The translations under genes and the position numbers were made by a program. From positions 12,902-76,901 of the forward strand of contig JAIEPZ010000018.1 of NCBI GenBank assembly GCA_019748135.1: a DNA stretch of 64,000 nt, in the 5' to 3' direction. Below the pieces are notes generated by a model. That model searched no databases. It saw only the letters and a list, made by a program, of their open reading frames with translations, and was not told where the DNA came from. Each line of letters starts with the position of its first letter. Position 1 is the stretch's first letter. Below are positions 1 to 64,000 of this stretch, piece after piece. Source of the DNA: Hyphomicrobiales bacterium. Its GTDB lineage: Bacteria; Pseudomonadota; Alphaproteobacteria; Rhizobiales; UBA4765.

Positions 1-24
1 TGCCCAACTGAGGAACACATCCCG

Positions 25-906
25 ATGCGCTCACTTCTCTTTGTGCCGGGAGACAGTCCGGGCAAGCTCGCCAAGGGGTTTGCCAGCGGCGCTGATGCTT
101 TGATCCTCGACCTTGAAGATTCAGTCGCTGATGCCAATAAACAGCAGGCCCGCCAGACCCTTGCCGCCTTCCTCTCAGACCACGCGAATGCTGACAACCG
201 CCCGCGCCTCATCGTGCGCGTCAATCCGCTCGATGGCCCGCACCACGCAGCCGATATCGACGCGATCATCGCCGTAAAACCCGACGCCGTGATGCTGCCC
301 AAATCGCGCAACGGTAATGATGTGACGCTGCTGTCATCACGGCTGTCGGTCGCCGAGGCGCGCGCCGGCCACGCTGACGGGGCCATCGCCATCATCGCCA
401 TCGCGACCGAGACCGCAGGCGCACTCTTCGGCATGGGCACTTACCAGGACGCGTCACCACGACTGGACGGTTTGACCTGGGGCGCTGAAGATCTGTCGGC
501 TGATCTCGGCGCAGAGACAGCGCGCGACAAAAACGGCCATTTCACCGACCCTTATCGTCTTGCCCGCGCGTTGACGCTCTTTGCCGCCAATGCCGCCTCG
601 GTGCAGGCCATCGACACTGTCTTCACGAGTTTCCGTGACCTTGAAGGCTTGCGTCACGAAGCGGAAGCGGCACGCCGCGACGGCTTTACCGGGAAAATGG
701 CCATTCATCCGGCACAGGTACCGGTGATCAACGCCGTCTTCACACCCACTCCGGAGGCGATTGCCCGCGCTCAGGCTGTTGTTGCCGCACTTGTCGGCGG
801 CCAGGGCGTGGCGGGTATCGACGGCGAGATGATCGACCGTCCCCATCTGCTGCGCGCCGGGCGCCTGCTTGCCCGCGCCCGCGCGGCGGGGATAGCGCTC
901 GACTAA
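25..906 (+). CDS. HpcH/HpaI aldolase / citrate-lyase beta subunit (CitE)-like lyase
   Basis: 293-aa ORF. 'RSLLFVPGDSP...ADALILDLEDSVA' and 'GKMAIHPAQV' are typical of CitE/malyl-CoA-lyase-like enzymes. Family call from motif recognition. Confidence 0.8.
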   Translation: MRSLLFVPGDSPGKLAKGFASGADALILDLEDSVADANKQQARQTLAAFLSDHANADNRPRLIVRVNPLDGPHHAADIDAIIAVKPDAVMLPKSRNGNDVTLLSSRLSVAEARAGHADGAIAIIAIATETAGALFGMGTYQDASPRLDGLTWGAEDLSADLGAETARDKNGHFTDPYRLARALTLFAANAASVQAIDTVFTSFRDLEGLRHEAEAARRDGFTGKMAIHPAQVPVINAVFTPTPEAIARAQAVVAALVGGQGVAGIDGEMIDRPHLLRAGRLLARARAAGIALD

Positions 907-911
907 CCAGT

Positions 912-1511
912 TCAGCCTGGTCTTGTCATGCGCAGCGCCTTGTCCATAACGCTGTATTCGTCATAACCGGCGCGCGCCAGAGGTTGCATGGCGGCGGTAT
1001 CGACACGCCCCTCATGGATAAAGCGATCGGCAATGTGAATGCCGATAACCTCGCCCAACACCAGAAAATACCGCGCTTCGCCACGCGCCGGCGTCATTGG
1101 TACCGTGCGCAGAAAGCGACATTCAAGCGCCCATGGCGCGTCGCGCACCCGCGGCGATTTCACCAGCGTGGAGGGTGCTGCAGCGATGTCCGCAAATTCC
1201 ATTTCCGACTGGCCATAGGGCAAGGGCATCGATGACTGGTTCATCGCCTCGCGCAGATCATAGCTTGCCAGATTGCAGACGAACTCACCCGTTGCCTCGA
1301 TGTTGCGGATGCTGTCCTTCATGCCAGCGCTTGAAAAGCCGACAATATGCGGGTCATCGGAAAAGGCGTTGAAGAAACTATAGGGGGCGAGATTGACCCG
1401 CCCCTCAGGATCGATGCTTGACACCCAGCCGATTGGGCGCGGTGCGACCAGCGCCTTGAACGGGTCGTGAGGCAGAACGGCGCGATCAAGCTTCGAGGGC
1501 TCATAAAACAT
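912..1511 (-). CDS. flavin reductase-like FMN-binding protein
   Basis: 199-aa ORF. 'PIGWVSSIDPEGRVNLAPYSFFNAF' is typical of the split-barrel flavin reductase domain. Confidence 0.8.
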   Translation of the reverse strand: MFYEPSKLDRAVLPHDPFKALVAPRPIGWVSSIDPEGRVNLAPYSFFNAFSDDPHIVGFSSAGMKDSIRNIEATGEFVCNLASYDLREAMNQSSMPLPYGQSEMEFADIAAAPSTLVKSPRVRDAPWALECRFLRTVPMTPARGEARYFLVLGEVIGIHIADRFIHEGRVDTAAMQPLARAGYDEYSVMDKALRMTRPG

Positions 1512-1550
1512 CAGCTCTGGTCTCCTGCTGGCCGGTGAACGACCGGATTG

Positions 1551-2117
1551 TCAGAAATAGGTGACGATATCCGCGAGCGCCGGGCGCGGGCGCTCCTGTG
1601 GTGGCTCAGCCGCCGTGCCGACATAGACGAAGCCGATGACGGTTTCATGTGTGCTGATGCCAAGGGATGTCTTCGCCGCATCGTCATAGGCAAACCAGTC
1701 AGTCAGCCAATTGGCAGCAAAACCGCTGGCATGCGCGGCATGGCACAGGGTCATGGCCGCAGCCGCAGCCGACAACGTCTGCTCGATCACGGGAATCTTG
1801 GGATGTGCCTTCGCCGTTGAAATGACCGCAATCACCACCGGCGCACGCTCGAAAGCGGACCGCGTGAACGCCAGATCGTCCTCGCGCACCTGCCCCTTGG
1901 CCTCCTGCACGGCGACGAGCGCCATACCGGCCCTGACGCGTGCCTCGCCTGCAAAAACAATGAAACGCCACGGTACCAGCTTGCCGTGGTCGGGTACCCG
2001 CGCCGCGATTGACAGCATATCACTGATTTGCTGTGCGCTCGGCCCCGGTTCCGTCATGTTTCTTGCTGAAACTGATCGTCTTGTCGATAAAAGCCGCAGC
2101 GCATCCATCGTGATCAT
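1551..2117 (-). CDS. nitroreductase family protein
   Basis: 'RRSVSARNM', 'KLVPWRFIVF' and the C-terminal 'ERPRPALADIV' are typical of the nitroreductase fold. Start trimmed to the ATG at 2117; the track ORF runs to 2204 and would overlap the next gene. Confidence 0.8.
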   Translation of the reverse strand: MITMDALRLLSTRRSVSARNMTEPGPSAQQISDMLSIAARVPDHGKLVPWRFIVFAGEARVRAGMALVAVQEAKGQVREDDLAFTRSAFERAPVVIAVISTAKAHPKIPVIEQTLSAAAAAMTLCHAAHASGFAANWLTDWFAYDDAAKTSLGISTHETVIGFVYVGTAAEPPQERPRPALADIVTYF

Positions 2118-2144
2118 GTCCGTGCGATGTGATAGGAGGCGGGT

Positions 2145-3254
2145 TTGAAGCATTTTTCCAAGGCAATGTCGATGAAGGTCAATCACGGCGCGCGTCGCGC
2201 CCATGCAGGCAAGGGACGAGCAGCAGGATCGCGGCGGCGGATCGCGTCACTGCTCTTGGGCGGCCTGCTGCTAGGCCCGCACTCGCTGCGGGCACAGGCA
2301 CCATCCCCGCCCGGCGTCCTCGCGCCGCCACCTGCCGGTGCCCCCTCTCTCATACCAGCACCGCCAGCGCCGCCGGGAATCGTACCCCCGCCGGGCGGCT
2401 TCGTGCCGCGCATTTTTGCGCCCTCCCCTGGCCAGCCCGCACCACCGCCGGCAGCCTCCGTACCCGCTCCCTCGCCGCCTCGTCCCGGCGCTGCACCCGC
2501 ACCAGCCGGCACATCGGTCCGCCTTCAGGCCACGCCGCGGCTGGGTAGTCCCCCGCTGACCCGCGGTCTCATCTGGCGCGTCTACGCTGACAAGCCAAGG
2601 CTCGATGGCAAGGTGGCGATCCTCACCCAATCAACGGAAGCCCAGCCACTCTTCCGCCTGCCGCCGGGCGCCTATCTGGTGAATGCCGCCTACGGCCGCG
2701 CCACCGTGACGCGGCGTCTCGAAGTCGGTCTAAATCCGGTGGCGGATACATTTGTGTTGACCGCCGGCGCTCTTCGCCTCCAGGCAACGGCTGGCGAGCG
2801 CATCATTCCTGACACCCGCGTCACCTACTCCGTGTCGGCCGGGCCCGGCCCTGGCGGCACGACGCTGGTTGAGAACGTCCGTGCCGGACGAATCCTGCGC
2901 CTGCCCGTCGGCGATTATTTCGTCAATTCGCGTTATGGCGAGGCCAATGCCTTCATGGCAGGCGACGTCAAGATCGAAGGCGGGCGCCTCACCGAGGTAA
3001 CGATGAAACATCGCGCCGCCCAGATCACGCTGAAGCTCGTCTCAACGCCCGGCGGCGAGGCGCTTGCCAACACCGCCTGGACCGTGCTCACGCCCGGTGG
3101 CGATACGGTTCAGGAATCAATCGGCGCGTTCCCCATCATGGTGCTGGGAGCGGGCGATTACACGGTCATCGCGCGCAACGACCAGCGCATCTTCAATGCC
3201 CGCTTCTCGGTCGAAACCGGCCGCGATCGCGAGGTCGAGGTGGTCGCGAAATAG
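2145..3254 (+). CDS. exported proline-rich protein with three C-terminal repeat modules (hypothetical)
   Basis: Basic N-terminus plus a hydrophobic 'IASLLLGGLLLG' signal-like segment, then ~90 aa of P/A/G low complexity. Three modules follow, each containing 'G(A/D)Y(L/F/T)VN/I'. Exact start uncertain. Confidence 0.6.
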   Translation: MKHFSKAMSMKVNHGARRAHAGKGRAAGSRRRIASLLLGGLLLGPHSLRAQAPSPPGVLAPPPAGAPSLIPAPPAPPGIVPPPGGFVPRIFAPSPGQPAPPPAASVPAPSPPRPGAAPAPAGTSVRLQATPRLGSPPLTRGLIWRVYADKPRLDGKVAILTQSTEAQPLFRLPPGAYLVNAAYGRATVTRRLEVGLNPVADTFVLTAGALRLQATAGERIIPDTRVTYSVSAGPGPGGTTLVENVRAGRILRLPVGDYFVNSRYGEANAFMAGDVKIEGGRLTEVTMKHRAAQITLKLVSTPGGEALANTAWTVLTPGGDTVQESIGAFPIMVLGAGDYTVIARNDQRIFNARFSVETGRDREVEVVAK

Positions 3255-3262
3255 GCTTTGTC

Positions 3263-5236
3263 TCAGCCCCGCCGCCTGTCGGGAGGGGTTGCCTCTGCCG
3301 CAAGCGTGGTGATCGCCTCATCAAGCGACATGCTGTTCTGGTCCTGTGATCCCAGACGGCGCATATTGACCGCGCCCGCTTCCGCTTCGCGTTTGCCGAC
3401 AACCAGCAGCACCGGCACCTTGGCCAGCGAATATTCCCGCACTTTATAGTTGATCTTCTCATTGCGCAGATCAGACGACGCCCTCAAGCCCGCCTTGCGG
3501 CACGCCGCAACCACCTTGCCGGCATACTCATCCCCCTCAGAGGTGATGGTCAGCACCTTGATCTGGTCTGGCGCCAGCCATAGCGGGAAATGCCCGGCAT
3601 GGCTTTCAATGAGAATGCCGAGAAAGCGCTCCAGCGAGCCCACGATCGCGCGATGGATCATCACCGGCTGCTTCTTTTCACCATCGGCTCCGATATAGAA
3701 CGCGCCGAACCGTTCCGGCAGGTTGAAATCAACCTGCGTCGTCCCGCATTGCCAGTCCCGGCCGATGGCGTCTTTCAGCGTGTATTCGAATTTAGGGCCA
3801 TAAAACGCCCCTTCTCCGGGATTGATGCCCGTCTTGATCTTGCCGCCTGACTGCGCCTCGATTTTTTTCAGAACATTCAGCAACACCGCTTCAGCGCGAT
3901 CCCACAGCGCGTCCGAGCCAACGCGCTTTTCCGGCCGTGTCGACAGCTTGACCACGAGTTCTTCAAAACCGAAATCGCGATAGACCGAGAGCATCAATTC
4001 GTTGATGCGCAGGCACTCATCCTCCATCTGCTCATCGGTGCAGAAGACATGGGCGTCATCCTGCGTGAAGCCGCGCACCCGCATCAGCCCGTGGAGCGCC
4101 CCCGATGCCTCGTAGCGATGCACCAGTCCAAACTCGGCAAGGCGAACCGGCAGATCGCGGTAGCTCTTGAGCCCGTGCTTGAAGAGCTGCACGTGACCCG
4201 GGCAATTCATCGGCTTGAGCGCGAACACACGCTGGTCCGCGTCTGGATCATCGGGGTGCATGAAGGCATGGGCGGACTTCACCGCGAACATGTTCTCCTG
4301 ATACCAACCCCAATGCCCCGAGGTTTCCCATAGCGATTTGTCCAGCACCTGCGGCGCGTTCACCTCTTCATAGGTATGAAGCAGGCGCCGGCGCATATAG
4401 GCGATCAGTTCCTGGAACATGGTCCAGCCCTTGGCGTGCCAGAAGACCGTTCCCGGCCCCTCCGCCTGGAAATGGAAGAGGTCCATCTCCTGGCCAAGCT
4501 TGCGGTGGTCGCGCTTTTCAGCCTCTTCGAGCTGGCGCAGATAGGCGTCCAGGTCCTTGTCGCTGGCAAACGCCGTACCGTAGATGCGCGACAGCGTCGG
4601 ATTGCGCGAATCCCCGCGCCAGTAAGCGCCGGCCACCTTCAGCAGCTTGAAGGCGTTTCCAACCTTCCCGACGGAGGGCATGTGCGGGCCCCGGCACAGA
4701 TCGATCCACGCCCCCTGGCTGTAGAGCTTGACGTCCTCGCCCTGCGGGATCGCCTCCAGCAATTCAATTTTGAACGCCTCGCCCTTGGCCTCGAACAGGG
4801 AGCGCGCCTCCTCGCGGCTCACCACCTTCTTGGTAAACGGCGCATCGCGCTGAATAATCTCGCGCATGCGCTTTTCAATGGCAGCGAAATCTTCCAGCGA
4901 AAACGGCTCATTGCGGAAGAAATCGTAATAAAACCCGTTCTCGATCACCGGCCCGATGGTCACCTGCGTGCCGGGATAGAGATCCTGCACCGCTTCGGCG
5001 AGCACATGGGCGCAATCATGGCGGATCAGCTCAAGTGCGCGCGGCTCATCGCGCATGACGAATTCGATTTTGCTGTCGTGGGCGATGGGATCGGCGAGGT
5101 CGGCAATGATGCCGTCAAGCGCCATCGCCACGGCGCGCTTGGCGAGCGAGGGCGCAATCGAGCGCGCCACCTCAAGCCCGCTGGTTGCGGGAGGAAATTG
5201 CCGTTGCGCGCCATCGGGAAAGGTGAGTGTGATCAT
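3263..5236 (-). CDS. thrS: threonine--tRNA ligase
   Basis: N-terminal TGS-like '[14 protein letters not shown]', class II core '[10 protein letters not shown]' and '[11 protein letters not shown]', plus an anticodon-binding C-terminus. Start set at the ATG at 5236, preceded by GAGGA. Confidence 0.97.
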
Positions 5237-5295
5237 CTCATTATCCTCACTCCCGCCTACTGCGCGGGTAAGGGTTGAAACCAAGGGGAAAGAGT

Positions 5296-5610
5296 TTATC
5301 CGGCCTGCGAATCAGCCCGCGTCGAACGCCACAGGCCGTAGCTCCACGGCCTATACCAGCGACTTTTGCCGGGCAAGTGCACGGCCACCACATCAAGCCC
5401 CGAGGTTCCCCCCGGGCGGCAACGGCTGATGCGGGCAGCCCCCATCCACCCGCCTGCCCACAGCCCGTGCCGGGCAATCGCCTCGTCGGTATATTCCGAG
5501 CAAGAGGGGATATGGCGGCAGGTACGGCCGATGAAGGCTGACAGTGAATAGCGATAAATGAGGATGAGCCCGCGCGCTGCCAGCGCCGGCAGGCGAAGGA
5601 TCACCGTCAT
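5296..5610 (-). CDS. yidD: membrane protein insertion efficiency factor YidD
   Basis: '[35 protein letters not shown]' is the YidD signature. The ATGA start/stop overlaps the upstream gene. Confidence 0.9.
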
Positions 5611-6053
5611 GCCGCCGGTGTCGCCGCTCGTGCCTCGGCCTCATCGAGCGCCTTGACGACGGCGTCAAAGGTCAGAAGCGTCGAGGCATGGCGCGCTTTG
5701 TAATCGCGCACCGGAATAAGGCATTCAAGATCACTCCATCTGCCCTGCGGTGGCGGCCCGTTCTGCTTCAGCATAGCCGTGACGGTCTGGCGAAGCGTCC
5801 GCAATTCTTCACTCGTACTGCCGATGACATGGCGCGCCATGATGGACGAGGAGGCCTGGCCAAGGGCGCACGCTTTGACGTCATGAGCGAAATTGGTCAC
5901 TGTGCCATCAACCAGATTGAGATCGACGCTGACAGTCGAGCCACACAGCTTGGAGTGCGCCACCGCCGATCCATCGGGCGTAGCCAGTCGCCCGATCGCC
6001 GGGATGTTGCCGGCGAAATCAAGAATTTTTCGATTGTAGATGTCGTCGATCAT
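5607..6053 (-). CDS. NifU/IscU/SufU-like Fe-S cluster assembly scaffold
   Basis: 'IYNRKILDFAGN', 'KLCGSTVSVDL' and 'KACALGQASSSIM' resemble U-type scaffold Cys motifs. Start set at the ATG at 6053. Confidence 0.8.
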   Translation of the reverse strand: MIDDIYNRKILDFAGNIPAIGRLATPDGSAVAHSKLCGSTVSVDLNLVDGTVTNFAHDVKACALGQASSSIMARHVIGSTSEELRTLRQTVTAMLKQNGPPPQGRWSDLECLIPVRDYKARHASTLLTFDAVVKALDEAEARAATPAA

Positions 6054-6252
6054 CTGGCGTTCAGCTTTTGCCACATAAACATGGGTGGTGTCTGTTCCGG
6101 CCCGAATATGGTGATAAATTACCATAAACGGAAGAGGGGCGGACTTGATAGGTCTAAAATCACGACATTATGACCGACGTCTTGGCGTCTGCCATAATAT
6201 TCCTATATTCCGGATATAGGGACCAGGTTTAGTAAGTCTGCCTGCCTGGATG

Positions 6253-6303
6253 GAACCGGTGACACCCCAATCTCGTTTGAGATTGGTCGAACGGAGAATG
6301 AGA
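6253..6303 (+). promoter_or_regulatory. structured folE leader (candidate THF-II / folE-motif riboswitch)
   Basis: Perfect 8-bp stem CCAATCTC/GAGATTGG (6267-6274 / 6279-6286) with a GTTT loop. A possible outer CCG(6256-58)/CGG(6292-94) helix overlaps the GGAG Shine-Dalgarno sequence. Consensus match not verifiable by eye. Confidence 0.3.
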
Positions 6304-6936
6304 ATGGATGCCGTCGTGAAGTCTTTCCCTGCCCGCGCTGACCAGGCGGATATCGTCCGTCGACGTCCTTCGCGCGAGGAAGCGGAAGCGGCTGTGCGTA
6401 CACTGATCGAATGGGTGGGTGATGATCCTGATCGCGAGGGTCTGCTTGATACCCCCCGGCGGATGGTCAAGGCCTGGGAAGATCTCTTCCGTGGCTACAA
6501 ATTGTCCGCAGGCGAAGAGCTGGACACCGTTTTCGAGGAAGTGGGCGGTTATGGCGACATCGTTCTGGTGCGCGACATCCCCTTCTTCTCGCATTGCGAG
6601 CATCATATCGTACCCATCACCGGCAAGGCCCACATTGCCTATTATCCGCGCGACGGCGTCGTCGGCCTGTCGAAGCTGGCGCGTGTTGTCGATATCTTTG
6701 CCCGGCGCCTGCAGACGCAGGAAAATCTGACGGCCGAGATTTCCAACGCCATCGATGAGCATTTGAAGCCGCGTGGTCTGGCCATCCTGCTCGAAGCCGA
6801 GCATATGTGCATGTCGATGCGTGGCGTGCAGAAGCATGGCGTGTCCACCGTCACCACCGGCTTCACCGGCGTCTTCCGCGATGATCCGAGCGAGCAGGCC
6901 CGCTTCATGATGCTCATCCGCGGCTTCAAGAGCTGA
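6304..6936 (+). CDS. folE: GTP cyclohydrolase I
   Basis: '[18 protein letters not shown]', '[12 protein letters not shown]' and '[11 protein letters not shown]'. The ATG at 6304 has GGAG 7 nt upstream; in-frame alternatives are at 6250 and 6298. Confidence 0.93.
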
Positions 6937-6962
6937 GCACAGAAGCAGACGGGTTTTCCGCT

Positions 6963-7385
6963 ATGGTGACCCCAGATGTGAGCGCCGTGACCCTGCGGGA
7001 GCAAGGCACGGCTTTTCTGCCGCGTTTTGATGCTGACGGATTGATCACCGCCATCACCCTTGACGCAGCGCGCGGTGATGTACTGATGGTCGCCCATATG
7101 AACGACGAGGCCCTGCGCCTTACATTGACGACCGGCATCGCTCATTACTGGTCGCGCTCGCGACGGCAATTGTGGAAAAAAGGCGAAACATCAGGGCAGC
7201 TACAGACGATTGTCGATATTGCGGTTGACTGCGATCAGGACGCGCTTTTGCTGCGCGTCACCGTCGGCGGCGATGGTGGTGCCTGCCATACCGGCGCCCG
7301 CAGCTGTTTTTACCGCCGACTTGTGGTCGATGACAGCGGCACCCCTCACCTCATACGCGTATCCGACGCTGATTCACAACGCTAG
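6963..7385 (+). CDS. hisI: phosphoribosyl-AMP cyclohydrolase
   Basis: '[12 protein letters not shown]', '[18 protein letters not shown]', '[12 protein letters not shown]' and '[11 protein letters not shown]'. Confidence 0.93.
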
Positions 7386-7449
7386 ACTTTTGCCGTAACA
7401 AACTGACAAGTCTCGTATTTGCTGACAACAAGCGGCGCAGGATACAACG

Positions 7450-7899
7450 ATGACACCCTCCCCCCTCATCCGTGCCATCACCCCGCAGGACCGCCCCGCG
7501 TGGGACGGGCTGTGGCAGGGATATCTGTCATTCTACGAGGTTCACCTGGCCGCCGACATCACCGACGCCACCTTCGCGCGGGTGAGCCAGGGGAATGGCA
7601 TCAACGGATTTATAGCGCTGTCACCAGAGGGTGCGCCACTTGGCCTCGTCCATTACACGTTCCACCCCTCAACCTGGAGCAAGGGCGGCTATTGCTATCT
7701 TGAGGATCTGTTCGTCAAACCTGAAGCGCGCGGCCTCAGGCTTGGCCGGGCACTCATCACCGCCACCGAAACTGCGGCACGGGACTACGGCGCCACCCGC
7801 CTTTACTGGAACACGGAAGAGTTCAACGGCACGGCAAGGAGGCTCTACGAGCGCCTCGCCAAACGCGCGCCGTTCGTGCGCTACCAGATCGCCTTGTAG
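7450..7899 (+). CDS. GNAT family N-acetyltransferase
   Basis: 149 aa. 'YLEDLFVKPEARGLRLGRALI' is an acetyl-CoA-binding motif A-like segment. Confidence 0.8.
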   Translation: MTPSPLIRAITPQDRPAWDGLWQGYLSFYEVHLAADITDATFARVSQGNGINGFIALSPEGAPLGLVHYTFHPSTWSKGGYCYLEDLFVKPEARGLRLGRALITATETAARDYGATRLYWNTEEFNGTARRLYERLAKRAPFVRYQIAL

Positions 7900-7904
7900 A
7901 CGGC

Positions 7905-8336
7905 TCACGCGGTGGCGATGTAATCGCGCATCGCGTTGGTTTCGTGCTCAAGCTCGCTCAACCGATACTTGACCACATCGCCAATCGAAATAATCCCCGC
8001 GAGCCTGCTGCCAACGACAACCGGCAGATGGCGGAATTTGCCATCCGTCATCTGGCGCATCAGGTCGGCAATTGATGCCTCCTGCGAACAGGTGGCGACG
8101 GTGCGCGTCATGATGGTTGACACCGGTGATTCGAGGACCGACGGCCCCTCGCCGTCAAGCGCCCGCACCACATCGCGCTCTGATGCGATCCCGACGATCC
8201 GGTCATCGGGACCCGTGATGACGACCGCGCCGATCCGGCGCTTGGCCAGCATCGCCACGACATGAGCAATGGTTGCGCTTGGGGCTGCGGTCGCGACGTC
8301 GCCCCCTTTGGCTTCCAGGATCTGCTTGACGATCAT
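7905..8336 (-). CDS. CBS domain-pair protein
   Basis: 143 aa with two CBS-like repeats ('IGAVVITG...IVGIASERDVV' and 'RHLPVVVGSRLAGIISIGDVV'). Confidence 0.85.
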   Translation of the reverse strand: MIVKQILEAKGGDVATAAPSATIAHVVAMLAKRRIGAVVITGPDDRIVGIASERDVVRALDGEGPSVLESPVSTIMTRTVATCSQEASIADLMRQMTDGKFRHLPVVVGSRLAGIISIGDVVKYRLSELEHETNAMRDYIATA

Positions 8337-8438
8337 AGCCTTCTCCCTCTCGCCGTGGTCTTGCTGCCGACGGTTTCCTCAGCCTAGCACGATGCCCGTC
8401 AACCACAATTGCTGCAATCGCCCCGAGACAAAATGTGA

Positions 8439-9203
8439 TTAGTCAGCCAGCCGTCGCGGCAAAATGGGGTCAAACAGTGGAAAAAGCACCAAGCCGGCAA
8501 GAAATCCACCCAAATGAGCTTCCCAGGCAATACTCGTCCCTTCTTCAAGACCACTTGGTATGATGCCGGACCCGAAGACAATTGTCAGGGCAAACCACAA
8601 GGCAACAAAGCCGAAGATGCGCGGGTTCGACAGCGACTGAAGCAAGGGCGGCGCCGGCCGCCGAAAGGCCGATGCCCCTGATCCACGCAGGCCGCCGAGC
8701 GGCGCTCCTGCTTCGAAAACAAATCGGCAGGCGGCAGCCGTCAGACCCGAGATGGCCGCGGATGCGCCGACAACAGGCACGGCCTCGCCCACATGCGTCA
8801 TGAAATGGGCGGCTGCGCCCCCAACCGAACACAGCAAGGAAAACAAAAGAAAGCGCCCTGGCCCGAACCGCCAGGCGACCGCGCTGCCAAAAACCACCAG
8901 CCACAGCGTATTGACCAGGACATGCTGCCAGTCGCCATGCAGCAACCCATAGGTGATCGGGGACCACAACCGCGCCCATTGATCATCGGCGAACAATGCG
9001 CGCGCAAACCCCTGATCGCTGTAGCGCAGCGGGATGAAGGAAAAGCGCAGGATGAAGTCTTCATCACGTTCCGTCGCGATCCATTGACGCCAGCCATGAA
9101 GGCCGATCATCACGCCCGATAGAGCCACAATCACGCCCGGAAGATTGAAAAACGGCTCATTTGCGGGGCCGGCTGGCGGTGTCTTGATCATATCATCCAT
9201 CAC
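8439..9203 (-). CDS. rhomboid family intramembrane serine protease
   Basis: Multi-TM protein with 'HGDWQHVLVNTLWL', catalytic-type 'GASAAISGL' and 'AHLGGFLAG'. Confidence 0.8.
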   Translation of the reverse strand: MMDDMIKTPPAGPANEPFFNLPGVIVALSGVMIGLHGWRQWIATERDEDFILRFSFIPLRYSDQGFARALFADDQWARLWSPITYGLLHGDWQHVLVNTLWLVVFGSAVAWRFGPGRFLLFSLLCSVGGAAAHFMTHVGEAVPVVGASAAISGLTAAACRFVFEAGAPLGGLRGSGASAFRRPAPPLLQSLSNPRIFGFVALWFALTIVFGSGIIPSGLEEGTSIAWEAHLGGFLAGLVLFPLFDPILPRRLAD

Positions 9204-9434
9204 CCACGCTTAGGCATTCGCAAGCAGTCTGGCAATCGCAACGCGCGCTTCGCCGCGCCGCCCGCACCAGGTCACGCAGGCTGGCTTGATCCATCATGGT
9301 TAACAAAACATGGCACGGCTCGTGCTGCGTGAGCCTGCCGACGACGTTCGACACGGCCAAACTGTGCCGAAACGGGATTGCGGGGATGGGTTTCACAGCC
9401 AGGGCAGGCGCCGGGGTAACGGAGTGGTCAGACT

Positions 9435-10091
9435 ATGATACAGCGCAAGCCGCGTTTCGCGCACCAATCAACTGAACATCTGTATGAATATTGGAACCGG
9501 CGCCGTGGGTCGCGTCCGGCACCGACGCGTGCAGAAATTGAGCCAAGTGATATCCGCAACATTCTCCCTGATACATTTATTCTGTCGGTTGATGAGGGTC
9601 GCATTTCCTGGCGGCTGGCGGGCATGCGCATCTGTACGCTTCACTGCCGTGAACTGAAGGAGCGTGACTTTCTCGCCGACTGGCTGGGGCGCGAGCGCGA
9701 GACCATCGAATCTCTTCTCCAGGCAATCATTGCCGAGGCCGCTGTCACGGTTTTGCAGTTTCAGGGAAGTGCCGGCAGAGGCGCACCGCTTGATGTCGAA
9801 ATGGTCCTCATGCCTCTGTCGACATTCGGCCGCGCCAATCGCATATTAGGCGCCATGGGGACGCTGAACGATCCATACTGGATTGGCATCCAGCCACCGT
9901 CAAACCGCAAGATCGGTAATACGCGTCTGCTGTGGCCATCGGGCGCCCCAGACAATTTCTACGGCGAAACTCCCTCTCTCGCCTCGGCGCAGTCACGCTT
10001 TACCCAGTTGATGACACCGGAAATCGAACTGGCGGCCGATCGTGCGCGCCGTTATCGCCATTTGACAGTGATGGATGGCGGCAAAAACTGA
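9435..10091 (+). CDS. stand-alone PAS-domain protein (Rhizobiales-type)
   Basis: 218 aa. 'LYEYWNRRRGSRPAPTRAEIEPSDIRNILPDTFIL' resembles the small PAS-domain proteins common in alpha-proteobacteria. Confidence 0.7.
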   Translation: MIQRKPRFAHQSTEHLYEYWNRRRGSRPAPTRAEIEPSDIRNILPDTFILSVDEGRISWRLAGMRICTLHCRELKERDFLADWLGRERETIESLLQAIIAEAAVTVLQFQGSAGRGAPLDVEMVLMPLSTFGRANRILGAMGTLNDPYWIGIQPPSNRKIGNTRLLWPSGAPDNFYGETPSLASAQSRFTQLMTPEIELAADRARRYRHLTVMDGGKN

Positions 10092-10225
10092 ACAGCAATC
10101 CGCGTGTGATAAGCCGGGATAGTTTTCGTTTGATCGTCCTGGCAGCCTTAAACTAACCGGTTCTTAAGGTTAAGCGGGGTAGTTTGTTGCCAAGTGATAA
10201 CGCTTGAAGGCAAGCAAACACGACG

Positions 10226-10843
10226 ATGAATGTAGCGCTCGCTCAAAATCGCCCGGGACAGACGCCAAAGCCACGCGAAAAGCGTCGCTTTCAGCGCGTC
10301 AGCATCTCCTTGCTCGGTCGCTATATGCTGCCCACCAAGCAGGAATATCCTTGCCAGGTTCTGGACATCTCGCCAGGCGGCGTATCATTCGTCGCCCCTG
10401 AAACCTCGCTGGTCGGCGATATGGTGATTGCCTATATCGACCATGTGGGCCGCGTCGAGGGGCGCATCGCACGCCTTATTCCCAATGGCTTTGCCATGAC
10501 GATCGAGGCGACGGCGCGCAAACGCGACAAGCTCGCCTCCCAGCTGACATGGCTTGCCAATCGTCATGTTCTGGGCCTGCCGGAAGATCGTCGCCATGAA
10601 CGCATTCTGCCGCGCAATCCCATGTCGCGCCTGACCCTGCCCGACGGCAGCGTGCAGCCATGCCGCCTCATCGACCTGTCCCTGTCAGGCGCTGCCATCA
10701 GCCTGCAGAACCGCCCGACTGTCGGAACACCAGTGCTGCTTGGCCGTATCCGCGCTCGCATCGTGCGTCATCTCGAAGCCGGTATCGCGCTCGAATTCGC
10801 CAGCATCCAGGACCCCGAGCACATCGAGCAGCAACTGCATTGA
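10226..10843 (+). CDS. tandem PilZ-domain protein (putative c-di-GMP receptor)
   Basis: Two RxxxR...D/NxSxxG pairs: 'RRFQRV...DISPGGVSF' and 'RRHERI...DLSLSGAAI'. Confidence 0.8.
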   Translation: MNVALAQNRPGQTPKPREKRRFQRVSISLLGRYMLPTKQEYPCQVLDISPGGVSFVAPETSLVGDMVIAYIDHVGRVEGRIARLIPNGFAMTIEATARKRDKLASQLTWLANRHVLGLPEDRRHERILPRNPMSRLTLPDGSVQPCRLIDLSLSGAAISLQNRPTVGTPVLLGRIRARIVRHLEAGIALEFASIQDPEHIEQQLH

Positions 10844-10943
10844 CAGCCGGCTTCGTGCTGAGATGTGACGGTATAAGCCTCACTTTATAAAAATTGTTGC
10901 TGCCGTTCGTGGCGTCCTCACGTCGAATTCACCGATAATCGAC

Positions 10944-11212
10944 TTAGGGTCAGGACCCATTAATTTGGACGAAACGGTGGGAGAGAAATGGCGCGAGGTT
11001 GAGGAGCAAGCCTGCAGGAAGTCGTCTGACTTTCAAAGGCTTGCGACATAAAGATCGCGTCATTTCACCCCATCCGAAGGACAAGGCACGAATGGCAAAC
11101 TGGTTCGTCGAAGCCCTCAACCATACCAAGGAGTATGCTTTTCGGGCTTCTCCTGCCATTTTATCCATTCGTGCCATGCCGTTTTGCCTAAATTAATGGG
11201 TCCTCACCCTAA
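10944..11212. mobile_element. MITE-like non-autonomous element (269 bp, 23-bp terminal inverted repeats)
   Basis: Left end is ttagggtcaggacccattaattt (10944-10966). Right end is aaattaatgggtcctcaccctaa (11190-11212). They are 22/23 complementary, with weaker complementarity extending ~12 nt inward. The outermost TA at each end fits a TA target duplication. No transposase is present. Confidence 0.4.
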
Positions 11213-11223
11213 CAACAGACCAT

Positions 11224-11252
11224 AGGGCGCCGTGACGGCGCCCTTATTGTTT
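11224..11252 (+). terminator. intrinsic terminator-like hairpin
   Basis: Perfect 9-bp stem AGGGCGCCG/CGGCGCCCT with a TGA loop, followed by TATTGTTT. Confidence 0.55.
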
Positions 11253-11442
11253 CCGCCCGCCTGCAGTCGCATGTGTCGCGACAACATCAGCAGGCGAGGC
11301 TGAACGTACAGCCTCGCGCGCGCCCCAGGCGATGACCTGGCCGCAACACAGCGCTTTGTGGCGCACCACCTATCGCCCCGCTCATCCAGGCCATCCCCCG
11401 CACAGCCTATGACGCGTCAGCGCAGCGCTGCCAGTTCGTTCG

Positions 11443-11469
11443 AATTTGAGACAAATTTGCGTCAATTTG
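11443..11469. repeat. three phased AATTTG direct repeats
   Basis: AATTTG at 11443-48, 11454-59 and 11464-69, with 11- and 10-bp spacing. They lie just upstream of an AT-rich tract and the BTLCP gene. Confidence 0.5.
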
Positions 11470-11651
11470 GGATCGCATGTTGTGGTGGCGCAGCGTCTTC
11501 CATGGCTAATATTGTATTAAAGTAATCATTAAAATTAGACATAAATAATACTAAAACAATCATAAAACATACATAAAATGCATGAATATTACTTAGCGTG
11601 ACTGAAAATATTGTGTGTCATCTTCCCAATACTAACGGGGAGAGACAGAAC

Positions 11652-12299
11652 ATGCAAAAACTAATTGCAACAGTAGGCGTCCTGGTGATGATCTTCAGCC
11701 TGTCACAGGCCATGGCCCGCGACGCCTTCACCCTGCCGGCCGAACCAGCGTCGGCGACAACATCGAATTACATCTCGATCAACGGCGAGACACGCCCGCC
11801 GTCGGGCTGGGTGCAGTTCTGCCGCGATTTTCCGGCTGAATGCGTTGAGAGCAACACCGCGCCGCGTGACGCCAAGATGTCTAAAGCCGCCTGGGCGCAG
11901 CTTGATGCGATCAACCGCCAGGTCAACCACGACATCATTCCAATCACCGACTGGGATCACTACGGCGTTGAGGATTACTGGACATACCCGGATGATGGAA
12001 AGGGTGATTGCGAGAAATATGTTCTCGAGAAGCGCCGGCGTCTGCACTCACTGGGCTGGCCGGAGAGTGCGCTGCTGATCACGGTCGTGCGTGACACGAA
12101 AAACGAGGGTCACGCTGTCCTGATGGTGCGCACCAGCGAAGGCGACGTCATCCTCGACAATCTGAGCAATGACATCCGCCACTGGAGCAAAGTTCCTTAC
12201 CGCTACGTCAAGCGTCAGTCGCAGTGGAGTCCGAATATCTGGGTATCACTTGCCCCCCACGCAGGTGGATCCGACCTCGCGACCGCCACGCGCCGCTAA
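11652..12299 (+). CDS. bacterial transglutaminase-like cysteine proteinase (BTLCP / LapG-like), exported
   Basis: Signal-like 'MQKLIATVGVLVMIFSLSQAMA'. Cys-His-Asp candidates are 'GKGDCEKYVLEKRRRL', 'EGHAVLMV' and 'ILDNL'. GGAGAG lies 6 nt upstream of the ATG at 11652. Confidence 0.85.
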   Translation: MQKLIATVGVLVMIFSLSQAMARDAFTLPAEPASATTSNYISINGETRPPSGWVQFCRDFPAECVESNTAPRDAKMSKAAWAQLDAINRQVNHDIIPITDWDHYGVEDYWTYPDDGKGDCEKYVLEKRRRLHSLGWPESALLITVVRDTKNEGHAVLMVRTSEGDVILDNLSNDIRHWSKVPYRYVKRQSQWSPNIWVSLAPHAGGSDLATATRR

Positions 12300-12355
12300 C
12301 GTCAACCTATTGGGTCCTCGGTCTCCCTGCCTCCCCGTCCCCGACCAGGATCCCG

Positions 12356-12393
12356 GAGCCGGTCCTCCCCCCAAGGACCGGCTCTTCTTTTTT
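12356..12393 (+). terminator. rho-independent terminator
   Basis: 11-bp stem GAGCCGGTCCT/AGGACCGGCTC with a C-rich loop, then TTCTTTTTT. Confidence 0.7.
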
Positions 12394-12922
12394 AGCCCAC
12401 GCGCTTCAAACTGTTGTTAAATCGTCTGAAATTGGCCTGATACCCTTTTGTCAGGCGAGCGATGTTCGCGATTGCCGCCTCGTCCAGCAGGCGAACCGCC
12501 TTGGCTGGCGCACCAAGGATCAGCGATCCTTCGGGAAAACTCTTGCCTTCGCCGACAAACGAATGAGCACCAACCAGGCTGTTGCGCCTGATGAGCGCAC
12601 CGTTCAGCACCACCGCACCCATGCCGACGAGCGAATTGGTCTCCATCGTGCATCCGTGCAGGATCGCCTGATGGCCGACCGTACAGCCGCCAGCGATCAT
12701 CATCGGAAAACCGATGTCGGTATGCAGGATCGAGCCATCCTGGATGTTGGACCCCTCGCCGATTTCGATCCACTCATTGTCGCCGCGCAAGACCGCCCCG
12801 AACCAGATACTGGCGCCCGGCTTCAGCCGCACCTTGCCGATGACGGCGGCGTTTTCAGCGATGAAGTAATCGCCATTGGCGGGAAGATCGGGACCAACCC
12901 CGTCTAGTTCATAGATGGCCAT
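12392..12922 (-). CDS. gamma carbonic anhydrase-like / hexapeptide-repeat protein
   Basis: 'FIAENAAVIGKVRLKPGASIWFGAVLRGD...IEIGEGSNIQDGSILHTD' is typical of the left-handed beta-helix gamma-CA family. Confidence 0.88.
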   Translation of the reverse strand: MAIYELDGVGPDLPANGDYFIAENAAVIGKVRLKPGASIWFGAVLRGDNEWIEIGEGSNIQDGSILHTDIGFPMMIAGGCTVGHQAILHGCTMETNSLVGMGAVVLNGALIRRNSLVGAHSFVGEGKSFPEGSLILGAPAKAVRLLDEAAIANIARLTKGYQANFRRFNNSLKRVG

Positions 12923-12972
12923 GTCTGCGTGCTCCGTGATCGCGTGCGCTTCAAGACAAGCACAGCACCACC

Positions 12973-13308
12973 TCAGGCAAAAAGAGCAATGTGCAGGCGA
13001 ATGACGACATCAAGCACATAGACGCCGATAATAAAGCTCCACACAGAGACAAGGACGAGCGAGGCAGCCATCCATCCCCAGGCCCTGCCCTTGATCGTCC
13101 GCCCGCGCCACGCATTGCGGGCGATGACAGCCGGTCCAGTCACCGCCAGAAGCGGGAGTGCCACCAGTGAGCCTGCAGGCCCGCCCTCGGTCAGCAGCTT
13201 GAAAGACATGGGCTGGGTGGTGATGAGGCGATAACAGCTCGCCAGTATTCCCGCCGTTACAAAGCCAAGAGCGATCGCCCATAGCAGGACGCTGATAGTT
13301 GTCGACAT
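12973..13308 (-). CDS. small integral membrane protein (hypothetical)
   Basis: 111 aa with three to four hydrophobic helices. No family recognised. Confidence 0.55.
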   Translation of the reverse strand: MSTTISVLLWAIALGFVTAGILASCYRLITTQPMSFKLLTEGGPAGSLVALPLLAVTGPAVIARNAWRGRTIKGRAWGWMAASLVLVSVWSFIIGVYVLDVVIRLHIALFA

Positions 13309-13402
13309 GTTAACGCCTCACTCGCATTCCGTATCATTTTGATACGGCAGTCCCCCATATTCACTGAACCGCGCAAGCATCATACCGTTGCCGCAGCGGC
13401 AC

Positions 13403-14131
13403 ATGATTCGCCGCATGCGCTCGCTCGGGCTCGATTGGATTTCTGCACCATTGGCAACCCGCATCCCTCTCTGGCCTTTTGCAGCCGTCAGCGTACTGGC
13501 CGCCTTGGTGACGAGCGCGCTGGTGGTCCGGCCATCGATCGAAGCCTGGTGGTACAGCGAGCGGGCACCATTGCCGGCTGACCAGATCCCGCGCCCGTTC
13601 CGCGTCACCGTCGGGACCGTGCCGCTGTCAGTGCCCTATGATCTGGTGCGCTTTCCCGGCCAGCGCCGGGACGCGGCCGTTGATCGTCTGGAACTGGTTT
13701 TGCGCTGGCCACCATCCAACGCACCCGGCCCCGGCCAGGCGACCGGCTCCACGGGAGATGCCGATGTGTTCATTTCGCTGAGCCCGCCTGATGACATTCT
13801 CGACCCTACCCGCCGGCTCGGCGCCATCTATAACCGGCTGCTTGACCCGGCAACACTGAATGCGCCGCAAGGTCTCACGGGTCGGCGGTTCGTGCCGGAT
13901 TCAGGATATGTGGGTGAGGAGCTTTTCTATGACCCGGCAAGCCCCACGTCCTATTTTGTGCGATGCGCCCCGCCCGTCACCGATCAACCCGGAACGTGCC
14001 TGCGCGAAATCCGACTGACCGAGCGGCTGGATATCGTCTATCGCTTTCCCCGCAGCCTGCTGGGGCAATGGCGACGGCTTGACGAGACCATATCAGCGCT
14101 CCTCGCCGCGATCAGCGCTGCAGACCGCTGA
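13403..14131 (+). CDS. membrane-anchored hypothetical protein
   Basis: One N-terminal TM segment ('PLWPFAAVSVLAALVTSALVV') and a ~190-aa soluble part. The track start at 13388 is TTG; the first in-frame ATG is at 13403. Confidence 0.55.
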   Translation: MIRRMRSLGLDWISAPLATRIPLWPFAAVSVLAALVTSALVVRPSIEAWWYSERAPLPADQIPRPFRVTVGTVPLSVPYDLVRFPGQRRDAAVDRLELVLRWPPSNAPGPGQATGSTGDADVFISLSPPDDILDPTRRLGAIYNRLLDPATLNAPQGLTGRRFVPDSGYVGEELFYDPASPTSYFVRCAPPVTDQPGTCLREIRLTERLDIVYRFPRSLLGQWRRLDETISALLAAISAADR

Positions 14132-14143
14132 GCGCCAGGCCGT

Positions 14144-14356
14144 TCAATCCTCGAGGTCGATTTCGAGAATCGCCATCTGGAAATTATAGGATGTCTCTCC
14201 GTCTTCCTTGTCCTCAAACATCACGCCAAGGAATTCATCGCCGACATACACTTCAGCCGAATCCGTTTTACGAGGGCGCGCGCGTACCGTAATCCCCTGA
14301 TTATCAAATGTACGGCGCATGAAACGCTCGATCTTCTTCAGCTCTTCACCCGTCAT
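14144..14356 (-). CDS. DUF3126 family protein
   Basis: 70 aa. 'LKKIERFMRRTFDN...AEVYVGDEFLGV' resembles the small conserved alpha-proteobacterial protein usually found next to cysE. Confidence 0.75.
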   Translation of the reverse strand: MTGEELKKIERFMRRTFDNQGITVRARPRKTDSAEVYVGDEFLGVMFEDKEDGETSYNFQMAILEIDLED

Positions 14357-14522
14357 CGGCAGTCCCTTTCGGCTTGCGCCGTTGCATCGTTACAAATTCG
14401 GCAGCGATCCGGCGCATCCCCTTCACGCCATGGCGGGCGCCAGACCAGCGCCTCCACAACACCCTGATTTACGACCGCGACATGTGCCGCAATTCACCGG
14501 CAAGGACAAGCCGGCGGCGCGA

Positions 14523-15365
14523 TCAAATGCTGAAAGTGAAATTCTGATCCATCTGCCGCGAGGGCTGGTCACAGCCAGATGTCCCGACAACCTTGGCGGG
14601 CACGCCGGCAACCGTCGTGCAGCGGGGCACATTGTCCAAAACGACCGAGCCGGCGCCAACGCGCGCGCATTCGCCAACTTCGATATTGCCAAGGATCTTG
14701 GCTCCGCTACCGATCAGCACGCCACGGCGGATTTTGGGATGACGGTCGCCGCTTTCCTTACCCGTACCCCCAAGCGTGACGCTCTGCAGGATGGATACAT
14801 CATCTTCAATCACCGTCGTCTCGCCCACAACCAGACCCGTCGCGTGATCAAGCAGAATACCACGCCCGAGCCGAGCGGCGGGATGAATATCAACGCCGTA
14901 GGATGACGATGCCCTGCTCTGCAGATAGAGCGCAAAATCACGCCGCCCGCGCTGCCACATAAAATGTGCAAAGCGATGCGTCTGAATGGCGGAAAACCCT
15001 TTGAAATAGAGAATCGGCTCGATCATGCGCTTGCACGCAGCGTCGCGATCTATCACTGCCGAAATATCCGCCCGGAAGCTGTCGCCGATTGTCTCGTCCT
15101 GCTCAACCGCCATTTCAAACACCCGTCGCAGCAATTCGCCGGGCACGTCGGAATGATCAAGTCGCTGCGCCAGGCGGTGGATCACCGCATCCTCAAGCGT
15201 CGCATGCGACAGAACGGTGGCATAAACGAAGGAGGCGAGCGCCGGCTCCTCAGCAACAATCGCCTCAGCCTCGCCGCGTATCCGGTCCCAGACCGGATCG
15301 AGCAGCCGCAACGTTCCTGGATTACGCGTCGGCTGCGACGCCTGGTTGGTATTGGATGGCTGCAT
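14523..15365 (-). CDS. cysE: serine O-acetyltransferase
   Basis: N-terminal SATase helical domain, then hexapeptide 'GILLDHATGLVVGETTVIEDDVSILQSVTLGGTG...RHPKI'. Confidence 0.92.
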   Translation of the reverse strand: MQPSNTNQASQPTRNPGTLRLLDPVWDRIRGEAEAIVAEEPALASFVYATVLSHATLEDAVIHRLAQRLDHSDVPGELLRRVFEMAVEQDETIGDSFRADISAVIDRDAACKRMIEPILYFKGFSAIQTHRFAHFMWQRGRRDFALYLQSRASSSYGVDIHPAARLGRGILLDHATGLVVGETTVIEDDVSILQSVTLGGTGKESGDRHPKIRRGVLIGSGAKILGNIEVGECARVGAGSVVLDNVPRCTTVAGVPAKVVGTSGCDQPSRQMDQNFTFSI

Positions 15366-15558
15366 GGAAGGCTCCCCGCATTGATCTTAGCGATAGCTAT
15401 ATAGTTGGCTTTGCCGTCCTCCGCGAGGGCTGCGCGCGCATTCCCGCAATGTCAGTGCACGCCCGCTCACGCACGAAGATGATTCAAATGATTAAGACAC
15501 TATGTTATTTCATTGAACCGATGACGTATTTATCAATTTTACAATAACTGACAGCATG

Positions 15559-16371
15559 TCACGCACGTTCATCAAGGAAGGCGAGAACGGCTGCCTTGTG
15601 GCTCTTGTCGCCGACTGCCGACATATGATCACGCTCAACAATCATGAACACACGGGCGCCGGGAATGAGCGCGGCAAGCCCCTCGGGGCTGCCAACTCCC
15701 AGATCACGCGTGCCAACCGCAACCAGGGTTGGTACAGCGATTGCGTTCAGTTTTTCCGGCGCGATCGGCACCCGCATTGATGCGACGCACGCCGCCAGCG
15801 CCAAACGATCGCTTTTCGTTTGATCGGCGAAGCTGCGATAGGCTTTGCCGACGGGATCGGCCAAACTGGCCGGATCATCGGCGGTGAGGGCTTGAGCAAT
15901 CGCGGCGCTGTGCGCCATGCCTTCGACAAGCCCGAGCCCGACGCCACCAAGAACCAGCGACCGCACGCGCTGCGGAGCCATACCTGCGAGGCAAAGCGCA
16001 AGCCGAGCGCCCATCGAATAGCCAATGATATCGCCGCGTTTGATCGCCAGGTGATCGAGCAGCGCCAGCGCATCGCCCGCCATCAGCTTCTGCTCGTAAT
16101 GCCCGCTGTCATGCGGCTTGGCCGATTGCCCATGGCCGCGATTATCAAGCGCGATCACCCGGTAGCCACTCGCCGTCAGCGTCTTCACCCAGCCTGGTGC
16201 TACCCAGTTCGTCTCCTTGTTGGAGGCAAAGCCGTGGATAAGGATAATCGCCTCTCCCTCGCCTTCATCGAGATAGGCAATCTGCATATCGCCATTTTTG
16301 AAGTCCGGCACGGGGGTCTCCTGTCGCTGTGCATTCTGTTCGTGACAAGCCAAATCGAACGCTGGCCTCAT
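15559..16371 (-). CDS. alpha/beta hydrolase
   Basis: 'ILIHGFASN' oxyanion segment and 'GYSMGA' nucleophile elbow. Start uncertain: GTG 16383, ATG 16371 or ATG 16287. Confidence 0.8.
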   Translation of the reverse strand: MRPAFDLACHEQNAQRQETPVPDFKNGDMQIAYLDEGEGEAIILIHGFASNKETNWVAPGWVKTLTASGYRVIALDNRGHGQSAKPHDSGHYEQKLMAGDALALLDHLAIKRGDIIGYSMGARLALCLAGMAPQRVRSLVLGGVGLGLVEGMAHSAAIAQALTADDPASLADPVGKAYRSFADQTKSDRLALAACVASMRVPIAPEKLNAIAVPTLVAVGTRDLGVGSPEGLAALIPGARVFMIVERDHMSAVGDKSHKAAVLAFLDERA

Positions 16372-16415
16372 TCTGTCAATCACAGTATGGTCCCGCCATC
16401 GTTTGAGGATCGATC

Positions 16416-16658
16416 ATGACAGACCACGCAGTCGCACATTTTCATAACAGCCCGGGCAAGTCCGTCATCAAGGTCGGCGCGCGCGAATTCATGTGCATGG
16501 GCGCCCTGCCACCCTACGACCATCCCCATGTGTTCCTTGACATGGGAGCGGAGGGGGAAATTATCTGTCCCTATTGCTCGACGCTCTATCGTCATGACAG
16601 CAAGCTTGCCCCACGCCAGGCCGATCCGGCCGAATGCGCCTACAGCGCTGCGGCCTGA
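16416..16658 (+). CDS. zinc-finger (CHCC-type) domain protein
   Basis: 80 aa. 'FMCMGALPPYDHPHVFLDMG...IICPYCSTLY'. Confidence 0.75.
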   Translation: MTDHAVAHFHNSPGKSVIKVGAREFMCMGALPPYDHPHVFLDMGAEGEIICPYCSTLYRHDSKLAPRQADPAECAYSAAA

Positions 16659-16670
16659 CAACATCACCCT

Positions 16671-17855
16671 ATGAACAGCCTCGACCGGCCCATTATCATC
16701 GCCGGCGCCGGCATTTCCGGGCTGAGTGCGGCCTTGTGCCTGACGCGCGCCGGTTTTGACGTTCATCTGATCGAGCGCGCCGGCACATTCGATGAGGTCG
16801 GCGCCGGGCTTCAGTTGTCGCCTAACGCCTCGCGCATCCTCATCACGCTTGGCCTTGACCGCCTGCTTGACCACCTGGTCGGCAAACCGCAATCATTGAT
16901 GGTACGCAACGCTCATTCAGGACGTGTCCTGGTCGATATGCCGTTTGGCGCCGAAGCCGTGCGCCGCTGGGGGGCGCCGATGTGGGTGGCGCACCGCGCC
17001 GATCTGCAGGCAGCGCTCCTCACGCTGGTGCGGCAGGAGACGCGGCTGCGTCTGTCACCTGGTCGTGAGGTGAGCGCGGTCACGGAAATGGCGACAAGCG
17101 TCAGCGCCGTCCTGCGTGGCGGTCCGCAGGATGAAGACGTGTCCACACCTCTTTTTCTGGCAGCCGACGGGCTGTGGTCGACATTGCGCAGCCCGATGGA
17201 AGGTGGCGCGCCACCACGCTTTGCCGGGCGCTCGGCCTATCGGGCAACCGTTCCTGTGGACGGCGTTCCAGCACCACTGCGTCGTAACGCCACCGGCTTG
17301 TGGCTCGGCCATCGCGCCCATCTCGTCCATTATCCGCTGCGCGGCGGCACGCTGGTGAACATCGTCGCCATTATTTCCGACGACTATCCCGAGGAAAGTT
17401 GGGCAGCGCCGGCTGACACCAATGACGTCCAGCAGCGCTTCGCCGATTTCGCCCTGCCTGCCCGTGAATTGCTGGCGCTGGCGCCGGAATGGAAGCGTTG
17501 GCCGCTTTATATCCGCCCGCCATTGCGCCGCTGGCCGGGAACGCGCCTGCTGCCCATCGGCGATGCCGCTCACCCCATGGTGCCCTTTCTTGCGCAAGGG
17601 GCCTCGATGGCGATAGAGGACGCCTGGGTGCTCACAAGCTGCCTGAGCAAAGAGCCCGACATCAACAACGCTCTCGCCCGCTTCAAGCGCGAGCGCACCG
17701 CCCGTGTCACACGCGTTCAGGCAGAAGCCATCCGCAACGGCCACGTCTTTCACCTGGGCGGGATCGCCGCGCTTGCCCGCGATATGGCACTCAGCGCGCT
17801 AGGGCCCAAAGGCCTCGCCGCCAGATATGACTGGCTCTATGGCTTTCAGGCTTGA
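16671..17855 (+). CDS. FAD-dependent monooxygenase (salicylate hydroxylase/UbiH-like)
   Basis: 'IIIAGAGISGLSAAL' dinucleotide fold and 'GDAAHPMVPFLAQGASMAIEDA'. Confidence 0.85.
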   Translation: MNSLDRPIIIAGAGISGLSAALCLTRAGFDVHLIERAGTFDEVGAGLQLSPNASRILITLGLDRLLDHLVGKPQSLMVRNAHSGRVLVDMPFGAEAVRRWGAPMWVAHRADLQAALLTLVRQETRLRLSPGREVSAVTEMATSVSAVLRGGPQDEDVSTPLFLAADGLWSTLRSPMEGGAPPRFAGRSAYRATVPVDGVPAPLRRNATGLWLGHRAHLVHYPLRGGTLVNIVAIISDDYPEESWAAPADTNDVQQRFADFALPARELLALAPEWKRWPLYIRPPLRRWPGTRLLPIGDAAHPMVPFLAQGASMAIEDAWVLTSCLSKEPDINNALARFKRERTARVTRVQAEAIRNGHVFHLGGIAALARDMALSALGPKGLAARYDWLYGFQA

Positions 17856-17862
17856 TATCGCA

Positions 17863-19053
17863 TCAGTGGATATTCTCGATGGCCAGCGCGATCCCCTGAC
17901 CGCCGCCGATGCACATGGTAATCAGCCCGTAGCGGCCATTGATACGCTTCAGCTCATACATCGCCTTGATGGTGATAACGGCCCCGGTCGCACCGATCGG
18001 GTGACCAAGCGCGATCGCCCCGCCATTGACGTTGACCTTGTCGGCGGGAAAACCAAGCTCGCGAGACACTGCGCAGGCTTGCGATGCGAAGGCCTCGTTC
18101 GATTCGATCACATCGAAATCCTTGATGGTGAGACCGGTCTTGTGCATGAGGCTGCGCACCGCATCGACCGGGCCGATACCCATCACTTCCGGCGCCACGC
18201 CCGCATGGCCATAGCCGACGATGCGCGCCATCGGCTTGCGCTTGTCAGCCTCGGCGCGTTTGCCTGACATCAGCACCAGCGCCGCTGCGCCATCATTGAT
18301 GCCCGACGCATTGCCCGCCGTGACGCTGCCCTCCTTGCTGAAGACCGGCTTCAACCCGGCAAGGATGTCAGCCGTCGTATCGCCCTTCACGTGCTCATCG
18401 CTGGCAAAATCGACCATGTCGCGGCCTTTCTTGACCTTGACCGCGATGATCTGTTCCTTGAAACGCCCTTCCTTGATGGCGTGTGCCGCGCGCCGCTGGC
18501 TCTCGAGCGCAAACGCATCCTGATCAGCCCGCGAAATCTGCCAGCGCGCCGCGACGTTTTCAGCCGTCACCCCCATATGCCCGTGGCCAAACGGGTCATG
18601 CAGGGCTCCCAGCATCATATCCACGAACTTGGTATCCCCCATGCGCTGACCCTGGCGCAGCCAGGGCGCGGCAAACGGCGCCCGCGACATCGTCTCAACC
18701 CCGCCGGCGACCGCCACCTCGGCATCCTCGAGCATGATCGTCTGGGCGGCCGAGATAATCGCCTGCACGCCCGACCCGCACAGCCGGTTCAGCGTCAGCG
18801 CCGGCACCTCCTGCGGGATACCGCCCTCCATGGCCGCCACACGCGCCTGGTACATGTCTTTGGGCTCGGTATGGATGACATTACCGAACACCACATGACC
18901 GACCGTCTCCGGCTTGACGTCGGCGCGCTGCAGCGCCTCGCGTGTCACCAGGGCCCCGAGCTGGGTTGGCGGCGAATCCTTCAGGCTGCCGGCGAATGTG
19001 CCGATGCCTGTCCGCACGCCTGAAAGGATCACCACATCTTGCGTCTTGCTCAT
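17863..19053 (-). CDS. acetyl-CoA C-acetyltransferase (thiolase II)
   Basis: 'LNRLCGSGVQAI', 'NVNGGAIALGHPIGATG' and 'CIGGGQGIA'. Start chosen at the second of two adjacent ATGs for spacing from AGGAGA. Confidence 0.93.
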   Translation of the reverse strand: MSKTQDVVILSGVRTGIGTFAGSLKDSPPTQLGALVTREALQRADVKPETVGHVVFGNVIHTEPKDMYQARVAAMEGGIPQEVPALTLNRLCGSGVQAIISAAQTIMLEDAEVAVAGGVETMSRAPFAAPWLRQGQRMGDTKFVDMMLGALHDPFGHGHMGVTAENVAARWQISRADQDAFALESQRRAAHAIKEGRFKEQIIAVKVKKGRDMVDFASDEHVKGDTTADILAGLKPVFSKEGSVTAGNASGINDGAAALVLMSGKRAEADKRKPMARIVGYGHAGVAPEVMGIGPVDAVRSLMHKTGLTIKDFDVIESNEAFASQACAVSRELGFPADKVNVNGGAIALGHPIGATGAVITIKAMYELKRINGRYGLITMCIGGGQGIALAIENIH

Positions 19054-19240
19054 CATGCTCTCCTGTTTGTTTTCATGAAAGCTAGACGAGGCGCGCGCGA
19101 ATGGCGAGACATCACGCGCGCTCAACAGGCGGTGATTTGGTCGAATACGAAGGAAAAGTGAAAAGATACCTTAGTTTTCGGCGACTATAAGCATTTATAC
19201 GCGTTGATAAATACAACCCTGACCCGCTCGGGAGACTGGC

Positions 19241-19738
19241 ATGTCCGTTGAAACAGTCCTTTTTCTGTGCCCCGGCAATTTCGTTCGCTCCATTCTTGCT
19301 GAAGCCATCATGAACAAGCTGGGCGCCGGTCGCTTCCATGCCTTCAGCGCCGGCATGAATCCGCACCGCTGCATTCATCGCGAGGTCCGCAACCTTCTCA
19401 AGGAGAAGGGCTTTGGCATCGAAGGATTGGCGTCAAAACCGGTCGAACTCTTTATCGGCGCCAATGCGCCCCACCTCGATTATGTCATCACCCTGTGCGA
19501 GGCATCCCAGGAAAAAGGCTGCCCGACATTCGCCGGTCAGCCGCAGCGCGCCCGCTGGTCGCTACGCGATCCCTGCCAGGGCACCGCCAAGGGTGCCACC
19601 CGCCAGGCAATCGAGAGCGCCTTCCGGGATATTCATATGCTGATTGGCCTGTTTCTGCAGGCGCCCGATGCTGTCCACCGCCTGCTGCATCTGCCTGAAG
19701 GACATGTCCCGCGCATGCCCCAACTGCACGCCGCCTGA
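19241..19738 (+). CDS. low-molecular-weight phosphatase / ArsC-family protein (atypical P-loop)
   Basis: 'VLFLCPGNFVRSILAEA' has CX5R(S), and 'ITLCEASQEKGCP' supplies a distal Cys pair. It is a paralogue of the ArsC domain at 42734-43603. Confidence 0.75.
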   Translation: MSVETVLFLCPGNFVRSILAEAIMNKLGAGRFHAFSAGMNPHRCIHREVRNLLKEKGFGIEGLASKPVELFIGANAPHLDYVITLCEASQEKGCPTFAGQPQRARWSLRDPCQGTAKGATRQAIESAFRDIHMLIGLFLQAPDAVHRLLHLPEGHVPRMPQLHAA

Positions 19739-19742
19739 GGCG

Positions 19743-20057
19743 TCACACCATCGCGATCGACAGAAGTCGACGCTCGCGCGGGTCCGAACTGTCGCGGATT
19801 TCGCGCGGCGCACCCTCATAGATGACGCCAACCTCGCCGGGCTTGCGCCAGCTCACGCGCACCGAGCGCATCGTCTGGGTGTCGGGAAAATAAAGAAGAA
19901 ACCCCTCCGGCAAGGTCACCGACGCCGACATCTTGAGGCGCACCCCGGTTTCGGAAACATCGCGAACAGTGCAATCGACCACGAAGGAATAACCGCCATA
20001 GACGGCCTTCGCGCCCTTCAGGACGCGCTTTCTGGTCGCAATTCGCCGATTTTCCAT
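19743..20057 (-). CDS. PilZ-domain protein
   Basis: 'RIATRKRV' plus 'VRDVSETGVRL'. Start set at the ATG at 20057 (MENRR). Confidence 0.7.
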   Translation of the reverse strand: MENRRIATRKRVLKGAKAVYGGYSFVVDCTVRDVSETGVRLKMSASVTLPEGFLLYFPDTQTMRSVRVSWRKPGEVGVIYEGAPREIRDSSDPRERRLLSIAMV

Positions 20058-20212
20058 TGGCAGTCCCTCTGCGGCCGCTCCTGCGGCGTGTCCGTGATTA
20101 ACACGCATGTGGTTACCAGCTTATTGAGACAGCACCGGTCATTGACTCGCGCAATATTCCTTACCAAAAGGAAATACTCGACGACGGCCTTCGTATTTTG
20201 TATCATGAATGC

Positions 20213-20896
20213 ATGCGCAATTTTGAATCAGCCATTGGCATTACCCGCCGCTACCTCCATGACGAAGTCGCTGATCGGCTACGTGATCTCATCCTGAGTG
20301 GTGAACTCGTCCCCACCTCGCGCATCAATGAGGCGGAGCTGTGTGCGCGCTTCGGCACTTCGCGCACGCCTTTACGCGAAGCTATCAAGATATTGGCAAC
20401 AGAAGGTTTTCTTGATCTCTTGCCTAATCGCGGCGCCCGTGTCGCCACCATTTCGCTAGCCGAAATCGAGGAAATGGTGGAGGTCGTTGCGGGTCTTGAG
20501 GCAACCGCCGCTGAACTGGCCTGCCGCCGGATCACCGAAAAGGAGATTGCCGCCATCCAGGTCGACCACAACGCGATGCTGGCTGCATGGAAAGCGCGCG
20601 ATGAGATTGCCTATTTCGAACTCAATCGCGCCATTCACGAGGCGGTGATGGCGGCAAGCCGCAACACCACGCTGATCCAGATCTATGCCGGCATTTCCAA
20701 GCGCATCCAGACCATGCGTTACCGCGCTCACAAGACCGAAGCGCAATGGATCCGCGCCATTGGCGAGCATGAACGCATGCTGGCCCTCCTCATCGCGCGC
20801 GATGGCGACAAATTGGCGCAATTGATGAAGGACCATCTCCGCGGCAAGAAAGAGCCCATCGCCGCCGCCTATGGCGAAGCGTTGGAGATTGCGTGA
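20213..20896 (+). CDS. GntR family transcriptional regulator (FadR/FCD C-terminal type)
   Basis: wHTH 'SRTPLREAIKILATEGFLDLLPNRGARV' and a helical FCD-like C-terminus. The track start at 20198 is TTG; the first ATG is at 20213. Confidence 0.88.
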   Translation: MRNFESAIGITRRYLHDEVADRLRDLILSGELVPTSRINEAELCARFGTSRTPLREAIKILATEGFLDLLPNRGARVATISLAEIEEMVEVVAGLEATAAELACRRITEKEIAAIQVDHNAMLAAWKARDEIAYFELNRAIHEAVMAASRNTTLIQIYAGISKRIQTMRYRAHKTEAQWIRAIGEHERMLALLIARDGDKLAQLMKDHLRGKKEPIAAAYGEALEIA

Positions 20897-21034
20897 TAAC
20901 GATGCATTGACGGCTAGGTCTTTACCGGCTGCATCTTTGCCCGCCACATCTTCGCCGGCTGCAACAAGGCCGCCTTGCGCTCTCGCCGATGCCGCGCCTC
21001 ACGGCCCTTTGAAAACACGGTGTTTGAAAAAATC

Positions 21035-21123
21035 TGGTGCGGGCGGCCGGACTTGAACCGGCACAGACCTTTCGGTCCGACGGATTTTAAGTCCGTTGCG
21101 TCTACCGATTTCGCCACGCCCGC
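21035..21123 (-). tRNA. tRNA-Leu (anticodon UAA)
   Basis: The reverse complement reads GCGGGCG...ACGGA-CTTAAAA-TCCGT...GCCGG-TTCAAGT-CCGGC-CGCCCGC-ACCA. It has a 7-bp acceptor stem, a long variable arm, a T-loop and an encoded CCA. Confidence 0.9.
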
Positions 21124-21241
21124 ATTGGCGCGGTTATAGAGTGCGATACCGCCGGCGCAAAGAGGCAACCTGGCGTAATCAACTCCTCAATCTCCCTGCA
21201 GCCGCCTTTGTCAGCCAATGACAAAGCATGAGGCCATCCGC

Positions 21242-21745
21242 TCAACCGGTTGCGCCCTTGGCAATCGGCGGCTGGAAGGAGAGGCCGGTATCCCAGGGGA
21301 AGAAAATCCACGTATCCTGTGACACTTCGGTGACGAATGTGTCGACCAGCGGGCGCCCGAGCGGCTTGGCGTAAACGGTGGCGAAATGCGCCTTTGGCAG
21401 GAGTGCGCGCACCACTTGCGCTGTCTTGCCGGTGTCGACCAGATCATCGACGATGAGAACGCTGCCGCCTCCGCCGTTTCCAAATTCGATGATGTGAGGC
21501 GCCACCCCCTTCAGCACCTTCAGCTCGCCCTGCTTGTTGCTGTCGTGATAGCTCGCCACGCTGATCGTCTCGATGATGCGGATATCAAGCTCGCGGGCAA
21601 TGATCGCCGCCGGCACCAGCCCGCCGCGCGTCACGCAGACAATGGCTTCCCAGCTGCCAAGACCCGACAACCGCCACGCCAGCGCGCGCGAATCACGGTG
21701 GAACTGGTCCCAGGAGACCGGGAAGGCTTTGTTGGCTTCAGACAT
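21242..21745 (-). CDS. gpt: xanthine-guanine phosphoribosyltransferase
   Basis: '[19 protein letters not shown]', '[14 protein letters not shown]' and the PRPP loop '[13 protein letters not shown]'. Confidence 0.9.
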
Positions 21746-21787
21746 TGGTGTGTCTCGCATCTTGCGTTGGCGTAGGGTGAAACGAGA

Positions 21788-22543
21788 TTAGATCGGAGCG
21801 TTGTCAGCCTGCAACCGGGCGATCATCGCCCCGACCTCGCTCACGGCGCGCTCCAGGGCCGCTTCCTCCTTGCCGCGCACCACGATCTGGTTGCGAAAGC
21901 CCCCGGCCTGAAACGACGGATAGCTGCCAATCGACACCGCCGTATGGCGCAGGGCAAGCTCGCCAAGGCTCGCCGCATAGCGCCCTTCCGGCAGGCCGGC
22001 GGCATCGATTGTCCGGGCGATCATCTTCTGCCCGGTTTTGAGCCGGCCCGAGACGTCATCCAGCATTGCCTGCATGATGTTTGGCACACCCGCCATGACG
22101 ATGACATTGCCCAGCATGAAGCCCGGCGCCTTGGAAATAGGGTTGGCGATGAGGTCAGCGCCAGAGGGAATGCGCGCCATGCGCAGGCGCGCCGGATTGA
22201 GATCCTCGCGCTTGTAGCGCTCAAGCATCACGTTGACCGCCCGCTCGTCGATATCAATCTTCACACCGAAAGCCTTGGCGATGCAGTCAGCCGTGATGTC
22301 GTCGTGGGTCGGACCGATCCCCCCGGTGGTGAAGAGATAGGTGAAGCGCGATCGCAGCGCATTCACCGCCGCCACGATCTCCGCCTCGATATCCGGCACC
22401 ACCCTGACCTCGCGAAGGTCGATGCCGATCGCCGTCAGATACTCAGCGATATACCCGATATTCTTGTCCTTGGTGCGCCCTGACAAGATTTCATCGCCGA
22501 TCACCAGGATAGCTGCCGTGATCGTCTGCCCGTCATGTGCCAT
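21788..22543 (-). CDS. CinA-like molybdopterin-binding (MoCF_biosynth) protein
   Basis: 'AAILVIGDEILSGRTKDKN' and 'TTGGIGPTHDDIT'. Confidence 0.85.
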   Translation of the reverse strand: MAHDGQTITAAILVIGDEILSGRTKDKNIGYIAEYLTAIGIDLREVRVVPDIEAEIVAAVNALRSRFTYLFTTGGIGPTHDDITADCIAKAFGVKIDIDERAVNVMLERYKREDLNPARLRMARIPSGADLIANPISKAPGFMLGNVIVMAGVPNIMQAMLDDVSGRLKTGQKMIARTIDAAGLPEGRYAASLGELALRHTAVSIGSYPSFQAGGFRNQIVVRGKEEAALERAVSEVGAMIARLQADNAPI

Positions 22544-22699
22544 GCATCGCCCTCACTGCATGCCCATAGACGAAGGGGCGCGATGTCTCAAGCGCCGTGC
22601 TCCGCCACGCCGCCGGTGGCGACCACGAAACCCAAGCCTTGCATCCGACCTGCAAATTGCGCCATACAGTCCTATCTTCACCCGAGCACGCGATTTGCG

Positions 22700-23530
22700 A
22701 TGACCTTCATCGACGCCGGCCTGTCGCCCGCACGCAATACCGGGCGCATCAAGATCCATACGCAGGACGCCTTTCTTGCCATGCATGAGGCTGGCAGGTT
22801 GACGGCTCTTGCGCTCGACATGATGACGAACGAGGTGAGGCCGGGCATCACCACCGAGTATCTCGACACTCTGCTGCACCAGTTCGCGCACGACCATGGG
22901 GCCTTCCCCGCGCCTCTCAACTATCGAGGCTATACGAAGTCGATCTGCACCTCGCTCAACCACGTTGTCTGCCACGGCATTCCCAACGACAAACCGCTGC
23001 GCGAGGGTGATATCCTGAATATCGATGTCACACTCATTTATCATGGCTGGCATGGCGACAGTTCCCGCATGTATGCGGTGGGCGGGATTTCGCGGAAGGC
23101 AGAGCGCCTCATCGACGTCACTTACGAAGCGCTGCTGCGCGGGCTGGCAGCGATCCGCCCCGGCGCCACCACCGGCGATATCGGCGCGGCGATCCAGGAT
23201 TTTGCCGAAAAGGAGCGCTGTTCGGTGGTGCGCGATTTCTGTGGCCATGGTATCGGCCAGCTTTTTCACGACGCCCCCAACATCCTGCATTACGGGCACA
23301 GCGGAGAAGGCGTCGTGCTGCAGCCGGGCATGATGTTCACGGTCGAGCCGATGATCAATCTCGGACGCCCCCATGTGAAGATCCTGTCGGACGGATGGAC
23401 GGCGGTCACCCGCGACCGCTCCCTGTCCGCCCAGTTCGAACACACTGTCGGCGTGACCGAGACGGGGGTGGATATTTTCACACTGTCGCCGGCTGGCCTG
23501 CACCGGCCGACCTTTGCGCGCGCCGGCTGA
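22700..23530 (+). CDS. map: type I methionine aminopeptidase
   Basis: 'VCHGIPN', 'DVTLIYHGWHGDSS', 'FCGHGIG', 'FTVEPMIN' and 'QFEHTVGVT'. Start set at the ATG at 22700; the track extension to 22535 is non-homologous. Confidence 0.95.
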   Translation: MTFIDAGLSPARNTGRIKIHTQDAFLAMHEAGRLTALALDMMTNEVRPGITTEYLDTLLHQFAHDHGAFPAPLNYRGYTKSICTSLNHVVCHGIPNDKPLREGDILNIDVTLIYHGWHGDSSRMYAVGGISRKAERLIDVTYEALLRGLAAIRPGATTGDIGAAIQDFAEKERCSVVRDFCGHGIGQLFHDAPNILHYGHSGEGVVLQPGMMFTVEPMINLGRPHVKILSDGWTAVTRDRSLSAQFEHTVGVTETGVDIFTLSPAGLHRPTFARAG

Positions 23531-23539
23531 TCGCACTCC

Positions 23540-24250
23540 ATGAGCGATGACAGCGAACAACCCGCTGGCTTGGCAGATGGACCCCATTGGCTCGGCCATC
23601 GTGAACGCTTGCGTCACCGCTTCCGCGAAGGCGGCCCCGACGCGATTGCCGATTATGAATTGCTGGAATTGCTGCTCTTCCGCGCCATGCCCCGGCGCGA
23701 TGTGAAGCCGATTGCCAAGGAGCTTTTGCGCAAATTCGGCAGTTTCGCCGAAGTGATCGCCGCGCCCGAGGCAAGGCTGTGCGAGGTGAGCGGCATCGGT
23801 GCCTCGGCAGTCATTGAATTCAAGATCGTACTGGCCGCCGCCAACCGCCTGACCAAAGGCAAGGTCAAGGGGCGCACCGTTCTGCAGTCATGGAGCACTG
23901 TGCTCGACTATTGCCGCTCGACCATGGCGTTCGGTGCGATTGAGCAGTTCCGCGTGCTCTTTCTCGACAAGAAGAACGGCCTCATCGCCGACGAAGTCCA
24001 GCAGTCCGGAACGGTCGATCATACGCCGGTTTATCCACGCGAAGTGGTGAAACGGGCGCTTGAACTCTCGGCAAGCGCCCTCGTCCTCGTGCACAATCAC
24101 CCCTCGGGCGACCCAACCCCCTCGCAGGCCGATATCACCATGACTCGCCAGATCATCGATATCGCCAAGCCGCTCGGCATCGACATCCATGATCACATCA
24201 TTGTCGGAAAGGCAGGGCATATCAGCTTCCGCGCCGCCCGCTTATTGTAG
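23540..24250 (+). CDS. radC: RadC-family JAB/MPN domain protein
   Basis: '[11 protein letters not shown]', 'ELLELLLF' and the JAMM motif '[16 protein letters not shown]'. Confidence 0.88.
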
Positions 24251-24362
24251 TGCGCGCTGTCGCAGCTGTTATTTGCCACGCCAGCCTGACGCAGATAGAC
24301 CACATCGACCAGCCGCAGGTGCGCGCAGACTGCCTCGTTATTGTTTTCTGAAAGGAATAAAC

Positions 24363-24908
24363 ATGCCCCATATCACTCCTCTCGCCCACGCTGATACGAC
24401 TGGCGACGTCAAGACGACGCTCGATACCATCAAAAACAGGATTGGCATGGTGCCCAATCTCTACGCGACGCTTGCCAAGGCACCCGCCGCCCTCAATGGC
24501 TTGCTGGCGCTCGGTGGCGCCCTCGAGAAAGGCCATCTGAGCAAACCGGAAGCGGAACTCATCGCCCTCATCGTTGGCCAGTTGAACGATTGCTCCTATT
24601 GCATCTCCGCCCATTCGATGATCGCCAAGGGCGCAGGCATCAGCCCGGCCGACATTCTGGCTGCGCGCGCCGGCACTCTGACAGGCGGGCGCAATGGCGC
24701 CATCGTCGCGCTTGCCAAAGCGATCGTCGAGAAGAAGGGCCATGTCGCCGCCGCCGATATCAAGGCTGCCAAGACGGGCGGGCTCGGCGAGGCCGAAATC
24801 CTTGAAGTAACCGCCCATGTGGTGAAGAACATCTTCACCAATTACGCCAACCACGTCGCTGACACAGACGTTGACTTTCCCAAGGTCGACCTCAAGCTGA
24901 CGGCCTGA
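24363..24908 (+). CDS. carboxymuconolactone decarboxylase / AhpD-like protein
   Basis: 'NDCSYCISAH' CxxC-H motif. Start set at the ATG at 24363 (MPHITPL). Confidence 0.85.
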   Translation: MPHITPLAHADTTGDVKTTLDTIKNRIGMVPNLYATLAKAPAALNGLLALGGALEKGHLSKPEAELIALIVGQLNDCSYCISAHSMIAKGAGISPADILAARAGTLTGGRNGAIVALAKAIVEKKGHVAAADIKAAKTGGLGEAEILEVTAHVVKNIFTNYANHVADTDVDFPKVDLKLTA

Positions 24909-24935
24909 TCCGTCGCACTCCCGGTGACATCTGTG

Positions 24936-24966
24936 AAGGCCGCCTTCCGGGGCGGCCTTTTCTATT
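24936..24966 (+). terminator. rho-independent terminator
   Basis: Stem AAGGCCGCC/GGCGGCCTT followed by TTCTATT. Confidence 0.65.
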
Positions 24967-25078
24967 GCCCGTTTTTTAAGCGATGATGCCCTGCACGCGC
25001 CATTGCACCTTTCTCAGGCACGTGCACAATTCTTCCTGGTGGCGATTGGCTGACGTCGCAGCGTGAGGACGATCAAGG

Positions 25079-26497
25079 GTGACCATGCCTTTCGATGAAA
25101 TGCATTCCGATCCTGCGGGAATTCGTTCCCCCTATCGCGATATCCAGTCATGGCTTGAATCAGCCCCCCTTGAGATGCTGGCACGCAAGCGTCATGAAGC
25201 CGAACTGTTTTTCCGCCGCATCGGCATCACCTTCGCCGTATATGGCGACAAGGAAGGCTCTGAACGTCTTATTCCCTTTGATATCGTGCCGCGTATTCTC
25301 TCGCGCCAGGAATGGCAGCGCCTGTCGCGCGGCCTTGAACAGCGCGTCAAGGCTCTGAACGCCTTCATCAAGGACGTTTACGGTGCCCGCGACTGTCTGA
25401 ATGCCGGTATCATTCCAGCCGAGCTGGTGCTGCAAAATCCATCGTTCAGACCGGAAATGACCCGAATCCGCACCGCCCACGACATCTACGTGATGATTGC
25501 CGGGATCGATATCGTCCGCGTTGATGCTGACACGTTCTACGTGCTTGAGGATAATGCGCGCACCCCCTCCGGCGTCAGCTATATGCTGGAAAACCGCGAA
25601 GTCATGCTGCGCATGTTTCCCGAGCTGTTTCAAAACAACCGCGTGCTGCCGGTCGAGAAATACACCGACGATCTGCTTGCCACCCTGAAATCGATCGCGC
25701 CCCGCTCGGCCACCTCCGACCCCAATGTCGTGCTGCTGACACCGGGCGTCTATAATTCGGCCTATTATGAACACTCGTTTCTGGCCGACAAGCTTGGCAT
25801 TGAGCTGGTCGAGGGCAGCGACCTCATCGTCAACGGCGATATCGTCTACATGCGCACCACCGAGGGGTTGAAGCGCGTCGACGTCATCTATCGCCGCGTC
25901 GACGATGAATTCCTCGATCCGCTGGCCTTCAATCCGCACTCCATGCTGGGTGTTGCCGGGTTGATGGGCGCTTACAAGGCCGGCAACGTCTCGCTCACCA
26001 ATGCGGTTGGCACCGGCGTTGCCGACGACAAAGCCGTTTACAGCTACATGCCCGAGATCATCCGTTTCTATCTTGGCGAGGAGGCGATCCTTAAGAATGT
26101 CCCGACCTGGCGGTGCCGTGAGCCGGACGCGCTTGCCTATGTGCTGGAACACATTGGCGAGCTTGTCGTCAAAGAAGTTCACGGCTCAGGCGGCTACGGC
26201 ATGCTGGTTGGTCCCAAGGCCGACAAGGCGACACGCGAGGCTTTTGCTGAAAAGCTGCGCGCCAACCCGGAAAATTACATCGCCCAGCCAACCCTTGCGC
26301 TCTCAACCGTGCCCACCCTGGTCGACGAAGGCATCGCGCCGCGCCATGTCGATCTGCGTCCCTTCGTCCTGTCAGGTGCTGACAAGATCCGCATCGTTCC
26401 AGGCGGCCTCACCCGCGTGGCGCTTCGCGAGGGATCACTGGTCGTCAATTCCTCGCAAGGCGGCGGCACCAAGGACACCTGGGTCGTTGATCAGTAA
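25079..26497 (+). CDS. circularly permuted type-2 ATP-grasp protein
   Basis: 472 aa. 'RIGITFAVYGD...ERLIPFDIVPRIL', 'RTPSGVSYMLENR' and 'VVKEVHGSGGYGM' match my memory of the family that heads alpha-E/transglutaminase operons. GTG 25079 or ATG 25085 could be the start. Confidence 0.88.
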   Translation: MTMPFDEMHSDPAGIRSPYRDIQSWLESAPLEMLARKRHEAELFFRRIGITFAVYGDKEGSERLIPFDIVPRILSRQEWQRLSRGLEQRVKALNAFIKDVYGARDCLNAGIIPAELVLQNPSFRPEMTRIRTAHDIYVMIAGIDIVRVDADTFYVLEDNARTPSGVSYMLENREVMLRMFPELFQNNRVLPVEKYTDDLLATLKSIAPRSATSDPNVVLLTPGVYNSAYYEHSFLADKLGIELVEGSDLIVNGDIVYMRTTEGLKRVDVIYRRVDDEFLDPLAFNPHSMLGVAGLMGAYKAGNVSLTNAVGTGVADDKAVYSYMPEIIRFYLGEEAILKNVPTWRCREPDALAYVLEHIGELVVKEVHGSGGYGMLVGPKADKATREAFAEKLRANPENYIAQPTLALSTVPTLVDEGIAPRHVDLRPFVLSGADKIRIVPGGLTRVALREGSLVVNSSQGGGTKDTWVVDQ

Positions 26498-26508
26498 GGA
26501 TACACCTG

Positions 26509-27453
26509 ATGCTTTCCCGCACCGCCGATAATCTGTTCTGGCTGTCGCGCTATATAGAGCGGGCGGAAAACCTTGCCCGCATTCTCGATGTCGCCTCGCG
26601 CCTTGCCAATCTGCCATCAGCCTATGCCGGCACATCGAATGAATGGGAAAGCGCGGTGGCGACCGCTGCCTGCGTCGATACCTTCCATGACGCATTTGAC
26701 GAGGTAACCCCCGAGAACGTCATCGAATTTCTGGCATTCTCGCCAACCAACCCCGGCTCGATCCGCAATTGCATCGAAACCGCTCGGCACAATGCCCGCG
26801 CTGTACGCACCGCGCTGACGGTCGAGATGTGGGAGATTATCAACAGCGCCTGGCTCGAATTGCAATCCCTGTCCGCTGAGCGCCTGCGCTCGGGGCCAGA
26901 ACTCGCGCGCTTTCTTGCCTGGGTGAAGGAAATGACGCTGCGCTTTGACGGCATCGCCTATCGGACGATGCTGCGCAATGACGCCTATTATTTCTCGCGC
27001 CTTGGCTTCCAGATCGAGCGGGCCGACAACACGGCCCGCATTCTTGACGTGAAATACCATGTCCTGCTGCCACAGACAGAACCTGTGGGAGGCGGGCTTG
27101 ATTATTTCCAGTGGGCAGCCGTGCTGCGTTCGGTATCGGCGCTGACCTCATATAACTGGATTTACCGCGACAGCGTCAAACCATGGCTTGTTGCCGATTT
27201 TCTCATTCTGCGTGAGGAGATGCCGCGCTCGCTCGCCTGCTGCTACGGCAATATTGTCCGCTTTCTGGATGAGCTGGCTGTTTCCTATGGCCGGCAGGGC
27301 GACGCGCAACGCCTGTCACGGCGCGTCTCGTCGGATCTGCGCAACGCCACCATTGAAGGTATTTTTCAGGGTGGCCTCCATGAATTCATTTCGCAATTCA
27401 TCGTTGGCAACAATCATGTCGCCCAGGCGATCACCAAACAATTCCTGACCTGA
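26509..27453 (+). CDS. alpha-E domain protein
   Basis: 'LSRTADNLFWLSRYIERAENLARILDV' and the second 'YYFSRLGFQIERADNTARILDV' repeat. Confidence 0.88.
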   Translation: MLSRTADNLFWLSRYIERAENLARILDVASRLANLPSAYAGTSNEWESAVATAACVDTFHDAFDEVTPENVIEFLAFSPTNPGSIRNCIETARHNARAVRTALTVEMWEIINSAWLELQSLSAERLRSGPELARFLAWVKEMTLRFDGIAYRTMLRNDAYYFSRLGFQIERADNTARILDVKYHVLLPQTEPVGGGLDYFQWAAVLRSVSALTSYNWIYRDSVKPWLVADFLILREEMPRSLACCYGNIVRFLDELAVSYGRQGDAQRLSRRVSSDLRNATIEGIFQGGLHEFISQFIVGNNHVAQAITKQFLT

Positions 27454-27460
27454 GGCGGCG

Positions 27461-28345
27461 ATGCATATCCACGTAACTCACGAGACGATTTATACGTATC
27501 GCTCGCCCGTCAATCACCTCATCCAGATCCTCCGCCTCACCCCGCGCGGCCATGTCGGTCAATATGTCGGGAATTGGCGCCTTGAAATCGGCGCAGAATG
27601 CCGCGTCATCCGCGACGAGGACTCCTTCGGCAACATCACCCATGCCTTTTCCATCGACCGCGAGACCGCGAGCCTTCGTGTCATCGCCGAAGGCGATATC
27701 GAAACCGAGGACACAAACGGCGTTGTCCACGGCGCCGTCGAACGGCTTCCCCGCGAATTCTACCTGCGCTCGAGCACGCTCACCGAAGCCGACGCCGCGC
27801 TGCGCCAACTCGCCACCAGCCATGCCGGCGCAGCCAGCCGCGATCAACTCGCCGCCCTCCATGCTCTGATGCTCGATCTCCACCGGATGATCACCTTCAA
27901 CACCAGCGCAACGACACCGGCCACGAGCGCCCGCGAGGCTTTCGCCGCCCGCCAGGGTGTGTGTCAGGATTTCGCCCAGATTTTTGTCACCATCAGTCGG
28001 GCGCTGGGCATCCCGGCGCGTTTCGTTGGTGGCTATCTCCTGCGTTCAGATGACAGTGCCCAGCAGACCGCAGGGCATGCCTGGGCCGAGGCCTATGTCA
28101 ACGGCCTTGGTTGGGTTGGCTTTGATGCTGCCAACTGCGTCTGCGTCACCGGGGACTATGTGCGGGTGGCGGCTGGGCTTGATTCACTTGATGCCACGCC
28201 GGTGCGCGGGGCGCAGCGCGGCGGTGATGGCGAAGCAATGAGTGTCCGGGTAAAGGTCGAACCGCTGCAGGCCGTGCGCAGCCCCCGCCCTATCCCGGTA
28301 ACCCAATCGCAATCGCAGGCATCATTTCCACCATCCCTGTCCTGA
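27461..28345 (+). CDS. transglutaminase family protein (N-terminal Bact_transglu_N-like + core)
   Basis: 'MHIHVTHETIYTYRSPV'. Triad candidates are 'GVCQDFAQIF', 'GHAWAEAY' and 'GFDAAN'. Confidence 0.9.
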   Translation: MHIHVTHETIYTYRSPVNHLIQILRLTPRGHVGQYVGNWRLEIGAECRVIRDEDSFGNITHAFSIDRETASLRVIAEGDIETEDTNGVVHGAVERLPREFYLRSSTLTEADAALRQLATSHAGAASRDQLAALHALMLDLHRMITFNTSATTPATSAREAFAARQGVCQDFAQIFVTISRALGIPARFVGGYLLRSDDSAQQTAGHAWAEAYVNGLGWVGFDAANCVCVTGDYVRVAAGLDSLDATPVRGAQRGGDGEAMSVRVKVEPLQAVRSPRPIPVTQSQSQASFPPSLS

Positions 28346-28441
28346 CCAAGTTGTGCAACCCGCTTCCCATTGCTAAGGCCAGCGCTCGGCCCTGCATTCG
28401 CGGGCAAGGTGCCTTGGGCAAGCAGCAAGGGAGAGCAAACG

Positions 28442-29191
28442 ATGACCTATTGCGTCGGCATTCTGGTCAAGGACGGCATCGTGCTCATCGCCGACACCCG
28501 CACCAATGCCGGTTTCGATGACGTATCGACCTATCGCAAGCTCCATGTCTTCTCGCGCCCCGGCGAAAAGCTGATCGCGCTTGCCACCGCCGGCAATCTG
28601 GCGGTGACGCAATCGGTCATTTCCATGGTGAGCGAGGGCATCAAGAACGAGGAAGGGACGATCGAAACCCTGCTCGATCAGCCCACCATGTTCAAGGCCG
28701 CCCAGTTTGTCGGGCGCGCCATTCGCGCTGTGTATGACGTGGACGGTCAGATGCTGTCGCAGACCGGCGCCAGCTTTGATGTCAGCATGCTGATGGCGGG
28801 CGAGATCAAGGGCGAGGCCATGCGCCTTTTCATGATCTACCGCGCCGGCAATTTCATCGAGGCCACCGCCGACACCTGTTATTTGCAGATCGGCGAGCAC
28901 AAATACGGCAAGCCCATTCTCGACCGTGCTGTCAAATTCGACACCGAAATCTATGACGCGCTGAAGCTTGGCCTCATCTCGATGGATTCAACCATGCGCT
29001 CCAACCTCAGCGTCGGCCTGCCCATCGACATGCTCGTGGCGCGCCGTGGCGCTTGCGCTCCCGAACTTGCCACAAGGATCGAAGCGGGAGAGCCTTATTT
29101 TCACGATCTGCGCGAGCGCTGGTCAGCCGCCCTCCGCGCTGCCCATCTTGCAATTCCGCGCCCGCCCTACAAACAGGCGGCGCAGAAATAA
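28442..29191 (+). CDS. Anbu-type proteasome beta-subunit homologue (peptidase)
   Basis: 'MTYCVGILVKDGIVLIADTRTNAG' places the Thr nucleophile directly after the initiator Met, so no propeptide. Start set at the ATG at 28442. Confidence 0.85.
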   Translation: MTYCVGILVKDGIVLIADTRTNAGFDDVSTYRKLHVFSRPGEKLIALATAGNLAVTQSVISMVSEGIKNEEGTIETLLDQPTMFKAAQFVGRAIRAVYDVDGQMLSQTGASFDVSMLMAGEIKGEAMRLFMIYRAGNFIEATADTCYLQIGEHKYGKPILDRAVKFDTEIYDALKLGLISMDSTMRSNLSVGLPIDMLVARRGACAPELATRIEAGEPYFHDLRERWSAALRAAHLAIPRPPYKQAAQK

Positions 29192-29230
29192 GAAAGCCCG
29201 CGCCATTCAATCCCATCCACCGGAACGCCT

Positions 29231-30394
29231 ATGCGCATCATCGATATCCGCGAGATAACGAAGCCCATCGCCTCGCCTATCCGCAATGCCTATATCGATT
29301 TTTCAAAAATGACGACGAGCCTGGTTGCCGTCATCACCGATGTGGTGCGCGGCGGCGAGCGCGTCATTGGCTACGGCTTCAACTCCAATGGCCGCTATGG
29401 TCAGGGCGGGCTCATCCGCGAGCGCTTCCGCGATCGCATTTTGGCGGCAGACCCCGCAAGTTTGATCGATGAGGCCAATGACAATCTCTGCCCGCACAGG
29501 ATCTGGGCAGCGATGATGGCCAATGAAAAGCCCGGCGGCCATGGCGAGCGCTCGGTGGCGGTGGGCACGATCGACATGGCGGTATGGGATGCGGTGGCAA
29601 AAATCGCCGGCAAGCCCCTCTTCCGCCTGCTTGCCGAGCGCAAAGGCCGCACTGCAAATCCGAAGGTCTTCGTCTATGCCGCCGGCGGATATTATTACCC
29701 CGGCAAGGATGACAGCGCACTCTGCGCCGAGATGCGCTCCTATGTTGAGCGCGGCTATAACGTCGTCAAGATGAAGATCGGCGGCGCCAGCCTCACTGAG
29801 GATCAGCGGCGCATCGAGGCCGTGCTGCGCGAGATCGACGGCAAGGCGCAACTGGCGGTTGACGCTAACGGCCGCTTCAATCTTGAAACCGCCATCGCCT
29901 ACGCCAAAATGTTGCGCGCCTACAATCTCTTCTGGTTCGAGGAGATCGGCGATCCGCTCGATTACGCGCTACAGGCGGCAATCAGCGAATTCTATCCCGG
30001 AGCGATGGCAACGGGGGAAAACCTCTTCTCGCATCAGGATGCGCGCAATCTGCTGCGTCATGGCGGCATGCGCCCTGACCGCGACTGGCTTCAATTTGAC
30101 TGCGCGCTTTCCTATGGCCTTGTTGAATATCTGCGCACGCTCGATGTCGTCCACCAGGCCGGCTGGTCGCCCTCTCGCTTGATCCCCCATGGCGGCCACC
30201 AGATGTCGCTCAACATCGCCGCCGGCCTCGGCCTGGGCGGCAATGAAAGCTACCCCGATCTCTTCCAGCCCTATGGCGGCTTCCCCGACGGGGTTGACGT
30301 CATCGATGGCCATATCACCATGCCAGACCTTCCGGGCATCGGCTTTGAGGGCAAAGCGAACCTCATCAAGGTGATGCGCGAACTGGCGGCGTGA
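29231..30394 (+). CDS. enolase-superfamily (mandelate racemase/MLE) enzyme, D-tartrate-dehydratase-like
   Basis: 'VKMKIGG', 'LAVDANGRF', 'FWFEEIGDP' and 'TGENLFS' are metal-ligand/acid-base motifs. The overall pattern recalls the TarD subgroup, from memory only. Confidence 0.8.
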   Translation: MRIIDIREITKPIASPIRNAYIDFSKMTTSLVAVITDVVRGGERVIGYGFNSNGRYGQGGLIRERFRDRILAADPASLIDEANDNLCPHRIWAAMMANEKPGGHGERSVAVGTIDMAVWDAVAKIAGKPLFRLLAERKGRTANPKVFVYAAGGYYYPGKDDSALCAEMRSYVERGYNVVKMKIGGASLTEDQRRIEAVLREIDGKAQLAVDANGRFNLETAIAYAKMLRAYNLFWFEEIGDPLDYALQAAISEFYPGAMATGENLFSHQDARNLLRHGGMRPDRDWLQFDCALSYGLVEYLRTLDVVHQAGWSPSRLIPHGGHQMSLNIAAGLGLGGNESYPDLFQPYGGFPDGVDVIDGHITMPDLPGIGFEGKANLIKVMRELAA

Positions 30395-30568
30395 GGGAGA
30401 GACTGCCAGACCCGCATCGGCACGATGCGCGCAAGTCGTGTGGACGCGATGAGAAGAAGGCGGGATAAGGCACACGCCACGAAAATCACGTTGTGATGCG
30501 CCAAAGGCAATGACACACAAACCCACATTTGTGCTATATGGTACTCCGCTATGAAGGAGCCTTATGAC

Positions 30569-30820
30569 ATGAGCCGACTGACCATCGACGTCACCGACCA
30601 GCAGCACCAAACCCTGAAAGCCCTGGCTGCACTGGAAGGCAAGACAATCAAGCAATACGCTATCGAAAAACTATTTTCGCCGCACGCGGATCAGGAACAG
30701 GCGCTTGCCGAATTAAAGGCGCTTCTGCGCCAGCGCATCGCCGAGGCCGAATTCGGCGAAGTGGACCAGCGCAGCTTCGCAGAGATTGCCGCCGCCGTTC
30801 TCGATACGCGAAAGGCATGA
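30569..30820 (+). CDS. ribbon-helix-helix antitoxin (ParD/CopG-like)
   Basis: 'MSRLTIDVTDQQHQTLKALAALEGKTIKQYAIEKL'. AAGGAG lies upstream of the ATG at 30569. The stop overlaps the toxin start (ATGA). Confidence 0.7.
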   Translation: MSRLTIDVTDQQHQTLKALAALEGKTIKQYAIEKLFSPHADQEQALAELKALLRQRIAEAEFGEVDQRSFAEIAAAVLDTRKA

Positions 30821-31128
30821 GCAAGCCTTATCTGCTGGTAAAAGGCGCTTCCGCTGATCTGGAGGACATCATCCGCTTCACCAATGAACAATGGGGCGAG
30901 GCGCAATGCCGGTCTTACATTGATCAGCTCGAAAGAGCCGCCACCGCGCTTGCAAAAGGCGAAGGGGTCTTCAAGGAGTTACCTTCCATACACCCGATGC
31001 TTCGCATGGCGAAAAGCGGGCGACATTTCATTTTCTGCTTGCCGCGTTCCGGTAGCGTCCCGCTCATCCTTGCCATCTTGCATGAGCGCATGGATATCAT
31101 GGCGCGCCTTCAGAACCGACTGGGTTAA
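30817..31128 (+). CDS. parE: ParE/RelE-family toxin
   Basis: 103 aa. 'DLEDIIRFTNEQWGEAQ...YIDQL' and C-terminal 'GRHFIFCL...ILAILHERMD'. Confidence 0.8.
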   Translation: MSKPYLLVKGASADLEDIIRFTNEQWGEAQCRSYIDQLERAATALAKGEGVFKELPSIHPMLRMAKSGRHFIFCLPRSGSVPLILAILHERMDIMARLQNRLG

Positions 31129-31334
31129 AGCCGCGTCCACCTCCGGAGCGCAACCAGCGCCCATATCGCCTCAACCACGCCGAACGGCCAGGCCCCTTGC
31201 AGGAAGCCATAGGCTGAGCCAAGCGCGCAGGCGCCTGCAAACGCCAGCACGAACCAGGGGCTGCGCGCTTCAAGCGCATAGAAGATGAGCATCAGCGAAA
31301 CGGCGACAAGGCCGAAGAGGGTGAGAGCATCCAT
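31125..31334 (-). CDS. small two-TM membrane protein (hypothetical)
   Basis: 69 aa from the ATG at 31334, with two hydrophobic helices. The 3' end overlaps parE convergently. Confidence 0.5.
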   Translation of the reverse strand: MDALTLFGLVAVSLMLIFYALEARSPWFVLAFAGACALGSAYGFLQGAWPFGVVEAIWALVALRRWTRL

Positions 31335-31433
31335 GGGATGAGGATAACATCGTCGCTGGCGATAATAGAAACCGCCTTGGCAGGCCCACACAAAGCGAAT
31401 ACCTCTTCCGCCTCTTCCCTCCCGGGGCGGATC

Positions 31434-32729
31434 ATGAAAGCCAGCGCGCCCATCATTTCCATCGGCATTGATTTTGGCACCAGCAATACGGTCGTGGCGC
31501 TGGCCTCAGGCGATGGCCATGTGGAATCGATCCGCTTCGAGCATGGCGGCAAAAGCCACAGCGTCTATGTCTCGGCCCTGTGCTTCTGGGAGGAGCAGCC
31601 GGGCAGCGGCGCGCACGCCGAAGGCGGCCCCTGGGCGATCGAGCAATTCCTCGAAGGCCACCATGCCCACCGCTTCATCCAGTCTTTCAAGAGCTTTGCG
31701 GCAAGCGCCAGTTTTGATTCAACAATCATCTTCCGCCAGCGCTACCGCTTCGAGGATTTGCTGGCAGCCTTCCTGAGAACGCTTGCCCGCCACTGCGGCA
31801 AGCGGCTCGATTTTGCAAGCCCCTCCATCATCGTTGGCAGGCCCGTGCGCTTTGCTGGCGGCAACCCGGATGAGGCGCTTGCGCTTCAGCGCTACCAGCA
31901 GGCCTTCGAGCGGATGGGTGCTGGCCATGCCCGCTATGTCTATGAGCCGGTTGGCGCTGCCTTCTCCTTTGCCCGCCACCTCACCCATGATGCGACCGTG
32001 CTGGTCGCCGATTTCGGCGGCGGCACCAGCGATTTTTCCCTCATGCGTTTCTCGCGCGCAGGTGGCGTGCAGCGCGCCGAGGCGCTTGGCCATGGCGGCA
32101 TCGGCATTGCGGGCGACACCTTCGATTTCCGCATTGTAGATCACATCATTGCGCCGCGCCTTGGCAAGGGCAGTTCCTACCGCTCCTTCGACAAGGTGCT
32201 GCCCATTCCCAACCACTACTTCGCCAATCTGGCGCGCTGGCACAATCTGGCGATGATGAAGGGCAATGGCGATCTGCGCGAAATAAAAAAGCTCGCCCAT
32301 CTGGCGCTGGAGCCGGAGCGCCTGCAGGATTTCATCACCCTCGTTGATCTTGATCTGGGCTTTCTGCTCTACCGCGCCGTGTCGGACGCCAAGATGGCGC
32401 TCTCGGCTGAGGAGGAAGTAGAGTTCCGCTTCCAGACCAGCGGCCTTGATATTGCTTCGACCCTCACGCGGCAGGACTTCGAAGAGTGGATTGCTGACGA
32501 CATCGCGCGCATTGGCGCCACCATCGACACGGTTCTGGCGGAGGCCCATGTCACGCCCGATGAGGTGGAAAAGGTCTTCCTCACCGGCGGCACCTCTTTT
32601 GTGCCGGCCGTACGTCGCCTGTTCGATGAGCGCTTCGGGCATGAGCGGCTGATTGCAGCAGACCAGTTTGAATCGATTGCGAGCGGGCTAGCGCTCATTG
32701 GCGCAAATATTAACATTGCCCCCATATAA
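31434..32729 (+). CDS. Hsp70-family ATPase (YegD-like, no substrate-binding domain)
   Basis: Actin-fold motifs 'IGIDFGTSNTVVA', 'VADFGGGTSDFSL' and 'LTGGTSFVPAV'. About 430 aa, so it lacks the DnaK C-terminal domain. Confidence 0.85.
   Translation: MKASAPIISIGIDFGTSNTVVALASGDGHVESIRFEHGGKSHSVYVSALCFWEEQPGSGAHAEGGPWAIEQFLEGHHAHRFIQSFKSFAASASFDSTIIFRQRYRFEDLLAAFLRTLARHCGKRLDFASPSIIVGRPVRFAGGNPDEALALQRYQQAFERMGAGHARYVYEPVGAAFSFARHLTHDATVLVADFGGGTSDFSLMRFSRAGGVQRAEALGHGGIGIAGDTFDFRIVDHIIAPRLGKGSSYRSFDKVLPIPNHYFANLARWHNLAMMKGNGDLREIKKLAHLALEPERLQDFITLVDLDLGFLLYRAVSDAKMALSAEEEVEFRFQTSGLDIASTLTRQDFEEWIADDIARIGATIDTVLAEAHVTPDEVEKVFLTGGTSFVPAVRRLFDERFGHERLIAADQFESIASGLALIGANINIAPI
32690..32710. repeat. 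left border motif pair of the low-GC insertion
   Basis: AGCGCTCA (32690-97), then T, then TGGCGCAAATAT (32699-710). The same two motifs recur at 33119-33138 in swapped order. Confidence 0.6.
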
Positions 32730-33054
32730 AAACAATCAATAAAAAAACAGAAAAAATCAATGAAACAAGTATAACAGTAAATTCGTTACGGGCTTTTATC
32801 ATGTTTACTATGTCGGGATCTTTTTGCTCATCAGGAGTCAATTTGAATTTAGCTCCAAATGAAATTGCTCCGGGACCTGGGCTCGGCATGCCAGACAGTA
32901 AAAAATAGTAAATGTTGAACTTTGATTGTTTCTTATTCAATTTTCTTTGCAACTTCCTTGCGGGAAAATATAGACTAATAATCGTACAAGAAATTAAATA
33001 CACATAAAATGCGATAGACGGATAATTAGCATTTAATTGGCAAAATAACTTCAT
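32710..33054 (-). CDS. two-TM small protein encoded in the low-GC block (hypothetical; candidate toxin/cargo)
   Basis: A 114-codon ORF in ~30% GC DNA, where stop codons are frequent. TM segments are 'IAFYVYLISCTIISLYF' and 'FTVILVSLIFSVFLLIVFIW', with a K-rich loop. An AGG lies ~10 nt upstream of the ATG. Confidence 0.5.
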   Translation of the reverse strand: MKLFCQLNANYPSIAFYVYLISCTIISLYFPARKLQRKLNKKQSKFNIYYFLLSGMPSPGPGAISFGAKFKLTPDEQKDPDIVNMIKARNEFTVILVSLIFSVFLLIVFIWGQC

Positions 33055-33118
33055 GTTACGATTACCTGCGTTCGCCTAATCATCCTAATAATTACTATTA
33101 TGTATTTTTAAGCTGTTA
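32711..33118. other. low-GC inserted block (~0.4 kb)
   Basis: Hand counts of two 60-nt lines give ~28% and ~35% G+C, against >60% in the flanks. The breakpoints coincide with the last codons of the Hsp70-like gene and the stop codon of the DinJ-like gene. Confidence 0.7.
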
Positions 33119-33138
33119 TGGCGCATTTATAGCGCTCA
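33119..33138. repeat. right border motif pair of the low-GC insertion
   Basis: TGGCGCATTTAT (33119-30) followed directly by AGCGCTCA (33131-38). The TCA is the DinJ stop codon on the minus strand. Confidence 0.6.
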
Positions 33139-33399
33139 ATCTCCCTCACGCAGATCATCCATCAGGGCATCGATGGTCTTGAAGCGTGGCAATTTGCCTG
33201 CCCGCGCTTCACGCATGGCGGCGATGGTCGTCTCGTTCGGCACCAGAGGCTCGAACGGCAAGGCCTTTTCAGCCGCAATACGCATCATCATCATGCGAAA
33301 GGCATCGGATGCGGTGAGACCCATCGCGTCAAGCACGGCACTTGCCTCGTCTTTAATGCGCTGATTGATCCGCGCCCGTATCACTGCATTTTCAGCCAT
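33136..33399 (-). CDS. RelB/DinJ-family antitoxin
   Basis: 'VIRARINQRIKDEASAVLDAMGLTASDAFRMMMMRIAAEKALPFEP'. GAGGTG Shine-Dalgarno sequence upstream. Confidence 0.85.
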   Translation of the reverse strand: MAENAVIRARINQRIKDEASAVLDAMGLTASDAFRMMMMRIAAEKALPFEPLVPNETTIAAMREARAGKLPRFKTIDALMDDLREGD

Positions 33400-33412
33400 G
33401 TTTCACCTCTGC

Positions 33413-33425
33413 GCTACAATGTAGC
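33413..33425. promoter_or_regulatory. 13-bp perfect palindrome upstream of the dinJ-like gene (candidate operator)
   Basis: GCTACA-A-TGTAGC lies 14-26 nt upstream of the start codon. Confidence 0.35.
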
Positions 33426-33556
33426 ACAAATGGATATGACCGCAAAAGTTTCAAACAGCGCTGCCCCAACGCCTTGACTCATCCGCATATTCGACAAGTC
33501 TGTCGGGCCTAGACATTCACGCACGAGAACACCACGCAATCCGGGAGTATCCTCAC

Positions 33557-34312
33557 ATGACCCCCCCCCAGAAAGTCGCCATCGTCACGGGTGCCGGCAG
33601 CGGCATCGGCAAGGCAGCGAGCCTTGCCTTGGCGAGAGCGGGCTTCGCGGTGGGGCTTGCGGGCAGGCGCAAGGACGCGCTGGAGGCGGTCGTCAAGGCA
33701 GCCACCAACCCCGCCCTCATGCTGGCGCACGCCACCGACGTCGCCGACCCCGGCTCGGTCAAAAGCCTGTTTGCGGCGGTAAGAGAAAAATTCGGCCGGC
33801 TTGATCTCCTGTTCAACAATGCCGGCATCGGCGCGCCCGCGATCCCGATGGAGGACCTCACCTTCGAGCAGTGGAAGGCGGTAGTCGATATCAACCTCAC
33901 GGGGTCATTCCTGTGCACGCAGGAAGCCATCCGCATCATGAAGGATCAGACGCCACGCGGCGGGCGCATCATCAATAATGGCTCGATCTCGGCGCATGCC
34001 CCGCGCCCGAACTCCGTGCCCTATACCGCCACCAAGCACGCCATCACCGGGCTCACCAAATCAACCTCGCTTGACGGGCGCAGATACGACATCGCCTGCG
34101 GCCAGATCGACATCGGCAATGCCGCGACCGACATGGCCATGCGCATGGCCTCCGGCGTGCCGCAGGCCAATGGCGAGATCGCAATCGAGCCGCTGATGGA
34201 CCCCGAGCACGTGGCTGACACCATCGTCCACATGGCCTCGCTGCCGTTAACCGCAAACGTTCAGTTCGTCACCGTCATGGCAACGAAAATGCCCTTTGTT
34301 GGCAGGGGATAA
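33557..34312 (+). CDS. SDR family oxidoreductase
   Basis: '[11 protein letters not shown]', 'NNAG' and '[11 protein letters not shown]' (YxxxK). Confidence 0.9.
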
Positions 34313-34329
34313 CGGCGTCGGCTGAATCG

Positions 34330-34614
34330 TCAGTTGAGCGCCCACATGCCCGCCACCGGCTTGAGTTCGGCCGGCTTGATGAGGCGCGAATGGGCAACTG
34401 CCACTGAAAACAACCTGCCCTCGATCTCGCGCTGCCAGAAGCTGAGGAATTTGTTGAGGGTCGGAAAGCGCGGCGCCTCGTCATAATCCTGCCAGATGAA
34501 GGTTTGCAGCAGATGGGGATGATCGGGCATGCAGTAGAGAATATGCGCGGTGGTGAGGCCCGAGCCGCGCAATTGCGCCAGCAGATCTTTATCCATCACA
34601 GATAGGTCGGTCAT
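34330..34614 (-). CDS. Usg family protein
   Basis: 'TTAHILYCMPDHPHLLQTFIWQDYDEAPRFPTLNKFLSFW'. Start set at the ATG at 34614. Confidence 0.72.
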   Translation of the reverse strand: MTDLSVMDKDLLAQLRGSGLTTAHILYCMPDHPHLLQTFIWQDYDEAPRFPTLNKFLSFWQREIEGRLFSVAVAHSRLIKPAELKPVAGMWALN

Positions 34615-34881
34615 GGCTTGCTCCTCGATGAAGTGATCCTTCCTCGAATGCAGCCCCTCGCCGATCAAGTCCGACGCCTCCGCGCGTCTTTCGAACTCGT
34701 TCAGAGACTCAATTCGACGCCTGAAAGATTAAGAAAGTCTCACCCTGCCGACAGCGCGGCAGGCAGGGGGGAAAACGCTTTCCCTCACATCCGCGTGGGC
34801 GGGCATCTGCGGCCGCAATGGTGACGTAAAGAGATCGTGTTTGCGGGTCAGACACAGTATAAGAGCTGGAGGGAGCTCCGC

Positions 34882-35697
34882 ATGACGAACAATCACCTGT
34901 CGCGCCGTATGGTGATCGGATCAGCACTCAGCCTTGCCGTGCTGCCGCGCGCCGCGAAGGCCGCCGACCCGGACGCAGCGTTTGGCGACTTGCTGAAGAA
35001 ATACGTGTCGACCGGTCGCGATGGTATCAACCGCGTCGATTACCGGCGCTGGCACACTGACGCGCCGGATCGTCAGGCACTGGCGGCCTATATTACCTTA
35101 CGCGAGGCTGAGCGCCCCTCGCAGATGGCGCGCCCGCAGGCCCTGGCTTTCTGGGCAAACCTCTACAACAGCCTGACGCTGAAGGTGATCCTCGACAATT
35201 ACCCGGTGAAATCGATCCGCGACATCCGCAGCCAGTCAAGCCTGCTCGACCTGAAGGCCCTGATTGGTCCATGGCGAACCCAGCTTGTCAAAATCGAGGG
35301 CAAGAGCCTGTCGCTTGATGATATCGAGCATGGCATTATGCGCCCGACATTCGCCGACCCGCGCGTCCATTACGCCGTCAACTGCGCCTCCATCGGCTGT
35401 CCTAATCTCCAGCCATCGCCGTGGAGTGCGGTCACCCTGGACAGCGATCTTGACGCCGCCGCCCGCGCCTTCGTCAATCACCCGCGCGCGGTGACGGTGA
35501 AAGCCGATGGGTCGTTGAAAATATCCAGCATCTATCGCTGGTTCATCGAGGATTTCGGCGGCAATGATGCCGGCATCCTGCGCCATCTGCGCCTTTTCGC
35601 CAATGCTGATCTGGCGGAGCGCCTGTCAGGCACGACTCGCATCAGCGAAGACGCCTATGACTGGACGCTCAATGCGCCCGGCACAGGCGCCAGTTGA
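34882..35697 (+). CDS. DUF547 domain protein, probably Tat/Sec-exported
   Basis: 'SRRMVIGSALSLAVLPRAAKA' is a twin-arginine-like leader. 'YNSLTLKVILDNYP' and 'RVHYAVNCASIGCPNL' are also present. GGAGGGA lies upstream of the ATG at 34882. Confidence 0.8.
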   Translation: MTNNHLSRRMVIGSALSLAVLPRAAKAADPDAAFGDLLKKYVSTGRDGINRVDYRRWHTDAPDRQALAAYITLREAERPSQMARPQALAFWANLYNSLTLKVILDNYPVKSIRDIRSQSSLLDLKALIGPWRTQLVKIEGKSLSLDDIEHGIMRPTFADPRVHYAVNCASIGCPNLQPSPWSAVTLDSDLDAAARAFVNHPRAVTVKADGSLKISSIYRWFIEDFGGNDAGILRHLRLFANADLAERLSGTTRISEDAYDWTLNAPGTGAS

Positions 35698-36284
35698 CAG
35701 GCGTGCTCCTGAACGCCCGGCGTCCTGTCCGGTGGTGCACCGCAGGCGTGCTTGCCGTGATGGCGATGTCAGCAGCCATCTCGGCGGAGACAACACAGGG
35801 CACAGCACCACCGCGGATCAGCGTTGATTATGATGCCGCCGCTCAAACTGTTCGTGTCCTTGCCTCGATCGACATTCCCGCTCCTCGCCCTGTAGTGTGG
35901 CGGGTGATGAATGATTGCACCTACGCGTTCCGGATTGTTTCCGGCCTCAAAACCTGCCGTATCCTCGAGACGACACGCAGCGGCGATATTCGCGAGCATG
36001 TCATCAACCCGGCCTTCCCCCTGCCTGAAATCCGTAATGTCTTCCGCTCCGACTATACTGAGCCACGCCTCATCCGCTTCCGCCAGATCACCGGCGACTA
36101 TGTCCATTCCAATGGCGAATGGCGCCTGGAGTTGCTGGGAACCGGCACGCGCGTTGTCTATGATGCAGCGCTCGCCCTCACCATTCCCCTGCCGGCCATG
36201 TTGATCCGTGCGAAAATCCGCAGCGATTTTCTTGTGACCTTGCGTGCGCTGCGCCGGGAAGCGGTTGCGGCCGCCGCCAAATGA
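35694..36284 (+). CDS. SRPBCC (START/polyketide-cyclase-like) protein with signal-like N-terminus
   Basis: 196 aa. 'VWRVMNDCTYAFRIVSGLK' and a beta-rich profile. The TTG start overlaps the DUF547 stop; GTG 35703 is an alternative. Confidence 0.62.
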   Translation: MTGVLLNARRPVRWCTAGVLAVMAMSAAISAETTQGTAPPRISVDYDAAAQTVRVLASIDIPAPRPVVWRVMNDCTYAFRIVSGLKTCRILETTRSGDIREHVINPAFPLPEIRNVFRSDYTEPRLIRFRQITGDYVHSNGEWRLELLGTGTRVVYDAALALTIPLPAMLIRAKIRSDFLVTLRALRREAVAAAAK

Positions 36285-36976
36285 CGACCGGCCTACCCCC
36301 CTTGCGCATTTCGCTCATCATCCCTGCCCGCAACGAGGCGGAGAACCTCTCCGGCCTGTTGCCAACACTGACTTCAGCCAATTTCGCCGAGATCATCGTT
36401 GTTGATAATGGCAGCAGCGATGACACCCCGCAGATCGTTGCAGCAAACCCCGGCGTCGTTCTGGCGCGCAGCGCGCCTGGACGCGGGCCGGCAATGAATG
36501 CGGGCGCGGCGCTGAGCAGCGGCGACGTGCTGTTTTTTCTCCATGCCGACAGCCGCCTGCCCGCTGACGCCCTCGCCGCCATCCGTGCCGCCTTATCGGA
36601 CGCCCATGTCATCGCCGGCTGCTTTCGTCTCGCCTTTGATCGAACCGGCCCCACCCTGTCGCTCTCAGCCTGGATGACGCGTTTCGATACCCCCGTCACC
36701 ACCTTTGGTGACCAGGGTTACTTCATCCGCCGCAGCGCCTTTGAGCAGCTCGGTGGTTTTGCCCCATGGCCCATTCTCGAAGATGTCGATATGCGCCGGC
36801 GCCTGCAGCGCTTGGGAATATTTCGCAAGCTTGACCTCGCCATCACCACCTCGGCGCGCCGCTTTGCCCGCCATGGCCCGCTGCGCCAGCAATTGCGCAA
36901 TTGCCTGATCCTCGCCCTCTACGGGCTGGGAATGTCGCCGCATCGTCTGGCACGGCTCTACCGCCCGCACGCTTGA
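36281..36976 (+). CDS. family-2 glycosyltransferase, TIGR04283-like
   Basis: 'ISLIIPARNEAENL', 'IIVVDNGSSDDT', 'LFFLHADSRLP', 'FGDQGYFIRR' and 'LEDVDMRRRL'. ATGA overlap with the upstream gene. Confidence 0.8.
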   Translation: MTTGLPPLRISLIIPARNEAENLSGLLPTLTSANFAEIIVVDNGSSDDTPQIVAANPGVVLARSAPGRGPAMNAGAALSSGDVLFFLHADSRLPADALAAIRAALSDAHVIAGCFRLAFDRTGPTLSLSAWMTRFDTPVTTFGDQGYFIRRSAFEQLGGFAPWPILEDVDMRRRLQRLGIFRKLDLAITTSARRFARHGPLRQQLRNCLILALYGLGMSPHRLARLYRPHA

Positions 36977-37080
36977 GAGAGACGCCAACTTTACCGGGGA
37001 TATCCACCGTCCCCATGGCCAAATCACCACCCATCGCGCTAATCATCATGGATAGTGCGCCATATGTAGAGAATGAGCCT

Positions 37081-37365
37081 ATGCGCTTCATCGCTTTTCT
37101 GACTGTGCTGGTCCTCGCTTTGGTTTTGCTGAGCCCATTGTCGGCCCAGACGCCGCCAGCGACCAGGGCAGCCTCCGGCCAGTCCTGCGGTCGCATCCAG
37201 TCGATATGCGCTGCCCGCTGCAAGACGCGCGCGCCCACCGACACCAATTGCGTCGCCGATCACTGCACGCCCAAACTCGAGGAATGCCTGACGACCGGTT
37301 GCTGGCAGGAAGGCAGGCTCTACGGCGGCAAGCTCACCTGCAATCTGGTGAAATCACGGCGCTGA
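37081..37365 (+). CDS. small secreted Cys-rich protein (hypothetical)
   Basis: 94 aa. Signal 'MRFIAFLTVLVLALVLLSPLSAQ', and a ~71-aa mature part with 8 Cys. Confidence 0.5.
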   Translation: MRFIAFLTVLVLALVLLSPLSAQTPPATRAASGQSCGRIQSICAARCKTRAPTDTNCVADHCTPKLEECLTTGCWQEGRLYGGKLTCNLVKSRR

Positions 37366-37884
37366 GTGCGGTGCGAGCCGTTTTTCGAACCAGTGGTGAG
37401 CGTAGGGATTGTCGTTGAAGCGGGCGATCTCGCAATAGCCCTCGCGGCGGTAAAGCGCCTGCGCCTCGTGAAGCGCACGATTGGTATCGAGCCTGAGGAC
37501 CTCAAGGCCGCGCTCGCCCGCGATCACTTCGAGCCGGTCGAGCAGCCGCTTGGCAATGCCAAGACCGCGCGCGCCGGGCGCCGTCCACACCCGCTTGATC
37601 TCACCCGACACACCATCGGCCCCGCACACCAGCACGCCGCAGCCGACAGACCGTCCTTCAAGCGTTGCGAGCACGAAATAGCCCCGTGGAGGGAGCATAT
37701 CAGCGTCATTCGCGGGATTTGCCGCCGGATCAAAACCAGCCTCGAAGCGGGTCGCAAGCTCACGGTAATACGCTTCAAGACAGGCGCGCGCCGCAATATC
37801 GTCAGGCGCCACGATCGCAAGGGTTACGGCGCCGATCCGCTGCTGCTTGAAGCGAGGGACAGGCTGGAGCGTTTTCGGGCTCAT
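37354..37884 (-). CDS. GNAT family N-acetyltransferase
   Basis: 'IKRVWTAPGARGLGIAKRLL' is motif A. Confidence 0.85.
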   Translation of the reverse strand: MSPKTLQPVPRFKQQRIGAVTLAIVAPDDIAARACLEAYYRELATRFEAGFDPAANPANDADMLPPRGYFVLATLEGRSVGCGVLVCGADGVSGEIKRVWTAPGARGLGIAKRLLDRLEVIAGERGLEVLRLDTNRALHEAQALYRREGYCEIARFNDNPYAHHWFEKRLAPHSAP

Positions 37885-37925
37885 AAGCTGACTTTAGCCG
37901 GACAATGCACGCAGGCAAGCCCGTA

Positions 37926-38831
37926 TCATGCGCCGCGTCTGCCAATATGCTCTTTCAGAAAATCAACCATTGCCCGCACCTTGCGCGGCAGGAAGGCGCG
38001 GCTCGGGTAAACGATCCACGCGGCGGTGGTGAAGCTGGTGGGGGTGACGTTCAGGCCGGGAAAGAGGTCGATCAGCCGCCCATCCGCCAGCGGATCGGCC
38101 ACCAGCCAGTCAGCGAGCATGGCCGGGCCAAGACCGGCCAGAACCGCTCCACGCAGCGCCAGCGGCGTTGATACGAGAATATCACCCGCAATATCGACAG
38201 CCTTTTCCGCGCCTGTCGCGCTGCGATAGCGAAATCCACTGCGAAAGCCCGGCAGGTCGAGCAGCAGGCAGCTCTCGCTTGACAAGGCTTCCGGCGTTGG
38301 CGGCGCGCGATGGGTGGTGAGCCAGCCGGGACTTGCCACCAGCTTGTAATGCGTATCGACGAGCTTGGAAGCGATGACATCCCCTTGAAGCGCTGCCCCC
38401 AGCCGGATCGCCAGGTCGATGCGTTCGCCGACGAGATCGAGATTGCTGTCGGTAAACACCAGATCAAGTTTCAGATCGGGATAAAGCCGGCGGAATTCAC
38501 CAACCAGCGGCATCACGCAGATTTCGCCATAGGCAACCGACGCCGTCAGGCGCAACGTCCCGCTGACGGTTTCTGTCATATCGAGCGCTTCGCTGCGCGC
38601 GCGGCGCAGTTCCTCGAGAATGGCATCGAGGCGCTTGACAAACGCGTCACCCGCTTCGGTCAGCGTCAGCCGCCTTGTGCTGCGCTGGAAAAGGCGCAGC
38701 CCCAACTCCTCTTCGAGCCGGGCAATCACACGCGACACCGAGGAGGGATCAATCGCACGTTCCTTGGCTGCCGCCGCGAAACTGCCGCGCTGCGCCACAT
38801 CGAGCAGGAGCGAGAGGTTTTCAATATCCAT
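37926..38831 (-). CDS. LysR family transcriptional regulator
   Basis: 'FAAAAKERAIDPSSVSRVIARLEEELGLRLFQRSTRRLTLTEAG', plus a periplasmic-binding-fold C-terminus. Confidence 0.92.
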   Translation of the reverse strand: MDIENLSLLLDVAQRGSFAAAAKERAIDPSSVSRVIARLEEELGLRLFQRSTRRLTLTEAGDAFVKRLDAILEELRRARSEALDMTETVSGTLRLTASVAYGEICVMPLVGEFRRLYPDLKLDLVFTDSNLDLVGERIDLAIRLGAALQGDVIASKLVDTHYKLVASPGWLTTHRAPPTPEALSSESCLLLDLPGFRSGFRYRSATGAEKAVDIAGDILVSTPLALRGAVLAGLGPAMLADWLVADPLADGRLIDLFPGLNVTPTSFTTAAWIVYPSRAFLPRKVRAMVDFLKEHIGRRGA

Positions 38832-38941
38832 TCGTGCAAGATACGCATTTCAATCGTGGATGACCACCTATTTTTGACAGCCACTTGCACGAATATACCA
38901 GCCGCATCGCCGCTGAAGCGGCATGCATGCAGGAGACGCCC

Positions 38942-39508
38942 GTGACGAATTTCACCGTACATACCCTTGACTCGGCCCCCGCCGCTTCCCGCCCGCAGCT
39001 GGAAAAGACGCAGGCGGATTGGAGTTTTATACCAACCCTCCACGCCACGCTGGCCGAAAGCCCGGCAACCCTGCAGGGCTATCGCGATCTCTTCGCGCTT
39101 GTTCAGCAATCATCCTTCACGCCGGCTGAACAGCAGGTCGCCTATCTCGCCGTCAACGTTATGCATGGTTGCGAATACTGCACCGCCGGCCATACCTTTC
39201 TTGCGCGCCAGCTCGGGCTTGCCGAGGACGCCATCCAGTCGCTGCGCAACCAGAAACCCATCGCCGATTCCCGCCTTGAGGCCCTGCGCCGCTTCACCGA
39301 GACGGTTGTTGCCAGCCGCGGACATGCCGGTGATCAGGTCGTTGATGCCTTCATCGCTGCCGGCTTCACCCGCGCCCAGGTGCTCGAAGTGGTCCTCATC
39401 ATCGCCACCAAGACCATCTCGAACTACGTCAACCACCTCACCCATACCCCCAAGGAAAGCTTCATGAGCGATCCGTCACTGGGTTGGTCGGCCCCCAAAG
39501 CAGCCTAA
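38942..39508 (+). CDS. carboxymuconolactone decarboxylase / AhpD-like protein
   Basis: 'MHGCEYCTAGH' CxxC-H motif. GTG 38942 has AGGAG 6 nt upstream; alternative ATGs are at 38927 and 38885. Confidence 0.8.
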   Translation: MTNFTVHTLDSAPAASRPQLEKTQADWSFIPTLHATLAESPATLQGYRDLFALVQQSSFTPAEQQVAYLAVNVMHGCEYCTAGHTFLARQLGLAEDAIQSLRNQKPIADSRLEALRRFTETVVASRGHAGDQVVDAFIAAGFTRAQVLEVVLIIATKTISNYVNHLTHTPKESFMSDPSLGWSAPKAA

Positions 39509-39531
39509 CGACGCTAATCGAGGAGAAGATA

Positions 39532-40395
39532 ATGGCAAAGATAGCTTTTCTCGGCCTTGGCGCCATGGGATCGCGCATGGCGCGCAGCCTCATCGCTGCC
39601 GGGCACGAGATGACAGTATGGAACCGCTCCGCAGCCCTTGCCCGTGCGCTTGCCGATCACGGAGCGATGATCGCTTCGAGCCCGCGCGCCGCTGCGACCG
39701 GCGCTGACATCGTCATCGCCATGCTGCGCGATGATCAGGCCTCACGCAGTGTCTGGCTTGATGACGACAATGGCGCGCTTGCCGGCATGTCCGCTGGCGC
39801 GCTCGCCATTGAATGCTCGACGCTGACGGTTGCCTGGGCACGTGAACTGGCCGGAGCCGTCCACACGTCTGGTCACAGCTTCCTCGATGCTCCGGTCGTC
39901 GGGTCCCGTCCCCAGGCCGAGGGCCGCCAGCTGATCTTCCTGGCCGGCGGAGCAGCCAGCGATGTCGAGCGGGCAACGCCGTTCTTCAGCGCCATGGGCC
40001 AGGCAACCCATCACGTTGGCGGCAATGGCTGCGGTTCAGCGGTGAAGCTGGCGGTCAATGCCCTCTTCGCCATTCAGGTCGCGGGGATGGCCGAGTTGAT
40101 CACCATGCTCAAGGCCGACGGCGTCGATATCACCCGCGCGGTCGAGGTCATCGGCGCGACGCCGGTCGCCAGCGTGGCCGCCAAGGGTGCCGCAGCCTCC
40201 ATGCTTGCCGGCAATTTCGCCCCGATGTTTCCGGTCGAACTGGTGGCAAAAGACCTTGACTATGTCGCCAGCGCCGTTGCTGCTGGACGAAACCGCGCGC
40301 CGCTCTCGGCTGCAACTCGCCTTGCCATGGGAGAGGCCATCGCCAAGGGATTTGGCAATGACAACCTGACCGGCGTGGTGCGCATTTACAACTGA
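39532..40395 (+). CDS. NAD(P)-dependent oxidoreductase (3-hydroxyisobutyrate/6-phosphogluconate dehydrogenase-like)
   Basis: 'IAFLGLGAMGSRMARSL' Rossmann motif and a 'GSAVKLAVN' helical domain. Confidence 0.88.
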   Translation: MAKIAFLGLGAMGSRMARSLIAAGHEMTVWNRSAALARALADHGAMIASSPRAAATGADIVIAMLRDDQASRSVWLDDDNGALAGMSAGALAIECSTLTVAWARELAGAVHTSGHSFLDAPVVGSRPQAEGRQLIFLAGGAASDVERATPFFSAMGQATHHVGGNGCGSAVKLAVNALFAIQVAGMAELITMLKADGVDITRAVEVIGATPVASVAAKGAAASMLAGNFAPMFPVELVAKDLDYVASAVAAGRNRAPLSAATRLAMGEAIAKGFGNDNLTGVVRIYN

Positions 40396-40450
40396 GGCTC
40401 GATGACCGCCCGGCTTGCCAAGCCGGGCGGTCTGCGTCATCACGGACACC

Positions 40451-41074
40451 ATGATCCCGGACGCTCCGCCACATCTATCACCAGGCTTCCACGCCGTCCC
40501 TGCCGGCCATCTGGCGGCCATCGTCACCGCGCTCGACATGCATGAGCCGCCCCGCACCCCTCCTCGCCCGTTTCCGGCAGGCTATGTGCTAAATCAGCGG
40601 AAATCTCCGCCAAACGAGTGGTATCTGACGCTTTTCCGCGCCATCGGCGCGCCCTGGCTGTGGACCTCTCGGCTGCGTCTGTCGCCCCCTGCCCTCACCG
40701 CCATCCTCACCTCGCCCGATGTCGACATCTACGCCCTTCAGGAGGGCAGCGCCGATGGCGATCCGGTTGGCCTGCTTGAGCTTGATTTTTCGACGGCCGG
40801 CCAGTGCGAAGTCGCCTTCTTCGGCCTGGTTGATCGCTGCCGGCGCCGCGGCCTTGGTCGCCCGATGATGGATTTCGCGCTCGATCATGCCTGGTCGCGG
40901 CCAGGCGTGGAGCGTGTATGGATCCATACATGCTCGCTCGATGATCCGGCGGCCTTGCGCTTTTATCAGGCCTGCGGCTTCAAGCCTTACGCCCGTCAGG
41001 TCGAGATCCTCGCCGATCCGCGCCTTGCCGGCATCCTGCCGGTCGATTGCGCGCCCCTGCACCCGCTTCTTTAG
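40451..41074 (+). CDS. GNAT family N-acetyltransferase
   Basis: 'FFGLVDRCRRRGLGRPMMDFAL' and 'ALRFYQACGF'. Confidence 0.75.
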   Translation: MIPDAPPHLSPGFHAVPAGHLAAIVTALDMHEPPRTPPRPFPAGYVLNQRKSPPNEWYLTLFRAIGAPWLWTSRLRLSPPALTAILTSPDVDIYALQEGSADGDPVGLLELDFSTAGQCEVAFFGLVDRCRRRGLGRPMMDFALDHAWSRPGVERVWIHTCSLDDPAALRFYQACGFKPYARQVEILADPRLAGILPVDCAPLHPLL

Positions 41075-41988
41075 CCTCGTCGTCCCTTGAAACGAGATGC
41101 GGCAACGGCAATCAGGATCAGCGCTGCACCAATGCCCTGAACGGCACTGATGGGTTCAAGGAGGATAAGAAGCGCCAGAAGCGCCGTCATGACCGGCTGG
41201 GCCAGAACCGCGAGCGCAACTGGCGCCACCGACAGACGCCCGATGGCGAACGCCGTCAAGCCTTGCCCGAGCGCATGGGATAACAGACCAAGTCCGATCA
41301 ACGGCAGCCAGCCAGCCGGTGAGCGCGGCCACATCGCACCACCATCAACCAGTGCCAGAACGAACAAGGCGAGCGCTGCGACCAGGCTGGAGCGCCACAT
41401 GACGAGCGCGCTTGAAATACGCGCCTGCGCCCGTTTGAGAAAGATGAAATAGGCGCCGTAGGCAACAGCCGCGCCGAGCGCCATCACATCGCCGAAGCCA
41501 AGCGCGGCAAGGCTCGCCTTGGCGCCACCCATCAGCCAGGCGCCGAAGAGGGCGATGCCAAGCGCCGCCCAGACGATAGGTCCGATGCGCTCCTTGAGGA
41601 TGAGCGCGCTTGCCGCCACCGCCAGGATCGACGCCATATTGGCAATGAACGACGCGTTGGTGACGGAGGTCGTTGCAATCGCCAGATGAAAAAACGCCAG
41701 ATCAGCTGCAAAGCACAGACCTGCGGCAAGGGAATCAAACCAGCCGCCAGCCGTCGGCCTGTCGCCCTTCGCGGGCGCAGCAAAGCGCGTCCACACATAG
41801 AGCGCCGGCATGGCAATCGCCATGCGCCAGAAGGCGCTTTCAAGCGGCCCGACATCGGAAAAGCGCACAAAAAGCGCCGACCACGAGATGGTGAACACCG
41901 ACAGGCCAAGGGCGATCCAGCCGACTGCCTCCGGGCTCAGAGGTGGCCGATGGCCCTTTTCGCTTGTCTGCATGTCCATCATCCCCAT
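41071..41988 (-). CDS. DMT (EamA) family transporter
   Basis: About 10 TM segments with two EamA-like halves. Confidence 0.85.
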   Translation of the reverse strand: MGMMDMQTSEKGHRPPLSPEAVGWIALGLSVFTISWSALFVRFSDVGPLESAFWRMAIAMPALYVWTRFAAPAKGDRPTAGGWFDSLAAGLCFAADLAFFHLAIATTSVTNASFIANMASILAVAASALILKERIGPIVWAALGIALFGAWLMGGAKASLAALGFGDVMALGAAVAYGAYFIFLKRAQARISSALVMWRSSLVAALALFVLALVDGGAMWPRSPAGWLPLIGLGLLSHALGQGLTAFAIGRLSVAPVALAVLAQPVMTALLALLILLEPISAVQGIGAALILIAVAASRFKGRRG

Positions 41989-42066
41989 TTCCGCCGCGCC
42001 AAGCTTAGCGGCTGAACGGGAGGGCGAATAATCAAACTCGGTGACGGATTGGCGCCAGCGCGCTTA

Positions 42067-42753
42067 TCAATCGCGGGGCGCCGGATTGGCGGCGAAGAGC
42101 CAGCCGGCAAATATGCCAGCACAGCCCGCGCCGATGATCTGAGCGATCACAAAGGGCAGGACATCGCCAGGGCGTATGCCCGCGAAGGTGGCGGTAAAGG
42201 AGCGGGCAAGCGTCACGGCAGGGTTAGCAAACGAGGTCGAGGCGGTAAACCAATAGGCAGCCGTGATCGTCAGTCCCACCAATACCGGAATTGCCTCCGG
42301 GCGATAGCGCAGACTGCCGAGGATGGCAAACAGCAGACAGAAACTCGCCACACCCTCCGCCAGCCATTGCGCCGGGCCGCTGCGCACCGCAATGCCCGCC
42401 TGCAGCAAGGGCACATCGAACATGGCATGCGCCATAATCGTTCCACCCACGCCGCCGATACATTGAACAAGGATATAGGGCACGACGTCGCGTCGCGGAG
42501 ACACGCCGCGCGCCGCCTGCACCAGGGTGACCAGCGGATTGAAATGCGCTCCCGACAAGGGGCCGATAATCGAAATCAGCACCACGAGGATAGCCCCGGT
42601 CGCAATCGTATTGGCGAGAAGGGCGATTGCGACATTGCCGCCGGCAAGCCGCTCACCCATGATTCCAGAACCGACCACGGTGGCGACCAGAATGGCTGTG
42701 CCGATCCCCTCACCGGCAAGGCGACGGCTGATATCAGACGGTGCCATCTTCAT
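42067..42753 (-). CDS. MIP-family channel (AqpS/aquaglyceroporin-like, ars-linked)
   Basis: 'SGAHFNPLVTL' (first box is NPL rather than NPA) and 'SFANPAVTLAR'. The start overlaps the 3' end of the arsR-arsC fusion. Confidence 0.88.
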   Translation of the reverse strand: MKMAPSDISRRLAGEGIGTAILVATVVGSGIMGERLAGGNVAIALLANTIATGAILVVLISIIGPLSGAHFNPLVTLVQAARGVSPRRDVVPYILVQCIGGVGGTIMAHAMFDVPLLQAGIAVRSGPAQWLAEGVASFCLLFAILGSLRYRPEAIPVLVGLTITAAYWFTASTSFANPAVTLARSFTATFAGIRPGDVLPFVIAQIIGAGCAGIFAGWLFAANPAPRD

Positions 42754-43603
42754 GTGCCTCCCTGGCGGCTGCATCAGCATGGATCGATTGCAGGGTCGCG
42801 CGGATCGTCGTCGGCTCCATGGTATGAAGCGGCAGGGCGACCAGCGCTTCGATCCGCCGGCGCAAGCAATGATATGTCGTTTCGAAGGCTGCCAGCTTGT
42901 CAGCCTGCTGGCCCTCCGCATCCGAGGGATCAGCAAGCCCCCAATGGGCCGCCACCGGATGCCCCGGCCATACCGGACAGGCCTCCCCCGCCGCCTGATC
43001 GCACACCGTTATAATGATATCGACGGGAGGAGCGCCGGGAACGGCAAATTCATCCCATGATTTAGAACGAAGCCCGTCGACATCATGCCCATGGGCGCGC
43101 AAAGTGGCGAGCGCCAGCGGGTTTGGCATGCCTTTGGGCGAGGAGCCGGCGCTGAGGCCGATGAATGTGCCATCGCCCAGCGACGACACCAGCCGCTCGC
43201 CAAGGATGGAGCGGGCGGAATTGCCAGTGCACAGCACCAGCACGCGGTAGGGAGGGGTCAGCATCGCATGATCCTGGGGATTGGCGGGGACATCAGGGAG
43301 AGACGAAAATGCGGCAAGCCCTGCACAGCAATCGCGTTGCAGGAAGGCGGCGAGTTTGCCACCGATCGACAGATCGGCGCGGTAGATGATACGCCGCCCG
43401 ACGCGACGCGGACACACAAGACCCGCTGCCTCCATATCCTTGAGATGAAACGAGAGGGCGGACGGATTAATCGCCAGACGCTGCGCCAGATCGCCCGCCG
43501 CGAGCCCGTCAATCCCACAACGCATGAGCAGACGAAACGCCGTCAGGCGCTGGGGATGGGCCAGAGCCGCAAAAAGAGCAATTGCCGCAGCTTCATTCAT
43601 CAT
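42734..43603 (-). CDS. ArsR-family repressor fused to LMW-PTP-type arsenate reductase (ArsR-ArsC)
   Basis: The N-terminal wHTH is 'HPQRLTAFRLL...LAAGDLAQRLAINPSALSFHLKDMEAAGLV' with vicinal Cys92-Cys93. The C-terminus carries 'VLVLCTGNSARS' and 'VCDQAAGEAC'. Confidence 0.85.
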   Translation of the reverse strand: MMNEAAAIALFAALAHPQRLTAFRLLMRCGIDGLAAGDLAQRLAINPSALSFHLKDMEAAGLVCPRRVGRRIIYRADLSIGGKLAAFLQRDCCAGLAAFSSLPDVPANPQDHAMLTPPYRVLVLCTGNSARSILGERLVSSLGDGTFIGLSAGSSPKGMPNPLALATLRAHGHDVDGLRSKSWDEFAVPGAPPVDIIITVCDQAAGEACPVWPGHPVAAHWGLADPSDAEGQQADKLAAFETTYHCLRRRIEALVALPLHTMEPTTIRATLQSIHADAAAREAHEDGTV

Positions 43604-43617
43604 CTACCCTTACAACA

Positions 43618-43643
43618 TTTCAATAATACTTGAAAGATTGAAA
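43618..43643. promoter_or_regulatory. TTTCAA-N6-TTGAAA inverted repeat plus a third TTGAAA half-site (candidate ArsR operator)
   Basis: TTTCAA at 43618-23, and TTGAAA at 43630-35 and 43638-43. These sit in the 39-bp gap between the divergent arsR-arsC and MFS start codons. Confidence 0.3.
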
Positions 43644-44893
43644 TGAAAGAAATTGTCTCATTGTCTGAAGTCGCGGCGCCTGCACGCCAATTTGCCCCGG
43701 CAAGCGCCATGGTCATTGCTCTCTCCATCGGCCAGGTGGTCTCCTGGGGCACGCTTTTCTACGCGTTCACTCTGTTTATCGTCCCCATGGAAGCCGAATT
43801 CGGCTGGAGCCGCACCGAACTCAACGGCGCCCTGTCGCTTGGCCTGTTGGCTTCCGCCGTCATGGCCCTTCCCGCCGGTACGCTGATCGACCGTTTTGGT
43901 GGACGCTGGATCATGGGCATCTGCGCTGTTTTGGGCGCGGCATGCCTGGCGCTGTGGTCGATGATCAGCGATCTCACGAGCTTTTACCTGCTGTGGATCG
44001 TCATCGGCATGCTGCATGCCGGCACATTGTACGAACCAGCCTTCGCCGTCCTGACCGCCAATGTCCGCGACTACAAGCGCGCCATCACATTCATGACCTT
44101 TTTCGGCGGCTTTGCCTCGACCGTCTTCATTCCGCTCACCCATCTTCTCATTGATCATTTCGGCTGGCGCCAGGCGCTGTTAGCGCTCGCAATCATCCAA
44201 CTCGCCATCCCCGGTATCTTCAACATCCTCATGCTGTCGGGAACACGCGGCAGCATGAGCGGCGAAACCATCACCCCGTCTGCGCCGCAGGAACGCTCAC
44301 CCTTGACCAGCGCGCTGCGCCAACCCGCCTTCTGGGGTCTGTCGCTGGCATTGACAGCCTATGCGCTCCTCTTCTCCGGGCTCACCTTTCATATGATCCC
44401 TCTGCTGAGTGAGCGCGGCGTCAGTCTTGATCAGACGGTGGCTGCGGTTGCCCTCATCGGCCCCTCGCAGGTTGGCGGGCGGCTGATCCTCTTCTTTTTC
44501 GCCACCAACGCCTCGGCGCGCGCCCTTGGCAAAGTCGTCTTCCTCATGCCGATCCTTGCCATGATCTTGCTGATCGCCGCTCCGCCTTTCGGCTTTCCGG
44601 GACTGGTCGCATTCGCCTTCGTCTACGGCCTTGGCAATGGCATGATCACCATCGTGCGCGGCGCCGGTGTCGCAGAAATCTTCGGCACGCGCGGCTATGG
44701 TGCCATTTCAGGCGCATTGACCCTGGTCACCAATCTCGCCAAGGCCATCGCCCCCCTGCTCCTCGCCTTCCTGTGGCAGATCGGCGAGAATTACCAGACG
44801 CCGCTGCATATTTTCCTGGTCATTACCTGCATCGGCGCCGCCGCCTTCTGGTTTGCGGCCATCACGGCAAAAAACATAGAAATACAAAAGTAA
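43643..44893 (+). CDS. MFS transporter
   Basis: 416 aa, ~12 TM segments, with a 'GTLIDRFGGR' loop 2-3 motif. Confidence 0.85.
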   Translation: MKEIVSLSEVAAPARQFAPASAMVIALSIGQVVSWGTLFYAFTLFIVPMEAEFGWSRTELNGALSLGLLASAVMALPAGTLIDRFGGRWIMGICAVLGAACLALWSMISDLTSFYLLWIVIGMLHAGTLYEPAFAVLTANVRDYKRAITFMTFFGGFASTVFIPLTHLLIDHFGWRQALLALAIIQLAIPGIFNILMLSGTRGSMSGETITPSAPQERSPLTSALRQPAFWGLSLALTAYALLFSGLTFHMIPLLSERGVSLDQTVAAVALIGPSQVGGRLILFFFATNASARALGKVVFLMPILAMILLIAAPPFGFPGLVAFAFVYGLGNGMITIVRGAGVAEIFGTRGYGAISGALTLVTNLAKAIAPLLLAFLWQIGENYQTPLHIFLVITCIGAAAFWFAAITAKNIEIQK

Positions 44894-45015
44894 TTAAATA
44901 TTGCATTTGATTTAAGTTTTAGTAATAACCATATATACTTATTATAATTGTTGCATTGTGTTGCAAATATTGGATTGTCCGTGCCATGTTTTATTTAAAC
45001 AACGGCGAGGACGAT

Positions 45016-45660
45016 ATGATGACACGCAAATATTTAAGCGCTACCTTCCTGGCAGCAGGTTTGGCCATCGGGCCGGCAATGGCCGATGATCATTCAAATT
45101 TCCATCTCTTTGGTTTCGGCGCGCCGTGCCCCGATTGTTACGTGAAGCAGGTGACACCGGCGCTCAACCATTATGTTCCGACCGAGCTGTCCGTTCGCCA
45201 ACCCCGCCCTGTCGTGCGCCGCGAGCAGGCCCGCTATCAAACCATCGTCGAGAACGTCCTGGTCAAGCCCGAGCGCGTCATTGCCCGCCATGTTCCAGCT
45301 GTCGTCGAAACGCGCCATGAGCGCGTGATGACATCGCCAGCACGCCGCGAATGGCGCCATCAGCGCGACGCCCGCGGGCGCGAGGTTTTGTGCGAGATTG
45401 ACGTTCCAGCCCAATACGCCACCATCGCCCATCAGGTTGAGGTGGCGCCCGCGAGTGTCGAACATGTGACGCTTCCCGCCACCTACCGCCAGCGCACCCG
45501 CCGGGTTCTCGTCGCCCCTGCCCGCACCATCGTGCAACATGCGCCAGCCGAAGTGCACACCATCCCCGTGCTCAGCCCCTACGCGCCCGCAACCAAGCGC
45601 TGGGTGCCCTCAACACATGTCGACTACCAGCCGCGCTCCGCCTATTCCGGGCAGCTTTAA
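45016..45660 (+). CDS. secreted protein with internal V-x-P-A repeat modules (hypothetical)
   Basis: Signal 'MMTRKYLSATFLAAGLAIGPAMA'. Repeats include 'VKPERVIARHVPAVVETRHERV', 'VAPASVEHVTLPATYRQRTRRV' and 'VAPARTIVQHAPAEVHTIPV'. Confidence 0.55.
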   Translation: MMTRKYLSATFLAAGLAIGPAMADDHSNFHLFGFGAPCPDCYVKQVTPALNHYVPTELSVRQPRPVVRREQARYQTIVENVLVKPERVIARHVPAVVETRHERVMTSPARREWRHQRDARGREVLCEIDVPAQYATIAHQVEVAPASVEHVTLPATYRQRTRRVLVAPARTIVQHAPAEVHTIPVLSPYAPATKRWVPSTHVDYQPRSAYSGQL

Positions 45661-47267
45661 CCCTGCCCTCGCCCCGCAAGCGCCGCCAGCGCCTGCGGGG
45701 TATCGACGTCGAGCAGTATGCTGTCATCACGCCACGCTACATCATCGACCGCCTCGTGATGAACACCGAGAAGATGACGAGCGCCGGTGTCCCCGGCAAT
45801 GGCTGCTAATTCGTCGAAATAGCGCCGCGCCCACAACACCGGATGGCCGCGCTTTCCCGAAAACACAGGTGCGATGATCGCCCTGCCCTCGTCAGGCGAA
45901 AAACGCCCCGCCATCTGCCTGATAAGATCAGCACGGATCGCCGGCATATCACCCAGGACAATGAAAGCGCCATCGCAGGAGGCTTCAAGCGCACCGATGC
46001 CACAGCGCAGCGAGCCTGCCATGCCGTCGGCATAATTGGCATTTTCGACGAAGGTCACCGCCAAACCGTCAAGCGCGTCGCGCACCGCATCCGCCTGATG
46101 GCCGATAACCACGACCACCGGCAGGGCAGCTGCCGCCAGCGCCTCGATGACATGACGCACCACCGGCTTGCCGGCATGAATTGCAATGAGCTTGTTGTCG
46201 GCGCCAAAGCGCGTCGAGCGGCCAGCCGCCAGCACCACCGCCGCCAGATGCGGCGGCGCTGTTGCGGCGAGGCTGCCTGCGCGTGGCTGCGGCCGGCTCG
46301 AAATTTCCATCAACAATCCGCCCACACCAAGCCCGGCGATGGTCGAGCTGTCGACGGGGATACCCGCCATCAGACGGGATAACACCATGTCAAAGCCATT
46401 CTCCTTCGGTGAGCGCGCGCAACCTGGCGCGCCGATGACCGCCTTCCCGGCAATATGGCCAAGCAACAGCAGATTGCCCGGATCAACCGGCATGCCAAGA
46501 TGAGCAATCTCTCCCCCGGCTGCCGCTATCGCCGCTGGAATAACATCACGCCGGTCGGATATGGCCGAGGCACCAAAGACGATGATCAGATCGTACAGGG
46601 CGCCAGCCTGTCTCAAAGTGGCCGCCAGCGTCGTTTCCTCATGGGCGATCCGCCATTCGCGGCTGATCCGCGCCCCCATGGCGGCAAGCCGCGCTTTTGT
46701 GACGCGCGTTGTCTTGTCGAGGATTTTTGCCGCAAACCCTGGCGTAATCGTCTGCACCAGCGCGACCTCCCTTCGCCGGAACGGCGCCACCGACATGCCG
46801 CCGCCGGCCGCAGCCATTTCAGCTGCCGCCACCTGCGCCCCGGCAATCCCGTAGGGAATGATCTTGACGGTGCCAACCATGCGCCCGGCTTCCACCGCGC
46901 TGAAGGCCGGCAGGGTCGCCACTGTTATCCCTTCATCAATGGCGTTCGTCGCGGTAATAACAGCGCTGTCGATACGCAACACGCCCGCCGCCTCGGTGAA
47001 GAGATTGACCCTGCCGGTGAACGCCTCCTCACAGCGCAATCCCGCTCCGGCGAGCGCCCGCGCCAGCCGCGCCGCCGCCTCGTTCTCGCCAATGTCCCCC
47101 GCCTCCAGCCGCGCCACGACGAGCGAGGCGATGCCGGCGGCCTCAAGGGCTGCCATGTCCTGGGCCGTCACCACGCCGCCCTTGCGGATGACGTGATCGC
47201 CAGCCTTGAGCGAATGCGCGGCAATGGCACCGAGTGCGTCGCCAACCGCCACCGGCCCGAATTTCAT
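45657..47267 (-). CDS. molybdopterin-binding (MoeA/CinA-like) + MocA-like nucleotidyltransferase fusion
   Basis: The middle contains 'IIVFGASAISDRRDVIP'. The C-terminal 'VVLAAGRSTRFG...NKLI' is an NTP-transferase P-loop. Confidence 0.8.
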   Translation of the reverse strand: MKFGPVAVGDALGAIAAHSLKAGDHVIRKGGVVTAQDMAALEAAGIASLVVARLEAGDIGENEAAARLARALAGAGLRCEEAFTGRVNLFTEAAGVLRIDSAVITATNAIDEGITVATLPAFSAVEAGRMVGTVKIIPYGIAGAQVAAAEMAAAGGGMSVAPFRRREVALVQTITPGFAAKILDKTTRVTKARLAAMGARISREWRIAHEETTLAATLRQAGALYDLIIVFGASAISDRRDVIPAAIAAAGGEIAHLGMPVDPGNLLLLGHIAGKAVIGAPGCARSPKENGFDMVLSRLMAGIPVDSSTIAGLGVGGLLMEISSRPQPRAGSLAATAPPHLAAVVLAAGRSTRFGADNKLIAIHAGKPVVRHVIEALAAAALPVVVVIGHQADAVRDALDGLAVTFVENANYADGMAGSLRCGIGALEASCDGAFIVLGDMPAIRADLIRQMAGRFSPDEGRAIIAPVFSGKRGHPVLWARRYFDELAAIAGDTGARHLLGVHHEAVDDVAWRDDSILLDVDTPQALAALAGRGQG

Positions 47268-47959
47268 CGCCCCGCCTCATCACCACGCCGCAAGGTGCGG
47301 ATCACTTCCGCCAGCACCGCCACCGCGATTTCAGCCGGCGCCCGCCCGCCCAGATCAAGGCCAATCGGCGCATGAATGCGACCGAAGCGTATGTCATCGA
47401 TACCAGCAGAAGCAAGCCTTGCGTACCGCGCACCATGGGTTTTGCGTGAGCCCAGCGCACCCACATAAAAGCACTCGGCGTTGAGGGCGGCGATAAGGGC
47501 AGGATCGTCGATCTTCGGGTCGTGCGTCAGCGTCGCCACGCCCGTATAGCGGTCAAGCCCAAGGCGCGGCAGGGCATCCTGCGGCCATTGCGCCTCAACC
47601 GCGATACCAGGAAAACGCTCCGGCGTTGCAAAAGCACTGCGCGGATCGATGATGATGACGTCATAGCCTGCCATCTTCGCCATTGGCGCCAATGTCTGCG
47701 TGACATGAACCGCACCGATAATGACAAGGCGAGGTGGTGGTACGAAGACATTGAGAAAGCGCGGACCGTCTTTGGTCTCGGCCATGCCACTCGTGCCCGA
47801 GCGGAAGCGCGCCACTACCTCGTCATAAAGCGGATCGCTTGCCTCAAGCGTCGCCTCATCGATAAAGCGTTCGCTGCCACCCGCCAGATCCTGCACCAGC
47901 AGGCCGGCACGCCGCCCGGCGCGCGCGGTATTGAGCGCGACAAGATCGCTGAGGCGCAT
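47264..47959 (-). CDS. XdhC/CoxI-family maturation protein (Rossmann C-domain type)
   Basis: 'PRLVIIGAVHVTQTLAPMAKMAGYDVIIIDPR' and 'YVGALGSRKTH'. Confidence 0.85.
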   Translation of the reverse strand: MRLSDLVALNTARAGRRAGLLVQDLAGGSERFIDEATLEASDPLYDEVVARFRSGTSGMAETKDGPRFLNVFVPPPRLVIIGAVHVTQTLAPMAKMAGYDVIIIDPRSAFATPERFPGIAVEAQWPQDALPRLGLDRYTGVATLTHDPKIDDPALIAALNAECFYVGALGSRKTHGARYARLASAGIDDIRFGRIHAPIGLDLGGRAPAEIAVAVLAEVIRTLRRGDEAGR

Positions 47960-47962
47960 CGC

Positions 47963-48595
47963 TCAACTCCGTTCAAACGCCAGCCGGACACCAAGCCCGG
48001 CCATGAGCGCTCCCCCGATCCATCTGAACCATCGCTGCGCCCGCTCGGCCCGACGCACAGCGCCGATCACGCGCGAGGTTAGGACAACAGTGACGATATC
48101 CGCCAGGCCAAACATCACATTGACCACCACACCGAGAATGAGGAATTGCGCCCATATGGGAAAATAGGCCGCCGGATCAACAAATTGCGGCAGGAAGGCC
48201 ACGTAAAACAGGGCAGCCTTGGGATTGAGAATCTCTACCAGCATGCTTTCGGCAAAGACACGCTGGCTGCTCTTGACACTGACCGGTGCTGCTTCACCCT
48301 GCTCGCCACCGCCCCGGATCAATCCGATACCGACCCAGATCAGATAAAGGGCACCGAAAATCTTCAGCACGATATAGAGCGTCGGGATAAGGGCAAAAAG
48401 CGCCGCCAGTCCCATCGCCGCCGCCGCCACATGGACATAACCGCCCACATGTATTCCCAGCGCCGCCAGCAGGCCGCCGCGCGCGCCACGGGCCATCGTC
48501 TGTGCGGCGGTATAGAGAATGGCCGGCCCGGGAATGGCGGCAAATAGGAATGTGGCGATCATAAAGGCAATCAGAACTTCGCTTGACGCCATCAC
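47963..48595 (-). CDS. LysE/RhtB family amino-acid exporter
   Basis: 'IPGPAILYTAAQTMARG' and 'LNPKAALFYVAFLPQF'. 6-TM profile. Confidence 0.85.
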   Translation of the reverse strand: MMASSEVLIAFMIATFLFAAIPGPAILYTAAQTMARGARGGLLAALGIHVGGYVHVAAAAMGLAALFALIPTLYIVLKIFGALYLIWVGIGLIRGGGEQGEAAPVSVKSSQRVFAESMLVEILNPKAALFYVAFLPQFVDPAAYFPIWAQFLILGVVVNVMFGLADIVTVVLTSRVIGAVRRAERAQRWFRWIGGALMAGLGVRLAFERS

Positions 48596-48909
48596 TCCAC
48601 CCTCTCAACCAAAATTCTGATGCGACCGCCACAGGACAGCCCAACCCGCCACGCCGTCTCGTCCGCCACCCCGAATTCAAGAAGGCGCGGCCGGCCGTCG
48701 GCGATCACCTCCATGGCGCCCGCCACCACCTCGCCTTCGACGCAGCCACCCGATACCGAGCCAAGAAAATGGCCGCTCTCGTCAATCGCCAATTGCGCAC
48801 CCGCACCGCGCGGCGCTGACCCCCAGGTTTCAACCACGGTTGCAATTGCCACCCCCTTGCCGGCCTGGCGCCAGGAAGCCGCAGCATCGAGCAGATCAGG
48901 CTGATCCAT
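48592..48909 (-). CDS. XdhC/CoxI N-terminal-domain protein
   Basis: 'VAIATVVETWGSAPRGAGAQLAIDESGHFLGSVSGGCVEGEV'. GGAG lies upstream of the ATG at 48909. Confidence 0.8.
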   Translation of the reverse strand: MDQPDLLDAAASWRQAGKGVAIATVVETWGSAPRGAGAQLAIDESGHFLGSVSGGCVEGEVVAGAMEVIADGRPRLLEFGVADETAWRVGLSCGGRIRILVERVE

Positions 48910-48922
48910 GATTCTCTCCTTT

Positions 48923-50143
48923 TCAGGCGGCACGCTGGCGCCAGTCGCGCATATCGATTGCTTGATCAACCGGCCGCGACAGAGCCTGCACCAGATCGGC
49001 AATGCTGGTTAGATCATGAACCGGCCGGAATTCGTCCACATGCGCCAGCATGGCACGGATGCCGCGGGCGCGCGGCTCGAAACCATCATAGCGCAGAAGC
49101 GGATTAAGCCAGATGAGGCGCCGGCATGAGCGATGAAGCCGTGCCATTTCCTCATCGAGCCCGTGATCATCGCGCTCAAGCCCGTCGCTCACCAGAAGCA
49201 CAATCGCCCCTTGCCCCAGCACGCGGCGCGACCAGTGGCGATTAAACTGATGAAGGGAAGTCGCAATACGCGTGCCCCCTGACCAGTCGGGCACCGCCGC
49301 CGAACAGGCGGCAATCGCCTCATCCACATCCTTGTGGCGCAGGGACCGGGTGATGTTGGTGAGCCGCGTGCCAAACAGGAAGCTGTGCACCTGTCCACGC
49401 TCAGCCGAGAGCGCATGAAGGAAATGCAGGAAGATTCGCGTGTACTGGCTCATCGAGCCGGAGATGTCGCATAACGCCACAATCGGCGGCCGGCGGATGC
49501 CGTGATCGCGGCGCTTGAGGTCGATGAGCGCTCCGCCTGCGCGAAGCGACGCGCGCAAGGTCCGACGTGGATCAATCAGCCGTCCGCGAACGGCAGGTTT
49601 CAGACGGCGCGTCACCTGCTCATCGACCGACAGGCGCAATCGCGAAATCGCCTTGGCCGCCAGCGCCAATTCCTCGGCGCTCATCTGCTCGAAATCCTTG
49701 CGTTGCAGGATTTCGGCGTCCGACACCGTAAAGGTCGCATCGATATCCAGTCTAGGCTTCTTGGGCTTCTGCTGGTCGCGGATGGCCGAGAACAGCGCAT
49801 CCTGCACGCGACGCATTGCCGTCTCCGCCTTGCGCTGGCGCGGATCCTCCATCGCCGGCAGCATCATCGCCATCAGGCGCTCGAGATAGCCGCGCTTCTT
49901 CCAGAAGAGGCGGAATGCCTGATCAAAGAGCGGACTATGCTCATGCTTGCGCACGAGGAGGGCGTGGAGTGTCCAGTAAAAATCCTGCTTGTCGCCGATC
50001 CCTGCGGCTTCAATGCCCCTGACCGCGTCGATCACCATTCCAGGCCCGATCGGCAGGCCGGCAACACGCAGCGCACGGGCGAAATAAGCAATGTTTTCGC
50101 CAAGCCTGCCATCCTCGCCCTCGATGGTCTCGGGCGCGTTCAC
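48923..50143 (-). CDS. VWA-domain protein (CoxE-like)
   Basis: MIDAS 'VALCDISGSM' and conserved 'LNPLLRYDGFEP'. Confidence 0.85.
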   Translation of the reverse strand: MNAPETIEGEDGRLGENIAYFARALRVAGLPIGPGMVIDAVRGIEAAGIGDKQDFYWTLHALLVRKHEHSPLFDQAFRLFWKKRGYLERLMAMMLPAMEDPRQRKAETAMRRVQDALFSAIRDQQKPKKPRLDIDATFTVSDAEILQRKDFEQMSAEELALAAKAISRLRLSVDEQVTRRLKPAVRGRLIDPRRTLRASLRAGGALIDLKRRDHGIRRPPIVALCDISGSMSQYTRIFLHFLHALSAERGQVHSFLFGTRLTNITRSLRHKDVDEAIAACSAAVPDWSGGTRIATSLHQFNRHWSRRVLGQGAIVLLVSDGLERDDHGLDEEMARLHRSCRRLIWLNPLLRYDGFEPRARGIRAMLAHVDEFRPVHDLTSIADLVQALSRPVDQAIDMRDWRQRAA

Positions 50144-51054
50144 GCCTTCAGTTCCGCCCGCACATCATCAAGCAGCTGGGCCGCTCGCGACCCCGCGATC
50201 TTGCTGATGTCATCCTGATATTTGAGGATAACTCCAAGCGTGTCCGACACCAGGGCCGGATCGAGCGCCACCTTGTCCAGTTCAACCAGCGCGGATGCCC
50301 AGTCAAGCGTCTCGGCAACGCCAGGCACCTTGAAGAGATCTTCCTTGCGGATTGCCTGCACGAAAGCGACGATTTCACGCGACAATCGTTTGGGCACACC
50401 CGGCACTTTCGCTGACAGGATCGCCAGTTCGCGCGCCGCATCGGGATAATCGACCCAGTGATAAAGACAGCGGCGTTTCAGCGCGTCGTGGATTTCACGG
50501 GTGCGGTTTGAGGTAAGAATGACAATCGGCGCGGCGGCAGCCTTGATGGTCCCAAGCTCGGGGATCGTCACCTGAAAATCGGCCAGAATTTCCAGCAGAA
50601 ACGCTTCAAACGCTTCGTCGGTACGGTCAAGCTCATCTATCAGCAGCACCGGAGGGCCGGCGGAGTCCGCCTTCAGCGCCTGGAGCAGCGGTCGCTCGAT
50701 GAGAAAGCGCTGCGAGAACACGTCGGCTGCGAGCTTGTCGCGGCTGGCCAGGCCGCCTGCCTCGGCAAGCCTGATCTCGATCATCTGCGCCGCATAATTC
50801 CACTCATAGACGGCGGAGGCGACATCAAGCCCCTCATAGCATTGCAGGCGGATGAGGCGCCGCCCGAGCCCCTGCGCCAGCACCTTGGCAATCTCCGTCT
50901 TGCCCACACCCGCCTCCCCTTCGAGAAGAAGCGGACGGCCAAGCTTGAGCGCCAGAAAAATGACGGTGGCAAGCGAGCGGTCGGCGACGTAATCGGCGTT
51001 GCCGAGCAGCGCCAGCGTATCGTCGATGGATTGAGGCAAGGCGATCTGTGTCAT
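50140..51054 (-). CDS. MoxR-type AAA+ ATPase (CoxD-like)
   Basis: Walker A 'GEAGVGKTEIAK' and Walker B 'VLLIDELDR'. Start set at the ATG at 51054. Confidence 0.9.
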   Translation of the reverse strand: MTQIALPQSIDDTLALLGNADYVADRSLATVIFLALKLGRPLLLEGEAGVGKTEIAKVLAQGLGRRLIRLQCYEGLDVASAVYEWNYAAQMIEIRLAEAGGLASRDKLAADVFSQRFLIERPLLQALKADSAGPPVLLIDELDRTDEAFEAFLLEILADFQVTIPELGTIKAAAAPIVILTSNRTREIHDALKRRCLYHWVDYPDAARELAILSAKVPGVPKRLSREIVAFVQAIRKEDLFKVPGVAETLDWASALVELDKVALDPALVSDTLGVILKYQDDISKIAGSRAAQLLDDVRAELKA

Positions 51055-51104
51055 ATGGCTTATCTTAGCTTTGTTGGCGCTAAAGCAAAGCACCCCGGAA
51101 AATT

Positions 51105-51698
51105 TTATAGCGTGCGCGATTTCCAGAAAAACCACAGGGCCACCAACGCCAGCAGGCAAGCCGCGATCCGCCGCACAGCCCTCTCATTGCCTGGCGTGAG
51201 CGCGACACGATGCAGCCCGGCGGCGGCAACGACAATCATTAGATGAACAAGCGTGGCGATGGCGACATAGACGCCAACATGGATCGCCAGCCCCGCCCGA
51301 TCGGCCATGCCGGCTGCCTCGGCAAAGGGCGGCAGCACGGTGAGGTAGAACAGCGCCGCCTTGGGATTGAGAAGATTGGTAACCAGCCCCTGGCGGAAAT
51401 TTCGCCCGCCTTCCGCTGCCTGTTGCGGGGAAGGATCGCGCCAGGCATCATAGGCAAGATAAAAAAGAAAAGCCGCGCCGCCATAACGAAGCCCTGTCGC
51501 CACAGCGGGCACCTGATCAACCAAAGGTGCCAGCCCCGAAATGGCCAGCAACCCGACCATCGCCAGGCCGATCATCACGCCCGCCACCGCAAACAGGCCA
51601 GCCCGCATGCCGCGCGCCATCACCAGCGCCACGAGATATCCCATATTGGGACCCGGCGTCAGCTCGATGAGCAGTGAAACAAAAGCAAATTCGAGCAC
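51105..51698 (-). CDS. LysE/RhtB family amino-acid exporter (second copy)
   Basis: 'TPGPNMGYLVALVMARG' and 'LNPKAALFYLTVLPPF'. Confidence 0.85.
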   Translation of the reverse strand: MLEFAFVSLLIELTPGPNMGYLVALVMARGMRAGLFAVAGVMIGLAMVGLLAISGLAPLVDQVPAVATGLRYGGAAFLFYLAYDAWRDPSPQQAAEGGRNFRQGLVTNLLNPKAALFYLTVLPPFAEAAGMADRAGLAIHVGVYVAIATLVHLMIVVAAAGLHRVALTPGNERAVRRIAACLLALVALWFFWKSRTL

Positions 51699-51739
51699 GA
51701 CACCTCGGCATTTGGAACGAAGGCGCGCAACCCTTCCAC

Positions 51740-52102
51740 TTACCCCATAGAATAAAAGAAGCGTTCCTCAGAGATTTTGCCGTCCTTTACAGTGTAAAGG
51801 CCGATTTCGTCCATCTCCATGCGCTTGCCGCTCTCTTTCGCCGTCACATCAATCGAGAAGTGCACAGCAAAAGCAGAACCATTGATATAAGGGCCCCGCG
51901 CTTCCGATTTATGCATCTCGTGATTGGCATACCACCAATCGCTCTTCGCCTTGACTGCCGCCGTCCCCTTGCACACCGCCATGTCGCCATCCATCGCTTC
52001 ATAACTGACGATGTCGGGCGAATTATATTTGGCGGCCGCGCCTTGATGATCGCCTGCCTTGAGGAGGGCAACAAAATCTTGGGCCAGTGCGTGGATATCC
52101 AT
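51740..52102 (-). CDS. SnoaL-like / NTF2-fold protein
   Basis: 120 aa with an alpha+beta cone-like pattern and C-terminal 'VKDGKISEERFFY'. Confidence 0.62.
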   Translation of the reverse strand: MDIHALAQDFVALLKAGDHQGAAAKYNSPDIVSYEAMDGDMAVCKGTAAVKAKSDWWYANHEMHKSEARGPYINGSAFAVHFSIDVTAKESGKRMEMDEIGLYTVKDGKISEERFFYSMG

Positions 52103-52189
52103 GAGGGGCTCCTGTCATTGTTACGAATGCGGCTATCACAATCATCAAAAATGAAGAGGTGATGACGGACCTGCCATCACCTCCTCAGC

Positions 52190-52984
52190 TCACGCTGCCG
52201 CAACCGCCCGCGCCGTCATGACGGCGATCAGATGAGCCCTGTATTCGGGCGAAGCATGGATATCACCATTAAGACCGCTGGCGCTGATCGACAGGCCTTC
52301 GAGTGATTTCACCGAAAAACGCTTCGACAGCGCTGCCTCCGCCTCGCTCCAGCGGAAGACGCCGTTTGAGCCAGCGCCCGTGACGGTAACGCGGATATCG
52401 CGCCCGCGCTTGGCCACGAACACGCCAACAAGCGCGTAGCGCGAGGCGGGGTTGCGGAATTTCTGGTAGGCGGCGCGCGAGGGCATGGGGAAGGCGATTT
52501 TGGTGATCACCTCATCCTCTTCAAGCGCGGTCGTGAACAGGCCGGCGAAAAACTCGTCAGCCGCGAGTTTACGCTTGTTGGTGTGGATGGTCGCACCCAG
52601 TGCCAGCACCGCAGCAGGATAATCAGCCGCCGGATCGTTATTGGCGACCGATCCGCCGATGGTGCCGCGATGACGAACCGCCGGATCGCCAATGCCACCG
52701 GCCAGAGCCGCAAGCGCCGGGATATTGTCGCGGACAAGCGCCGATGAAGCGACGGACGCATGCGTGGCCATGGCGCCGATGACGATGCGCCGGCCCTTCT
52801 GTTCGATGTTTTTCAGATCATCAATCTGGCTGAGATCAACGATATGATCGGGCGAAGCAAGCCTCTGCTTCATGGTCGGTAACAGCGTCTGGCCGCCGGC
52901 AAGCAGCTTGGCGTTTTCCTTTGTGGCAAGCGCCTTGGACGCGCCCCTGACGGAACCGGGACGAAGATAGGTGAATGCGTACAT
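52190..52984 (-). CDS. xanthine dehydrogenase family FAD-binding subunit (CoxM-like)
   Basis: 'LLAGGQTLLPTMK' and 'RHRGTIGGSVANNDPAADYPA'. Confidence 0.9.
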   Translation of the reverse strand: MYAFTYLRPGSVRGASKALATKENAKLLAGGQTLLPTMKQRLASPDHIVDLSQIDDLKNIEQKGRRIVIGAMATHASVASSALVRDNIPALAALAGGIGDPAVRHRGTIGGSVANNDPAADYPAAVLALGATIHTNKRKLAADEFFAGLFTTALEEDEVITKIAFPMPSRAAYQKFRNPASRYALVGVFVAKRGRDIRVTVTGAGSNGVFRWSEAEAALSKRFSVKSLEGLSISASGLNGDIHASPEYRAHLIAVMTARAVAAA

Positions 52985-53034
52985 GGTGATCTCCTGGGAT
53001 CAGAATTCCGAAACGTAACGTCTTCAAGGCTGCC

Positions 53035-55398
53035 TTATTCGGCAGCCGCCAATTTCTGCTGGCTCTGCGCCACTTTCCACACCGCTTGCGGTGTTGCCGG
53101 CATGGCCACGGCTTCCGTGCCCAACGCATCCGTCATCGCATTCATGACAGCGGCTGGCGCGGCAATGGCGCCCGCCTCGCCACAACCCTTGATGCCAAGC
53201 GGATTGGACGGACATCTTGTCTCGGTGAAGCCAAGTTTGAAGGACGGCAGATTATCCGCGCGGGGCATGCAGTAATCCATATAGCTTGCCGTCAGAAGCT
53301 GGCCACTGGCGTCATAGACGGCACCTTCCGTGAGCGCCTGCCCGATCCCCTGGGCGATGCCGCCATGAACCTGACCCTCGACGATCATCGGATTGATGAG
53401 AACGCCGAAATCATCGACCGCCGTATAGTTGGCGATCTCGGTAACTCCCGTTTCCGGGTCGATTTCAACCTCGCAGATATGGCAGCCGGCGGGAAATGTG
53501 AAATTGGTCGGGTCGTAGAAAGCTCCTTCCTTCAGCCCCGGCTCGATTTCCGACGTGGGGAATTTGTGGGCGACGTAGGCGTTGAGCGCGACATCGGCGA
53601 ACGCCACTGATTTGTCGGTGCCCTTGACGGTGAACTTGCCATCCTTGAAGTCGATATCGGCTTCAGCTGCTTCCAGAAGGTGGGCCGCCACCTTCTTGGC
53701 CTTGGCCTCGACCTTGTCGAGCGCCTTGACGATAGCCGACATGCCGACCGCGCCTGAACGCGAGCCATAGGTTCCCATGCCGAACTGAACCTTGTCCGTG
53801 TCGCCGTGAACGATATTGATGCTCTCCATTGGCACGCCGAGGCGCTCGGACACCAATTGCGCAAACGTTGTCTCATGACCCTGGCCATGGGCATGCGAAC
53901 CGGTCAACACCTCGACCGAGCCGGTGGGATTGACGCGCACCTCGGCTGATTCCCACAGGCCGACGCCAGCACCAAGCGATCCCACGGCCTGTGACGGGGC
54001 AATGCCGCACGCCTCGATATAGGTTGAATAGCCAAGGCCGCGCAGCCTGCCGCGCCGCGCCGCTTCACGCTTGCGCTTGCCGAAGCCCTTGACGTCGGCG
54101 ATCTCCATCGCTTTGTCGAGCGACGCGCGATAATCACCAGCGTCATACATCATGATGACCGGCGTCTGATGCGGGAATTTGCGCACGAAATTGCGCTTGC
54201 GCAGATCGGCCGGATCAAGACCCATCTGGCGGGCGGCAGTCTCGATGATCCGCTCGACCACGAACGTCGCTTCCGGGCGCCCGGCCCCGCGATAGGCATC
54301 AACCGGCGCGGTGTTGGTATAGACAGCATCGACTTCAGCGTAGATCGCCGGAATATCATACTGGCCCGACAGCAGTGTTGCGTAGAGATAGGTCGGCACC
54401 GAGGATGAAAAGGTCGACAGATAAGCGCCAAGATTGGCGATGGTCTTGACCCTGAGGGCGAGAATTTTGCCCTTGGCGTCCATCGCCAGCTCGGCATGGG
54501 TGACATGATCACGCCCATGCGCATCCGACAGAAAGGCTTCCGTGCGGTCGCTCACCCATTTGACCGGCCGCCCCACCTTCTTGGACGCCCAGACCGCAAC
54601 CGTTTCCTCCGCATAGATGAATATCTTCGAGCCGAAACCACCGCCGACATCTGGCGCAATCACCCTGAGCTTGTTTTCCGGCGCGATACCGATGAACGCC
54701 GACAGCACGAGGCGTGCCACATGCGGATTTTGCGAGGTTGTCCACAGCGTGTAGGCGCCCTGTCCCGGGTCATATTCGCCAATCGCTGCCCGTGGCTCCA
54801 TGGCGTTGGGCACCAGACGGTTGTTGACGAGATCGATCTTGGTCACGTGATGGGCCGCACCAAAAGCGGCTTCGGTCGCCGCCTTGTCGCCGATTGCCCA
54901 TTCAAACACCGTATTGCGCGGGGCAACGTCATGGAGCTGGGTTTTCGCCGCCTGTGCGCCCGCCGTATCGATAACCGCCGGCAGCACCTCGTAATCAACG
55001 ATGATCTTTTCAGCCCCGTCGCGCGCTTCGGCAAGCGTTTCGGCAATGACGACCGCCACATGATCGCCGACATAGCGCACCTTGCCCTGCGCCAGTGCCG
55101 GGTGCGCGCCTGCCTTCATCGCTGACCCATCCTTGGAATGGATCATCCAGCCGCAGATAAGGCCGCCGATCTTGTCAGCCGCCAGATCATCACCTGTAAA
55201 TACCCCGAGCACGCCGGGCGCCGCTTTCGCTGCCGCGATATCCAGACGCCTGATGACGGCATGCGCATGGGGCGAGCGCAGGAAATAGGCGTGAACATGC
55301 CCCGGCCGGCTGACATCATCCGTATATTGTCCACTGCCCGTGATAAAACGCTGATCTTCCTTGCGCTTAACCGAAGCGCCGATCCCTGTCTTGGTCAT
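53035..55398 (-). CDS. molybdopterin-binding large subunit, form-II CoxL-like
   Basis: 787 aa from the ATG at 55398, with GGGAGA upstream. N-terminal 'GASVKRKEDQRFITG'. The active-site loop 'VDAYRGAGRPEA' is the form-II signature, not VAYRCSFR. Confidence 0.92.
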   Translation of the reverse strand: MTKTGIGASVKRKEDQRFITGSGQYTDDVSRPGHVHAYFLRSPHAHAVIRRLDIAAAKAAPGVLGVFTGDDLAADKIGGLICGWMIHSKDGSAMKAGAHPALAQGKVRYVGDHVAVVIAETLAEARDGAEKIIVDYEVLPAVIDTAGAQAAKTQLHDVAPRNTVFEWAIGDKAATEAAFGAAHHVTKIDLVNNRLVPNAMEPRAAIGEYDPGQGAYTLWTTSQNPHVARLVLSAFIGIAPENKLRVIAPDVGGGFGSKIFIYAEETVAVWASKKVGRPVKWVSDRTEAFLSDAHGRDHVTHAELAMDAKGKILALRVKTIANLGAYLSTFSSSVPTYLYATLLSGQYDIPAIYAEVDAVYTNTAPVDAYRGAGRPEATFVVERIIETAARQMGLDPADLRKRNFVRKFPHQTPVIMMYDAGDYRASLDKAMEIADVKGFGKRKREAARRGRLRGLGYSTYIEACGIAPSQAVGSLGAGVGLWESAEVRVNPTGSVEVLTGSHAHGQGHETTFAQLVSERLGVPMESINIVHGDTDKVQFGMGTYGSRSGAVGMSAIVKALDKVEAKAKKVAAHLLEAAEADIDFKDGKFTVKGTDKSVAFADVALNAYVAHKFPTSEIEPGLKEGAFYDPTNFTFPAGCHICEVEIDPETGVTEIANYTAVDDFGVLINPMIVEGQVHGGIAQGIGQALTEGAVYDASGQLLTASYMDYCMPRADNLPSFKLGFTETRCPSNPLGIKGCGEAGAIAAPAAVMNAMTDALGTEAVAMPATPQAVWKVAQSQQKLAAAE

Positions 55399-55429
55399 GG
55401 ATTTTCTCCCGCAACATATTTTTTGATTT

Positions 55430-55936
55430 TTATTCAGCAGCCTGACGATGTTGACCCTTCGCCATTTCGTGGCAGCCGGCATCAATCGCCTTGACGATAT
55501 TGTGGTAACCCGTGCAGCGGCAGATATTGCCCTCAAGCTCCTCGCGGATGGTGTGCTCGTCAGGCGTGCCCAGACGCTGCGCCATATCAACCGCCGTCAT
55601 GATCATACCCGGCGTGCAGAAGCCGCATTGCAGGCCATGATGCTCACGGAATGCTTCCTGCATGGGATGGAGTTTGTCGCCATGGGCGAGCCCCTCGATT
55701 GTCACCACCTGCGCGCCCTCGCATTGACTGGCCAGGATCGTGCAAGATTTCACCGCCTTGCCGTCGACATGAACGACACAGGCGCCGCATTGGCTGGTGT
55801 CACAGCCGACATGGGTGCCAGTCAGCCGCAGCCCCTCGCGCAGATACTGCACCAGCAGCGTGCGTGCTTCGAGCCTTGCCGAAACATCCTGTCCATTGAC
55901 CGTCATGGCGACGGCGATTTTCGGTGTCTGCGCCAT
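55430..55936 (-). CDS. (2Fe-2S)-binding small subunit (CoxS-like)
   Basis: '[12 protein letters not shown]', 'CGFCTPGMI' and 'CRCTGY'. Confidence 0.93.
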
Positions 55937-56344
55937 AGTCTCCCTCCTGCGATATCATTGGCACCGGTGGCGAAAAATCCGCCGCGGTGTTGAATTTTTG
56001 GGCGTGGCGGTTGCCGGCGCCTTGCGTCATGGTTTCACGCACAGGCCAAGTGTGGTCCCATCCCCAAACCGGGTCAAGTGTCGAGAAAACGGAAATCAAA
56101 ATTTCCGCACTGCAAAAATAATCACAAAAATCAGTGTTTTTCGAAATTTCTGCAATGGCTGTCCTGGTCGGATATCGCTCTGCGCCGTGCCGCGCGATAC
56201 GCCCGATTGACGCAACGGCATCGCGATTAACCACGAGGCAGCACCGACCAACAATCAAGCTTGGCAGATACTTAACAATCAGCGTAGCATGGCAGCGTTG
56301 CAATGATGGCGGGCCAACCGTCGCTGGGACAGGGACAGGGTATC

Positions 56345-57262
56345 GTGGAGTATTTTGCACAGCAATTAATCAACGGCGTCACCCTTGGCTCCATCTATGG
56401 TCTGATCGCCATCGGCTACACCATGGTCTTTGGCATCATCGGCATGGTGAACTTTGCCCATGGCGACCTGTTCATGGTCTCGTCCTTTATCGCGCTGCTG
56501 GTCTTTTTGTTTGTGACCACCATTGTCGGCATCACGTCGTTGTTCATCACACTGACCATCGTCCTGCTGGCATCGATGTTTTTGACCTCTCTGATCAACT
56601 GGGTGATCGAAAAATCGGCCTATCGCCCGCTGCGCGGTTCATTCCGCCTGGCGCCGCTGATTTCCGCCATCGGCATGTCGATTCTCCTGATGAATTTCAT
56701 CCAGGTGGCGCAGGGCGCGCGCAACAAGCCGCTGGCACCCATGCTGACCGACGTCATCAAGATCGCCGGCGACGGTAATTTCGTTGTAGCCATCTCCTAT
56801 AAGCAGATCGTTATCGTTGCGGTGACGGCCCTTCTGCTGGCGGTGTTCTGGTATCTGGTGCAGCGCACACCGCTTGGTCGCGCGCAACGCGCCTGCGAGC
56901 AGGATAGCCGCATGGCAGCTCTCCTCGGCGTCAATGTCGACCGCACGATTTCCATCACCTTCGTCATGGGCGCAGCCCTCGCCGCCGTCGCGGGCACGAT
57001 GTATCTCGTCTATTATGGCGTGGTGAATTTCGCCGATGGCTTCGTACCCGGCGTCAAAGCTTTCACCGCCGCTGTTCTGGGCGGCATCGGCTCCCTTCCC
57101 GGCGCGGTTGTCGGCGGCCTGCTTATCGGCCTCATCGAGACTTTCTGGTCGGCTTATTTCTCAATCGAATACAAGGATGTCGCTGCCTTCTCTATTCTCG
57201 CCGTGGTGTTGATTTTCATGCCGCAAGGCCTGCTTGGCAAACCTGAAGTCGAGAAGGTCTGA
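56345..57262 (+). CDS. livH: branched-chain amino acid ABC transporter permease
   Basis: '(M)EYFAQQLINGVTLGSIYGLIAIGYTMVFG' from GTG 56345. The track's upstream extension is non-homologous. Confidence 0.9.
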   Translation: MEYFAQQLINGVTLGSIYGLIAIGYTMVFGIIGMVNFAHGDLFMVSSFIALLVFLFVTTIVGITSLFITLTIVLLASMFLTSLINWVIEKSAYRPLRGSFRLAPLISAIGMSILLMNFIQVAQGARNKPLAPMLTDVIKIAGDGNFVVAISYKQIVIVAVTALLLAVFWYLVQRTPLGRAQRACEQDSRMAALLGVNVDRTISITFVMGAALAAVAGTMYLVYYGVVNFADGFVPGVKAFTAAVLGGIGSLPGAVVGGLLIGLIETFWSAYFSIEYKDVAAFSILAVVLIFMPQGLLGKPEVEKV

Positions 57263-57265
57263 GCG

Positions 57266-58687
57266 ATGGCCGCGATGCAATCCCCCGCGGTCGACCCGGC
57301 GATGAAGCCTGGACCGGACTATGGCGCCGCCTTCAAGGATGCCTGTCTCGCCGGCATCATCGCTTTTCTCATCTTCGGCCTGCTGCTGGGCTACGAGACC
57401 CAGCAAACGCTGACGAACGAGATCATTCTCGTCCCGCGCACGATGTTGCTGGCAAGCGTCGTCGCCATTGTCATCATCGGCCGTTTTCTGATCAATCTGT
57501 GGTCTGCTCATCGCGCGCACTCGCTCAAAACCGCGCCGAGCAAGACGACCAATCCCCTGCTTTTGAAGCTCGAAGCGCAGGCCGGCCCCGCCTTTCTGAT
57601 CGCTGCCGTCCTCTTTCCGGTGATCGTCATCATCTCCACCGGCGAATTGCAGTCATCGCGCTATCTCGTCGATCTTGGGATCCTGCTGCTCACTTATGTG
57701 ATGCTCGGCTGGGGGCTCAATGTCGTTGTCGGCCTCGCCGGCCTTCTCGATCTGGGTTATGTCGCCTTCTACGCGGTTGGCGCCTATACCTACGCGCTGC
57801 TCGCAACCACGCTCGTCAAACTGCCGGGCCTTGAATGGCTGGCCCCGTGGATGTTCTGGATCTGCCTGCCGGTCTCGGGGCTTCTGGCGGCTTTGTGGGG
57901 CGTCATTCTGGGCTTTCCCGTATTGCGTCTGCGCGGCGATTATCTGGCCATTGTCACGCTCGCCTTCGGCGAAATCATCCGCCTCGTTCTGATCAACTGG
58001 GTCGATGTGACCAATGGCGGGGCTGGCATTTCCTCCATCCCGCGTCCGACCTTTTTCGGCCTGCCGTTCAGCGCCGCCGATAACGGCTTTGCTGCGACCT
58101 TCGGCATCACCTTTGATCCGATGCACCGCATCATCTTTCTCTATTATGTCATCGTGGCACTTGCAGCGGTCACCTTCATCGTGACGCTGCGCCTGCGCCG
58201 GCTGCCTATCGGGCGCGCCTGGGAAGCGCTGCGCGAGGACGAGATCGCCTGCCGCTCGCTTGGCATCAACACCACCAACACCAAGCTCACCGCCTTTTCC
58301 ATCGGCGCCATGTTCGGTGGCTTTGCCGGCTGCTTTTTTGCGGCAAGGCAGGGGTTCATCTCGCCCGAGAGCTTCATCTTCATGGAATCAGCGATCATTC
58401 TGGCCATCGTCGTCCTCGGCGGGCTGGGCTCAATGCTGGGCGTCATCATCGCCACCATGGTGCTCATCGGCGGCCCGGAAATGCTGCGCAATGTCGAGAG
58501 CCTCCGCCTGGTGTTCGGCAGCGATTTCGATCCCACCAAATACCGCATGCTGATCCTTGGCATTGGCATGGTGCTCATCATGATATGGAAGCCGCGCGGC
58601 CTTATTTCGACGCGAGAACCAACGGTGACGCTCGGTAAAAAAGCGCAAGCCATCTCCGGCGATTTCGTCAAGGAGGGGCACGGCTGA
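57266..58687 (+). CDS. livM: branched-chain amino acid ABC transporter permease (long LivM type)
   Basis: '[19 protein letters not shown]' and '[18 protein letters not shown]'. Confidence 0.9.
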
Positions 58688-59604
58688 TGCAAGTCCCTCT
58701 CTGGGAACACGACACGATCCTCAGTGTCGAACGCCTGACGATGCGCTTTGGCGGCCTCATTGCGATCAACGAGCTCTCCTTCAAGGCGGCACGCGGACAC
58801 ATCACCGCTGTCATCGGCCCCAATGGCGCCGGCAAGACCACCGTCTTCAACTGCATCACCGGCTTCTATAAGCCAACCGAAGGCCGCCTGGTTCTTTATC
58901 ACGGCAAGCCGGAAAGCGACCTCCTCACCCCCCTCACCGACGGCGCGACACCTGATATCAGCGACCAGCACGGTCGGGTTTTCCTGCTGGAGCGCCTGCC
59001 CGACTATCTGGTGGCGCAAAAGGCGCGGGTTGCCCGCACTTTTCAGAATATCCGCCTGTTTTCCGGCATGACGGTTCTGGAAAACCTGCTGGTTGCCCAG
59101 CATAACAATCTGATGAAGGCCTCAGGCTGGACACTCAAGGGTATCCTTGGGCTCAAAAGCTATCGCCAGGCGGAGGCAGCAGCCATCGACAAGGCGCGGC
59201 AATGGCTTGAGCGCATCCATCTCACCGCGCGCGCCGATGATGCCGCCGGCGCGCTTCCCTATGGCGATCAGCGCCGGCTGGAAATTGCCCGCGCCATGTG
59301 CTCGGACCCGCAACTGCTCTGCCTTGATGAACCAGCCGCCGGCCTCAATCCGAAGGAAAGCGGCGAATTGAACGCCCTGCTGCGTGGCATCCGGGCCGAA
59401 GGCCTGACCTCGATCCTGCTGATCGAGCACGATATGTCGGTGGTGATGGAAATTTCCGACCACGTCGTGGTTCTTGATTATGGCACCAAGATTTCCGATG
59501 GCACGCCCGATTTCGTGCGCAACGACCCCAAGGTCATTGCCGCTTATCTGGGCGCCGAGGACGAAGGCGAAGTCAAGGCCATCGAAGCGGAGGTGGGCGT
59601 ATGA
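58687..59604 (+). CDS. livG: branched-chain amino acid ABC transporter ATP-binding protein
   Basis: Walker A 'GPNGAGKTT', 'RTFQNIRLF' and 'LCLDEPAAGL'. It carries a ~40-aa insertion relative to the short LivG I remember. Confidence 0.92.
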   Translation: MQVPLWEHDTILSVERLTMRFGGLIAINELSFKAARGHITAVIGPNGAGKTTVFNCITGFYKPTEGRLVLYHGKPESDLLTPLTDGATPDISDQHGRVFLLERLPDYLVAQKARVARTFQNIRLFSGMTVLENLLVAQHNNLMKASGWTLKGILGLKSYRQAEAAAIDKARQWLERIHLTARADDAAGALPYGDQRRLEIARAMCSDPQLLCLDEPAAGLNPKESGELNALLRGIRAEGLTSILLIEHDMSVVMEISDHVVVLDYGTKISDGTPDFVRNDPKVIAAYLGAEDEGEVKAIEAEVGV

Positions 59605-60323
59605 CCACCCTCCTGTCGGTTCGCGGCGTTAAAACCTATTACGGCTCGATCATCGCTCTCAAAGGCGTTGATATTGATGTCGAGGAAGGGAAGATCACGA
59701 CGCTCATCGGCGCCAACGGCGCGGGCAAATCGACATTGATGATGACGATCTGCGGCACGCCGCGCGCCCGCGAAGGCAAGATCACGTTTGACGGCAAGGA
59801 CATCACCGCCCTGCCGACGCACGAGATCATGAGCCTGTCGATTGCCCAATCGCCCGAGGGCCGGCGCATTTTTCCCCGCATGACGGTGTATGAAAACCTC
59901 CAGATGGGCGCGGCCATCAACCAGCTTGCCTATTTCAAGGAAGATCTGGAGCGTGTCTGCGATCTCTTTCCGCGCCTCAGGGAAAGGCTGCAGCAGCGGG
60001 GCGGCACGCTGTCGGGCGGCGAACAACAGATGCTGGCAATTGCCCGCGCGCTGATGAGCCGGCCGCGCCTGCTGCTGCTTGATGAACCCTCGCTCGGCCT
60101 TGCGCCCTTGATCGTCAAGCAGATCTTCGAGATCATCGCCACCCTCAACAAGCGGGATGGATTAAGCGTCTTTTTGGTGGAGCAGAACGCCTACCACGCC
60201 CTCAAGCTCGCCCATCGCGGCTACGTGATGGTGAATGGGGTCATCACCCTGTCGGGCTCGGGCGCCGAATTGCTCGAGCGGCCTGAGGTGCGTGCCGCCT
60301 ATCTCGAAGGCGGGAGGCACTGA
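59601..60323 (+). CDS. livF: branched-chain amino acid ABC transporter ATP-binding protein
   Basis: 'GANGAGKST', 'LSGGEQQMLAIARAL' and 'LLLLDEPSLGL'. Confidence 0.93.
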   Translation: MTTLLSVRGVKTYYGSIIALKGVDIDVEEGKITTLIGANGAGKSTLMMTICGTPRAREGKITFDGKDITALPTHEIMSLSIAQSPEGRRIFPRMTVYENLQMGAAINQLAYFKEDLERVCDLFPRLRERLQQRGGTLSGGEQQMLAIARALMSRPRLLLLDEPSLGLAPLIVKQIFEIIATLNKRDGLSVFLVEQNAYHALKLAHRGYVMVNGVITLSGSGAELLERPEVRAAYLEGGRH

Positions 60324-60772
60324 TGGAGCGCGCAGTCAACGCCAATGGCGGTACCACTATCATCCTCTTGCCCTTCATCGCCCTCACCTTGATGTTGCTG
60401 GCAGCGATTGTGCGCCCGACGCTTGTCATCGAGGCCGGCATCGGCGATTTCCTGGTGATCACCTGTGCCATTGCCGCGTGGGCAGCCTGGCGCTTCGGAT
60501 CGGCGATTGCCGCCACATGGCGCCCTTACACCCAGGTCGTGCTCTACGCCCTGCCGTTCGCCCTCGTCGTGCGCTGGGTTCACTATGCGCTGTTCAACGG
60601 CACCCTGCTGTCGCTTCATTATTATCTGGTCGACCTCGTTGTCGTGCTGTCTCTGGCAACACTTGGCTATTTTCGCGTGAGAGCCAGCCAGATGGTGCGG
60701 CAATATCACTGGCTTTATACCAAGAAGGGCCTTTTTTCCTGGATACGCGCTGTGCCAGCGGAGGATGAATGA
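60323..60772 (+). CDS. four-TM membrane protein coupled to livF (hypothetical, DUF-type)
   Basis: 149 aa. The start overlaps the livF stop. It contains several hydrophobic helices. Confidence 0.62.
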   Translation: MERAVNANGGTTIILLPFIALTLMLLAAIVRPTLVIEAGIGDFLVITCAIAAWAAWRFGSAIAATWRPYTQVVLYALPFALVVRWVHYALFNGTLLSLHYYLVDLVVVLSLATLGYFRVRASQMVRQYHWLYTKKGLFSWIRAVPAEDE

Positions 60773-60983
60773 TCTCTGCCTCCAGCCCTTTCCTTAAGTT
60801 TGCGCCTCTCGTTTTACGCTCTCCCGGGGCATTTGCCCCTGAAGTCGCTGCCGCCGCAGCGCAGAATCGGCCCCTCACGGGCAAGATTTCGGCGAAACCA
60901 TGGACGGACAGCCAAAGTCGGGCTAAAATCCCGCCAGCTGGGCCGTTGAAGTGCCACAGTGTTCATTGAATAGGGAGACTACC

Positions 60984-62111
60984 ATGTCCATCAAGCTGAC
61001 CAAACGTCAGGTCTTGCTCGGCGGTGCGGCCGCCGGCGTCGGTTTGACGCTCGGCACCGAAGCCAGCTTCGCACAGGCCACCCTCAAATTCGGTTGCGGC
61101 GGGCCGCTCACCGGCCCGAACGCCTCGTTCGGTGAACAGCTCCGCCGCGGCACCCAGGCCGCTGTCGATGCCGTCAATGCCGCCGGCGGCATGAACGGCG
61201 CCAAGATCGCCCTGCAATTTGGCGATGACCGTTCCGACCCGAAGGAAGGGGTCTCGGTCGCCAACAAATTTGCGTCCGACGGTGTCAAATTCGTCGTTGG
61301 TCACTTCAATTCGGGCGTCACCATTCCCGCTTCCGAAGTTTACGCCGAAGCGGGCGCGGCGATGATGACACCATCTGCCACCAACCCCACCATCACCGAG
61401 CGTGGTCTGTGGAACGTCGCTCGCACTTGCGGTCGTGACGACCAGCAGGGCGTGATCGCCGGCGAATACATTGTCAAGAACAAGAAGACCGCCAAGGTCG
61501 CCGTCGTTCATGACAAGACGCCTTACGGCAAGGGTCTTGCTGATTTTACCAAGGCGACCATGAACAAGGGTGGCGTCACCGAGGTGATGTATGAAGGCAT
61601 CAATGTCGGCGAGAAGGATTTTTCCGCGCTCGTCTCCAAGATGAAGCAGGCCAATGTCGACCTCATCTACTGGGGCGGCCTGCACACCGAAGGCGGCCTC
61701 ATCGTCCGCCAGATGCGCGACCAGGGCCTCAACGCCGTGATGATGTCGGCTGACGGCATCACGACCAAGGAGTTCTGGACTGTTGCTGGTCCGGGCGCCG
61801 AAGGCACGCTGATGACCTTCCCGCCCGAACCGCGCAACAACCCGGCCGCCAAGGACGCGGTCGCCAAGTTCAAGGCCGCCGGCTACGATCCGGAAGCCTA
61901 CACCCTGTATTCCTATGCCGCAGTGGAGATCTTCGCTGCCGCCGCTGCCGAAGCCAAGACCAACGATCCCAAGAAGGTCATGGAAACCATCCGCAACGGC
62001 AAGGCCTGGCCGACGGTTATCGGCCCCATCGCTTATGACAAGAAGGGCGATATCACCCGCCCTGACTACGTCATGTATGTGTGGAAGGCCGGCAATTACG
62101 TCGAACTCTGA
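60984..62111 (+). CDS. branched-chain amino acid ABC transporter substrate-binding protein
   Basis: Signal 'LLGGAAAGVGLTLGTEASFA'. Also 'GGPLTGPNASFGEQ' and 'VVGHFNSGVTIPAS'. GGGAGA lies upstream of the ATG at 60984. Confidence 0.9.
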   Translation: MSIKLTKRQVLLGGAAAGVGLTLGTEASFAQATLKFGCGGPLTGPNASFGEQLRRGTQAAVDAVNAAGGMNGAKIALQFGDDRSDPKEGVSVANKFASDGVKFVVGHFNSGVTIPASEVYAEAGAAMMTPSATNPTITERGLWNVARTCGRDDQQGVIAGEYIVKNKKTAKVAVVHDKTPYGKGLADFTKATMNKGGVTEVMYEGINVGEKDFSALVSKMKQANVDLIYWGGLHTEGGLIVRQMRDQGLNAVMMSADGITTKEFWTVAGPGAEGTLMTFPPEPRNNPAAKDAVAKFKAAGYDPEAYTLYSYAAVEIFAAAAAEAKTNDPKKVMETIRNGKAWPTVIGPIAYDKKGDITRPDYVMYVWKAGNYVEL

Positions 62112-62134
62112 GATGTGATGTCCTGATTTGAGCG

Positions 62135-62166
62135 AACGCCCGCCCCTCGAAAGGCGGGCGTTTTGC
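62135..62166 (+). terminator. rho-independent terminator
   Basis: 10-bp stem AACGCCCGCC/GGCGGGCGTT, then TTTTGCTG. Confidence 0.7.
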
Positions 62167-62183
62167 TGTCCTCCCGGTAGCGC

Positions 62184-62915
62184 TTACCCCAACCGCGCCA
62201 GGACCGGGAATGTCTCCAGCATCCAGATGGCGACCGTACTGATCGTGCCCGTGAGAAAGAGGATTCCGGTGGCAACCAACGCCCCGCCCATGACTTTTTC
62301 CACGATCGGCAGAAAGCGCCGAAACCGCAGCGACGCTGCAAGAAATGGCCCGATGGCAAATGCCGCGAGCATGAAGGGGACGCCGAGCCCGGCTGAATAG
62401 ACAGCAAGCAGACCGATACCGCTCCACACCGTGTTTTCGCTCGCCGCCACGGCGAGAATTGCCGCCAGCACCGGACCGATGCACGGCGTCCAGCCAAACG
62501 CAAAAGCAAGCCCCATGAGGAAGGCTCCCGCAAAGCCGGCCTGCCGCGGCGCCTCGAACCGCGCTTCGCGATAAAGCAGCGCCAGGCGAAAAAGCCCAAG
62601 AAAATGCAGGCCCATGATGATGATCAGGACGCCGGCAATCTGCCCGAGCAGCGCCAGATGGCGCGCAAGCGCCTGCCCCAGCACCGAGGCGGTAGCTCCC
62701 AATGTGATGAAAACGGTTGAAAAACCGAGCACGAACATGAGCGCGCTCACCACCACCCGGCGCCGGTCAAGCGGTTGTGCCCTCTCATCGGACGTCAGCT
62801 GATCAAAGCTCACGCCGGCGAGATAGCACAGATAAGGCGGCACGAGCGGCAGCACGCACGGGCTGAGGAACGACAGCAGCCCTGCCCCGAACGCCGCTAA
62901 TATTGTGACCGTCAT
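62184..62915 (-). CDS. ccdA: cytochrome c biogenesis protein CcdA (DsbD-family thiol-disulfide transporter)
   Basis: 'LSFLSPCVLPLVPPYL' and 'FGWTPCIGPVLAAIL'. Confidence 0.88.
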   Translation of the reverse strand: MTVTILAAFGAGLLSFLSPCVLPLVPPYLCYLAGVSFDQLTSDERAQPLDRRRVVVSALMFVLGFSTVFITLGATASVLGQALARHLALLGQIAGVLIIIMGLHFLGLFRLALLYREARFEAPRQAGFAGAFLMGLAFAFGWTPCIGPVLAAILAVAASENTVWSGIGLLAVYSAGLGVPFMLAAFAIGPFLAASLRFRRFLPIVEKVMGGALVATGILFLTGTISTVAIWMLETFPVLARLG

Positions 62916-63026
62916 GTCTTTACCTTGTCCGCGCCTGCATAGAACGCTCAAACCCTTGCACCGACGGCGATTACCCGCCACAACCGCGCCGGCGCCATGC
63001 CTTAGCTCAAGGAAGGTTCACTCGCC

Positions 63027-64000
63027 ATGCGAAATCTCGTGAGTGACGTCATCGGAGTGACTGTCGGCCATGCCGGCGATGATCGCCTCATATCAGGCGT
63101 CACCGCTCTGGTGTTTGACCGCCCGGCAGTCGCCAGTGTCGATATTCGTGGCGGCGCCTCCGGCAGTCGTGAAAGCGACCTCCTGCGGCCCGAACGTCTG
63201 GTTGAACATATCGATGCCATTATTCTTTCCGGCGGCTCGGCCTTTGGCCTCGATGCGGCATCAGGTGCCATGGCGGCGCTGGCGAAAACGGGGCGCGGCT
63301 ATGCGGTTGGCCCGGCGCGCGTGCCGATTGTACCGGCAGCCATTCTCTTTGATCTGCTCAATGGCGGGAATAAAGCCTGGGGCGACTATCCGCCCTATCG
63401 CGAACTGGGCGCGGCCGCCGTCATTGCCGCAGGCGGGGATTTTACGCTCGGCAGCGTCGGCGCCGGGCTTGGCGCCACGATCGCTGATCTGAAAGGCGGC
63501 CTTGGGTCGGCTTCCGCCATCACCGCCGCCGGTCAGACCATCGGTGCGCTGGTCGCCGTCAATGCTGTCGGCCGGGTGACGATGGGCGATAGCCGCCATT
63601 TCTGGGCAGCCCCCTTCGAGATCGACAGCGAATTTGGCGGCCATGGCCTGCCGCCTGACCTCGTGCCCGCAACCACGACGCTCGTGCTCAAAGGGGGAAT
63701 CGGCCAGTCAACGACCCTTGCGGTTATAGCCACTGACGCCACACTCACCAAGACCCAGTGCCGCCAGCTTGCCATGATGGCGCAGGACGGATTGGCGCGC
63801 GCGATCTACCCTGTCCACACCCTCCATGACGGCGACACCGTCTTTGCCGCCGCCACCGGGCACCGCCCCGCACCCAAGAATGCCGGCGAGATGACGCTGC
63901 TGGGCGCCCTTGCCGCCAACACGCTGGCCCGCGCCATCGCCCGCGCCATCTATGAGGCAGCCGACGACAATGGCTCGCCGCTCCTGCCAAGCTATCGCCA
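63027..64000 (+). CDS. P1/S58 (DmpA-like) aminopeptidase family protein, 3'-truncated by the window end
   Basis: My own translation from the ATG at 63027 reads 'MRNLVSDVIGVTVGHAGDDRLISGVTALVF...DIRGGASGSRESDLL...ILSGGSAFGLDAA...GQSTTLAVIATDATL'. The frame stays open to the window end; it is absent from the ORF track because it has no stop. Confidence 0.82.
   Translation, partial: MRNLVSDVIGVTVGHAGDDRLISGVTALVFDRPAVASVDIRGGASGSRESDLLRPERLVEHIDAIILSGGSAFGLDAASGAMAALAKTGRGYAVGPARVPIVPAAILFDLLNGGNKAWGDYPPYRELGAAAVIAAGGDFTLGSVGAGLGATIADLKGGLGSASAITAAGQTIGALVAVNAVGRVTMGDSRHFWAAPFEIDSEFGGHGLPPDLVPATTTLVLKGGIGQSTTLAVIATDATLTKTQCRQLAMMAQDGLARAIYPVHTLHDGDTVFAAATGHRPAPKNAGEMTLLGALAANTLARAIARAIYEAADDNGSPLLPSYR

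Follow-up and report, generated by a model that had tools for sequence, protein, structure and literature searches.

The four genes between positions 25,079 and 29,191 of the window (the whole 64,000-nucleotide stretch of DNA that was analyzed) constitute, almost beyond doubt, an Anbu operon, and by the features of its sequence this is a canonical, ordinary and functional copy on a Hyphomicrobiales alphaproteobacterial chromosome (Table 1). The preliminary description had singled the block out as the most system-like stretch of unknown biology in the window; it is instead an ordinary instance of a known and very widespread gene set, described since 2008-2009 and conserved widely in bacteria. 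The quartet was first described by Valas & Bourne 2008 (PMC3235984), Iyer et al. 2009 read it, as relayed in two later papers, as a peptide-synthesis or tagging system (PMC5666114; PMC6376114), and Anbu structures were solved in 2017-18; the earlier account of this literature, including the amidoligase prediction, was accurate. Neither peptidase activity nor a stable complex was detected (PMC6376114), the status in 2021 was that 'no function is known' (PMC8665760), and no function reported after 2021 appears in the literature searched. The earlier remark that neither substrate nor phenotype is defined agrees with this literature; a published physiological lead, nitrogen limitation in P. putida, had been missed.

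The explanation that we favor, and consider probable, follows Iyer et al. 2009 and sees a functional operon whose ligase and hydrolases act on amide bonds. The ATP-grasp protein, with Alpha-E, would activate a carboxylate with ATP as an acyl-phosphate and then build an amide or isopeptide linkage on a protein or peptide. The transglutaminase-like enzyme, with its Cys-His-Asp site, and Anbu, a Thr1 N-terminal-nucleophile hydrolase whose initiator Met methionine aminopeptidase would remove, would cleave, transfer or trim the amide bonds of the product. The chances are about even that ligase and hydrolases share one amide-linked substrate; for this substrate to be a protein or peptide, and not a small molecule, is conceivable, with the balance somewhat against it. 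Short gaps, Shine-Dalgarno sites, intact catalytic residues, strong family matches and purifying selection count for this explanation, as do the conserved gene order, the release of phosphate from ATP by the Y. bercovieri ATP-grasp orthologue, the induction by nitrogen limitation in P. putida and the sigma-54 promoters found in most relatives. Against it count the facts that purified Anbu proteins cleave no standard proteasome substrate, that pull-downs with the four Y. bercovieri proteins showed nothing specific (PMC6376114), that co-expression in P. aeruginosa yielded no altered form of Anbu (PMC5666114), and that no substrate, product or phenotype for Anbu operons was found in the literature. 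The frequent loss of the catalytic Cys in the transglutaminase-like family, the unrelated genes that precede Anbu in some relatives and the lack of a sigma-54 promoter ahead of the window operon count against it too.

Table 1. Features of the Anbu operon and its surroundings (window positions).
Feature	Positions	Strand	Remarks
Intrinsic terminator of upstream CMD/AhpD-like gene (24363-24908)	24935-24968	+	5' boundary of the unit
5' leader/promoter region	24969-25078	+	islands GCCATTGC (24999-25006) and CGTGCACA (25021-25028)
Circularly permuted ATP-grasp amidoligase (COG2308)	25079-26497	+	472 aa, GTG start; CP_ATPgrasp_2
Alpha-E (COG2307)	26509-27453	+	314 aa; Pfam Alpha-E
Transglutaminase-like protein (COG1305)	27461-28345	+	294 aa; Bact_transglu_N and Transglut_core
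Transglutaminase-Anbu spacer	28346-28441	+	96 nt; Shine-Dalgarno 28427-28435
Anbu (COG3484), proteasome-beta homologue	28442-29191	+	249 aa; solved Anbu chains
Insertion relative to closest relative L081	29209-33555	.	about 4.35 kb, strain-specific; outside the system
Enolase-superfamily gene	29231-30394		Pfam; inside insertion
ParD/ParE	30551-31128		Pfam; inside insertion
Hsp70-like gene	31338-32729		Pfam; inside insertion
Orphan RelB gene	33136-33399	-	Pfam; inside insertion

Organization and conservation of the operon

The co-directional arrangement noted at the outset is confirmed by the ORF coordinates: all four genes lie on the + strand, with gaps of 11 nt (ATP-grasp to Alpha-E), 7 nt (Alpha-E to transglutaminase) and 96 nt. 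Shine-Dalgarno-like sequences precede the GTG at 25079 (GAGGA), the start at 26509 (AAGGA) and that at 27461 (GAGG), and the Shine-Dalgarno sequence AAGGGAGAG lies upstream of the Anbu start. Profile searches placed all four products above the curated Pfam cut-offs of their families, and these together with solved-structure searches bore out the four families that had been predicted at the outset. All four genes are under purifying selection (dN/dS 0.05-0.25). The same four families occur in the same order in the Anbu operons of P. putida (PP_2688-PP_2685), Y. bercovieri, P. aeruginosa and Hyphomicrobium; about 60 of 80 related Hyphomicrobiales loci preserve this order, with ATP-grasp first, then Alpha-E, transglutaminase-like and Anbu, and the median gaps between successive genes there are 16, 81 and 127 nt. 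PADLOC models of anti-phage defence matched none of the four proteins.

The ATP-grasp and Alpha-E proteins

The first product matches the Pfam model CP_ATPgrasp_2 at 3.3e-168 (559.9 bits; cut-off 32) and PDB 3n6x over its full length at 1.9e-193, with dN/dS of 0.05-0.09; its GTG start is conserved in near relatives and the ATG at 25085 is not. The only activity demonstrated for an orthologue, that of Y. bercovieri, is the release of phosphate from ATP, which was stimulated by neither Glu nor Gln (PMC6376114). Alpha-E matches its Pfam model at 6.1e-98 (328.6 bits; cut-off 20.8), and its two ER motifs, E17-R18 (26557-26562) and E170-R171 (27016-27021), do not vary among 43 homologues. AF2 predicts an all-helical protein (pLDDT 82.8), and neither sequence search nor fold search found a solved homologue.

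ATP-grasp ligases are also found among RimK and the tubulin-tyrosine-ligase-type modifiers, which attach amino acids to a carboxylate of one particular protein, either at its C-terminus or on a side chain. Unlike the window enzyme, those ligases are not circularly permuted, and they come without Alpha-E, a linked transglutaminase or a linked Ntn hydrolase.

It is rather unlikely that the system instead forms and cleaves an amide of small molecules, such as a gamma-glutamyl or polyamine conjugate or a thiol-related peptide, with the ATP-grasp protein acting like glutathione synthetase or glutathionylspermidine synthetase and the transglutaminase-like protein and Anbu serving as amidases that set ammonia or amines free. 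Among solved structures the nearest, 3n6x, carries the deposited name 'putative glutathionylspermidine synthase', yet this is a structural-genomics label only, and the indifference of the Y. bercovieri enzyme to Glu and Gln speaks against such chemistry. The genes co-regulated with the operon in P. putida and Burkholderia include urea, polyamine and amino-acid transporters, and amidases of non-peptide bonds exist among Ntn hydrolases (PMC6376114). CxxC AhpD-like genes adjoin the operon in two separate clades, but these CMD neighbors belong to two different subfamilies, occur in only part of each clade, and come from a family abundant in these genomes. Protein handling also looks the more fitting role for an Anbu that is a dodecamer and for a transglutaminase-like protein of 294 aa whose N-domain is beta-rich.

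The transglutaminase-like protein and its tail

The third product passes the Pfam cut-offs of Transglut_core (79.9 bits against 23) and Bact_transglu_N (70.2 bits against 27), and it matches PDB 3isr at 1e-13, with fold matches at TM 0.74-0.78. The motifs proposed as catalytic, GVCQDF, GHAWAE and GFDAAN, align to the catalytic positions of 3isr and 6g49, with Cys168 at 27962-27964, His206 at 28076-28078 and Asp222 at 28124-28126; the triad is thus intact in the window, as in known Anbu operons. Among 139 family representatives at 50% identity, the catalytic Cys is present in 85 and missing in 54, and it is missing as well from the protein of Bosea-type operons, so that Cys chemistry cannot be essential in every lineage.

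The AF2 model has a pLDDT of 91 that falls to 55-60 in the last three 10-residue blocks (about 271-294); secondary structure ends by residue 268, and the C-terminal tail is predicted to be disordered. Gln is the last residue in 72 of the 139 representatives and makes up 17.6% of their final 15 residues, compared with 3.0% of the body, and the terminal Gln is kept even in the Bosea-type proteins that lack the catalytic Cys. Neither this conserved Gln-rich tail nor the frequent loss of the Cys was found in the literature searched. The window tail (…TQSQSQASFPPSLS) is a degenerate form of the Gln-rich motif: it carries QSQSQ at 28304-28318 followed by 8 extra residues, and thus differs from known Anbu operons in not finishing with Gln or right beside it.

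That this tail is the missing 'tag' of the predicted tagging system is a long shot. If it were, then by analogy with Pup-GGQ or RimK substrates the Cys-His-Asp site could deamidate or thioester-activate the tail Gln, or the ATP-grasp/Alpha-E ligase could instead activate the C-terminal carboxylate; extension or conjugation of the tail would follow, and Anbu would trim or release it. Pup is handled through its C-terminal Gln, which is first deamidated and afterwards ligated. Its system in Actinobacteria (Pup, Dop, PafA, Mpa, 20S) likewise combines an ATP-dependent amidoligase, an amide hydrolase and a proteasome-family protein, and the transglutaminase-like family of the window is very often Gln-ended. 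In contrast to that Pup-proteasome system, whose ligase is glutamine-synthetase-like, the operon has an ATP-grasp ligase and neither AAA+ unfoldase nor alpha subunit, the ring of Anbu is open, a conjugate has never been observed for an Anbu system, and no small tag gene is evident among the gene products scanned. No glutamine-synthetase-like PafA/Dop ligase was matched among the scanned gene products at 21.8-34.3 kb, and the operon was thus not classed as a pupylation-like tagging system, the Gln-ending tails being a loose analogy only.

The Anbu protein

The fourth product matches the PDB Anbu chains 5loy, 5nyj, 5nyf, 5nyw and 5lox at 3e-78 to 1e-59, and at E <= 0.001 the solved-structure search returned these five distinct Anbu sequences only, with no HslV or 20S subunits; against the Pfam Proteasome model it scores 35.1 bits (cut-off 22.4). 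Its dN/dS is 0.08-0.14. The predicted MTYCVG start, with Thr directly after the initiator Met, was confirmed, and an in-frame TTG at 28370 was rejected as a start, all homologues beginning with MTY and homology to the closest relative starting at 28411. Thr2 (28445-28447), Asp18 (28493-28495) and Lys33 (28538-28540) are invariant in 24 homologues and align with 5loy and 5nyj. As in known Anbu operons, the protein starts with Met-Thr and has no propeptide; removal of the Met by methionine aminopeptidase would make propeptide processing unnecessary. Alignment to the solved chains extends through residue 243, and the C-terminal helical extension (H5) is thus probably present.

According to an alternative that we consider improbable, Anbu is a bulk or tag-directed degradative protease, similar to HslV or an uncapped 20S, which recycles protein nitrogen during starvation, its targets being marked or cross-linked by the ligase and the transglutaminase (Valas & Bourne 2008; Hervas 2008). 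Anbu is indeed the closest bacterial relative of the proteasome beta subunits, Thr1, Asp17 and Lys33 are intact, and induction under nitrogen limitation has been published; in one P. putida data set, however, the induction of Anbu was much weaker than that of its three companions (1.1-4.8x vs 11-37x). Further against it, the assembly of Anbu is a split, open ring or a helix and not a closed chamber (PMC5666114; PMC8665760), the substrates LLVY, VGR and LLE revealed no activity (PMC6376114), and no AAA+ unfoldase lies in the neighborhood, as is the case for Anbu loci generally (PMC5666114). HslV is a homologous Thr1 protease subunit with partner-dependent activity, but it depends on the AAA+ protein HslU, whose gene is adjacent to its own; it assembles into closed hexameric rings and responds to heat shock. 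None of this applies to Anbu. The gene products at 21.8-34.3 kb include neither a linked AAA+ unfoldase nor alpha and beta subunits, and the window holds no second proteasome-family gene; the operon was thus not assigned to the 20S proteasome/HslVU-type ATP-dependent proteases.

The transglutaminase-Anbu junction

The spacer ahead of Anbu is a variable breakpoint that ranges from 25 to 6507 nt in relatives. In 25 of 71 loci it is longer than 300 nt, with a maximum of 6.5 kb, and holds unrelated genes, some on the opposite strand, which implies that the coupling of Anbu to the first three genes is loose. The closest relative resembles the window over no more than 31 nt immediately upstream of Anbu, and in P. 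putida two separate fragments, one from ahead of PP_2685 and one from ahead of PP_2688, were picked for biosensor constructs as candidate nitrogen-sensitive promoters. These features, with the 96-nt spacing in the window, would suit a reading in which the four genes are neighbors by conserved synteny only and Anbu especially has a transcript and a role of its own. That reading is nevertheless very improbable: linkage and order survive in the order-level sample and, according to published surveys, across phyla, genes that have become separated are still predicted, in published work, to share a regulon, and the window spacer contains no terminator or promoter match (fold z = -0.5; no match in Rfam). 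No internal terminator above chance was found within the four-gene unit.

Promoter and nitrogen limitation

In P. putida, the operon PP_2685-2688 ranks with the genes induced most strongly under nitrogen limitation, an effect attributed to NtrB/NtrC. A sigma-54 -24/-12 promoter (TGGCAC-N5-TTGC, at least 10 of 12 matches in the 300 nt ahead of the ATP-grasp gene) is found in 43 of 60 related loci, compared with 17 of the 1200 segments used as controls. That most relatives have such a promoter fits the induction in P. putida, and by this comparison the Anbu system probably serves nitrogen-limited physiology. The window differs: its best match in the same 300 nt is 5/12, and on the + strand no match with at most two mismatches occurs at 24930-25078. 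Lacking this promoter, the window operon was not included in the NtrC/sigma-54 nitrogen-limitation regulon, the nitrogen link coming from P. putida and the relatives rather than from the strain of the window, and it must be driven by some promoter other than sigma-54. A scan of the leader gave no good sigma-70 match, and when the window is aligned with three near relatives the islands GCCATTGC and CGTGCACA are seen to be conserved.

Boundaries and neighborhood

The terminator that had been described as isolating the unit is real, and it isolates the 5' side; the 3' side is not isolated, no terminator having been found downstream of Anbu. The hairpin (24935-24960) has 11 pairs, two of them G-U, with a U-rich tail (-21.1 kcal/mol, z = -3.0), and the terminator is kept in three near relatives (L084, L085, L086) with compensatory changes in the stem. 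The consensus terminator scanner missed this hairpin.

The neighbors at 21.8-34.3 kb are CinA-like, Map, RadC, CMD, enolase-family, ParDE, Hsp70-like, RelB and SDR genes. The enolase-superfamily gene begins 39 nt downstream of Anbu and was rejected as an operon member, since it lies within the insertion and no enolase-family gene follows Anbu in any of 80 related loci. The strain-specific insertion directly after Anbu, a further difference from known Anbu operons, was delimited by blastn of the closest relative (L081) against the window, in which homology breaks off at 29208 and returns at 33556.

Architecture and Boundaries of the Operon

The operon is an ordinary, intact orthologue of the Anbu operon, having all the defining features of that system that are accessible to sequence analysis, and it is of neither the proteasome/HslVU type nor the Pup type. 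As the preliminary description had it, four co-directional genes are separated by gaps of 11, 7, and 96 nt, and a Shine-Dalgarno-like sequence lies ahead of each of them. The GTG start of the ATP-grasp gene is kept in near relatives, and the ATG two codons further on is not. The Anbu gene starts at an ATG from which the protein reads MTYCVG, as had been stated, and every homologue starts with MTY, and similarity to the closest relative (L081) extends no more than 31 nt 5' of the ATG; for these reasons an in-frame TTG is an implausible start, and a 24-residue propeptide initiated there was rejected.

Features of the operon and its surroundings, in window coordinates
Feature	Position	Strand	Family match or setting	Solved structure
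tRNA-Leu(TAA)	21035-21123	-
CMD/AhpD-like gene	24363-24908
Terminator hairpin	24936-24966
Rejected sigma-54 look-alike	24991-25007
Leader island GCCATTGC	24999-25006
Leader island CGTGCACA	25021-25028
ATP-grasp gene	25079-26497	+	ORF; Pfam CP_ATPgrasp_2, 3e-168	3n6x, 2e-193, full length
TGGCAC-N5-TTGC match	26008-26022	+	within ATP-grasp coding sequence
Alpha-E gene	26509-27453	+	ORF; Pfam Alpha-E, 6e-98	none by sequence
Transglutaminase-like gene	27461-28345	+	ORF; Pfam Bact_transglu_N + Transglut_core	3isr, 1e-13
Cys168 codon	27962-27964		transglutaminase-like gene
QSQSQ tail segment	28304-28318		transglutaminase-like gene
Rejected TTG start	28370		in frame with Anbu
Anbu gene	28442-29191	+	ORF; Pfam Proteasome, above cut-off	Anbu chains only, 3e-78 to 1e-59
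Insertion, ~4.35 kb	29209-33555		relative to L081
MR_MLE enolase-superfamily gene	29231-30394		in insertion
ParD/ParE toxin-antitoxin pair	30551-31128		in insertion
Hsp70/MreB-like ATPase gene	31338-32729		in insertion
Low-GC ORF, no family match	32710-33054	-	in insertion
Orphan RelB antitoxin gene	33136-33399	-	in insertion

On its 5' side, the operon had been described as isolated by a clean terminator. The hairpin is real (-21.1 kcal/mol, z = -3.0); its stem has 11 pairs, of which two are G-U, and a U-rich tail comes after it. It is retained in three near relatives with compensatory stem changes; a consensus terminator scanner overlooked it. Since no terminator was found 3' of Anbu, the operon is bounded by sequence signals on the 5' side only, and the claim of isolation holds to that extent. 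Genes upstream of the operon (cinA-like, map, and radC) represent ordinary chromosomal synteny.

An enolase-superfamily gene that begins 39 nt past Anbu was considered as a fifth member and rejected. It follows Anbu in 0 of 80 related loci and lies within an insertion directly after Anbu that is missing from L081, whose Anbu is 96% identical; GC falls to 0.545 at 32-34 kb of the window. Because this downstream gene is unconserved and inside the insertion, Anbu is the last gene of the system.

Conservation was assessed in 80 Hyphomicrobiales loci, retrieved by a scan in which each species was represented by a single genome. The Anbu most similar to that of the window is 72% identical, and no closely related species representative is therefore among them. 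The order ATP-grasp, Alpha-E, transglutaminase-like, Anbu is kept wherever the contig is long enough, with median gaps of 16, 81, and 127 nt. This order speaks against a rival explanation, that of independent genes rather than one unit; in favor of that rival is the transglutaminase-Anbu junction, which exceeds 300 nt in 25 of 71 loci and reaches 6.5 kb. The genes inserted there include a CMD-family gene, a solute-binding protein gene on the opposite strand, and genes for MFS transporters. This junction is a breakpoint, and Anbu is accordingly coupled more loosely than the first three genes, in agreement with data from Pseudomonas putida, where induction of Anbu is much below that of the other three operon genes (PMC7801951).

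In the window, the 96-nt spacer at this junction was searched for a structured RNA or an internal promoter, with negative results (fold z = -0.5, no Rfam hit, no promoter match). A tRNA-Leu is the sole RNA gene detected in the window by Rfam and ARAGORN. Beyond the 31 nt mentioned above, L081 and the window share no similarity 5' of Anbu. The contigs of L081 (1-356) and L082, both with an Anbu 96% identical to that of the window, stop approximately 320-390 nt upstream of Anbu, and their sequence 5' of Anbu is AT-rich and unrelated to the window transglutaminase gene. The junction is probably interrupted in that strain, for which a repeat or a mobile element may be responsible.

Identity and Conservation of the Proteins

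The four family placements proposed earlier were borne out by profile search, with Pfam matches for all four proteins. Alpha-E has both Glu-Arg motifs, neither of which varies among 43 homologues. Its AlphaFold model is all-helical (pLDDT 82.8), and Foldseek comparison of that model with the PDB found no solved analogue (best E-value 0.53, no TM-score above 0.35). The model of the transglutaminase-like protein (pLDDT 91) matches 3isr over its full length with a TM-score of 0.74-0.78, and the Cys/His/Asp apparatus predicted to be intact is so, with Cys168, His206, and Asp222 aligning to 3isr and 6g49. Thr2, Asp18, and Lys33 of Anbu are invariant among homologues. Ratios of dN/dS against relatives range from 0.05 to 0.25 for all four genes, values that are rough, most of the comparisons being close to saturation at synonymous sites. 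On the evidence of their sequences, all four genes are maintained. There is no paralogous second copy of the system within the window, and PADLOC gave no match of the operon to a known anti-phage defence system.

Proposed Function

The window operon has been shown to encode an intact ligase-type enzyme with an obligatory helical partner, conserved as a block with two intact types of amide-bond hydrolase or transferase, the transglutaminase-like protein and Anbu. In the proposed mechanism, the ATP-grasp/Alpha-E pair would form an amide bond via an acyl-phosphate, and the transglutaminase-like enzyme and Anbu would process that bond. Threonine is a permissive second residue for methionine aminopeptidase, and for that reason this enzyme could expose the Anbu nucleophile. 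Bulk proteolysis for nitrogen recycling, a small-molecule amide cycle, or independent genes may instead be the explanation.

Specific models of mechanism are tempered by published negative results. Anbu was inactive on standard proteasome substrates and gave no specific pull-down (PMC6376114), a finding that weighs against the rival explanation of bulk proteolysis, in favor of which is the nitrogen-dependent expression discussed below. Neither Glu, Gln, nor Anbu enhanced phosphate release by the ATP-grasp protein (PMC6376114), which tempers the proposed ligation and weighs against another rival, the small-molecule amide cycle.

The preliminary description had presented the operon as a block of unknown biology. 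The description is accurate, but the object itself has been documented since 2008-2009, with structures from 2017-18; full-text searching found no function-defining literature after 2018. The Anbu operon is among the most widespread bacterial gene sets joining a ligase and a proteasome relative, and its substrate, once identified, would shed light on how the proteasome and peptide tagging arose. The window alone makes this question no more tractable or testable. It offers modest, concrete leads, namely a Gln-rich tail, frequent Cys loss, loose coupling of Anbu, and a sigma-54 contrast, and the surplus over routine annotation is small, coming from the tail, the loss of Cys, and the difference in regulation.

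The Tail and Active Site of the Transglutaminase-Like Protein

The family was sampled as 139 transglutaminase-like representatives clustered at 50% identity, for not all of which the Anbu-operon setting may hold. Gln makes up 17.6% of their last 15 residues vs. 3.0% of the rest, and it is the C-terminal residue in 72 of the 139; in Anbu homologues, used as a control, the corresponding values are 2.7 and 3.0%. The tail of the Hyphomicrobiales proteins is typically (Q-S)n, as in QSQSQSQRQS. In the window, where this C-terminus is encoded at 28304-28345, QSQSQ is followed by 8 further residues, as it is in a 91%-identical relative, and the C-terminal peptide reads ...VTQSQSQASFPPSLS. Disorder is predicted for the tail, and when the AlphaFold model was examined for docking in the active site, the tail was a low-confidence coil.

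The catalytic Cys, intact in the window protein, is present in 85 of the 139 representatives (His in 121, Asp in 130) and gives way to Ala, Ser, Pro, or Gly in the other 54. Operon copies with such a replacement occur in Bosea-type loci, Alsobacter, Siculibacillus, and Salinarimonas (L009, L010, L066, L077). At least three Gln residues are found in the tail of 50/85 Cys-containing vs. 19/54 Cys-less members, in raw counts that ignore phylogeny. No mention of the Gln-rich tail or of Cys loss was found in the accessible Anbu literature. Together, these two features lead us to hypothesize that the tail may be a substrate, a pseudo-substrate, or a handle.

Regulation and Leader

In P. putida, the operon is the most up-regulated gene set under nitrogen limitation, according to the account of Hervas 2008 in PMC3235984. 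Induction of the P. putida genes (PP_2685-2688) has been attributed to NtrB/NtrC (PMC7801951) and was also observed on nitrate vs. ammonium (PMC8050072), and a 2025 survey lists COG3484, the Anbu family, as a member of the sigma-54 regulon. Related loci carry a strong promoter of the -24/-12 kind (TGGCCCG-N4-TTGCT or a close variant) that starts 47-140 nt 5' of the ATP-grasp start codon. With at least 10 of 12 positions matched, such a promoter is present in 43/60 related loci vs. 17/1200 random control segments of the same loci, although the positive loci are not independent, since many are from Bradyrhizobium. The motif also occurs in Pseudorhodoplanes, several Xanthobacteraceae and unclassified Hyphomicrobiales MAGs, and Alsobacter soli (L010).

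In contrast to the operons of most relatives, that of the window is devoid of a sigma-54 promoter in a scan of its upstream region (24969-25078), as are Bosea-type loci. A degenerate look-alike in the leader was rejected, as it has no GG and its spacing is wrong. Given this difference, a nitrogen link is one that we can only infer for the window strain. Two short islands in the leader, GCCATTGC and CGTGCACA, are invariant in the window and three near relatives, and they could be a promoter or operator. The CGTGCACA island contains the palindrome GTGCAC.

A perfect TGGCAC-N5-TTGC within the ATP-grasp gene lies over the conserved GTGVA motif and is probably a coding coincidence. Matches of this type number 104 across the window, marginally above the shuffle mean (91 +/- 9) and inside the shuffle range, as 4/100 shuffles reached 104.

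Neighboring AhpD-Like Genes

The 181-aa CMD/AhpD-like gene just upstream of the ATP-grasp gene is common to near relatives only (L084-L086). Its membership in the operon is unsupported, as it ends in the conserved terminator, which separates it from the operon. The gene adjoins a divergently oriented TetR gene in 2/3 near relatives (L085, L086), and it therefore looks like a unit of its own.

AhpD/CMD genes with a CxxC motif are found beside the operon in two clades and belong to two different subfamilies. As the CMD family is abundant, their recurrence may be due to chance. The other type, of 135 aa, comes immediately after the transglutaminase gene at 11 loci, 10 of them from Bradyrhizobium and one from an unclassified Proteobacteria MAG, L013 (L013, L019, L023, L026, L029, L031, L035, L036, L039, L040, L056).

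Follow-up and report, generated by a model that had tools for sequence, protein, structure and literature searches.

An orphan RelB/DinJ antitoxin gene in what is very probably a degraded relB-yafQ locus of a Raskinella-like alphaproteobacterium

The relB(dinJ) gene described here is, with good confidence, what remains of a degraded relB(dinJ)-yafQ type II toxin-antitoxin (TA) locus in a Raskinella-like alphaproteobacterium, in which the antitoxin is an orphan and the slot of the toxin holds AT-rich filler. The host group belongs to the Hyphomicrobiales and its habitats are drinking water and freshwater. The window, by which is meant the whole 64-kb stretch of DNA analysed, has a GC content of 61%. 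Comparisons were made with the syntenic sister genome L001, Raskinella chloraquaticus UBA3134. The relB-yafQ cassette with its conserved operator is flanked by a yegD-like gene on one side and an SDR gene on the other, an order seen only in the genus Raskinella. When the relatives of yegD in Bradyrhizobium and Microvirga were searched, neither relB nor the same SDR gene was found adjoining them. No synteny was seen outside the genus that would date the original insertion of the cassette further back.

The antitoxin gene (33136-33399, minus strand) encodes 87 amino acids, and the Shine-Dalgarno sequence GAGGTG, read from the sequence at 33404-33409 on the same strand, lies 4 nt upstream of its ATG. 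An earlier note on this DNA had described both the gene and its ribosome-binding site, and both are present, the gene being intact. Membership of the RelB/DinJ family was judged by scores above the curated thresholds and by a full-length match, meaning the N-terminal ribbon-helix-helix (RHH) plus the C-terminal toxin-binding region. The protein qualified with Pfam PF04221 (6.8e-20, 71.2 bits against a cut-off of 22.4, residues 4-82) and with TIGR02384 RelB_DinJ (4e-22, 78.2 bits against a cut-off of 45.65, residues 1-83). Identity to RelB proteins from intact relB-yafQ pairs is 60-76%. Between the window and L001, both without the toxin, dN/dS of relB is 0.07 at a dS of 0.54; for comparison, the neighbouring SDR gene and usg gave 0.10 and 0.17 against the same genome. 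The gene is thus under strong purifying selection and has been maintained after the loss of its toxin, with the caveat that both losses of the toxin might be recent and have occurred independently.

The perfect 13-bp palindrome reported 14-26 nt upstream of relB was found at 33413-33425 (GCTACAATGTAGC) and includes a -10-like TACAAT. It follows the pattern GCTACA-W-TGTAGC of the RelB/YafQ family, and the L001 copy is identical to that in the window. Of 80 homologous loci, which span many phyla, 42 have the exact CTACA..TGTAG motif ahead of relB, at about -26 to -48 from its ATG, and near-matches were seen in most of the others. This recurrence (42/80 with the exact core) strongly supports the palindrome as a predicted RelB-family operator, and with it the earlier reading of an autoregulatory site. 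A family-wide operator of this form would be a convenient marker of the RelB/YafQ subfamily.

The earlier note had also remarked that no YafQ/RelE toxin gene follows relB. This is the case, and none was detectable within the 64-kb window; all that is left is a stub of six codons. In intact homologues a 93-aa YafQ (PF15738) starts 13 nt before the end of relB, with the N-terminus MR(E/R/K)IE(R/P)TGQFKRDYKRE. In the window the codons GTG AGG GAG ATT GAG CGC (MREIER; 33132-33149, minus strand) overlap the relB stop just where, and in the frame in which, a yafQ gene would start, after which the frame enters AT-rich DNA and meets a stop at 33108. The L001 stub has 14 codons, MREIERTGQFKRDY. A functional DinJ-YafQ module would have an adjacent, intact and co-transcribed PF15738 toxin, of which six codons are left here. 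What is found is the arrangement of an orphan antitoxin in a degraded TA locus, an intact antitoxin with a toxin remnant at the expected position, and the 14-codon stub of L001 shows the same. Among the 80 homologous loci, yafQ was uninterrupted in 50, truncated or interrupted in 17 and absent from 13; toxin decay with retention of the antitoxin is therefore recurrent in the RelB family.

In the BLAST comparison homology to L001 breaks at 32668 and 33132, and the exact breaks lie at 32702/32703 and 33131/33132. The intervening segment (32703-33131, 429 bp) is restricted to the lineage and occupies what used to be the toxin slot and the intergenic region. Its GC content was measured as 32% against 61% for the window, in line with the ~30% given earlier for the surroundings of the open frame discussed below. 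The convergent yegD-like gene of the Hsp70 family (31338-32729, plus strand; matches to PF00012 and NF008673), whose true start is likely at about 31434, has had its 3' tail replaced by the segment as well. The final eight codons of this gene (ANINIAPI, 32703-32726) and its stop codon come from the segment, and the protein ends ...LALIGANINIAPI whereas the L001 orthologue ends ...LALIGTSPEAEPAGTTPQG.

The segment is genuine and of foreign origin. For a 651-nt stretch over both junctions, all of the sampled words were present in 19 independent metagenome runs and 98% of them in a 20th, so that at least 20 runs from 10 studies contain the junctions. Single contigs reaching 3 kb in length carry it with even coverage, and two other assemblies contain it with its junctions at 100% identity. 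Comparison with plasmid and phage collections using the distant mode of blastn gave no match, and exact-pattern scans of genome and metagenome contigs found neither the window allele nor that of a third lineage described below. No tRNA lies near the segment, and an Rfam scan of 32300-33700 at E values up to 1 found nothing. A repeat search revealed a 9-nt direct repeat, TAGCGCTCA, with one copy at the left AT-rich edge (32689-32697, plus strand) and the other spanning the right junction and the relB stop codon (33130-33138, plus strand). It may represent microhomology at the junctions or a target-site-like duplication; its flanks are not contiguous in the L001-like state. A transposable element was considered and rejected, as the segment has neither terminal inverted repeats nor a transposase and shows only the 9-nt direct repeat.

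The first of two readings offered in the earlier note, replacement of the toxin by an insertion that leaves an orphan antitoxin, gains support from the MREIER stub and from the homology to L001 that ends at 33132 with AT-rich DNA beyond. It can be refined in one respect. Because L001 lacks the toxin without having the segment, the insertion need not be the cause of the toxin loss. The comparisons show that only the first six codons of yafQ have escaped deletion and that 429 bp of AT-rich DNA occupy the gap. In the explanation proposed here, this DNA would be filler gained by illegitimate recombination, with the 9-nt repeat at both junctions. The orphan RelB dimer would still bind its own palindromic operator via the N-terminal ribbon-helix-helix and repress its own promoter. 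The gene may have been kept in an anti-addiction or immunity role, neutralising YafQ-family toxins that arrive with mobile elements or come from paralogous loci; alternatively, it may serve as a small transcriptional regulator. The 114-codon open frame within the segment, ORF114, would be a lineage-specific accident or a very young ORF and not the partner of RelB.

ORF114 was confirmed as previously reported, at 32710-33054 on the minus strand, the same strand as relB, with an 81-nt gap between the relB stop and its start. A conserved gene it probably is not. The frame is unusual in its length, as had been claimed; of 5000 dinucleotide-shuffled versions of the segment, 15 contained an ORF of at least 114 codons (p about 0.003). 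Its GC1/GC2/GC3 values of 0.33/0.32/0.31 are flat and codon-position structure is missing. It has a weak ribosome-binding site, AGGT, placed 9 nt ahead of the ATG. Two hydrophobic stretches do exist, one around residues 13-32, which is followed by a K/R-rich stretch, and one around residues 92-112, so that the earlier description of two hydrophobic helices and a Lys-rich loop holds as far as it describes the residues. However, 11% of random frames that matched it in composition and had no stops showed two or more TM-like segments, and the 'two-TM' character is therefore no evidence of a membrane protein. A structure prediction, which had been suggested, gave two long helices and a disordered middle in an AlphaFold2 single-sequence model, at low confidence (pLDDT 63, pTM 0.39).

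Homologues of ORF114 were sought widely. A word-indexed search of 5.8 billion clustered proteins returned the query itself or nothing, an exhaustive phmmer search of 1.84 billion representatives found none, and back-translated peptides found none in JGI metagenome contigs. Family scans with Pfam, NCBIfam and PHROGs were empty. The PADLOC defence models, at E values up to 1, matched neither ORF114 nor RelB, giving no assignment to an anti-phage or abortive-infection system. The earlier note had named an ORF seen nowhere else as an observation that would tell against a partner gene, and these database searches gave just that result.

Contigs from three runs labelled RNA, the label being a guess, cover 32860-33151, and one extends from the relB 3' end across the spacer into the ORF114 start; these contigs are subject to ascertainment bias, are unstranded and are possibly derived from DNA. 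As this bridging contig exists and no intrinsic terminator was predicted between relB and ORF114, read-through transcription from one into the other is plausible. Only one promoter-like site was predicted, which is within chance expectation. RNA-labelled runs picked with a 10-kb query gave zero coverage of 32676-33343; these runs come from related strains and are uninformative for the segment.

A third lineage has the same junction and a ~82% identical copy of the AT-rich segment, in a locus that was rebuilt from difference tables. There the ORF114 frame contains three in-frame stops, each backed by contigs from two studies, and also a 1-nt deletion, seen in one run, that shifts the frame. The recovered 3' half of relB is intact. 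The earlier note had proposed looking for the same antitoxin-ORF pair in other genomes; L001 is without ORF114 and the third-lineage copy is broken. A type II TA antitoxin has a conserved partner, and a frame without homologues, absent from L001 and disrupted in the third lineage, does not provide one.

Conservation within the segment is uneven. When the window is compared with the third lineage, identity is 87-97% in a core at 32800-32905, where the net indel is +6 nt, as against 63-73% in the flanking AT-rich parts. Codons 57-85 of the ORF114 frame show 6 synonymous and 2 non-synonymous substitutions, and by frame the synonymous changes are 10/31 in frame 0 against 5/26 and 4/30 in the others. 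Judged from these substitutions, part of the segment may be coding now or may formerly have been so. The core could then be a small element with a function independent of RelB, either a short peptide that begins at M56 (MPSPGPGAISF...) and runs to about 32-59 aa, or a small RNA, with ORF114 as an accidental extension. The overlap of contigs of the RNA-labelled runs with part of the segment also speaks for it. However, the comparison involves only two sequences with very few substitutions in a region picked post hoc, M56 is not preceded by a recognisable ribosome-binding site, there is no Rfam match and no homologue that could show covariation or conservation, and the RNA-labelled contigs lie mostly at 32860-33151 and not in the core. 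An independent element in the core is unlikely.

The same observations can be arranged around relB. ORF114, or the shorter core peptide, would be a gene of very recent origin, restricted to the lineage, that arose within the foreign AT-rich DNA. Read-through from the relB promoter, under its own autoregulation, would transcribe it, and the orphan antitoxin would have been co-opted as its regulator or even its neutraliser. This is less probable still; if it were true, the locus would be a snapshot of the de novo acquisition of a TA partner in the form of a membrane peptide.

Lower again in likelihood stands the second reading of the earlier note, that RelB has been re-partnered with ORF114 to form a new TA or abortive-infection pair, in which a two-TM membrane-active toxin would be co-transcribed from the relB promoter and either neutralised directly or repressed by RelB. 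The arrangement on one strand at a distance of 81 nt with no predicted terminator between, the improbable length of the frame and the RNA-labelled contig joining the relB end to the ORF114 start all speak for such a pair, and proteic antitoxins with small transmembrane toxins exist elsewhere, for example PanA-PanT (PMC8832971). However, in the only other lineage with the segment the frame carries three stops and a frameshift beside a recovered relB 3' half that is intact, and relB is equally constrained in L001, which lacks ORF114. The databases searched held no homologue and the defence-system models no match, the codon-position composition is flat, the ribosome-binding site is weak, the 81-nt gap stands where a 13-nt overlap is typical of the family, and the hydrophobic stretches are expected from the T-rich composition. 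A new toxin class for RHH antitoxins would follow if the membrane-toxin reading were true, but the evidence is against it and the claim is unsupported. The locus is best read as an ordinary case of TA decay that has left the antitoxin without its toxin, and not as a new pair of RHH antitoxin and membrane toxin. An assembly artefact, in which the AT-rich block would be a chimeric join or a contaminant in a metagenome-assembled genome, as the abrupt fall in GC from 61% to 32% at two sharp boundaries could suggest, is refuted by the junctions in independent runs, the single contigs of even depth, the two other assemblies and the diverged copy with the same junction in the third lineage, and its probability is negligible.

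The appropriate annotation for the locus is orphan RelB/DinJ antitoxin plus yafQ remnant; the 114-aa ORF belongs among the doubtful hypothetical proteins and should not be called a toxin. Beyond correct annotation the significance of the locus is small. It does offer a clean, dated case of toxin decay and antitoxin retention under purifying selection in Raskinella, a globally distributed drinking-water genus, and it could be used for testing the anti-addiction idea of orphan antitoxins.

The likeness to PanA-PanT, in which proteic antitoxins occur with small transmembrane toxins (PMC8832971), is superficial and consists of an antitoxin-like gene followed by a small same-strand ORF with predicted TM helices. 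PanA has a different antitoxin domain, and PanA-PanT pairs are conserved across genomes and experimentally validated, whereas ORF114 is unique, poorly coding-like and disrupted in its nearest relative. With the DinJ-YafQ/RelB-YafQ type II systems (PF04221 and PF15738) the locus shares a full-length antitoxin that is 60-76% identical, the same palindromic operator upstream and a toxin start that likewise overlaps the antitoxin stop. The difference is that the toxin is reduced to six codons here, so that the locus cannot act alone as a TA module. Orphan type II antitoxins have been described as TA remnants or proposed as anti-addiction modules (PMC7354431). The locus differs from these in that its deletion scar holds a 429-bp foreign AT-rich segment with a long open frame. 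It resembles them in having an intact antitoxin under purifying selection beside toxin debris, and in belonging to a family in which about a third of the 80 sampled loci have a truncated, interrupted or missing yafQ.

The antitoxin gene relB lies at 33136-33399 on the minus strand and, when read directly from the sequence, comprises 87 codons. GAGGTG is found ahead of it at 33404-33409 on the same strand and a perfect 13-bp palindrome, GCTACA-A-TGTAGC, at 33413-33425, 14-26 nt upstream of the ATG, so the Shine-Dalgarno sequence and palindrome described in the earlier note are both in place. The product matched Pfam RelB PF04221 (6.8e-20) and TIGR02384 RelB_DinJ (4e-22), both far over the curated cut-offs, and with the defining features of the family checked and present it is a RelB/DinJ family member. 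A scan of species-representative genomes gave 80 RelB-encoding loci, 79 of them 60-79% identical to the window protein and one, L001 from a syntenic sister genome, 93% identical. The motif (G)GCTACA(A/T)TGTAGC(C/T)CA lies upstream of relB in most of these loci, between about -26 and -48 relative to the ATG; 42/80 have the exact core, with near-matches in most of the remainder. These loci come from, among other groups, Alpha-, Beta- and Gammaproteobacteria and Acidobacteriota. A -10-like TACAAT lies within the palindrome, which is identical in the window and L001. This conservation indicates that it is the conserved operator of this RelB subfamily and, therefore, that the autoregulation operator proposed earlier was correctly inferred.

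The toxin gene usual for the family, yafQ, is missing. At 50/80 loci an uninterrupted 93-aa ORF overlaps the last 13 nt of relB, with the N-terminus M-R-(E/R/K)-I-E-(R/P)-T-G-Q-F-K-R-D-Y-K-R-E, and is a YafQ toxin (PF15738, 4e-31). Such a canonical yafQ at this position in relatives had been named beforehand as speaking against ORF114, the 114-codon frame downstream of relB. The gene is truncated, frameshifted or interrupted at 17/80 loci and absent from 13/80 (three of these 13 at contig ends); toxin decay with the antitoxin kept thus appears, across the 80 loci sampled, to be common in this subfamily. In the window the codons GTG AGG GAG ATT GAG CGC (MREIER; 33149-33132, minus strand) occupy the frame and position of yafQ in intact loci, after which the sequence becomes AT-rich and a stop follows eight codons on. 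The claim that no YafQ/RelE-type toxin gene follows relB was therefore right, these codons alone being left, and no YafQ-like coding sequence was found elsewhere in the 64-kb window. The remnant indicates that yafQ was formerly present here and was removed save for six codons. The locus has no intact, conserved toxin partner, the feature that defines a TA module, and, lacking a cognate toxin, it would be unable to bring about either post-segregational killing or abortive infection.

The sister genome (Raskinella chloraquaticus UBA3134; Hyphomicrobiales, Phreatobacteraceae) aligns collinearly with the window at 79-97% nucleotide identity, and in both the genes run enolase-superfamily, yegD-like, relB, SDR, usg. 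It too is missing yafQ, keeping a 14-codon stub, MREIERTGQFKRDY, followed by unrelated sequence, with a spacer of 136 nt up to the yegD stop, and the AT-rich block is absent from it. The two sequences cease to be homologous at 33131/33132 beside relB and, towards yegD, after the Gly codon 32700-32702, where the YegD-like C-terminus reads ...LALIG-ANINIAPI in the window and ...LALIG-TSPEAEPAGTTPQG in L001. Because homology breaks at both edges, the 429-bp segment 32703-33131 must have replaced ~210 bp, made up of eight further stub codons, the spacer between the genes and the yegD 3' tail. A 9-nt direct repeat, TAGCGCTCA, at 32689-32697 and 33130-33138, one copy at each edge, suggests microhomology-mediated illegitimate recombination; neither terminal inverted repeats nor a transposase were found at the segment. 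Outside the genus (Bradyrhizobium, Microvirga) no relB was found beside yegD relatives.

As called mechanically, the yegD-like ORF starts at 31338 and has 463 aa. Its L001 orthologue, of 437 aa, together with the conserved N-terminus …SIGIDFGTSN, suggests a true start near 31434 (MKASAPII…), with which the gene would no longer overlap a convergent hydrophobic ORF of 88 aa and no family at 31125-31391. This ORF lies by a parD (30551-30820, PF09386) and parE (30817-31128, PF05016) pair. These three genes (region 30406-31391) are absent from L001, where the enolase-superfamily gene directly adjoins yegD, and form a second TA-type indel less than 3 kb from the relB locus.

The GC content of 32703-33131 is 32% against a window average of 61%, close to the ~30% first estimated. 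An assembly chimera is ruled out, as 19 metagenome runs contain 100% of the words sampled from a 651-nt stretch over both junctions and a 20th contains 98% of them (10 studies); this stretch also lies within individual contigs as long as 3 kb with even depth and is found at 100% identity in one Logan contig and one NCBI assembly contig. The samples were drinking water, freshwater, biofilter and wastewater, in line with the literature, which describes Raskinella as a drinking-water genus with a global distribution (PMC11411728; bioRxiv 10.1101/2025.11.10.687676). Two further AT-rich islets, at 11500-11600 and 44890-44960 (minimum GC ~0.32), sit in intergenic stretches that look like promoters, ahead of genes whose products have signal-peptide-like N-termini; both are far shorter than the 429-bp block, and neither is similar to it.

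ORF114 (33054-32710, minus strand) starts 81 nt downstream of relB and was claimed to be unlikely by chance. This was confirmed, as only 15/5000 dinucleotide-preserving shuffles of the segment gave an ORF of 114 or more codons, which counts in favour of a gene. The two hydrophobic helices and Lys-rich loop also claimed are present as Kyte-Doolittle stretches at residues ~13-32 and 92-112, the former followed by a K/R-rich stretch, but they are not distinctive: stop-free random frames of the same composition have at least two TM-like stretches in 11% of cases and at least one in 49%. T-rich DNA codes for F, I, L and V, and the hydrophobic stretches are expected as a chance product of composition. 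GC at codon positions 1, 2 and 3 is 0.33, 0.32 and 0.31, giving no codon-position structure, and the structure prediction asked for, a single-sequence AlphaFold2 model, was of low confidence (pLDDT 63). Neither 5.8 billion clustered proteins nor JGI metagenome contigs yielded a homologue, an exhaustive phmmer search across 1.84 billion representatives gave none either, and no family in Pfam, NCBIfam, PADLOC or PHROG matched. As to the same antitoxin-ORF pair in other genomes, L001 has no segment, and the one diverged copy is broken.

That copy belongs to a third, Raskinella-like lineage found as low-depth contigs in runs X14 and X20 from two independent studies, its sequence being rebuilt from difference tables. 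It has an L001-like relB allele, the 3' half of which (44 codons) is intact, and the same six-codon stub and junction as the window; its AT-rich copy is ~82% identical over 32681-32928. The ORF114 frame has three stop codons, at Y49, I86 and E91, each in contigs of both runs, and a 1-nt deletion in an A-run in X14 only. The breakage is the decisive evidence against gene status: the long open frame is confined to one lineage, and relB is retained in all three cases, with ORF114 open, interrupted or missing. The block is best seen as filler and ORF114 as an open frame peculiar to this lineage, either accidental or very young. Over 33132-33460 the L001-type allele (14-codon stub, no AT-rich block) shares samples with the window allele and is often deeper (52 vs 9 in X13, 57 vs 16 in X20); in X14 the L001-like relB allele joined to the block is the third lineage. 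There are therefore two or three coexisting Raskinella lineages that differ in the state of this locus.

That a young peptide gene has co-opted the relB promoter is very improbable. Between the window and the third lineage a core at ~32800-32905 is 87-97% identical and its flanks 63-73%, and codons 57-85 of the ORF114 frame carry 6 synonymous and 2 non-synonymous substitutions with local indels totalling +6 nt; as these are eight events in a region picked post hoc, they only hint that the core could be a gene for a short peptide from M56 onward, or some other element under constraint. Contigs of three runs with a guessed RNA label (unstranded, possibly DNA) cover 32860-33151, one running from the 3' end of relB across the spacer into the start of ORF114. 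Since no intrinsic terminator is predicted after relB, read-through into the segment is plausible, if unproven. Four other RNA runs, chosen by a 10-kb query and from related strains, gave no coverage of the segment. Unstranded contigs of two RNA-labelled runs cover 33340-33541 (relB 5' end, operator and relB-SDR intergenic region), which has no Rfam match, and leave the neighbouring genes uncovered.

The reading that survives is the other one offered earlier, a toxin slot filled by an insertion and an antitoxin left orphaned, given the MREIER stub and the foreign AT-rich DNA. Between the window and L001, both without toxin, relB has dS 0.54, dN 0.038 and dN/dS 0.07, against 0.10 for SDR and 0.17 for usg, and is at least equally constrained. 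This low value and the identical operator in two toxin-less genomes indicate that the orphan is under continued purifying selection and being maintained. The locus is a relB-yafQ cassette with the family-typical operator that has lost yafQ and has foreign AT-rich DNA in place of the scar. From what is known of RelB/DinJ, RelB dimers would bind the palindrome via their N-terminal ribbon-helix-helix domains and autorepress, and the retained RelB may neutralise related YafQ toxins from mobile elements or elsewhere in the genome.

A ribbon-helix-helix antitoxin paired with a membrane toxin would be a variant of a known theme, proteic antitoxins with small TM toxins being known in other families, e.g. 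PanA-PanT (PMC8832971), but the evidence here is against it, ORF114 having no homologues and being broken in the third lineage. Orphan antitoxins have been explained as leftovers of TA loci, as regulators or as anti-addiction modules (PMC7354431), and the window relB resembles them in having been kept after toxin loss. This is thus a degraded TA locus with an orphaned antitoxin, of a known kind.
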